From: Phyllobates terribilis
Taxonomy: Eukaryota
Assembly: GCF_046119375.1 (NCBI RefSeq)
Contig: NW_027362767.1
Location: 241,056,001 to 241,120,000 of the forward strand
DNA length: 64,000 nucleotides
Direction: 5' to 3'
Each line of letters begins with the position of its first letter. Positions within the stretch are counted from its first letter, which is position 1. The translations under genes were made by a program, and so were the position numbers. Under the pieces are notes generated by a model. It was not told the DNA's origin. It was given only the letters and a program-made list of their open reading frames with translations, and searched no databases. Shown piece by piece: positions 1-64,000 of the stretch.

Positions 1-2770
1 AACACCGGATTAATCCTCCAGGACGTAGGAACCTCCAGCCTAACAGCAGATTGGTTAACTATCTGAAGCACCTTAAAGGGCCCTACGAACTTGGGACCCA
101 ATTTTTTAGAAGGAATCCTCAATCGCAGATTCTTAGAGGACAACCAAACCATGTCACCAACAGCAAACAAAACCTCTTGCCGTTTCCTATCAAAGTACCT
201 CTTAGATTTTTTGTTAGCCTCCTGAAGATTACCACGCACATCCGTCCAAACTCTCTCCAAATCACCGGAAAAACTCTCCTCCTCAGGCACAGCCGAAACC
301 AATTTGGAGAATGACCCAAAAGACGGATGTCTCCCAGAACAACAAAAAAAAGGCGAACACCCAGCAGAAGAGGATGTATGGTTGTTAAGAGCAAATTCAG
401 CAAGTGGCAGAAACTCAGACCACCCCTCTTGATTGTCTGCCACAAAACAACGCAAGAACTGCTCAACATCCTGGTTCTTCCTTTCTGTCTGGCCATTAGA
501 CTCAGGATGATATCCGGATGAAAACGACAAATGGACTCCCAACCTGTCACAAAAGGCACGCCAAAAACGAGCCACGAACTGAGGTCCCCTATCAGAAACA
601 ATGTCAGTAGGAACACCATGTAGTCTGACAATCTCCTTGACAAAGGCCTTAGCGAGTGTCTTAGCTCAAGGCAGTTTGATAAAGGGAACCAAGTGACACA
701 TCTTGCTAAAACGGTCCACGACCACCCAGATGACCGTGAAACCTTCAGAGGGAGGAAGGTCAGTAATAAAGTCCATAGCCAGATGTGTCCAAGGTGCACT
801 AGGAACCTCCAGAGGGCAAAGCAACCCCGCAGCAGGAGCATGCGAAGACTTGGATCTAGCACACACAGTACATTGGCGCACCCACTTAATGACTTCCTTC
901 TGCCATCCAGGCCACCAAAAACTGCGACCCACAAGTCTCTTGGTCTCAGAAATTCCTGGATGACCTGCCAACCGAGTCTCATGACACTCAACAAACAAAG
1001 CTTTCCTAAAGGTCCTAGGCACAAACAACCTCCCATGGGGAGTGTTAGATGGGGCATTCTCCTGTGCTTTAAGAATCTCATCCTCCAAAACGGAGTCCAA
1101 AGCAGCAATCACAACACCTTCTTGTAAAATGGTCTCCTCTTCCTCCTCAACACCGACCATGGGAGAAAAACTGCGAGACAAAGCATCCGCTTTAACATTC
1201 TTGGTACCCGGGATGTAAGTAACGGAAAAATTAAACCGCGAGAAAAAAAGTGCCCACCTAGCCTGACGGGCATTCAAGCGCTTGGCAGCATCAAGATAGA
1301 TCAGATTTTTATGATCAGTGAAAACCTGAATGGGAAAATCAGCACCTTCCAAGAGATGACGCCAGTGTTCAAATGCGAGTTTAATAGCCAGCAATTCCCG
1401 ATTACCGACATCGTAATTAAGTTCAGTCTCGGAAAAATTTTTTGAAAAAAAGGCACAGGGATGTACTGCATCCTTGTTTTCCTGAGACAACACCGCACCG
1501 ACCCCCACCGAAGAAGCATCAACCTCAACCAAAAACGGCTTAGTCACATCAGGCTGCATAAGGATGGGAGCAGAGGTGAACCTCTCCTTTAAAAACACAA
1601 AAGCTTCAATGGCCTCAGAAGTCCACTGAACCGCATTAGCACCTTTCCTGGTGAGATCGGTCAGCGGTTTGACAATAATAGAAAAAAATTTTATGAATTT
1701 TCTGTAATAATTGGCGAAACCCAAAAACCTCTGTATCGATTTCAAACCAATAGGCCTAGGCCATTCCTGTACAGCCTGAACCTTCACCGGGTCCATCTTA
1801 AAACCTTCACTGGAGATAATGTAGCCCAAAAAACTAATTCTCTGTACAGCAAACTCACATTTCTCCAGCTTAGCAAAAAGCGAATTGTCCATTAATAACT
1901 GTAATACCTCACGTACGCTCCGCCAATGAGACTCCAGATCAGGCGAATAAATCAAAATGTCATCCAAATACACAACCACATTTTTGCCGATTAAAGGTCT
2001 AAGGATGTCATTAATAAGATTCTGAAAAAATGCTGGAGCATTGGTAAGACCAAAAGGCATCACCAGATTCTCAAAATGACCCACAGGAGTGTTAAAAGCA
2101 GTCTTCCATTCATCACCCTCCTTCATGCGCAACAAATTGTATGCCCCCCGGAGATCAATTTTAGAGAACCACTTGGCCCCCACTAACTGGTTAAATAAAT
2201 CAGGAATCAATGGCAGTGGGTAAGGATTGCGTACAGTAATTTTATTAATCTCACGAAAGTCCAGACAAGGACGTAAACCGCCATCTTTTTTTTTTACAAA
2301 AAAAAATCCAACAGCCACAGGAGACTTGGAAGGCCTAATGTGACCAGCGGCCAAGCTTGTCTGTATGTATTCCTCCAAAGCCTTTCTCTCAGGAATAGTA
2401 AGATTAAATAAACGACTCTTAGGAAGAGTCGCTCCAGGGACAAATTCAATGGTACAATCATAGTCTCTATGGGGAGGCAAAACCTGCGACTCCTCCTCAG
2501 AAAAAAACTCTCCAAAAATCCTGAATAGGTACAGGCAATTCCCCTCTATCCACAGCAGCAATGCGCCCGTTACAACACTTGTCATAGCACTTAGGGCTCC
2601 AGGACTTAATTTCATTGGTAGACCAATCCAGTACAGGATTGTGCAATTTTAACCAGGGTAACCCCAATATTACTGGAGAAGGCAGATTATCCAATACCAC
2701 CAAATCCAAATTCTCTTGATGAATACCATTAATAGTGAGAGGAAATTCACAGACCTTGTGAGTAACACTC
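1..2770 (-). pseudogene. Disabled pol (end of protease, RT, RNase H, integrase) of outer Gypsy element A; runs off the left edge
   Basis: ORF 666-2615 has RT (YLDDILIYS), RNase H (VEVDASSVGVG) and integrase H2C2 (AGHPG...CTVC). An in-frame TGA at 666-668 is followed by the same frame continuing as the integrase core (FVKEIVRLHGVPTDIVSDRGPQF...SNGQTERKNQ). One extra base in the A5 run at 2514-2518 shifts the frame relative to the protease ORF 2497-2709. Confidence 0.93.
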
Positions 2771-3956
2771 TGTAACGGGTCTGGGAGGCGGAACCTCTGA
2801 GCTACTATACAAGGGGGAGGTCCTTGTAAGGGAGCGGGTGGCGACCAGGCAGGCAGTCACAGCAGGTGACCGGGACAGTCTCTAGAAGAACGGGCAGGAG
2901 GTCACGGCAAGTGACCGGGGCAGTCTCTGGATGAACAGGCAGATGGTCACGGCAAGTGACCGGGGCAGTCTCTGGGTGAACGGGCAGATGGTCACGGCAA
3001 GTGACCGGGGCAGTCTCTGGGTGAACGGGCTGATGGTCACGGCAAGTGACCGGGGCAGTCTCTGGGTAAAGGGTTGGTACGACCTGTGGCGGCAGATGAT
3101 AGACGTGAGCTCCCAGGTGAGCAGGCGAGAGTCTCTGGATAAACGGGTGGTCACAGCATGTGACGGCGGAGCCTCCAGGAAGACCAACAGACAGGCGGCA
3201 GATGAGCGCTCCCAGGTGAGCGGGCAGAAGTCTCTGGACAGGCGGGTGGTCACAGCACGTGACGGCAGAGCCTCCAGGTAGGCTAGCAGACAGGCAGCAG
3301 ATGAGCGCTCCCAGGTGAGCGGGCAGGAGTCACTGGACAGGCAGGTGGTCACAGCACGTGACGGCGGAGCCTCCAGGTAGGCTAGCAGGCAGGTAGCAGA
3401 TGTGCGCTCCCAGGTGAGCGGGCAAGCTGGTCCATAGACAGACTGACAAGAGTTGGAAGGCAGACCGTCGGACCTCAGGCAAGCAGGCAGGTAGTTGATG
3501 TGCGCTCCCAGGTGAGCGGGCAAGCTGGTCCTTAGACAGACTGACAGGAGTAGTAAGGCAGACCGTCGGATCTCAGGCTAGCAGGCCGGTAGCAGAATAT
3601 CAGGCAGGAATAAGACAGCAAGCTGGCAGGAATCTGGCAGGTATCTGGCAGGTAACTGGCAACGGGACCTGAGGGCTGAAGCAGAGTAGTGAACAGTGCA
3701 ACAACATTGCTCGGGCACCTCCATTTTGGAGGAGGTGCCTTATATATGGTGAAGTCCTCCGGCCATTGGCCGGGGACTCCTTAGGACGGCGCGCGCGGCC
3801 CCTTTAAGAGGGAGGGAGCGCGCGCGCGCCCTAAGCACAGTGGCCGGGAAGGAGCGCGCGCTGCCAGCAGAGCGGGAGGAGGACGCCGGGCTCGGAGCAG
3901 AGAGGTGAGGGGAACAGCGTCCCTGCCTAGCAGAGGGCAGGGACGCCGACGCTACA
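2771..3956 (-). repeat. 3' LTR of element B (1186 bp)
   Basis: Starts TGTAACGGG, ends GACGCTACA; near-identical to 8159-9342; TATATAA (minus strand) at 3740-3746; internal 45-bp and ~99-bp tandem units. Confidence 0.96.
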
Positions 3957-6900
3957 GTACCCCCCCCTTTAGGCCCCCCGTTTTTTAGGCCAGACAGAAA
4001 TTTAGCAAGGATAAGAGGGGCATGGATGTTCTCCCGGGGCTCCCACGTTCTCTCTTCAGGACCAAACCCCTTCCAATCTACTAGAAAAAAGGTCTTCCCT
4101 CTTACCCTTTTGGTGGCCAGAATGTTCTCTACCTCAAATTCGTTTTCAGCGGAAACCGGAGCAGGAGGCGTACCTGTAGACTTGGAAAAAGAGTTAAGTA
4201 CCACAGGTTTGAGGAGAGATACATGGGAGGAGTTAGGGATCCGCAAGTTGGCCGGGAGTTTCAATTTATAGGCCACCGGGTTGATCTGACTGATGACTTC
4301 CAGAGGACCGATGAACCGAGGCCCTAACTTATAGGAAGGAATCTTGAGCCGGACATACTTGGACGAGAGCCAGACCTTATCCCCTGGACGGAATTGAGGA
4401 GGATCCAGACGTTTTTTTTCAGCATGTCTTTTCATACGCTCGGATGACAGAAGGAGTGCGGACCGGGTACTCTCCCATGTGGAGGAAAATTTGTTAACAA
4501 GAGATTCCGCAGCCGGATTGTCCACCGAGGTGGAGACGGGAAACGGGATCCGAGGATGCTGACCGAAGACTACAAAAAACGGGGATTTGGAGGAAGATTC
4601 GCTCTCGTGATTGTTGTACGAGAATTCGGCCCATGGCAGGAGATCCACCCAGTCAGAATGGTGGGCATTAACGAAGTGCCGGAGGTAACTGGTCAGGATC
4701 TGATTGATCCGCTCCACTTGACCATTAGACTGTGGGTGGTAAGCGGAGGAGAAGTCCAGGGTGACGTCTAGCAATTTACAAGTGGCTCTCCAGAAACGAG
4801 AAGTGAACTGTACCCCACGATCCGACACGATGTGACGGGGCAGGCCATGAAGACGGAAGATGTGGCGGATAAAGTCTTTAGACAGCTCGGGTGCAGACGG
4901 GAGGCCTGGCAGGGGAATGAAGTGAGCCATCTTGGAAAAGCGGTCAGCGACCACCCAAATGACCGTACAACCGGCAGAGACGGGAAGATCAGTTATGAAG
5001 TCCATCGCTATATGCTGCCAGGGGGCAGCAGGTACTGGCAGAGGAAGAAGGCGACCGGCTGGCAGGTGTCTCGGAACTTTGTTGCGGGCACAGGACACAC
5101 AGGCAGAAACAAAGTCTATTACATCCTTGCGCAGGTTAGGCCACCAGTAATGCCGGGAAATAAGCTGGAGGGTCTTTTTCTGACCGGCGTGGCCAGCTAG
5201 TTTAGACGAATGACCCCAGTGTAGGATCTTCTCCCGATCAGGTACCGATACGAACGTCTTACCGGGAGGGAGACGATTTAGACTCACGGGAGCCACCTGC
5301 ATTACTCTGGCGGGATCGATGATATGTTTAGGTTCTTCCTCGAGATCAGATACCAGAAAGGATCGGGACAAGGCGTCTGCTTTGATGTTCTTGTCAGCCG
5401 GGCGAAAATGTAGAGCAAAATCAAAGCGAGCAAAAAACAAGGACCACCGGGCTTGGCGCGGATTAAGTCTCTGGGCATGCTGGAGATAAGCCAAGTTCTT
5501 GTGGTCAGTGTAAATTATTACCGGATGAAGAGCCCCCTCGAGTAGGTAACGCCACTCCTCCAATGCCAGCTTGATGGCCAATAGCTCTCGGTCTCCTATG
5601 GAATAATTGCGCTCAGAAGAGGAGAAGAGTTTGGAGAAGAAGCCGCAAGTTACCATCCTCCCGGAAGAAGATTTTTGAGTAAGTACAGCTCCGGCTCCAG
5701 AGGAGGAGGCGTCAACCTCCAGAAAGAACTGCTTGTTGCCGTCCGGACGATGCAGCACCGGGGCGGAAGAGAAGGCCTGTTTTAAGGAAAGAAAGGCCTC
5801 CTCTGCTTCGGGCGGCCACTCTTTGGGATTAGTGCCCTTACGGGTGAGCGCGGAAATTGGGGCAGTCCGGGAAGAGAAGTGCGGTATGAAGAGGCGGTAG
5901 TAATTGGCGAAGCCCAGGAACCGCTGAATGGCCTTCAACCCCTCCGGTCGGGGCCATTTCTCGATGGCAGACAGTTTCTCTGGATCCATTCGTAGGCCGG
6001 TCTGAGAAATAATGTAGCCCAAAAACGGAAGCGAGGTCTGCTCAAAGAGGCACTTCTCGTATTTAGCGAAGAGGTGGTTCTGCCTGAGCCTGAGCAGGAC
6101 CTGACGAACGTCCCTCCGGTGAGTCTGGAGATCCGGAGAGAAGACCAAGATGTCGTCCAGGTACACCACAACGCAGGAGTAGAGAAGGTCCCGGAAGATG
6201 TCATTGACCAACTCTTGAAAGACGGCAGGAGCGTTACAGAGACCAAAGGGCATTACCAGATATTCATAGTGGCCGTCCCGGGTGTTGAATGCAGTCTTCC
6301 ATTCATCCCCTTGACGGATACGGACCAGGTTGTATGCCCCACGGAGGTCCAGTTTGGTGAAGACTCTAGCCCCCCTCAGGCGATCAAATAATTCTGGAAT
6401 GAGCGGAAGGGGGTACTTATTCTTCACCGTGATCTGGTTAAGGCCTCTATAGTCTATACAGGGACGGAGAGAGCCGTCCTTCTTTTTTACGAAGAAGAAG
6501 CCTGCTCCCGCCGGGGAGGTAGATTTCCGGATGAATCCCCTGGCCAAATTCTCCTCAATATATTCGGACATCGACCGGGTCTCAGCAGCGGACAATGGGT
6601 AAATACACCCACGGGGAGGAGTAGTACCGGGTAACAGGTCGATAGGACAGTCGTATGGTCTATGAGGGGGTAATGTCTCTGCCTCCTTTTTATTAAAGAC
6701 ATCAGCAAATGACCAATAGGGAATCGGAAGTCCAGGTAGATTAGTTGGGGTAGGAGAAGGACGGACGGGATGAACAGGAACCAAACAAGTCTTATGACAG
6801 TCCTGTCCCCAGCGAAGGACTTCTCCGGTCTGCCAGTCAAGCACGGGTGCATGTCTCTGGAGCCAAGGTAGACCTAGTAAGAGGGCATGAGAGAGTCCAG

Positions 6901-7218
6901 GCAGAACATGAAAAGAGATGCTCTCAGAATGCAGCATTCCCACCTGCAGAGTTACGGATTCGGTGATGAGTTGGATGGGACGTGGTAAGAGGCCCCCATC
7001 CACAGCAGCGACAGATAATGGTACAGCCAGAGGTTTGGTGGGAATGCGGTATTTTTCTACCAGGGACTGTGAGATAAGATTCCCGGCCGCTCCAGAGTCA
7101 AGTTGGGCTAGTTCGAAATAACGATTCTCCCCGCAGATAATAGAGACTGACAGTAGCAGAGATGGAGAGGATTTATTCTTGTCTAGGTTGACCTCTCTGA
7201 GCGAACCTAGACACAGGC
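3740..7218 (-). CDS. Pol of element B (protease-RT-RNase H-integrase-chromodomain), reached by -1 frameshift from gag
   Basis: The frame of the 1087-aa ORF is open upstream to the slippery site and there encodes the protease active site LDSGAAGNLI. Also YLDDILVFS (RT), LEVDASSSG (RNase H), HIVSDRGVQF/SNGQVERINQ (integrase) and FEVENILATKRVRGKTFFLVDWKGFGPEERTWEP (chromodomain). Confidence 0.95.
3957..3985 (-). other. Polypurine tract of element B
   Basis: Purine-rich stretch on the minus strand (G runs and AAAG...GTAC) immediately before the 3' LTR TG. Confidence 0.8.
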
Positions 7219-7225
7219 GTTTCCC
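7165..7225 (-). other. -1 ribosomal frameshift signal: G_GGA_AAC plus stem-loop/pseudoknot
   Basis: GGGAAAC at 7219-7225 in the correct gag phase; 5-nt spacer; 10-bp stem TGTCTAGGTT/AACCTAGACA; loop GAGAGG can pair with downstream CCTCTC. Confidence 0.85.
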
Positions 7226-8145
7226 GACCTCTCCGGGCAGGTACGGATCCGGTGCTCCTTACTGCCACAGTAGAAGCAGCTCCCTTCGGCACGGCGTAAG
7301 TCCTGACGGGTTTTGACCATCTTGGTCTGGTCGACCTGCATAGGCTCAGGAGAGTGTACCTGGGGAGAGACGGATTTCTGAAAAGTAGGAGCTAGACGTG
7401 GAAACCTCCTCTCACGGGTGACCTCTTTGGCACGCTCCTGGAACCGTAGGTCAATCCGGGTGGCAAGAGTTATTAGGTCATCGAGAGTGGTAGGAATGTC
7501 CCGACCGGCAAGTTCATCTTTAATACGGCCGGACAGACCCTCCCAGAAGACGGATACCAGAGCGTCGTTATCCCAGGCCAGCTCCGAGGCAAGGGTACGG
7601 AACCGTATGGCATATTGGCCCACGGTGAGACTTCCCTGACGGAGGCGTAGCAGAGATGATGCGGATGAGGTCTTCCGTCCGGGTTCGTCGAAGACTTTCC
7701 GGAAAGCCGTGAGAAAGGCAGGCAAGTCGGACACCAGGGGGTCTCCTCTCTCCCATAGAGGATTTAGCCAGGCCAGGGCCTCCCCGGTGAGATGGGACAT
7801 GATGAAGGCAATTTTGGCCCGGTCGGAGTTAAACTGGTGAGACAGGAGTTCAAAGTGCAGGGTGCGATGATTTATGAAGCCCCGAGCCTGGGCGGAGTCG
7901 CCTCCGAAGCGAGGAGGTGCAGAAAGCCGGGGTCCGGGGTAGGATACCATGGTATTGGTGGGCAGCGGAGCTGCCGGGTTGCGAGTCATGGCACTGGCGG
8001 TGGTTGCTGGTGGAGCAGTCAGAGTGTCCAGGCGAGAATTGACATTCCGCAGGTGACCCAGGATGGACTCCTGTTGGGACCTCTGACGGGACAGTTCATG
8101 ACAGAGGTCCGAGAGCGAGGGAGCTTGGGTGCCACCGGGTTCCAT
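7207..8145 (-). CDS. Gag of element B (312 aa)
   Basis: PEG10/RTL-like capsid motifs (PPRFGGD, KIAFIMSHLTGEALAW, LRQGSLTVGQY) and CCHC knuckle CFYCGSKEHRIRTC. Confidence 0.95.
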   Translation of the reverse strand: MEPGGTQAPSLSDLCHELSRQRSQQESILGHLRNVNSRLDTLTAPPATTASAMTRNPAAPLPTNTMVSYPGPRLSAPPRFGGDSAQARGFINHRTLHFELLSHQFNSDRAKIAFIMSHLTGEALAWLNPLWERGDPLVSDLPAFLTAFRKVFDEPGRKTSSASSLLRLRQGSLTVGQYAIRFRTLASELAWDNDALVSVFWEGLSGRIKDELAGRDIPTTLDDLITLATRIDLRFQERAKEVTRERRFPRLAPTFQKSVSPQVHSPEPMQVDQTKMVKTRQDLRRAEGSCFYCGSKEHRIRTCPERSGNACV

Positions 8146-8146
8146 G

Positions 8147-8156
8147 GCCCGAGCAA
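8147..8156 (-). other. Non-tRNA primer-binding site of element B (UUGCUCGGGC), self-priming type
   Basis: Lies 2 nt inside the 5' LTR edge; no TGG/tRNA complement; perfect complement in the LTR at 9095-9104, starting 30 nt downstream of the TATA box. Confidence 0.8.
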
Positions 8157-8158
8157 AC

Positions 8159-9342
8159 TGTAACGGGTCTGGGAGGCGGAACCTCTGAGCTACTATACAA
8201 GGGGGAGGTCCTTGTAAGGGAGCGGGTGGCGACCAGGCAGGCAGTCACAGCAGGTGACCGGGACAGTCTCTAGAAGAACGGGCAGGAGGTCACGGCAAGT
8301 GACCGGAGCAGTCTCTGGATGAACGGGCAGATGGTCACGGCAAGTGACCGGGGCAGTCTCTGGGTGAACGGGCAGATGGTCACGGCAAGTGACCGGGGCA
8401 GTCTCTGGGTGAACGGGCAGATGGTCACGGCAAGTGACCGGGGCAGTCTCTGGGTAAAGGGTTCGTACGACCTGTGGCGGCTGATGGTAGACGTGAGCTC
8501 CCAGGTGAGCAGGCGAGAGTCTCTGGATAAACAGGTGGTCACAGCATGTGACGGCGGAGCCTCCAGGAAGACCAACAGACAGGCTGCAGATGAGCGCTCC
8601 CAGGTGAGCGGGCAGAAGTCTCTGGACAGGCGGGTGGTCACAGCACGTGACGGCAGAGCCTCCAGGTAGGCTAGCAGACAGGCAGCAGATGAGCGCTCCC
8701 AGGTGAGCGGGCAGGAGTCACTGGACAGGCAGGTGGTCACAGCACGTGACGGCAGAGCCTCCAGGTAGGCTAGCAGGCAGGTAGCAGATGTGCGCTCCCA
8801 GGTGAGCGGGCAAGCTGGTCCATAGACAGACTGACAAGAGTTGGAAGGCAGACCGTCGGACCTCAGGCAAGCAGGCAGGTAGTTGATGTGCGCTCCCAGG
8901 TGAGCGGGCAAGCTGGTCCTTAGACAGACTGACAGGAGTAGTAAGGCAGACCGTCGGACCTCAGGCTAGCAGGCCGGTAGCAGAATATCAGGCAGGAATA
9001 AGACAGCAAGCTGGCAGGAATCTGGCAGGTATCTGGCAGGTAACTGGCAACGGGACCTGAGGGCTGAAGCAGAGTAGTGAACAGTGCAACAACATTGCTC
9101 GGGCACCTCCATTTTGGAGGAGGTGCCTTATATATGGTGAAGTCCTCCGGCCATTGGCCGGGGACTCCTTAGGACGGCGCGCGCTGCCCCTTTAAGAGGG
9201 AGGGAGCGCGCGTGCCCTAAGCACAGTGGCCGGGAAGGAGCGCGCGCTGCCAGCAGAGCGGGAGGAGGACGCCGGGCTCGGAGCAGAGAGGTGAGGGGAA
9301 CAGCGTCCCTGCCTAGCAGAGGGCAGGGACGCCGACGCTACA
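8159..9342 (-). repeat. 5' LTR of element B (1184 bp)
   Basis: TG...CA; about a dozen substitutions and one 2-nt indel versus the 3' LTR, counted by eye; TATATAA at 9128-9134. Confidence 0.96.
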
Positions 9343-10375
9343 CACTCTTCAAGGGAGAGCCATCGACAGAAACCACAGCAATAGGGGATGACAAAGTTTT
9401 AGGTTCTAATCTAAGTTTTTCCAAGAATCCCCCATCAATCACATTCAGAGTAGATCCACAATCCACAAATACCCGAAATTCAATTAATTCATCCTGAGCA
9501 GCAGTAGTGGCAGATAGGAATACTCCCTTAGAATTTAAACAGGCAATACGGGCATGACTGACCATATTTTTTTTTTCTTTCTTCATACGAAGCACACAGC
9601 TCTTAATCAAATGACCAGAATTTCCGCAATAGAAACACAAGCCTTCAGAAAGTCGGCGGTCTTTTTCCTGAGAGCGGGGTGCCATCGCCCCAATTTCCAT
9701 CGGCTCTCCATTGTCAGCACTGAACCTCTCAGGACTCGAAGCTGACATAGCAGAGGATTTGCTCTCATTAACCCTTGCACGCAGTCTCCTGTCCACCCCT
9801 ATAGCTAATTGCATTGCCTCCTGCAAGTTTCCAGGTGTGGGATAAGCAATCAGTAAATCCTTAACCCTTTCACCTAGTCCTGCAAGAAACAAGCTTTTCA
9901 AAGCTGAATCGTTCCACCCCACCTGGGCAGACCACCGACGGAAGTGAGAACAATAGTTTTCCACATTACCTGATCCCTGCCTCAAACGTCTTAATTCAGA
10001 CTCAGCAGATGAGACACGATCAGGATCATCGTACAATAAACCCAAAGCAGAAAAAAAACTATCCACTGATCTAAAGCACGGATCACTAGGTTGGAGAGAG
10101 AAGGCCCATCCCTGAGGATCTTTGCGCAAAAGTGACATTATGAACCCTATGCGCTGTGATTCATCACCAGAGGATCCGGGTCTCAAACGAAAATATAATA
10201 GACAAGCATTTTTAAAAGAAAAAAAATCTTGTTGTTCGCCAAAAAATAGATCAGGCAGACGTACCTTTGGTTCCACAAAATGCGCTCCAGAACAGCTACT
10301 CACGTGTTGTTGGAGCTTGGCCACCTCCAGAGAGAGTCCCTGCAAGCGTTGAGCCAAATCTTGCACCGAGACCAT
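9343..10375 (-). pseudogene. gag plus N-terminal protease of outer element A, interrupted by element B
   Basis: Gag motifs, CFYCGNSGHLIKSC knuckle and FVDCGSTLNVID protease all in one frame. Removing element B and one target-duplication copy restores the frame: ...PLKSVTHKVCEFPLTINGIHQENLDLVVLD. Confidence 0.93.
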
Positions 10376-10445
10376 GATGGAAAACTGGAGGTCTTTCCTT
10401 AGAGAATTTATTTATTTATTTATTTTTTTTTATGGCTGGACTTAC

Positions 10446-10868
10446 TGTTATGATCTGCTACAGAGACTAAGGAAAGACAGGAGATCTGTCCCTACAATAG
10501 AACTAAACTAGATCCCTACGATGTAACGGGGAACCTGATCCTGCGATCAGACCCGCTAAAGTCCTCGGCTAGTCTGTACGGAGACCTATAGATGTGAGGG
10601 AGGAATCCCTACAAGAACTAGGGACTGGGAAAAGTTGAACACCTCCTAGCAGAAATCGTAGCAGTCAAAGACAAACACACAACAAAAAGTAAAGAGGTCA
10701 GAAGACCTAGCAAAACTAACAGAGAACGGCAACAGAGCACCAAGCTAGCTCAACAGTAGTAAATACAAATGAAGTCCAGCAATGCCAGGAGGGCGGAGCC
10801 GGATTAAATAGACAAAACTGGTCATGTGACCAGCAAACTAAAAAAAAACTAACAGGAGAGTTGTAACA
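10446..10868 (-). repeat. 5' LTR of outer element A (~423 bp)
   Basis: TGTTA...TAACA termini; TATTTAA (minus) at 10804-10810; followed by the PBS-position motif and the gag ATG at 10375. The right boundary could instead be the TAACA ending near 10854. Confidence 0.75.
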
Positions 10869-13800
10869 ACTACTATAATACTGCCCCATATGTACAATAA
10901 TATAACTACTATAATACTGCCCCCTATGTACAAGAATATAACTACTATAATACTGCCCCCTATGTACAAGAATATAACTATTATAATACTGCCCCCTATG
11001 TACAAGAATATAACTTCTATAATACTGCCCCCTATGTACAAGAATATAACTAATATAATGCTGCCCCCTATGTACAAGAATATAACTACTATAATACTGC
11101 CCCCCATGTACAAGAATATAGCTACTATAATACTGCCCTCTATGTACAAGAATATAACTACTATAATACTGCCCCCTATGTACAAGAATATAACTACTAT
11201 AATACTGCTCCTATGTGCAAGAATATAACTACTATAATACAGCTCCTATGTGCAAGAATATAACTACTATAATACTGCCCCCCATGTACAAGAATATAAC
11301 TACTATAATACTGCCCCCTATGTACAAGAATATAACTACTATAATACTGCCCCTATGTACAAGAATATAACTACTATAATACTGCTCCTATGTGCAAGAA
11401 TATAACTACTATAATACTGCTCCTATGTGCAAGAATATAACTACTACAATACTGCCCCTATGTACAAGAATATAACTACTATAATACTGCTCCTATGTAC
11501 AATAATATAACTACTATAATACTGCCCCCTATGTACAAGAATATAACTACTATAATACTGCTCCTGTGTACAAGAATATAACTAATATAATACTGCCCCC
11601 TATGTACAAGAATATAACTACTATAATACTGCTCCTATGTACAAGAATATAACTACTATAATACTGCCCCCTGTGTACAAGAATATAACTACTATAATAC
11701 TGCTTGTATGTACAAGAATATAACTACAATAATACTGCCCCCTATGTACAAGAATATAACTACTATAATACTGCTCCTATATACAAGAATATAACTACTA
11801 TAATACTGCTCCTATGTACAACAATATAACGACTATAATACTGCTCCCTATGTACCAGAATATAACTATTATAATACTACTCCTATGTGCAAGAATATAA
11901 CTACTATAATACTGCCCCCTATGTACAAGAATATAGCTACTATAATACTGCCCCCTATGTACAAGAATATAACTAATATAATACTGCTCCTATGTACAAG
12001 AATATAACTACTATAATACTGTCCCCTATGTACAAGAATAACTACTATAATACTGCTTCTATGTACAAGAATATAACTACTATAATACTGCTCCTATGTA
12101 CAAGAATATAGCTACTATAATACTGCCCCCTATGTACAAGAATATAACTACTATAATACTGCTCCCTATGTACAAGAATATAACTACTATAATACTGTCC
12201 CCTATGTACAAGAATATAACTACTATAATACTGCTCCTATGTACAAGAATATAACTACTATAATACTGCTCCCTATGTACAAGAATATAACTATTATAAT
12301 ACTGCCCCCTATGTACACGAATAACGCTACTATAATACTGCTCCTGTGTACAAGAATATAACTACCATAATACTGCTCCTATGTACAAGATTATAACTAC
12401 TATAATACTGCCCCTATGTACAAGAATATAGCTACTATAATACTGTCCCCTATGTACAAGAATATAAATACTATAATACTGTCCCCTATGTACAAGAATA
12501 TAACTACTATAATACTGCTCCTATGTACAAGAATATAACTACTATAATACTGCTCCTGTGTAGAAGAATATAACTACTATAATACTGTCCCCTATGTACA
12601 AGAATATAACTACTATAATACTGCTCCTATGTACAAGAATATAACTACTATAATACTGCTCCCATGTACAAGAATATAACTACTATAATACTGCCCCCTG
12701 TGTACAAGAATATAACTACTATAATACTGCTTGTATGTACAAGAATATAACTACAATAATACTGCCCCCTATGTACAAGAATATAACTACTATAATACTG
12801 CTCCTATATACAAGAATATAACTACTATAATACTGCTCATATGTGCAAGAATATAACGACTATAATACTGCTCCCTATGTACCAGAATATAACTATTATA
12901 ATACTGCTCCTATGTGCAAGAATATAACTACTATAATACTGCCCCCTATGTACAAGAATATAGCTACTATAATACTGCCCCCTATGTACAAGAATATAAC
13001 TAATATAATACTGCTCCTATGTACAAGAATATAACTACTATAATACTGTCCCCTATGTACAAGAATAACTACTATAATACTGCTTCTATGTACAAGAATA
13101 TAACTACTATAATACTGCTCCTATGTACAAGAATATAGCTACTATAATACTGCCCCCTATGTACAAGAATATAACTACTATAATACTGCTTCTATGTACA
13201 AGAATATAACTACTATAATACTGTCCCCTATGTACAAGAATATAACTACTATAATACTGCTTCTATGTACAAGAATATAACTACTATAATACTGCTCCTG
13301 TGTACAAGAATATAACTACTATAATACTGCCCCCCATGTACAAGAATATAACTACTATAATACTGCTCCCTATGTACAGTAATATAACTACTATAATACT
13401 GCCCCTATATACAAGAATATAACTACTATAATACTGCTCCTATGTACAAGAATATAACTACTATAATACTGCTCCCTATGTACAAGAATATAACTATTAT
13501 AATACTGCCCCCTATGTACACGAATAACGCTACTATAATACTGCTCCTATGTACAAGAATATAACTACTATAATACTGCTCCTATGTACAAGAATATAAC
13601 TACTATAATACTGCCCCTATGTACAAGAATATAACTACTATAATACTGTCCCCTATGTACAAGAATATAAATACTATAATACTGTCCCCTATGTACAAGA
13701 ATATAACTACTATAATACTGCTCATATGTACAAGAATATAACTACTATAATACTGCTCCCTATGTACAATAATATAACTACTATAATACTGCCCCTATAT

Positions 13801-16800
13801 ACAAGAATATAACTACTATAATACTGCTCCTATGTACAAGAATATAACTACTATAATACTGCTCCCTATGTACAAGAATATAACTATTATAATACTGCCC
13901 CCTATGTACACGAATAACGCTACTATAATACTGCTCCTATGTACAAGAATATAACTACTATAATACTGCTCCTATGTACAAGAATATAACTACTATAATA
14001 CTGCCCCTATGTACAAGAATATAACTACTATAATACTGCCCCTATGTACAAGAATATAACTACTATAATACTGTCCCCTATGTACAAGAATATAAATACT
14101 ATAATACTGTCCCCTATGTACAAGAATATAACTACTATAATACTGCTCATATGTACAAGAATATAACTACTATAATACTGCTCCTGTGTAGAAGAATATA
14201 ACTACTATAATACTGTCCCCTATGTACAAGAATATAACTACTATAATACTGCCCCCTGTGTACAAGAATATAACTACTATAATACTGCTTCTATGTACAA
14301 GAATATAACTACTATAATACTGCCCCCTATGTACAAGAATATAACTACTATAATACTGCCCCCTATGTACAAGAATATAACTACTATAATACTGCTCCCT
14401 ATGTACCTGAATATAACTACTATAATACTGCCCCTATGTACAAGAATATAACTACTATAATACTGCCCCTATGTACAAGAATATAACTACTATAATACTG
14501 CTCCTATATACAAGAATATAACTATTATAATACTGCTCCTATGTTCAAGAATATAACTACTATAATACTGCCCCCTATGTACAAGAATACAGCTACTATA
14601 AAACTGCCCCCTATGTACAAGAATATAACTAATATAATACTGCTCCTATGTACAAGAATATAACTACTATAATACTGTCCCCTATGTACAAAAATATAAC
14701 TACTATAATACTGCTTCTATGTACAAGAATATAACTACTATAATACTGCTCCTATGTACAAGAATATAACTGCTTTAATACTGCCCCTATGTACAAGAAT
14801 ATAACTACTATAATACTGCTTCTATGTGCTAGAATATAACTACTATAATACTGCTCCTGTGTACAAGAATATAGCTACTATAATACTGCCCCCCCATGTA
14901 CAAGAATATAACTACTATAATACTGCTCCCTATGTACAATAATATAACTACTATAATACTGCCCCTATATACAAGAATATAACTACTATAATACTGCTCC
15001 TATGTACAAGAATATAACTACTATAATACTGCTCCCTATGTACAAGAATATAACTACTATAATACTGCCCCCTATGTACACAAATATAGCTACTATAATA
15101 CTGCTCCTATGTACAAGAATATAACTACTATAATACTGCTCCTATGTACAAGAATATGACTACTATAATACTGCCCCTATGTACAAGAATATAACTACTA
15201 TAATACTGCCCCCTATGTACAAGAATATAAATACTATAATGCTGTCCCCTATGTACAAGAATATAACTACTATAATACTTCTCCTATGTACAAGAATATA
15301 ACTACTATAATACTGCTCCTGTGTAGAAGAATATAACTACTATAATACTGTCCCCTATGTACAAGAATATAACTACTATAATACTGCTCCTATGTGCAAG
15401 AATATAACTACTATAATACTGCCCCCTATGTACAAGAATATAACTACTATAATACTGCTTCTATGTACAAGAATATAACTACTATAATACTGCTCCTGTG
15501 TACAAGAATATAACTACTATAATACTGCCCCCCCATGTACTAGAATATAACTACTATAATACTGCCCCCCCATGTACAAGAATATAACTACTATAATACT
15601 GCCCCCTATGTACAAGAATATAACTACTATAATACTGCTTCTATGTACAAGAATATAACTACTATAATACTGCTCCTGTGTACAAGAATATAACTACTAT
15701 AATACTACCCCCTATGTACAAGAATATAGCTACTATAATACTGCCCGCTATGTACAAGAATATAACTAATATAATACTGCTCCTATGTACAAGAATATAA
15801 CTACTATAATACTCCTATATACAAGAATATAACTACTATAATACTGTCCTCTATGTACAAGAATATAACTACTATAATACTGCCCCCTATGTACAAGAAT
15901 ATAACTACTATAATATTGCCCCCTATGTACAAGAATATAACTAATATAATACTGCTCCTATGTACAAGAATATAACTACTGTAATGCTGCTCCCTATGTA
16001 CCAGAATATAACTACTATAATACTGCCCCTATGTACAAGAATATAACTACTATAATACTGCCCCTATGTACAAGAATATAACTAATATAATACTGCCCCT
16101 ATGTACAAGAATATAACTACTATAATACTGCCCCCTATGTACAATAATATAACTACTATAATACTGCCCCTATGTACAAGAATATAACTACTATAATACT
16201 GCCCCTATGTACAAGCATATAACTACTATAATACTGCTCCTATGTACAAGACTATAACTACTATAATACTGTCCCCTATGTACAAGAATATAACTACTAT
16301 AATACTGCCCCCTATGTACAATAATATAACTACTATAATACTGCCCCTATGTACAAGAATATAACTACTATAATACTGCCCCCTATGTACAAGAATATAA
16401 CTACTATAATACTGCCCCCTATGTACAAGAATATAACTACTATAATACTGCCCCCTATGTACAAGAATATAACTAATATAATACTGCTCCTATGTACAAG
16501 AATATAACTACTATAATACTGCTCCCTATGTACCAGAATATAACTACTATAATACTGCCCCTATGTACAAGAATATAACTACTATAATACTGCCCCTATG
16601 TACAAGAATATAACTACTATAATACTGCCCCTATGTACAAGAATATAACTACTATAATACTGCTCCTATATACAAGAATATAACTACTATAATACTGCTC
16701 CTATGTACAAGAATATAACGACTATAATACTTCTCCCTATGTACAAGAATATAACTACTATAATACTGCTCCCTATGTACCAGAATATAACTATTATAAT

Positions 16801-17086
16801 ACTGCTCCTATGTACAAGAATATAGCTACTGTAATACTGCCCCCTATGAACAAGAATATAACTACTATAATACTGCTCCCTATGTACAAGAATATAACTA
16901 ATATAATACTGCTCCTATGTACCAGAATATAACTACTATAATACTGCCCCTATGTACAAGAATATAACTGCTATAATACTGCCCATATGTACAAGAATAT
17001 AACTACTATAATACTGCTCCTATATACAAGAATATAACTACTATAGTACTGCTCCTATGTACAAGAATATAACGACTATAATACTG
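10869..17086 (+). repeat. 35-37 bp satellite (TATGTACAAGAATATAACTACTATAATACTGCYCC[C]), ~170-175 units
   Basis: Direct reading of the array; length variation is in the C-run; 12-aa periodic pseudo-ORFs. Confidence 0.98.
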
Positions 17087-17091
17087 CCAGA

Positions 17092-18065
17092 CAGTATTAT
17101 AGTAGTTATATTCTTGTACATAGGGGACAATATTATAGTAGTTATATTTTTGTACATAGGAACAGTATTATATTAGTTATATTCTTGTACATAGGGGGCA
17201 GTATTACAGTAGTTATATTCTGGTACATAGGGAGCAGTATTATAATAGTTATATTCTTGTACATAGGGGCAGTATTATAGTAGTTATATTCTTGTACATA
17301 GGGGGCAGTATTACAGTAGTTATATTCTGGTACATAGGGAGCAGTATTATAGTAGTTATATTCTTGCACATAGGAGCAGTATTATAATAGTTATATTCTG
17401 GTACATAGGGAGCAGTATTATAGTAGTTATATTCTTGTACATAGGGAGAAGTATTATAGTAGTTATATTCTTGTACATAGGAGCAGTATTATAGTAGTTA
17501 TATTCTTGTACATAGGGAGCAGTATTATAGTAGTTATATTCTTGTATATAGGAGCAGTATTATAGTTGCTATATTATTGTATATAGGGGCAGTATTATAG
17601 TAGTTATATTATTGTACATAGGGAGCAGTATTATAGTAGTTATATTCTTGTACATGGGGGGGCAGTATTATAGGAGTTATATTCTTGTACATAGGAGCAG
17701 TATTATAGTAGTTATATTCTTGTACATAGGAGCAGTATTATAGTAGTTATATTCTTGTACATAGGAGCAGTATTATAGTAGTTATATTCTTGTACATAGG
17801 GGACAGTATTATAGTAGTTATATTCTTGTACATAGGGGCAGTATTATAGTAGTTATATTCTTGTACATAGGGGTCGGTATTATAGTAGTTATATTCTTGT
17901 ACATAGGAGTCAGTATTACAGTAGTTATATTCTTGTACATAGGAGTCAGTATTACAGTAGTTATATTCTTGTACATAGGGGCAGTATTATAGTAGTTATA
18001 TTCTTGTACATAGGGGTCGGTATTATAGTAGTTATATTCTTGTACATAGGAGTCAGTATTATAGT
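17092..18065 (-). repeat. Same satellite in inverted orientation, ~27 units
   Basis: Reverse-complement units begin after the junction TATAATACTG-CCAGA-CAGTATTATA. Confidence 0.97.
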
Positions 18066-18177
18066 CCCCGATATACTCGATGGGAGACAAGTCCGGAGTC
18101 GCTGTAGGCCGTAATAGCACGATTAGGACACGCAGTCCCTGCTGACAGCGCTTTTCTTTAACATAATAAATATGAAG

Positions 18178-19078
18178 TTTTATTTCTATAGCGCCAACAT
18201 ATTCCGCAGCACTTTACATTTCAGAGGAGACTTGTACAGACAATAAAGACATTACAGAGTAACACACAACTCAACAGATATCAAGAGGAGTGAGGGCCCT
18301 GATCACAGGCTACAATCTATGAGGAAATAGGGGGGACACGAAAGATAAATGGTAAAAAGTGCTTGTAATGTAATAGTGCCATCATTATAATAAGACGGGT
18401 ATTCACATAACGCTGCATGAACCAGCCAGGATCTGTACAGTATAGATACAAAGTGCTACTAAGTGCACGGAGCAGGTATAAACAGATAACACAAGGGTCC
18501 TGATTTGGAGGAAAGATGTTGAAAGGGCAAAATAGGAATAGTTAGATAAGTGAGGTGATAGGCCAGTGTAAAGAAATGCGTTTTTAGGTCACGCTTATAA
18601 CTGTGGGTATTAGGAATTACTCTAAGGTTATGTGCCCACAATGCAGAAATGAAGAGGAAAATTTCCGCTTCATTTCTGCATCTCCTTGCCAGAATAAACA
18701 CCTGCGGAATTTAACACGCGTTTTTTGCGCGTTTTTGACATGTGGATTTGCCATGCGTTTTCTAATGCATTGAGTAGGCAATTCCGCATGCGTAAACGCA
18801 CAAATAATGGACATGCTGTGGATTTTTCCGCACATAAAATCCGCTGCGGAAAATTCCGCAGCATGTGCACAGAACATGCGGATTGTCATTGGGGACCATG
18901 GGGCACGGATTACCAAGCGTTTTACAAGCGTTTCCGCAGCAGAAATTCCTCAGCAAAAATGCTTGAAAAATGCATCGTGGGCACGCAGCCTAATTGTCCT
19001 GGGTAGTGCATTCCAGAGATGTGGTGCAGCTTGCGAGAAGTCTTGGAGATGGGAGTGGGAGGTTCGGATTATTGAGGA
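18178..19078 (-). mobile_element. Old L2/CR1-like 3' fragment interrupted by a MITE
   Basis: Minus-strand end GTAAAGTGCTGCGGAATATGTTGGCGCTATAGAAATAAAA resembles the L2 tail nearby; LINE-like sequence resumes at 18991-19078. Confidence 0.45.
18626..18990. mobile_element. PIF/Harbinger-type MITE (365 bp)
   Basis: Inverted termini GGTTATGTGCCCACAATGCA / TGCATCGTGGGCACGCAGCC flanked by TAA on both sides; internally palindromic. Confidence 0.75.
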
Positions 19079-19084
19079 TGTTAG

Positions 19085-20040
19085 TATTATTATTATTTAT
19101 TATTATAGCGCCATTTATTCCATGGCGCTTTACATGTGAAAAAGGGGTATAATACTAGAACAATTACAATAATCTTGAACACAATGTGACAGCGACTGGT
19201 ACAGGAGGAGCGAGGACCCTGCCGGCGAGGTCTCACAATCTACAAGGGATGGGTGAGGATACAGTAGGTGAGGGTAGAGCTGGTCGTGCAGTGGTATGGT
19301 GGAGCGGTGGTTACTGCAGGTTGCAGGCTTGTCGGAAGAGGTGGGTCTTCAGGTTCCTTTTGAAGGTTTCCACGGTAGGCGAGAGTCTGATACGTTGGGG
19401 TAGAGAGTTCCAGAGTAGGGGGGAAGCTTGGGAGAAATCTTGTATGCGATTGTGGGAGGAGGAGATAAAAGGGGAGTAGAGAAGGAGATCTTGTGAGGAT
19501 CGGAGGTTGAGTGCAGGTATGTAACATGTAGTCTTAGGTCATTAGCAGAACGGAGGGCACGTGTAGGGTGGTAGACTGAGACGAGAGAGAAGATGTAGGG
19601 CAGTGCTGAATTGTGGAGTGCTTTGTGGGTGAGAGTGATGAGCTTGTATTGAACTCTGAAGCGGATGGGTAACCAGTGCAATGACTGGCACAGGGTGGAG
19701 GCATCGGTGTAGTGGTTGGACAGGAAAATGATCCTGGCTGCTGCATTCAGGATGGACTGGAGAGGGGAGAGTTTAGTAAGAGGGAAACAGATTATTAGAG
19801 AGTGGCAATAGTCCATACGCGAATGAATCAGAGCGACAGTAAGTGTTTTTGCAGAGTCAAAAGTAAGAAAGGGTCAAATTCTAGAGATATTTTTTGAGGT
19901 GTAGGTGACATAAGCGGGCGAGTGAAGGAAAGATCTGAGTCAAGTATAACCCCAAGTCAGCAGGCGTGCTGCAGGGGAGTAATGGTGGAGCCACACACAG
20001 AAATGGCGATATTGAGCTTAGTAAGTTTAATAGAGGGGGA
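19085..20040 (-). mobile_element. 5'-truncated L2 LINE with terminal stem-loop and (AAT)n tail
   Basis: RT C-terminal peptide DYCHSL...LQSILNAAARIIF...LHWLPIRFRVQYK; upstream GVILDSDLSF with stops; 3' hairpin AGCGCCAT-GGAATAA-ATGGCGCT then AAT repeats. Confidence 0.85.
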
Positions 20041-22645
20041 AAACACAAGGACATACAGCGAACACCCAACTGCAGCCACCGTGATGGGTGCTTACACCCA
20101 TTCCAATTAACCCCCTAAATGCCATTGGTCAATAGTGACCGCGGCATCTAGATGGTTGACAGAGGGAGATGGCTCTCTCTGTAGCACTTCCCTCACTATG
20201 CGACGTAATTGCCAGGAGCCTAACAGGATAAATAAAACTATATATATTTGGTGTAATCATAGTGACCCACATAATAAAGTTAATATTTCACCTACACCAC
20301 ATGGTCAGTGCTTTAAAAAAAAAAATAAAATCAGGCGATATCGGTGGGTAAATGAAGGAAATATGTGTCTTTTACGGAGGCACGGCTAATAACAGTGATT
20401 TGGTTTGGCAGCGACTTTTTATACTTATTTTTTCCTGCTATTTAATTTATCTATTTTCCATTAATTTCACATATTGTGCTCCCCATAAAGTCATAAAAGA
20501 CCTTTTTACCTGATTTCCCCTGTAACTGAGGCTGGTATATTAGCTCCAGTTACAGAGGAAATTCAACCTCCTGTCTGCAAAGCAGAATTGTCCGGATCTC
20601 CTAGGACTCGGCAGCTCCTTCTCCCTCCTGACACCAAGCGATTACATGAGCGCCGGGCCCAGAGGAGGAAGCACCAATGTGATTCCTATTACTATACACT
20701 CAGAACTTGTTTAGTGCTGTGTATACAGCGATCCATAGGGCAGAGATGGTAATAAACCATCTCTGCCTTCTCTGTGGGGAGTCCGGCTGTGTCCGACAAC
20801 CAGCTCCCCACCCCCACAGCTGCACGATCTCGAGCAGCTGCTCTTGCTATGCAGAGTAGAACGCAGACCACCAGGACTTTTATCATCTATGAGTGGTCCA
20901 GAAGTAGCTAATGGGTGCACTTTTTTTAAAAGGGGTTGATTTTTTGGGGGGCAATGGGGTGGTGTTCTAATGTACAGGCCCTAAAAAGGCACTTAGTAAA
21001 AACTGAATGGACCTTAAAAAGGGTTTCTGGAAGTTTACTTGAAAATGTGAAAAATTGTTGCTAAAGTTTGAAGTCGTGTAATGTCCCCAAAAATCAATGG
21101 ACATATAAAAAATAGATGTCAACACAGAGTAGATATATGGGAAATGTTAATTATTAAACATTTTGTGTGATAGAAGTAACTGTTTTAAATGCAGTAAAAG
21201 TTTAAAAATTGCATTGTTCCAAATGTTTTGTAAATTAAATTTTATACAAAGTACAATGTGTCACGAAAAAACAAAACATACAATCTCAGAACCACTGGGA
21301 TACATTAAAAAATTATCCAACGTAAAACCCGATCTTTGGTCTTTCAATTCTGCTGATTTTATAAAGATATATAAAATGTAGACAGAGGCCTTGTGTGGAC
21401 TCTGCACGTTACATTTTTATTTTAAAGAGGACCTGTCATATTAGTTGCCAACACAAAATTAAATAAGATACACTGTACCTCCTTAAGGGAACCGGTTGCC
21501 AAATGAAAAATAGCTCTTAATTTATTTCCACTGCTCCACTGAATATTTGGCTTTTTTCCCCCCTAAATCCGCCATATTGTTCCATAGGCATTTGGGGTGT
21601 ATTATCGATTTTTAATATTTTACTTTTTTTTATTTGGAGATTTAAGTTTCATTTATACACAGTGATACATTGTCCTGGCTTCCAGGGGTGCAAGGTGTCC
21701 AGGGCATCGAAAGGGTTAAAGGGTTTATTATGTATCTGTAAGTGCAAATGTTTGGTGGCAGTGCTATCAGGAAAAAGCAGGTCAGACCGTGACTTATCAG
21801 AAATTGATATGATAGTGATGTAATTAGTGAGAAAACATATCTAATGGGTTTCCTATAAACTTTCATCGCGGGTGCGTTTAGATTTGCATGTAGATTTTTT
21901 TTTCCTGCATGTTATGCTGCATGTGGCCAGTAGGGGGTGCAATAAGTACATGTACCTGTGAGAAGAGCAGAGCTCATGATGGGATGGCTATAGAAAAAAA
22001 TGGGAAATGGCATAGTTAGCAGCCGATCTGTCATGCTGCAACAATGACGTCGCCCCAGGCCGGCTAATCATAAGAGGAGCCAGAGATGCCAGCAGGTAGG
22101 AGGCTGTCCGCAGGGCATGGACTACTGACCAGGGTCCTGCGCAACAATTCGCTCATCTCCCCTGATGGGCTAGCCTTCACTCTCCGGCTTTGGATCCCCA
22201 TGACCCTTTGGTAGGTACTAACCACTGCATGCTGAAAATATCCCATTACAGTGAGAAAAGTTAAAAAATATTAACATGGAATTCATCCATGCCCCATAGA
22301 ATTAATGGGATCCAATAGTAAATTACGGCAAAAATGATGCAAGAAACAATGGAAAAATTCCATAGGATGTAGAGGAATTCAATTTCTTAGTGATAAGAAA
22401 TATATGTTTGGCAACATTAGGGCCATCTTAGAGCCTTTTATTTTATATGTGGACCCAGATTCATTTGGGTGCTATATCGGACCAGTGTATTTGGCTCCCT
22501 ACACTCAGGTGTTTGTCACCGGGGAGCCACCCTCATGTTAGCAAACTCCCCATCTTTGTCTGCATCAATCAGATTTTGGAAGTAAGACTTCTTAAGTAGC
22601 TATATGTGTGTGTATACACATACAATACACACACTCAGACTCACA

Positions 22646-23690
22646 CAGTGGCACTTGAAACTTTGTGAACCCTTTCAAAATTTCCATATTCCTAAAAATA
22701 AATGAAGAGAAATAAATCGAGAAAATGAGTCAAAAATACTAGGCTTTTTTTTTTTTTTAATAAAAATGAGAAAAAATTATCCAAAATTACGTGAGTGGCC
22801 AACATGTGAACTTTTAGGATCAGCAGATAATTGGAAGGTGAAATTAGAATCTTCTGTTTTCAATCAATGGGATGACAATCAGGTGTGAGTGGGCGACCTG
22901 TTTTATTTCAAGAACAGAGATCTATAAAACTGATCTTTACAACTCATGTCTGTGAATCCCTTCACCTTGGTTTGCTAAACTTTCTTGTGCTCCACGTCAG
23001 GCTTTGCAAGTAGCCTGGCATGATTTCTGAGGATTTCAGAAGAAGAGTTGTTTGTGCTCATCAGGCTGGAAAAGGTTACAAAGCCATCTCTAAGAGTGTA
23101 GAATCCACTAATCCACAGTCATATTGGTTGTAAACAAATAGAGGAAATTCAATACCGTTATTACCCATCCCCAAGAGCGATCGACCATTAAAGATCACTC
23201 CAAGAGCAAGATGTATAATAGTCTGCAAGGTCACAAAGGAACCCAAGGTTCTAAGCAACTAAAGGCCTCTCTAACATTAGCTAACTTTAATGTTTTGAAG
23301 TTCACTGATAGAGAACGATGTGCTGAATTTTATCAGCAAATTCTAAAGGAAAATGACAGGACATCTGTACATGAGCTGAACCTCGAGAGAATGTGGTTCA
23401 TGCAGCAAGACAATGGCCCAAAACAAAACACACACGTTGTTCTATAAAAGAATGGTTAAAGGAAAAAAAATAAATAAAATAAATAATACAGTTGTTTTGG
23501 AATGGCCAAGAGCTTAATCCTATAGAAATGTTGTGGAAGGACATGAAACAAGCAGTTCATAGGAGAAAACCACCAACATAACAGATGAAACTGTTTTGTA
23601 GAAAATAATCATCTAAAATTCTTCCAAGTCCATGTGCCGGATTAATGAAATACCCGAAAGGTTTAGATGCAGTTATTGCTGTTCAGACTC
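22646..23690 (+). mobile_element. Degenerate Tc1-like transposon
   Basis: CAGTG start; transposase remnants ([32 protein letters not shown]) with stops and an internal deletion; right boundary approximate. Confidence 0.7.
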
Positions 23691-24929
23691 AACTCAATGA
23701 GAGGAGATAGACATGGAGCTGCGATTTTCATTTTGGACCACACTGAAAACAAACGCCGCTTACTACTACCACTACTAAGAATAATAAAGCTGTCCCTTTA
23801 AGACATTTTGATGGCATCTGGCGTCACCGCATGGCACAGAACCGCTGTGTATAATTTATAAGACTGGTGCAGCATTCCTGCTGTTGGATCACTTCCAGGC
23901 GGCAGTATCCGTAAAGCTGGCATCATTTCACAGAGGTAATGGGCAATTTGTATGACTTAAGTTGCCATCCTTAAGGAGGACGCTGGGAGCAGATCGTGGG
24001 CACTGGGGGATTACGCTCCAAGCCTCGAGCAGATGTTTGCAATGTAAAATTGATTAAAAAAGCCTCAGAAATGATGTTGTGTTCTGGCTGATGAGAAATT
24101 ATGGGTTTATGTAACTAGACAAGTCATATGGCGTGGAAATACAAGCACCAGGAAGTAAAGGGACAGCACTCGGGCACATTTTATGGAAATCACACTTAAA
24201 GGGGAACTTTCAGCAGACTGAATTCTCTAAGTCTATGTTCACATAGAGGTTTTTGTTTGTTTAAACAAACTATTTTTTTTTAAACTCTGTCTGAACATAG
24301 ACTTAGAGAACTCGGTCTGGTGAGAGTTCCCCTTTGAGTATGATTTCCATAAAATCATACTTTTCAAGGGAAAACTGCTTCAGGAAATGTGACTTTTTCT
24401 GAAGAGGTTTTGGAACAGTTCAGGTTTCAGGTTTTTTTTGGAACATTTTCATTGGACAGCGCATAGTTTGCGGCAGATTCCATCAGGATCCGCTTCAAAA
24501 TAGTCACATGCGTGTTTTTTCCTCTCCAGCAGGTGTTTTTCATAACCTCTTAAAAAAATGTGCTAAAAAACAAACATTTCCCATATAAATTAATAGGAAG
24601 AGTTTTCCAAACATTTTTTAAGCCTTTTTTGGGGCCGTGAACTCCGTGTGATTCCAGGTAAAGCGAGCTTTTTGAAAAAATGTTGGCAGCGAGTAAGAAG
24701 AAAAATAAGAAACACATTAGATTTGCTTTGTGTTTTTTTTTTTTAACTTTTTAGGTACCTGGCAGATGTTTTTTTTTAAATTTTCCCATAAGCTTCTATG
24801 TAGGAGACAATGCATGAAAACCCCCCCCCAAAAAAAAAAAAATTATATATAAGAAGCGGGTATGCTCACACCACATTTTTTTTACAGGTGGCCAAAATAG
24901 GTGTAGGACTGTGTGACCGGTCAAATTCT

Positions 24930-25560
24930 GCCACAGAAAGCTTCCCCTCCATGTCTGTATGGAGCTTGTACACTGGGCCCAGTCATGGGGAACAGAAAAG
25001 GGCGAACCCAAAACTGTTCCCACAAATCTGGAAGCTACAATTGTCCATAATGTCTTATGCTGAAGAATTAAGATTTCCCTTCCCTGGATCTAAAGGAACT
25101 GAGGCCGGCCCCTGATAATCCCATAGCATTATCCTCCTCCACCATCTGTACAGCGGGCACAATGCAGTCAGGGGGTAACGTTCTCCTGGAATCACCAAAC
25201 CCAGACTCCTCCATCAGACGCCGGAGAGAGAAGTGTGATCCATCACTGCACAGAACACGTGTCCAGAGTCCAGTGGTGGCGGCTTTACACCATTCCATCT
25301 GACGCTCGGCATTGTGCTTGGTGATGTAAGGCTGTATTCAGCTGCTCAGCCATGAAGCCCCCGGCAGGGGCGCACGGTTTGTGCTGATGGTATACCAGAG
25401 GAGGCCTGGACTCTGCAGTTATGGAGTCAGCAGTGCGGCAGTTACTTTTCTGCCCTCTTCTCATCAGCACTAGACCCCCCGCTCTGTAACGTTATGGGGA
25501 CTCCACTTCGTGGCTGAGTTGCCGCCGTTCCTTCCACTTCTTAGTAATATAACTCACAGG
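24930..25560 (-). mobile_element. Tc1-like transposase remnant
   Basis: Peptide MEWCKA...VLCSDGSHF...DCIVPAV resembles the Tc1 first-Asp region; a homologous piece lies at 36590-36790. Confidence 0.55.
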
Positions 25561-26801
25561 TGATGGAGGAAGAAATGTCATGGACGGACTTGTTACCCCG
25601 GTGGCTCCTATTACAGGACCGCGCTGGTATCAGTGAGCTCCGCACCACCGGCCGATCTGTCACATGTTAGTAAAGGCAGACGGCATAGCGGGGGGCCAGA
25701 GGTTATACATAAGGGTGAGGGGACGGATGTTTTACACTGGGGTGCAATGTGCCCGGATGTTCTTCAACAGGGGGGTGATGGAGCTGGATGTTATACACCA
25801 GGGGTGAGGGGCCATAGGTCTTACACTGGGGCCAATGGGGCTGAATGAAAAACCTCACGCCAAGGATAGAGCCGTGTTTCCCGATACTTTTTTCCATACG
25901 GTGGGTCTCCATCGCTGACAGTAAGCATTGGCCGCATGTGAAAAAAAAAGTCAAAGAAGCTCGTTCACTTATTTGCATGGACAAATTTACTATCTCAAAA
26001 TTGTCAAAATAAAAAAGGCAAACAGAAAAATGACTGAGGATATCTATCCGTCTACCCTCAGCAGGAAGACATCGTTATAGAGAAGTGCTAGCTCTACACA
26101 CCAATCCATTTTATACATTGTAGCGGCAGGAATTTTTAAAACACAAGCAGGGAAAAAAAATGGTGTTATGAAATGTAAACTGGAAGCAAGTGTTACTTAA
26201 AGGGGAACTCCTGTTTTGACAAGTAGGGTTTCAGTAAATGGGCATTTGCAGAGATCTCAAATGTGGTCCCTCAGAGCTGAACTCAGGGACTGAGGCTTAA
26301 AGGGGAACGCCGTGGGCCTCATTCACCTAAACCTTCTTTATTGCTGATTGGAATAAGCTAGAATTCCTCCAAGCCGATGTGCAGCAGGAATCAACAATTA
26401 CCGGGAATGTTTCCTGCTGCAGCTGTTAGGTTTTCAGAACAGTTTTAAAATTTGAAATTTAAACTCTGGTTGGTTGCTACGGCAACAAAAGCAGTTGTAC
26501 TGTTAGACAGTTTTGCTACACAGAACATCCAGATGGGTCTGAATGAAGTTGTATCTCTGAGGTCAGCTCTGACGGAATAAATGATGACAGCGGGAAAAAC
26601 AGGTCCCCTGTCTACAAAGCCCTATCAAAAAGTGGGAGATCCCCTTTAAATGCCTTAAGACTATGCGATCACATGGTGTAAAAAGTGGAATAACAGGGCG
26701 AGAAGCCAGCACGGAAGCAAGTTGTACGTTGGTCCTCAGGAATTCCATGGTTGCAGCTGTTTGTTCTGGGAAGTCCGCCGGCGCTTTGTTCTACCGGGTC
26801 A

Positions 26802-41672
<14,871 letters not shown>

Positions 41673-42035
41673 TTCTGCCCACTTGCTAAGCTCCGCCCAC
41701 TAGCTAGGAATTCTTATCCAATTAGAAGCTATATTATTTCCAGAGGGGCGTGTTCGGTGGCGTGACGAAAGGTGGAACTGTTTGCGTGCCCGCTGCACGG
41801 ACCAATGAGAAGACGCGTAAGGAGAGACTGACCAATCAGATGAGGGGATGCCGGGTGTCAGGAGAGTACATCGTATCATGACGGACAGGTGAGCGTGCCC
41901 CACTTCCGTCCGGGTAGAATGTGGAGTCTTCCCCACTTCCGCTGCTCTGTTTTCTGGTGTCACGCGAAAAGTCCCTTCGTGATGACGTCATGTGGAAGTG
42001 AAGTAACACGGAAATAAGTGAGAAAACATCTGCAG
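41673..42035. promoter_or_regulatory. Bidirectional G6PD/IKBKG promoter and IKBKG non-coding first exon(s)
   Basis: CpG-rich; CCAAT at ~41718, 41802 and 41832; ETS CACTTCCG at 41901 and 41934; CRE TGACGTCA at 41983-41990; + donors CAG|GTGAGC (41888/9) and CAG|GTGAGT (42035/6); - donor of G6PD exon 1 at 41650. Confidence 0.8.
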
Positions 42036-42249
42036 GTGAGTGTGAGAGAGCTGGACCTGGTGCTGGACCTGGTGCTGGTAGGGGCACCTTCTGTTTATTC
42101 AGGGTAGCTCCTCCTGGTAGGTGAGTAATGCTGTGTCATTGGCAGCCAGAGACATGGGGTGTAATACTGAGGGCACCAGATGCTGTGCACCAGGGTCTGC
42201 CACTGGCAGGACTGCTATACTGGACATTGTCACTGGTATGGTGATAGGG

Positions 42250-42665
42250 TGTGGGCATCGCTGGTCACTGGGGGCTTTTCTGGTGGGCATCGCCGGTCAC
42301 CGGGGGCCGAGTCTGCTGGGCATCGCCCGTCACCGGGGGCCGAGTCTGGTGGGCATCGCCGATCACCGGGGTCGCGTCTGGTGGGCATCGCCTGTCATTG
42401 GGGCCGCGTCTGGTGGGCATCGCCAGTCACCGGGGTTGCGTCTGGTGGGCATCGCCGGTCACCGGGGTTGCGTCTGGTGGGCATCGCCGGTCACCGGGGT
42501 TGCGTCTGGTGGGCATCGCCGGTCACCGGGGGCTGAGTCTGGTGGGCATCGCCGGTCACCGGGGGCCGAGTCTGGTGGGCATCGCCGGTCACCGGGGGCC
42601 GAGTCTGGTGGGCATCGCCCGTCACCGGGGGCCGAGTCTGGTGGGCATCGCCAGTCGCCGGGGTT
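42250..42665. repeat. 32/33-bp CpG-rich VNTR, ~12 copies, in IKBKG intron 1
   Basis: Unit GTCTGGTGGGCATCGCCGGTCACCGGGGGCCGA with a 32-bp ...GGGGTTGC variant. Confidence 0.95.
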
Positions 42666-45049
42666 GGACTAAAAATCCCCACAAACATGAGTTATGCCGA
42701 ATCATTTCCCATAGAACTATACCTCCTCCGCTCCCCGCGCTCAGTAACCCGCGGCATGGACAATGTGACCAGTTCCCTTTAAGTTGACTAATGTGTCCTC
42801 CTCCTGAGCAGTTGGAGCTGCACCTTGTACATATGTACAGTACAATCATTCAGTGATCAGTATGAGCTTCCCATTCAGAGACCTGATAATCATACACAGC
42901 AGCCATTCAGAACAAGCTGAGCTGCAGTGTAAAGTATAGGGAAAGAAGAAAATAGTAGTCTAAGTCCTACTGGGTGTGTGCATGTATTCTGGGTGACAAT
43001 CTGCATAGAATAATATCCTGCTCTGACATCAGCTGTATCAGTAGTCACCCATCTCTTCCCCAGGACTGATACTAGTCAGGCAGAGTCCAGGTAGGTGAGG
43101 ATCAGCTGCGTTCAGGAGACATTTATTACTACATGTTGTAAGTCTCTGTCTGATACTTCCTGGTGGCCATTCTTGTGTACTGCAACTCAGCTTCTATTCA
43201 TGTCAATGGTAGCTGAGCAGCAGCCCCTGGGTGCAGCCACTACACCGTGTGCGGAGCTGTATGGTCCCAGCATCATGCACTGTTTACTCCATTGTCTTAT
43301 GGGGGTCGCTCTTTAGACTCTTATATACAGGAGGGTCCTGAGTGGGCGGCCCACTATATCAGTGTCCCCCATTAGGGTATATGCCAATCAGAACAACTTG
43401 GACTTCAGATTTTATTTTGGAGAGGAGACGCTCCTTAGAGGTCGCTATTCTCAAGCCCCTACTAGTGACCACCTTCCTCCTAACCACAACTCTCATCATT
43501 CCTTTCTCTTCATACCATAATGGCGAACTGCATTCATGAGCTCTGCTAGGTCTTGCAGTAGGGGGCGCCACCTCTGAGGCTCCCATTTAGCTTCTTTAGT
43601 AGCTAGAAGGTAGCATCGGGATTTACATAATAGAAGGACCTTTAAAATTGGAGACCAAAGTGCGACTCTCTCTGGAGGACCAGTCATGTCTACGCCACAG
43701 TGTAATGCTCTTATTCCCCCTGTGGTGGCGCTGCAGGGGAGTTAAACACTTGCTGCCAGGCTCAGATTGCTACAGCAGTGCAAAGGTAAGTCGCCATCAG
43801 AGGCGTCTGGCAGCTTCTTACTGCCCCAGCCTGGCCATACTGAACGTGCGTGTATATGGGGGGGGGGGGGGGGGATTAATGGTCACTTGATTGATATATG
43901 TTATATATGGGGCTGTTTATTGCCCCCTGGCACTCCCTTGACCTATGCTTTATGCTCTGCAGTGTTTTCTGCCCTTCATTTCAGTAATGTAATAGTTTTA
44001 TGACCCCTCTGAATTGCTTGTTCAGCGCCTGCTCGGTGTTATCTGCCACCTGTATTGCTGGCTGTGGAAGCTGAGCAGGAAGTGAGCGAGGATCAGAGAA
44101 ATAAAACTGAAAGTGATCTGTGATCAGCCAGGTCGGACTTCCAGCTCAGGGATAAACAGGGAGACATATTCCCATCGCTTTCTCCCATTTAGTGATTTTT
44201 CAGGCAGAAATGATTGACTTTCTTATTGGGTCTGCCGGCTATTCGGCACAGCCACGTCTGCACGTGGTTCTACATTTGTCCAACTTTGTCTTTTTGAGAT
44301 ATCACGTTAGACCAGGGATGCAGTTGGGGTCCGCCGCCGTGGAGCGGGGGCACCAATGACGTTTATCAGTAGGTGCCGACCTCCGCTGCTAGGTGGGGAC
44401 ACAGGGAGAGGCAGTGACCCGGCACTTACCTGTGTGATTGGTCCTGGGCATCTGTTTTCCTGCCACTCCTGTGGATAAGTAACTACCTCACAATTGAGGT
44501 TCTTTTGTCTTTTTAAAAGTATACATATTTTTTAAGGAATCATTATTTAAAGCTACATTTTAAAGGGTATTTTTTTTTCTTGTAAACTGTGGTACATTAC
44601 CCCAAATTCTTGTTAGTCCATAACGAGCACCAATCAACGATGTAACCAGTTAATTTCCAATCATTTTAAATGCCCCTGTGATGGGTCTGAGGTGGGGAGG
44701 CATTGGGATGGGGCTTGAGGGGGGAGCAGGGAGCGTCGGAGATGGGGTGTAAGGGGGGGGAGTATTGGGATGGCGCTGAGGAGGAGGTTTCACCGTATCC
44801 GGCCATCCTGAGTCTCTGTTTTGCTAGTGCCAAAGTCGGAAATTGACGACTTGGAAGGATTGATCATTTTATGATGAAAAGTTCTGCAACTTTCCACCAA
44901 ACTTTGTGTCTACTTTTGTTTGCTATCAGTGAATGGAAATATTCTTACCTCTACCCTGAAGATAACATATATAGCCATTGCCACACAATCCGTCTCCTTC
45001 CTAAGAGCCACAAGATGCCAAGTAAAAACCCCTCAGTCGGTGGTGACTC

Positions 45050-45690
45050 CTGACAGCGATCTGCCCGGCTGCAGTGCCCTCTGTGGAGGAGATGCGGGTG
45101 GTGCTGACAGCGATCTGCCCGGCTGCAGTGCCCTCTGTGGAGGAGATGCGGGTGGTGCTGACAGCGATCTGCCCGGCTGCAGTGCCCTCTGTGGAGGAGA
45201 TGCGGGTGGTGCTGACAGCGATCTGCCTGGCTGCAGTGCCCTCTGTGGAGGAGATGCGGGTGGTGCTGACAGCGATCTGCCCGGCTGCAGTGCCCTGTGT
45301 GGAGGAGATGCGGATGGTGCTGACAGCGATCTGCCCGGCTGCAGTGCCCTCTGTGGAGGAGATGCGCGTGGTGCTGACAGCGATCTGCCCGGCTGCAGTG
45401 CCCTGTGTGGAGGAGATGCGCGTGGTGCTGACAGCGATCTGCCCGGCTGCAGTGCCCTCTGTGGAGGAGATGCGCGTGGTGCTGACAGCGATCTGCCCGG
45501 CTGCAGTGCCCTCTGTGGAGGAGATGCGCGTGGTGCTGACAGCGATCTGCCCGGCTGCAGTGCCCTCTGTGGAGGAGATGCGCGTGGTGCTGACAGCGAT
45601 CTGCCCGGCTGCAGTGCCCTCTGTGGAGGAGATGCGGGTGGTGCTGACAGCGATCTGCCCGGCTGCAGTGCCCTCTGTGGAGGAGATGCA
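45050..45690. repeat. 54-bp VNTR, ~12 copies, directly upstream of the IKBKG exon 2 acceptor
   Basis: Unit GACAGCGATCTGCCCGGCTGCAGTGCCCTCTGTGGAGGAGATGCGSGTGGTGCT. Confidence 0.97.
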
Positions 45691-45751
45691 TCGCCTCCTG
45701 ACTTTATTCTCTGGTTCCCTTGCAGACTGGTGACCTGATTGTGCGCAGTGA

Positions 45752-48700
45752 ATGAGCGCCCCGGGGCAGACCGCCAGGATGGTGCAACCTAACGAAGGCT
45801 CCAGCAGCAGCTTCACACCGCCGTGTACTGGAGGGCCAGGAGACATGTCCTTGGGAAAGGCTGATATCGTCCCCCCTGAAATATGCAATCACGAGGCCTT
45901 CCAGCGCTTGAGGGCTGAGAACCAGGATCTGCGAGGTGAGAACACGGCCCACAGCAAAACGGCCTCACACCGTGTGTCACATTACACTATAACGTATAGA
46001 TTCCCATTTACCTGTAACCCGGACCTTTAGTAGTCAGTGTGCACATCCTGTCTGCTTAAAAAGATTTTCCATTACTATGATACTCTCATCTCTATCAGAT
46101 CAGTGGTGGTCCAGCACCTGCACCCCCCACGGATCAGCTATTACCAGCTCTGGCAGCGGCCGGATGGGGGTCCCACCAACCACTTAAATCACTGTGCAGG
46201 AGTGAGTCTGTATACCTTGGTCTGTGAGCGTGGTGTACAGACCTATAGGCTTACTGTTGAGCTCCTACACCGCTGATCACTCCTGCAGGGGCCACGCACT
46301 TCAGAATGGTGTTTTGAGCAATCGGTAGGGGTGTCTGGACCCAAGCCCCCATAAACCCGTCGCTCGGTGCAGCCCCTATTACATATGAAAAGTTTTTGAA
46401 AATGATAGTAACCCTTTAAAGTGCAGCTCTGTTCACATCTGCATCAATGTCTAGTTCGCAGATTTTGTCCTGTCAAAATGGCAGATTTCTCTGCATAACC
46501 TGAGACCCCTCTGCAAGGCAAAGGGGTCCGTTGTGTGACTAACCCGGCAGAGCATTACAGCTTCGGTTCTGAAGGGAAGCAAGTGTGAACACAGCTGAAG
46601 CTTCTTCGTATACAATTCCCTCACTTCTAACCAGTGCTTAGAGGGTCCCTGCACTTATAGAAAACTTGATCTCATCTGATGGACAGTGGGAGAAATGGAC
46701 AATCTGCAAATCACTTTATTCAGGAATTTTGTTCTCTCGCCCATAAAAAAAAAATCACTACAAAGAGACAGATTATGGGAAGTGGGGGTGGGCCTCTGTC
46801 GCGCTGGCGGGAAGTGGGGGCGGGCCTCTGTCGCGCTGGCGGGAAGTGGGGGCGGGCCTCTGTCGCGCTGGCGGGAAGTGGGGGCGGGCCTCTGTCGCGC
46901 TGGCGGGAATTGGGGGCGGGCCTCTGTCTCCTGATTTTGTTTTTCTCAAACTATATACAGGCGTTAACAGAGAAGCGGACTTTTACTTCTGGGCAGACAA
47001 GCAGTAGAACAATGGTAGAAGTAGTGCGTACTGGGAAGGGAGGGAAAGAAAATTTCAGCACCTGTAGTGCTGGCAGAATGTTGACAGCTAAGTTAAAGAG
47101 CACGAGAACCGAGACAGTTCCTGGACATATTAGACTTATTCGTGCAGCAAAAATTGTTTACATTTTTGGGGGAATGATGGCTGTAACACTGAGCTATTGT
47201 ACGTGTGTTAGGTGACGGGAACGCTCCGGGGACCACCTGCCCTCTGTATAATACCCAGTGCAGGGTCTGAGACGTTTGCCATTTCTTCCCGTTCCTCTGT
47301 GAACCCCCTCTGCCTTCCTCTTCCCCACCAGTGGCTTTGGAGCAGAGTAACACCATGCTCAGGAAGAGACACGGCGAGATGCTGGAGTTTCAGGAGACGC
47401 AGAGGAGAGAGCGGGAGTTCATCGTTTTCAAGTTCAATGAAGCCAAAAGCCTGGTGCTGAGGCTATCGACCGAGCGCGACTCCCTGCAAGGTGAACTGGA
47501 GGAGGCGAAAAGACACCTAACAGAGGCCACGGCCACCAGAGAAGACGAGCCCATGGCCGAGGGACCCATCGAGGTGACCGCCTGCTTCTTCCTGCACCTC
47601 CACGCTCCATGTAACGCAGGGACTCCCTGGGCTGTGAGCTTCTCCAGCTATCAGCCAGGTGCCCAATCTGTGCCCGGGCTAATACCCCAGGCCCTGAGCT
47701 GCACGCTTTCACACTCCTATGTCCCGATTTGAGTTGTGTCAACGTGCATTAGTTAGAATATTGCATTTTCTCCTTGTTTCGTAGCACATGTCTGCATTAG
47801 CTTTTTAAAGCTCTGTTCACACTGGCGCTGTAGGCGTCCACTTATCCTGGAAGCTGTAACAAGTCCAAGCTGCCACCGATCCTATAAGTTGCACTGGGGT
47901 GTAGTAACATATGATGGATACCCTTAGTGCAAGTTTGGACATAGCCTATAGGACCCCCTTACACATTAATGTAAAATTCAGTGAGACCGGACCCCTATCT
48001 ATGGAGGGTGCTTCTTCTGGATTGGACATGTTAAATTACAACACCCAACTCCCTGCAGCAGTCACAATTACAGTAATTGACCACTGCAGCCAATCATTAG
48101 AAAAAAAAACAAAAAACTTTTAAATTCCTTGTGTGGCTGGTCCGTGTGTCCTATGCTGCTCTGCTCGCTGGGTATAGTAATAAGTGACCTGGAATGATTA
48201 GATGACCCTGTTGGGGGCGCTGCCGCTATCCTCCGTGCTCGCTCTGTCCTCTGCCTCTCTCCTCGGCTCGGCCCCTGCTTGACTGCTGTGCTGTGTGTCA
48301 TTAGGCTGACAGCCCTGAGAGCTCTCTGTCCTCCTGTGAAACTCTGACCCAAAGTATGTGCGAAGCGCTGAGAGAGCCAGCACGAAATCACGCGGGGCCA
48401 CCCCGAGCCGAGCAGGTGAGACCGAGTCCGCACGTCTGTCAGTATCCAGGTAACAAAATACTTGTATTCCTATGAAAAAGCATTGCGCAGTTCTTCTGAT
48501 GCTCTTCCTGGCAGTTACAACCTACAATCTCCTATGTCACCCAATCCCGATCCCACTGTGTAAGGACACACCTCTTTGACTAATAATAAGGCCTAGCTGA
48601 CAGCTCATTCATACATTTCCAGGAGGAACAAAAGAGGATCAGCACAATGTAGAGTTCTAGGAAATTTAAGTGCAAGTACAGTGGTGTGAAAAGGTGTTCG

Positions 48701-51700
48701 CCCCCTTCCTGACTTCTTATTCTTTTGCATGTTTGTCACTTAAATGTTTCAGATCACAAAACAAATTTAAATATTAGACAAAGATAACACAAGTAATCAC
48801 AAAATGCAGTTTTCAAATGAAGGTCTTTATTAAGGCAAAAAGAAATCCAAACCTACAGGGTCCTGTGTGAAACTGATTGCGCCGCCCCCCACCTTAAAAC
48901 ATAAATTAACTGGTTTATCACATCTTTGGGAAGCTGAGTTCAATTTCCCCTAGCCACACACAGGGCTGATTACTGCCACACCTGTTCTCAAGAAATCTCT
49001 TCTATAGGACCTGCCTGACAAAGTGAAGTAGACCAAAAGATCCTCAAAAGCTAGACATCATGCTGCGATCCATAGAAATTCAAGAACAAATGTGAAACAA
49101 AGTAATTGAGATCTATCAGTCTGGAAAAGGTTATAAAGCCATTTCTAAACCTTCTGGACTCCAGCGTACCACAGTGAGAGCCATTATCCACAAGTGACGA
49201 AAACATGGTTCATTGGTGAACCTTCCCAGGAGTGGCCGGCCAACCAAAATTACCCCCAAGAGTGCAGAAACGACTCATCCAGGAGGTCACAAAAGACCCT
49301 ACAACAACATCCAAAGAACTGCAGGCCTCACTTGCCTCAGTTAAGGTCAGTGTTCATGACTCCACTATAAGAAAGAGACTGGGTACAAATGGCATGCATG
49401 GCAGAGTTCCAAGACAAAAACCACTGCTGAACAGAAGGCTTCCTCTCAGTTTTGATGATCGCCAAGACGTTTGGGAGAATACTCTGTGGACTGACAAGAC
49501 AAAGTTGAACTTTTTGGAAGGTGTATGTCCCATTACATCTGGCGTAGAAGTAACACAGCGTTTCATAAAAGGATCATTATACCAACAGTAAAATATGGTG
49601 GTAGTAGTGTGATGGTTTGGGGCTGTTTTGCTGCTTCAGGACCTGGAAGACTGGCTGTGGTAAATGCAACCATGAATTCTGATGTCTACAAAAAAATCCT
49701 GAAGGAGAATGTCCGGCCATCTGTCTGTGACCTCAAGCTGAAGTGCACTTGTGTTATGCAGCAGGACAATGATCCAAAACACACCAGCTAGTCCACCTCT
49801 GAATGGCTGAAGAAAAACAAAATTAAGACTTTGGAGTGGCCTAGTCAAAGTCCTGACCTTAATCCGATAGAGATGCTGTGGCATGACCTTAAAAAGGCGG
49901 TTCATGTTCGGAAACCCTCCAATGTGGCTAAATTACAAAAATTTTGCAAAGATGAGTGGCCAAAATTCCTCCAGAGCGTTGTAAAGACTCATTGCAAGTT
50001 ATTGCAAATGCCTGATTGCAGTTGTTGCTGCTAAGGGCGGCCCAACCAGTTATTAGGTTTAGGGAGCAATCACTTTTTCACACAGGGCCCTGTAGGTTTG
50101 GATTTCTTTTCCCCTTAATAAAGACCTTCATTTACAAACTGTATTTTGTGTTACTTGTGTTATCTTTGTGTAATATTTAAATCTGTTTTGGTGATCTGAA
50201 ACATTTAAGTGTGACAAACAAGCAAAAGAATAAGAAATCAGGAAGGGGGCAAACACTTTTTCACACCACTGTATGTAAGGAATGTAACGAGGCCCTCCTC
50301 AGACCATGTGACCTACCCATGCAATGTCCAATCATCTGTGTACATTGGTGTTTTTAAAGAATAAAAGGTCTGATGTTTCCAGAAACGGCGCCTCTCCTGA
50401 CTATTGGCTAGTTTTTATTTCAAAATTGTATTACTCACCCTCCCCGGGTCCAGCGCTGCTCCCAGTGTATGTTATTGATATCACCTTGAAAGTGCTGCAG
50501 CCAATCAGTGGGTTGAGCAAAACTGACAGCACGATCCGGTCTGCTTTATGAAATTGAAAGGCCCCTTTCACCGAATGCAATGCACGACACGGCCTGTAGC
50601 CAGGTGGGGCGCTGTTTTTTTCGGTTGCGTCCAGACTATTTTTTTTACTAATCCCTTCATCCATGATTCTGTCTTGGGACCACAATCTGGCGCCTTTCAG
50701 TGTTTTTTTTTTTATATTTTGTTTTTGCATGCTGTTGTTTTCTTCTCTTCCTCCTTATTGACGGGTGTCTTTCTGCTGAATGATATCCTAAAGGAACTGC
50801 AGAGGTTGATGGAAGCAAATCTGACCCTGGGAAAGGAGAGAAATCGGATAATGAACTCGGCCTCTACAAATGGGGTCAGACTGAGGGTGAGGGAGCAGAG
50901 GTTGCGCTCGCCGGCCGCCATCGTGATCCCTGCTGGGATCTAATGATTTGTGCTTTATTGTTGCAGGTGGATCCTGAAGTCCGGAGAAGACCAACAGAAG
51001 TGGACTTCCTGCAGGGAGCAGGGGACAGGTGGGTGAGCGGATTTGGGGGGGGGGGGGATTTACCCCCTGCAGCATCGCCTCCTCTTCTTCATCATCACTC
51101 TCTATATCTGTTACTTATAGAAACACAAGAGCTGAACAAGATCTCCAGGAGAAGCTGCGGGAGGCCGAGACACTGTGAGCGCCCTCAATGTATAAAGGAG
51201 ACGTTAAAGGAGCTACTTTCTTGCAGAAACACTGCCACCCCTATCAATAGATCGGTTTTGGTATTGCAGCTCAGAGTGCAATGCTAGACATAACCCTTGT
51301 TGTCTAATTCTCAGGGATTTTATGATTTTAGTGTTGATTTTGGCTCAGGTCCTGCAAGAGGATGATGAGGATTGCCCAAATCTGTGCTGGCTGGGGATGG
51401 AGTTAGGATGCCAGGGGGGTCTCTCCAGGTTCCCCCTTAGTTTATATGGCTGTCACTTCTTGCTTTTCTGCAGGAATACTCAACTGCAAGAGCAGATGAA
51501 AGAGCTGAAAGAGGAGGTGTCGCATCTGACGCATCACCTGAGCGAGCAAGGGGAGGAAGCGCAGCGAAAACTGCAGGTACAAAGACGTGGCGGCCTACAG
51601 AGCAAAAATATTGGCACCGCAGTGGATGCAGGACCAGAGTGGTCCCAATATTTTTGCTTAGCTCTAATTTATGTGTCTTAAAGGGGCCATATGGTATTCG

Positions 51701-54700
51701 AATAAAACCATACAGCGCCACTTCTGTCCACTGGCAACTCAGCTCCTGAATGCAATACATGACCCCGCCTTTAGACAGGGGTGGCGCTGTTTCTCTAGAA
51801 GGTGGATCGCTGTCCTACCTGACATCCAGCCTGGCTCGGTGCCATATGGATAGCTGGCATGGTTGTGGCAGAGATGGAGGCTTGGTATACAGAGCAGTCA
51901 TTCACAACCCGTATTCTGTATGATCAGCGGATGCCGGTGGTTAGTAAAATTCTCTTTTACCTTCTAGTTACTGACGGAGGAGAAGATGGCAGTAAAAGCC
52001 CAGGTAACGTCCCTGCTTGGGGAGCTACACGAGAGCCAAAGGAGTCTGGAGGTCTCTACACAGGAGAAAAAAAAGGTTGAAGAAACGTAAGGAACTTACG
52101 GGGACTGGCGGTCCTTAAAAGAGTTGTCTCATAAAGAGGAGGACCCCGGTCTATCCAAGGGTTACATGGTCAGTAGAGATGAGAGAATCGGTCCGGCAGC
52201 CAGACGGGAGCCTTGCGAGGCTCCTCACACCTGCTACAAGTCCTCGGCGTCTATTCTGATCTGTAGGCCTGACGTGGCCCCTGGACCAGGGCCCTGCAAA
52301 TGTATTCTCTTCATCTCTAATAGTGACTGTACATTATGCAATGCAACCTGCAGGGGAAATGTAGACCCCTAGATGGCACCTGCTTGGCACCAGTGTCCTT
52401 TGGAAGCAATCAGATGGTCTCCGGGAAAGCCTCCTTTAGGGAAAGTGTTCCTTTAATGAGACATCCCCTTATATAGATCCTGGACCTAGCATTATGTACA
52501 AACTACTATTGTAACCTGCGCCTCTGGTTTTGCAGCCTGCGGAGCGCACAAGAGCAGCAGCGGGAATGGGAGGCTCAGATGAAGCAGCAGGTCCTCCAGC
52601 TGGATCAGAACCGACTGCAGGTGCAGAACCTGGAAGCCGCACTGAAAATAGAGAGAACCAACGCCAGAGAAGAGATGTAAGTCGTCCAGTAATTCCTGGG
52701 GGGGACGCAGGATACAATATCAGGAATCATGCAAAAGTTTTAGGCAGGAGTAGCAAAGAATGCTGTGCAGTAAGAAGCTTTCATAATAGAAGAGTTAATA
52801 GGTTTATCAATTAACAAAATGAAAAGTGAATGAACAAAAGAGAAATGTAAATCAATATTTGCGTTGACCCACCTTTGTCTTCATCAGTTCCTCTTGATAA
52901 ATTTGTACATGGTTTTTTTTTTTTTTGTTTTGTTTTTGCAACAACTCGGTGGTACCAAACATCTTGGAGAACTAACCACAGATCTTTTGTAGATGCCTCA
53001 ATACTTGCCCATCATGTAATACCATCAAAGAGGCATCTGAGTGGTCCCAAATGTATTCTGCAGCAGGACAATAACCCCCAACATCCAGCCAATGTCATTA
53101 AGAACTATCCTTAGTGTGAAGGAAGAACAAGGAGTCCTTTAAGTTATGATCCGGCCCCCACAGATCCCTGGCTGGGATCACATAAAGAAACAGAAGGATT
53201 TACACAAATGACATCCAGAGAAGATCTGGGTTCAGTCCTCCAAGATGTTTGGAACAAACTCCTGCCAAATTTCTTCAGAAACTGTGTACAAGTGACGAGA
53301 AGTGACGAAGGCAAAGAAAGGTCACCAAATCTTGCTGTAATTTAGATTTATCTTTTGAAATCCTTCTTTCCACGCCTGCCTAAAACTTTTGCACAGTGCT
53401 GTAGGTCATATATTTATATTTTCTGGGTGCCAGTGATGTATAGTAGAAGGAGCAGATCTATACGGTATAATCTAGATTCAGCACCTTTCCATACGAGTGT
53501 TGTAATAAAAGCGTTGGTGGGATTAGGCCACCTGTCATCTCCCCTGGGGAGATACCGCAGCAACATTTACCGCAGCGGATATCATTGTGGAGGGAACGAC
53601 ACTTTTCACCCTTTGCATTTGCTAAAATCTCACACACTGTAAAATTGTGGCAAACTAATAAAAATCTTCTTAGTTTTCGCACCTTGGGAACTTTTAGCCT
53701 TAAAGGTTGTTTTTTTTTATAAAATTGCACGGCCATTTGTAATCAAGCAGAAAACGGAATGGGTGTCTGGCAGCCGCACCTTGGATAAACACTTAGACCC
53801 AATCTTTGACTTATTGCTAACATGTTTATATGGGGATTCCTCGTCCCCCATACAGTTTGCATCGGCCCCAGCCGCCGCTCGACTCGCTGCCTTGATAATG
53901 GGGCTCTCTGAGCTGAAATCTGCTCATATAAAGGTGCAGTGATGACTATCCCCGGTTTTGGGTGTGAAGATGTTTAGCACACAACAAATCTTATCTGTAG
54001 GGATGAGCGGACCAGTGGAAGTTCGGGTTCTGGCACCCTACTTGAACTTTCATCCAAAGTTCAGTTCTGTACCCGAACCCCATTGAAAACAATGGAGATC
54101 CGTACTTTTGAGCTGGAAATGTTTCTCTTTTTCTGTTCTCTCCTGGAACTCTGAACATTGCAACGGACTTCCGGAAGAAGTCCAAGTTCGGCGTTTGGCA
54201 CCGGACATTAACAGTCCAGTACGGACCCCAAACTTTTTTAAGTTCATTCATCTCTAATTATCAGTAAGTCGTAAACCATCCATGTACCCTGACCTGCTCT
54301 AGTACTTACAAGGTTGTGGGCTCTAAGAGGGTGGTATGAAATTAAATAACACGGTGGCTGCCTTCTAGAAACAGCACCACATTAGGCTACAGGTTGTGTC
54401 TGGTATTGCCGCATTCGTTTGCCTTATGTATGATATAGGCCGCGACTGCTCCGCATACCCACAGCAAGGGCGCGCAATATACAATCAGCCAAAATGCAAG
54501 CTGGACAGATTGGAAACCGATTGAACATATAAAAAAAAAAACCACACAATAGCGCAGGTTTCCATCAACTGTAATTATGTTCTTCGGTCCCATACGCATT
54601 ATATAAATGTTGGATCTTGTGTACAATGTTTTATCGATTATAGACCACCCCTTTAAGTAGACCCTTTCTACATGTGGCCGTCCTGTTGTTCCAGGGGACT

Positions 54701-57440
54701 CGGCTCCTTTCCTTCAGAGTGTGAAGGCTCCTCGTGGCTGGCCTGCTGCTCCGCCTGCATTTCCCTCTTCTGCTGAGGACTTTTCCCTACATTTGTTAAT
54801 TCATGGTTTAAAAGTTTTTAAAACTTTTTGCAATTTTTTCCCATTGCTAAAGTCGTCCTTTTAAATGGAGCACAAGAAAAAAAAATGCTGTATATTCTGC
54901 ACCATGGTGGAGGGTCCGATCACACATTCATCACTCTGGTTGCACACAATAGAAAAAAAAAAACATGGCTGCCCCCTCCAAAAAACAAAGCGCCATGTTA
55001 TCACTATTGCAGCTGTCATATTTACTTTAGTGAAACTGAGCTGCATTACCAGACACTGCCTGATGTGGCGCTATTTGTGCAAAAAAAAAAAAAAGCGGCC
55101 AATATTTCACCCCTTTAATAAAAATCTACACAATGGTGCTGAACACAGTCTCACAAGTGACTTACCCCTTTATAGATGTGTGTACACTTAATTTTACGGT
55201 TATTTAGGGTTTTATTTTTGGTTTTTGGGGACTGGCTTGTTGCGGTACCCTAAGGGCTGCAATATGATCCCATTCACCTGCGACATAGCAGCGGCACATC
55301 GCAATCTAGGCCGCTGAAACCTTAGTCGTGGCCACAGTCCCCAGATCGCCCTGAGCTTGTATTGATTGATGTGAATTTTTTTTTTTGCCAAAATGTTATA
55401 GAATTAACAGACTAAAAAAAACCCCCAAAAAACAGCAATGTTCCCAATCAGTGTAATGCCATACTTCTCCTGCGGAGGTGCTGCAGGGAAAGTGAACACC
55501 TTGCCAACTGGATGTTAAGCATGTTATTAAGTATCATACTTATGGAGGGGGACATAAAACATCCCAATTTCTCATCTCTAGGAGGAAGTTGGCCCAGCTC
55601 CAGTCCGCGTATCACAAATTATTTCAAGAATATGACGTCCACATCAAGAACAGCATCCAGCAGGAGAAAATGATAAAAGTGAGTACGAGCCGAGCCGTCG
55701 CAGTGTAGACTCCTTTGCTTGGAACGTCTGGACTTTTGTAATGTCTGTTGCGTTTTAGACCTTACAAGGACAACTTCAAGAGCTGACGCAGCAGCTGCAG
55801 GAGGCGGAGGAGGCGCTGGTGGCCAAGCAGGAACTTATTGACAAGCTGAAGGTTGAGACTGACGAGCAAAAAAGTCTGAAGGAGATAGTCTCTGTGCTGA
55901 AGGCCCAGGTGAGCCACCGCAGACGGGCGACACTGAGACACGGGGTACAGGCACTGGATACCAACTTTTGTTTTTTATACCCCCCAACCCAGGCAGAAAT
56001 ATATAAGTCAGACTTTCTCGCAGAACGTGAAGCGCGAGCGAGACTCCATGCAGAGAAGCAGAAGCTGCAGGAACAGATGGATGACCTACTGCGAGAAAGG
56101 TGGAGGAATGAATGGGGACCAGGTCCATCTGGGTCCTGGTTATTTGTTCTGGTGGGGTGGTCCCAATCGGGTAACGCTGTCTGTTCTTTATAGGACTAGG
56201 ATCGAAGAGATGAGGAACAGACATTCTGACACTTTACGGCAAAGCATGGGTGGTGAGTACTAACCTGTATGCAGCACGTCCGCCTTTCACCCCTTTTCCC
56301 CTGGGCCAAGTTTCCTCCCCTTCTTCCCAGAGTCATAAAACTTACTGTTCCGTCTGAGGGCTTGTTTTATTTTGTGGGACTAGTATGTTTATATTACCAC
56401 CAGTTATGGGTGGGTGGGGAAATCCCCTTTTTTAGGTTTTCTTCCTACTTTTGTTAGGTGTTAAAAATAACCTGGCAGCCTGATTCCACCTTTGTATAAT
56501 CAATATAGGATCACAGTAGTTTTTAAAGGGGATCTACCCTCATAAGCTGTCTATATGGGCATATAGGTCTTAAAAAGCTGAATAAAATTATATCTTGATA
56601 TCTGCGATCCGATGTTTTAATCCAGAGAAATCCACATTTTTCTTAATATGTAAATGAGCTGCTAAGATCTATGGGCTGGACACAGCTCATTTACATATTA
56701 AAAAAAACATGGATTTCTCTGGAAATAGACACCTTGATCTCTGCAATCCAATATCATTTTATTCAGCTTTCTAAGACCTATATGTCCATATAGACAGCTT
56801 ATGAGGGTAGATCTTATTGATAGATCCCCTTTAAGTTGGTGACAAACTTTAAATTTGTAAAAATAAATACATTTTGGTTGATGCCGCTGAGACCTGTAAC
56901 TTTTTCATTTTTCAAGCAATAGACTAAAGTCAAAACTTTTTTTTTTTTTTTTTGAGGGCCGAGCTATTGCTTTTTTTTTACTTGAAGCTCCTATGTTTTG
57001 ATTGTATTTTTTTGTGGGAAGTACTGGCGTCATAAAAACTACAATGTTTTTCACTTTTACCAGTGATCAATCACTTTTATATACTACTAGAAGTATTTCA
57101 TTATACTTAGTTCAAAACACAGTCTTCTACGGGGTTCATTTCTGCGCCTCTTTTCCACTTTATGGCATCAGTTGGGTCATTAGATACTGATGTACTTACA
57201 CCCAGAGATGTAAGGTGCAGGCCGTGAGACGAGTGAATCGCTCGCTCCTATGTGATTCTTACTTTCCCCACTTACCCCCTCCCCATTTCCTTCCTAGGTC
57301 TGTACCCACCGCCCTATGCTACTCCACCACCAACTTCCATCCCCCCTTTGGAGCGACAAGAGTTCTGCTGCCCGAAATGTCAGTACAAAGCGCCAGACAT
57401 GGACACTCTGCAGATACACGTGATGGATTGTATACAGTAA
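45752..57440 (+). CDS. ikbkg: NF-kappa-B essential modulator (NEMO/IKK-gamma), 554 aa
   Basis: Coding exons: 45752-45935, 47332-47573, 48305-48415, 50794-50886, 50967-51028, 51121-51174, 51474-51576, 51968-52086, 52536-52676, 55582-55678, 55759-55908, 55993-56099, 56194-56252, 57298-57440. All GT-AG, phases close, 1665 nt. Motifs [45 protein letters not shown], zinc finger [21 protein letters not shown]. The five insert exons have lower confidence (~0.75). Confidence 0.94.
46777..46928. repeat. 32-bp G-rich minisatellite, ~4.7 copies
   Basis: Unit GGGAAGTGGGGGCGGGCCTCTGTCGCGCTGGC. Confidence 0.93.
48679..50271 (+). mobile_element. Near full-length, inactivated Tc1-like DNA transposon (1593 bp)
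   Basis: TA|CAGTGGTGTGAAAA ... TTTTCACACCACTG|TA with long inverted repeats; DD34E transposase remnants ([22 protein letters not shown]) broken by stops and frameshifts. Confidence 0.93.
52728..53393 (+). mobile_element. Internally deleted Tc1-like element
   Basis: Inverted TGCAAAAGTTTTAGGCAGG / CCTGCCTAAAACTTTTGCA; internal [10 protein letters not shown] remnant; outer boundaries approximate. Confidence 0.65.
56527..56830. mobile_element. Palindromic T2/Kolobok-type MITE (304 bp)
   Basis: TTAA|AGGGGATCTA ... TAGATCCCCT|TTAA; arms complementary over most of their length. Confidence 0.85.
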
Positions 57441-58525
57441 CCGCCCAACACTATGGACTGTTCCTATAGATTGTGAATGGACACTTACCTGACTGGACAC
57501 TGATGCAATTTTAGTAGTGGAAGCTGAAGGATATTTGGGGGACGGGTTAACCTCCATTTATGAATGTAAAAGACATTAGAAACTTTTTTTTTTGCTTAAA
57601 ATGGATCAGTCACCAGCTATCACAACACAAACCACATACATTAGAGGTTGATCTTGGACCTGATGAGGCTGGTGTACTTGTACAACCTTACAAAGAGGAT
57701 TTCAAACACTTTTTCAAAGTTTTCCCAGCTAATAACATGCTTATCTTCTTAACCCCCCATCTCCATACATGGGGGTGCCAGGTGTGTTGCACAGTCGGCA
57801 CCTGCATCTTTCAGCTCTAGTTCCTAAGTTGCCATTGTGAAGCTGACAGATGGTGCTGGGGGTTCAAAGTCTACTAAAAGTAGTATTATATAAAAAAAAA
57901 TATACATGTAAAATCTTACCACTTTAAATCTTTTTTAAATTTCAAAAATGAAAATTAATACTCAAAGTTAACAAGGCCAATCAACCTTTACAGTAGATGT
58001 CAAAGGAGGAGAAAAAAAAAATCTAAACAGCAAAATTAAGAGTTTTTTAGCGATGTGTCATACCTCAAAATGGGAGAAATACAAAAGCCTGGTGCTATTG
58101 ATGGAGGGGGTCAAGTTTCAGAAAATGGTGAACCAAATTCAAAAGAAATATATATATATATTATGGTATTACTGACCTGGAGCATACTACTTTAAGAACT
58201 AAACCCAAAAAAAACTTTTCCCCCCACCGTTTAACACCAACTCAGACTTTTTTTTTTTTATTTCCCCAGTACATTATATGGTAAAATGAATGGTGTCATT
58301 CAAGATTGCAACTCTGCTATGGCAAAAAATAATTACAGCTCTTGGAATGAGGAAAGGGAAGAAAAAAAATATGTATCCTTAAAGGGTTAGTGCATAGTGA
58401 CATCTGGTGACAGATCCGCTTTAAGATGACGTCTGTGAATTATTGTGCAAGGATGGGTTCTCCACGGCTCGTCCAGAATGAAGAACGTACTTACTGTCTC
58501 TTCCCAACTCCTCATTCTGTTCCTC

Positions 58526-58590
58526 TGTAAATAAAATGTGCTGTAACATAGCACCGAAAACACATTTTGGTTTATTGTACATTGTTTATT
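58526..58590. terminator. Opposed polyadenylation signals of IKBKG (+) and SEPHS2 (-)
   Basis: AATAAA (+) at 58530-58535 preceded by TGTA; AATAAA (-) at 58571-58576 and 58585-58590. Confidence 0.7.
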
Positions 58591-58638
58591 GAAAAATAAT
58601 CTAACAGGGCCCAACCAGGGGCTGCGCTGCCCCTCCAG

Positions 58639-58719
58639 CCCGCCTCTGAGCGCACATCAGCCACCGCCAGCCCGACCAAAGCGGGTTTTACAGGATGTGG
58701 CATCATGAACAGAGGCGGG
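58639..58719 (-). other. Eukaryotic SECIS element (type II) in the SEPHS2 3' UTR
   Basis: Helix I CCCGCCUCUG/CAGAGGCGGG (10 bp); AUGA at 58706-58703 opposite UGAU (GA at 58658-58657); GCCAC/GUGGC helix II; unpaired AAAA; apical mini-stem CCCG/CGGG. Confidence 0.93.
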
Positions 58720-58966
58720 TGTGGAAGGCAACGCGAGCCCGTTCTCCTCCGTAACTCTGAGATCCAGCTGCTCAGGCCTGGACCCGGAACGGAGATTACT
58801 ACGGAAGGGCTTGATGGAAGATTTCATTGTCCATGATGAAAAAATTAACAAATCACATTCTGTCTTCTGATTGATATATTCCATTTCCTTAGATTTACCC
58901 AGTTGTCCAGACATAATTAGAGTGCAGTCCGATCAATAATCCTGAGGTACAGTGATTCTTTCCGCT

Positions 58967-61900
58967 TTAGCATGGTCCTTCTAGACTGGCCACGGTACTA
59001 TTGTCACTGGTCCCAGCACCCCGAGGAGTCACTTCGATAATGCGAGGTTTCTCAATAATGCGGGCGGAGCGGTTTCCTTTCTCCACAATCCCAATGATCC
59101 ATGCCTGGTGGCCCTCACCGTACTTTGGTGACTTTATCTCGGCACAGAAGCGGGCCGCTTGCTCCCGCGGAAGGCAGATGAGTAGACCACCTTAACAAGC
59201 CAACATTCAGGTTAGAAAGCTACAGCATGACCAGTCACCCTCCATAAAAATCGAGTCGTAAAGCACCTGCCCGCCGCCAGTCAGCCCACCACAGTCCATA
59301 CTGCCGGCCGCCTGTCAGGCAACAGCCCACCACAGTCTGTACTCACCTGAAGTCTCCGGAGATGTTCCTTGAAGTAAACTGAACCGGGTCCCGCAGGCCT
59401 TGGTGATGGCTGCCATCTTGGCAATGATTGGCAAATTGTGGATGACAAAGTTTACTTCGCAGAGTTGCTGCTGCGCCAGGTTTTGAGCATGGCCCAAGAT
59501 CCCAAAACCAGTAATATCTGTGGCAGCGTGGGCGTTAAACAAGTGCATCAAGGCTGCAGCTAGGGAAATAAAATGTAGACCTTAAAGGGGTATTCCAATC
59601 TGGCACATTTATTGCAAATTCCAACAGATGTGCGTTCATCAATAGTAAGGGTCTCTTAGCACCCTTTGTGACGGGACATAATCAGCTGTCTTTTATGCCA
59701 GGAAAAGCGTTGTACTTCTCGTCATGGGCTACCGTGAGTCCAGCCAGCCTTGGCACATTTAAGTGAACGGGCCCTGTGCTGTAGTACCAGGAACAACCAC
59801 TACTAAGAGTAGTTGGGAGGTTGACACTGTAGCATTTATGAAAGAGTTAAACCCAAAACCACCATTACATAAAAGCTGTCGGTACGCGACAGCCCGAATA
59901 CGAGAGGTCGCTCCCGCCACGATGACCACCAGCTATAGCTTACCTGTACGATTCAGAGTCGCCATATTAAACATGGCCTCCTGGTATGCCAGCTCGACCT
60001 CCTCTCTGCTCACCACCAGGCGGATCTTATTCCAGCGGTCAGCCTGATGGTGGAGACATTGGATAATGATTACTGGGGACAATTCACAAGAGCGTCCCGA
60101 TGATGATGACCCAGAACGATCACTTACGTTGTCCAACCACTGATGTGCGTTCACAGCTACCTGCGTCCCCAGGGGCTTCGTCAGCACCAGGACATCACCT
60201 GGAACAGCGTTGTGCGGCCTTGGGAAGAAATGACAGGTTTTATCTATAAAAAGTGGGCCAAGTTAAAGGGGTGGTCCAGCCATAATTTAGAACATTACAA
60301 GCAGTTTAGAGGGTTTTTTAATGCATGAACAATTCCTCTAAGAGATCAGACTCGGCACCAACTACAGCCCAATCCAGAAGGAAACTTACATGATGAATTC
60401 ATTAGACGGACACACTACTGTTGCCACTCCACCAATGATGATCCACGGATTAACCACGGTCTGGCCACCGGTGACTGAAGTGCCCCCCTCCTCAGCTGCA
60501 TCCTTAAAACCTTTCATCATCAACGGTGTCACCTTCTCCCGTTCCTGGAACAATTAACAAGGAGTCTATTGTGTCTGACTAAGAAAGACCCATCACAGAA
60601 ATGAACCCTACACAAAGCCCCGGGCTCCAATCACACCCTGACCCGGATCAGACACATCAGCCATCGAGACATCACTGGTTTAATCCCACTGCTCCCCCAC
60701 ATTTCGTCAAAGAATGCAAACATTAAAGAGTCTCAAGGGTTAAAAGCGCATTAAGAAAGCACGTGACGGCCTCACCTCCTCCGTCATCTTCTGGCTGACG
60801 CTCAGCAGCATCAGCATGTTGTCACACTCGGTGATCCCCATGGCATAGAGATCACTCAGCACGTTCGCACAGGCAATGCGACCCTGAAAAAAAAAAATAT
60901 TGTTTTATATCAACCCACAAGACAGTAACCAAGAAGAGGGGCGTCTGGACCCCCCTTGTGTCCGCTCGTTACAATGATGGGCGTCAGAGGAGCAGTCAAT
61001 TATTGGTGGTCCGAGGAGCCCAAATATTACCGGTAACAATCAAAGCTTCAGGTGATTCTCATGTGTGGTAGAAAATGCTTTTTTTATTTTATATAATGGA
61101 AAAAAGTCCCCCTTAGACCACCAGTATCCAGATATAATCTGAGGAGGGAGATCTCGATAGCGTCACCGTGGGCAGTGGCCGGTACTGCAGCATCTGATGA
61201 ATTTGAAAATATTCATTTTATTTTGGTCCCGTTTTATGATTCCAAAACCTCTGTAGGACGTTTGGCTGCAAATGAGCAACTGGAAGAATTAAGAAACTGC
61301 AAAACGCAGAATAAGAGTTTAGTGCACAAGCAGATATGATGGCAGAGGGCTGGCAAGACTGTGCCTCTGTCCCCGTTTTTCTGTCTGTCACACTACATAC
61401 AGGTATAACAGAGGTGGGCATTAACTCCGGGGCAGGCAGGCCATCGGACAATGCATGCATTGTGAGAGAAGGGAAGTTCCTGCACCTATAGTGCTGGTAG
61501 AATGCAGATTAAGAACAGCCAAATGAAAAAAAAAAAATTAAAGAGCATAAGAACCATGACAGTTCCTGGACATATTAGATTTGCATATTCACCAAAAAAC
61601 AGCTTTAAACTTGTTCTGTGGGATGGGGGCTGTGAGACCGTGGGTTTATATAGGTTTTATGCAAACAGATTTTAAGACCTAAGTTGCTCACCAGCTAAAG
61701 GGAGATTCAAGAAGCTGAAGGTGGTAAATGTAAGGAGTGTGATCACTGCGGCGGACCGCCGCCTCCTGTGATGACCGCCATGAAATGCATCGCGGGCACA
61801 TTCCTTCCCGCTCACGACCAGGCAGGATCACAGTGACTCAGCAGATCCCAACCCTCCAGGGGCAGCACACAAATCCCCAGAAGTCAGGATGACAATGCAC

Positions 61901-63584
61901 CAAGACTTATTAACCCTTTCCTCACCTGCATGTAGGGGTCCTCTACAGACGGATAAAAGAAGTCAGTGGTCTGAACGAGAGAAAGCCCTCTCTGCCTTAA
62001 AGGGATCACACAGGAGTCCATGCCAATACCTGCAAGGAAAGCACAAAAGTATATTACCAACATATAAATAAAACACTAATTTACTGAGAACGTCCCCATG
62101 TGATGCTGCTGTGGAATTTAGTGCACAAACGGATTAGCTGCACCTTTCACCCTTTTGGGGCCATCACTGCAGATTTCACCCTTTGCAATAGCAAATAGAC
62201 ATGGTGCAGCGCAATATATTCACAGCGTGGGGAAACCTCATCTACAATGCAGCTACTAGCGTGTGGTTTTTCCACAGTGGAAACTCCGCTGTGTGGGAAC
62301 ATCCCCTGAAATAAAATGGTAGTCAAATTAAAGGGGGTCTGGCAGCTGCTAATTGAGTAGGGGAATCTCAGACCCCGTACAAATAAATCTTTACGGCAAT
62401 AAATTGATTTAAGATAGGAGCAAAATTTTAAGGGGGTTGTCCGGTGATAACTTGTGGATGCGTGGGGGGTCCGACCATGATTGGTAGATCGGGGCAGTTT
62501 CATCCCCATTTTAATGGAGAGCCAAGCAGGACGCCCGACCACCGCTGCGTTCACTCTCTATGGAGCTGCTAAAAAAAAACCCTAATCTCAGGAGCCTGAT
62601 AGAGAATGAATGTGCACCATCCTAACAGAGCGCTCGGACCCCCCCCTCCATCAATAAGTAATCATTATCCTCTGGAGAGGTGGTAACTTGTCACTCCAAG
62701 ATCCAATTAAGTTTGTTCGGTTATGCAAATGAGTTTACAAGTGCCCAGAGGGCGGTCCCGGAGCAGGGCGAGTGCTGCACACATCCTGCAGGGAACAAGA
62801 AACGCACTTTTATAGTATTTGCCAATAACTTGCATAAACCTATTTGTAGCCAGTTCCTAAAAGTGCTGCAAAATCCAACCACAAATCTTGTGCAATCATC
62901 CGCCCCAGCGGGTTACTGAAGGCCCACAGATACAAGAATGCACGTTCCCGAAAATAGTTCCCCCAGGATCAACGAGCAAAGCGCTAGTATCTGCCGATCT
63001 GATCGCCCTCTGTATACAGGAGGCGTGCTGCCGATAATGTGCACTGGAGCAGGTTCATGGCCTGGACTTAGCATTTGGGAATTCCCTGCTGGAAACTCCA
63101 GACCCCCGAGCACAGGGCTGAGGACCCTTCAGTGCCCTTTAAGGGGGGCTAAGATAAAAGGGTCGTCCTCATCCCTGCACATTGTGTCAAGTCTCTACAT
63201 CGTGCCAAAGGGCTGTGTGCTTCCTATAGAAATCAGCGGCCACAGACTGAACCGATCTGCTGATAGACAGGTGCGATCAGTAGAGCTGGAGAGGCCCTGT
63301 ACGTGTGCCCGTGTGTCAGCCTGCTCACCCAGCCGCGGGACTCCTCCTTCCTGCACCGCACAGGGGCCCCCCGGGTCCAGGCGACCGCCCTCCCCGGGTT
63401 CCCCATCCTCCAGTCCCGCCAGGAGCCTGAGCAGCGTCTCCTGCGGGACTTTACAGCCTCAGCCCTTCATATCGGAGAACGAGGTGAGGCGGAAAGCAGC
63501 CCCCAAACCCAGAGACTCCGGGTCAAACGGCCGGTACCCCGGGAAGTACGGAGCCATGGAAGCAGGGAGCGATCCGGCCGCCAT
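58967..63584 (-). CDS. sephs2: Selenide, water dikinase 2 (selenophosphate synthetase 2), multi-exon Sec-containing form, 416 aa with Sec42
   Basis: Exons: 63329-63584, 61926-62029, 60776-60883, 60390-60544, 60128-60218, 59944-60043, 59347-59559, 58967-59190. Phases close, 1251 nt. In-frame TGA at 63459-63461 in MKG-U-GCKVPQE; motifs [33 protein letters not shown]; SECIS downstream. May be named sephs3/SPS2a in some annotations. Confidence 0.96.
63412..63450 (-). other. Stem-loop 3' of the Sec UGA (Sec redefinition element-like)
   Basis: AGUCCCGC-AGGAG / CUCCU-G-GCGGGACU: 13 bp with one bulge and a 12-nt loop, starting 9 nt after the UGA. Confidence 0.65.
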
Positions 63585-63808
63585 GACTGCTGCCTGCAGA
63601 ATGCTACTTCCGGGAGTCAGACGCCACAAGTCATATGTCTGCTTAGCGCGCATGCGCGCAGCTCCACCATAGATGATGGCCACCGCGGATAGAACGTCTG
63701 TTTCCATAGAGATGCGGCTTTCTCCTGCCGCACTGTGAGAGTAACCGCTGCTGTTGCCATAGAGACTGTAGGATTGTAGCAGTTCTGGGGAATTGTGCTG
63801 TGCCCAGG
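63585..63808. promoter_or_regulatory. Divergent SEPHS2/INVS promoter region
   Basis: ETS ACTTCCGG at 63606-63613; NRF1 palindrome GCGCATGCGC at 63648-63657; X-box-like GTTTCCATAGAGAT at 63700-63713 and GTTGCCATAGAGAC at 63753-63766. Confidence 0.65.
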
Positions 63809-64000
63809 ATGAGTGGGCCGCCCCAGGGCTCTTCTCTGGCCTCTGCTGTCCATGCAGCCGCAGTCACCGGGGACAAGGCCACTCTCCTGCGCCTGATTGG
63901 CTGCAGCCCAGATCTGACTGACCAGGAGGACCAACTTGGGAGGACTCCCCTGATGTACAGCGTCCTGGGTGACCGCAGGGCCTGTGCCGAAGCCCTCATC
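63809..64000 (+). CDS. invs: Inversin (ankyrin-repeat ciliary protein), 5' part; runs off the right edge
   Basis: MSGPPQGSSLASAVHAAAVTGDKATLLRLIGCSPDLTDQEDQLGRTPLMYSVLGDRRACAEALI closely matches the inversin N-terminus as I recall it (GSSLAS.VHAAAV.GDK...ED..GRTPLMY.VL.DR..CA.AL). Not in the ORF track because it has no stop inside the window. Confidence 0.88.
   Translation, partial: MSGPPQGSSLASAVHAAAVTGDKATLLRLIGCSPDLTDQEDQLGRTPLMYSVLGDRRACAEALI

Follow-up and report, generated by a model that had tools for sequence, protein, structure and literature searches.

The window analysed here, a stretch of 64,000 nt from the genome of Phyllobates terribilis, contains two LTR retrotransposons, A and B, and raises the question of how reverse transcription is primed in elements that lack TGG, the mark of a tRNA primer site, directly after the LTR. 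A precedent is offered by Tf1/Tf2 of Schizosaccharomyces pombe, for which the available excerpts of the literature give self-priming as shown, and by Tj1 of S. japonicus, for which they give it as proposed (PMC7175516, PMC4600332, PMC5341516, PMC11042837). In Tf1, the RNA's initial 11 bases are reported to pair with its primer-binding site (PBS), and RNase H to cut between bases 11 and 12 (PMC7175516, in excerpt). In similar excerpts, PMC6317226 describes the Tf1/sushi group 'from yeast and vertebrates' as self-priming, and PMC4600332 calls self-priming 'implicated' from fungi to vertebrates. We consider it probable, at roughly 85%, that A and B likewise prime reverse transcription with their own stretch of 9-10 nt below the TATA box, as Tf1 does. 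The mechanism itself is already known, having been reported for vertebrate Tf1/sushi elements; features that may be new here are how strong the covariation is, a spacer of 2 nt and an unpaired C that follows the helix.

Both elements are Ty3/gypsy chromoviruses, with gag followed by protease, RT, RNase H and integrase between LTRs that are bounded by a 5-bp duplication, and they are nested: B sits inside A, as the CACTC duplication flanking B indicates (Table 1). The gag of B matches the Pfam families Retrotrans_gag, Ty3_capsid and DUF4939, and its sole match among the solved structures of the PDB is PEG10 (E 1.9e-8). SH3_Tf2-1 is also present in B, and a chromodomain lies at the C-terminus of its integrase (PF00385, E 3.3e-11). 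For A, a chromodomain-like stretch was seen in L001, which covers DNA just before the window, by eye in the translation only. A was itself inserted in an AT-rich satellite with a 35/36-nt repeat, which occupies about 7 kb of the window (10870-18124), switches orientation near 17 kb and also extends before the window (L001).

Table 1. Features of the nested elements B and A, in coordinates of the 64,000-nt window unless L001 is named
Feature	Position	Strand	Details
B 5' LTR	8159..9342	-	1184 nt, TG...CA; differs from the 3' LTR by 12 mismatches and a single 2-nt gap
B 3' LTR	2771..3956	-	purine tract (3960-3971) and AC before the LTR
B TATA box TATATAA	9128..9134	-	first T (9134) at -30 from the predicted start
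B predicted self-primer	9095..9104	-	GCCCGAGCAA; would be nt 1-10 of the RNA, given a start at G9104 (predicted start)
B PBS	8147..8156	-	TTGCTCGGGC, read 8156-8147; 10 nt
B GT spacer; unpaired C; gag ATG	8158-8157; 8146; 8145	-	
B U5 arm	8177..8187	-	predicted pairing with leader 8110-8102 or, as subfamilies B2/B3 have it, with 8144-8138
B gag frame (stop to stop)	7207..8244	-	capsid domain and CCHC knuckle
B pol frame	3740..7258	-	protease, RT, RNase H, integrase, SH3_Tf2-1, chromodomain
B target-site duplication CACTC	2766..2770	+	second copy 9343-9347
A 5' LTR	10446..10868	-	423 nt
A 3' LTR	L001:8789-9211, just before the window		4 mismatches plus the terminal base against the 5' LTR
A target-site duplication GTAGT			within the 35/36-nt satellite
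A TATA-like box TATTTAA	10804..10810	-	first T (10810) at -30 from the predicted start
A predicted self-primer	10772..10780	-	GCTGGACTT; would be nt 1-9 of the RNA, given a start at G10780 (predicted start)
A PBS	10435..10443	-	AAGTCCAGC, read 10443-10435; 9 nt
A GT spacer; unpaired C	10445-10444; 10434	-	
A U5 arm	10467..10478	-	predicted perfect 12-bp stem with leader 10402-10391, enclosing the PBS
A gag frame	9338..10411	-	CCHC knuckle; extends up to the B insertion
A pol	666..2648	-	RT, RNase H, integrase zinc finger
A integrase remainder	119-1108	-	different frame, continuing outside the window

The two elements share a layout in which the LTR ends in ACA and is followed by GT, the PBS and a C, so that the PBS starts 2 nt past the LTR end at 8159 in B and at 10446 in A. 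The original prediction that neither element has a TGG primer site is borne out directly after both LTRs, and its account of B, in which 8147-8156 is complementary to 9104-9095 with TATATAA beginning 30 nt upstream at 9134, proved exact. Its account of A stood as regards the complementarity, the primer stretch at 10780-10772 and the 30-nt spacing from TATTTAA at 10810, but had placed the PBS one base off (10436-10444 instead of 10435-10443). The geometry that it called identical is so for the 2-nt spacer and the 30-nt distance to the TATA box but not for the length of the helix, B having 10 bp and A 9 bp, with no extension to either side in either element. A complement of this length arose anywhere in the dinucleotide-shuffled LTR in 25 of 3000 shuffles for B and 41 of 3000 for A. 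In the 423-nt LTR of A, TATAWAW (at least 6/7) matches nothing but the box at -30, and in the LTR of B the only such matches are the box at -30 and an overlapping one at -32. A pattern made of the sequences flanking the PBS of B has 18,165 genomic matches, with the same PBS in 91 of the first 100 listed, and the corresponding pattern for A has 6,902, with the same PBS in 90 of the first 100 listed. The exact pair of primer and PBS was found in 27 of 30 copies of the B family and 24 of 30 copies of the A family.

A survey of 102 stretches of 10 kb around matches to four Pfam families, hand-picked from the match lists for diversity and long frames, revealed 12 distinct types of primer/PBS pair in seven families (B1-B3, C1-C2, D1-D3, A, E, F and G). 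All 12 types match their own LTR at 9/9 positions, as against a mean of 4.9 and a maximum of 8 for cross-pairs. Position 1 is always G-C, and at each of the positions 2-10 between two and four kinds of Watson-Crick pair occur. A pyrimidine precedes the primer in 12/12 types, and a TATA-like box (at least 5/7) is present at -30 to -32 in 12/12, ties being resolved in favour of -30. A single rule, fixed after the first families had been seen, was positive for 68 of the 91 gag starts with enough upstream DNA (102 loci), compared with 3, 3 and 8 when the site was reversed, complemented or left unchanged (identity), respectively; these positive counts are not independent events, because the copies are kin. 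The 23 uncalled gag starts include visibly decayed copies (L004, L021, L082), and the others could conceal a family without pairing. L018-L020 were omitted as controls, their LTRs overrunning the 10-kb stretch, and L223 counts only in the denominator of loci. The covariation check that accompanied the original prediction passes strongly, both across and within families. However, the description of A and B as unrelated was wrong, since their RTs are 60% identical and fall in neighbouring clades of an RT tree that was built from copies of this genome; A and F, both with 9-nt spacing, are sisters on the same tree. The companion claim that the complementarity is maintained independently in the two was accordingly overstated, as one chromovirus lineage inherits the mechanism while its letters diverge. 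The PBS of C2 (L009) resembles what we take to be the initiator-Met tRNA site of plants without its TGG, by chance or as a vestige. PBS-directed tandem insertion, considered for family G, is unsupported, each locus having one PBS.

Paired changes are also seen within families. The B lineage changed its pair from B1 to B2 to B3, first at nt 6 and then at nt 4, and these steps are nested on the RT tree; C1 and C2 differ by a double change at nt 7, and D1, D2 and D3 by double changes at nt 3 and 4. The two PBS alleles of family C, which have 494 and 410 exact genomic matches, were sampled in 60 copies (the first 30 of each allele list, all on one contig), and in 51 of the 53 scorable copies the allele of the primer, 500-740 nt upstream, agrees with that of the PBS. 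The association has an r2 of 0.855, while the best of 2154 other column states, drawn from U3, R, U5, leader and gag of the family C copies, reaches 0.598; simple hitch-hiking would not give this, but it would follow if selection acted on the pair or if the primer were copied into the PBS. The copies of family C are mosaic, several of them having R and U5 of one subfamily with the leader of the other, which is consistent with frequent template switching, and L090-L149 are extensive two-subfamily mosaics across R, U5, leader and gag. On the reading that we favour, the match between PBS and primer is maintained by selection, to which copying of a retained primer into the next PBS may possibly add. 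The discordant copies L117 and L125 were considered as traces of such copying, but ordinary point mutation fits them. In the B family no trace of primer-to-PBS copying was seen in L240 and L249, whose changed PBS stands with the old primer intact, as expected from decay after insertion.

In the mechanism that we propose, RNA polymerase II would start at G9104 in B and G10780 in A, as the spacing from the TATA box suggests. By analogy with Tf1, the 5' end of the RNA would fold back onto the PBS, aided by a stem between U5 and leader, and a cut by RNase H after nt 10 (B) or 9 (A) would release the 3'-OH. Minus-strand DNA would then extend from the primer across the 2-nt spacer into U5, and the 3' LTR would restore the initial 9-10 nt of R. 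The 2-nt spacer is mirrored by 2 nt between the purine tract and the 3' LTR. Integrases of retroviruses and Ty3 process 2 nt at the ends of their DNA, and the spacer and its mirror fit such processing.

The predicted U5-leader stem of A has 12 bp and -16.5 kcal/mol, with none of 200 shuffles as good, and the shuffles as good out of 200 number 0 for D1, 0 for D2b, 5 for D3, 3 for B1 and 4 for G. B2, B3 and E show a weak stem, and none above chance was found in families C and F and in one D2 copy. In A, B, D and G, and more weakly in E, the U5 arm of the stem stops 18-24 nt short of the LTR end. A three-duplex 'pretzel' is described for Tf1 and other Tf1/sushi elements (PMC10085805, in excerpt); here, its central duplex, that of primer and PBS, is present, while the third one, next to the LTR end, does not rise above chance in 16 of 17 leaders. 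Extension of the helix via the spacer into U5 is not conserved either, exact extension amounting to 0-1 base. The primer/PBS helix is part of the minimum free energy (MFE) fold in 11 of 17 representative leaders. In the A element of the window it occurs in both the MFE and the centroid fold, with a pairing probability of 0.96; for B it is absent from the MFE fold, has a mean pairing probability of 0.02 and costs 3.0 kcal/mol when forced, and 6 of 30 B family copies have it in their MFE fold. The U5-leader stem and the primer helix cross and hence can never appear together in one such fold, and folds of 700-1000 nt are weak evidence in either direction.

These predictions bear on the possibility that the same 9-10 nt prime in trans, from a second packaged genome or from short capped solo-LTR RNAs, instead of folding back in cis. 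Priming in trans would accord with the lack of the cis helix in the predicted MFE fold of the B element of the window and of 24/30 B copies, with the missing third duplex and with the thousands of LTR copies in these families. However, PBS and primer alleles of the same copy agree in 51/53 cases though both alleles are common, and the cis helix does form in 11/17 predicted folds, long-range MFE folds being unreliable; we regard the trans route as unlikely. Somewhat less probable still is that the helix of 5' end and PBS has a role in packaging, in dimerisation or in controlling gag translation while another RNA primes. Covariation demonstrates pairing and not priming, the gag ATG of B follows the PBS at a distance of 2 nt, and in B2/B3 this ATG is covered by the U5-leader stem, all of which would suit such a role. 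Against it, the paired stretch occupies the required primer site, 2 nt from the LTR end and with near-constant length, no alternative primer candidate suits 12 different sequences, and the identical layout primes Tf1 in the excerpted account (PMC7175516).

Priming by the 3' end of a tRNA is excluded, since no PBS begins with TGG. Half-tRNA priming, in which internal fragments of tRNAs would bind the PBSs, is very improbable. In its favour, primer positions 1, 2, 5 and 9 are almost constant, and the tRNA set was incomplete, tRNA-Lys(TTT) being the only one retrieved from the genome (14 of 30 loci scanned); yet the longest complement of tRNA-Lys(TTT) to any PBS in this screen is 3-6 nt, the 12 different sites each track their own LTR, and a tRNA primer would leave the match at TATA+30 without reason. 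By comparison, two tRNA-primed Ty3/gypsy families of the same genome (L074/L075 and L220/L221), alike in superfamily and LTR layout, differ in having TGG 3 nt after the LTR and a self-complement of only 5-6 nt, never above 6, and their RTs, 37-38% identical to that of B, form a separate, distant branch. That the matches arose by chance and were inherited by descent has a negligible probability: one match of 9-10 nt somewhere in an LTR does occur in about 1% of shuffles, but the fixed position and the repeated double changes, together with the covariation of 12 types, the 51/53 agreement in family C and the 68/91 gag starts against their controls, refute it.

Returning to self-priming in cis, the first base on the PBS side past the helix is C in 22 of 23 loci and in all 12 types, and the primer is preceded by T or C but in no case by G. 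Three of the 4 family E loci have a helix that is longer by one base on the 5' side, and there the C shifts along with it. Reverse transcriptases can insert C opposite the m7G cap. We tentatively suggest, with more doubt than confidence, that the PBS is rewritten in every cycle from the retained capped self-primer and that the unpaired C is the copy, or partner, of m7G; alternatively, the C may be merely ancestral. About half of Tf1 cDNA retains a PBS copied from the primer, according to an excerpt of PMC11042837, which provides a possible way in which the PBS could come to track the primer. Were the cap reading true, start site and cap would be recorded in genomic copies with single-base precision, and a new primer allele would establish its matching PBS with no fitness valley to cross.

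The elements resemble Tf1/Tf2/Tj1 in being chromodomain Ty3/gypsy elements without a tRNA site, in the U5 stem flanking the PBS and in a PBS complementary to the 5' end of the RNA, here a predicted end. They differ from Tf1 in a primer of 9-10 nt (perhaps 11-12 in E) instead of 11, in the 2-nt spacer between the CA of the LTR and the PBS, where the PBS of Tf1 apparently abuts the LTR (as a passage on ATAAC in the excerpted PMC11042837 implies), in a gag with a CCHC knuckle, in gag and pol occupying separate overlapping frames, and in a primer-PBS loop of 200-1060 nt; moreover, self-priming is here a prediction from sequence. The vertebrate Tf1/sushi elements (GyDB V-clade: Sushi-ichi, Amn-ichi/ni/san) are likewise vertebrate chromoviruses, and both self-priming and the pretzel are reported for this group in the excerpts (PMC6317226, PMC10085805); a placement with it gains indirect support from PEG10 as the sole PDB match of the B gag and from DUF4939 and SH3_Tf2-1; no mechanistic difference from them is shown, two of the three pretzel duplexes being found here. 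Vertebrate chromoviruses of the Amn-san type are the commonest LTR elements of frogs, as excerpted from PMC4131045. The literature searched, whose scope left the primary Tf1 papers and Butler 2001 outside, yielded neither start mapping nor an experimental test for a vertebrate element, and nothing about a C that stems from the cap and adjoins the PBS of a self-priming element.

Self-priming is proven in fission yeast and, in the excerpted literature consulted, only predicted for vertebrate elements, for which the case is now about as strong as sequence permits. Exact predictions follow from it, namely the start base, the length of the primer and natural compensatory alleles, and copies number in the tens of thousands in the 10.6-Gb genome (at least 18,165 sites of B type and 6,902 of A type), which also supplies natural allele pairs. 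If A and B do prime themselves, a very abundant LTR lineage of this genome would be independent of host tRNA and would offer no target to 3'-tRNA fragments, which are described as acting on the PBS of tRNA-primed elements (PMC7472051, in excerpt). A shift of the start site by a few bases could also silence such an element, comparable to the alternative starts that switch Tf2 off in the excerpted account (PMC5341516).

Several further features of the LTRs were observed. B contains a perfect 9-bp hairpin (window 9101-9127, minus strand, -19.7 kcal/mol), which spans the predicted start and the first bases of the primer; it is possible only in RNA that contains U3, for example at the 3' end of the genome, where this modelled hairpin could mask the primer stretch in its second copy. 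A YY1-like motif, as judged from the consensus that we presume for YY1, immediately precedes the predicted start at 9106-9116 (minus strand) as well as in family C loci. In A, the LTR end, the spacer and the start of the PBS together read CA/GTAAGT (10440-10448, minus strand), which we take to be a consensus splice donor; splicing there would delete the PBS. None of 12 poly(A) hexamers occurs on the sense strand of the LTR of A (10446-10868) or B (8159-9342), whereas in family C an AATAAA precedes the LTR end by about 20-30 nt.

Within the assembly, the best 150 matches to Retrotrans_gag and the best matches to SH3_Tf2-1 are all on small unplaced contigs (G000, C2755-C8306). L018-L020 form their own branch of the RT tree and have LTRs of more than 2 kb, and the small-contig copies, including these three, are possibly foreign, plant-like DNA in the assembly. 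Elsewhere in the window, exons of G6PD and NEMO/IKBKG lie head to head on opposite strands, at 31459-31923 (minus strand) and 47271-47732 (plus strand), an arrangement also found at the human locus.
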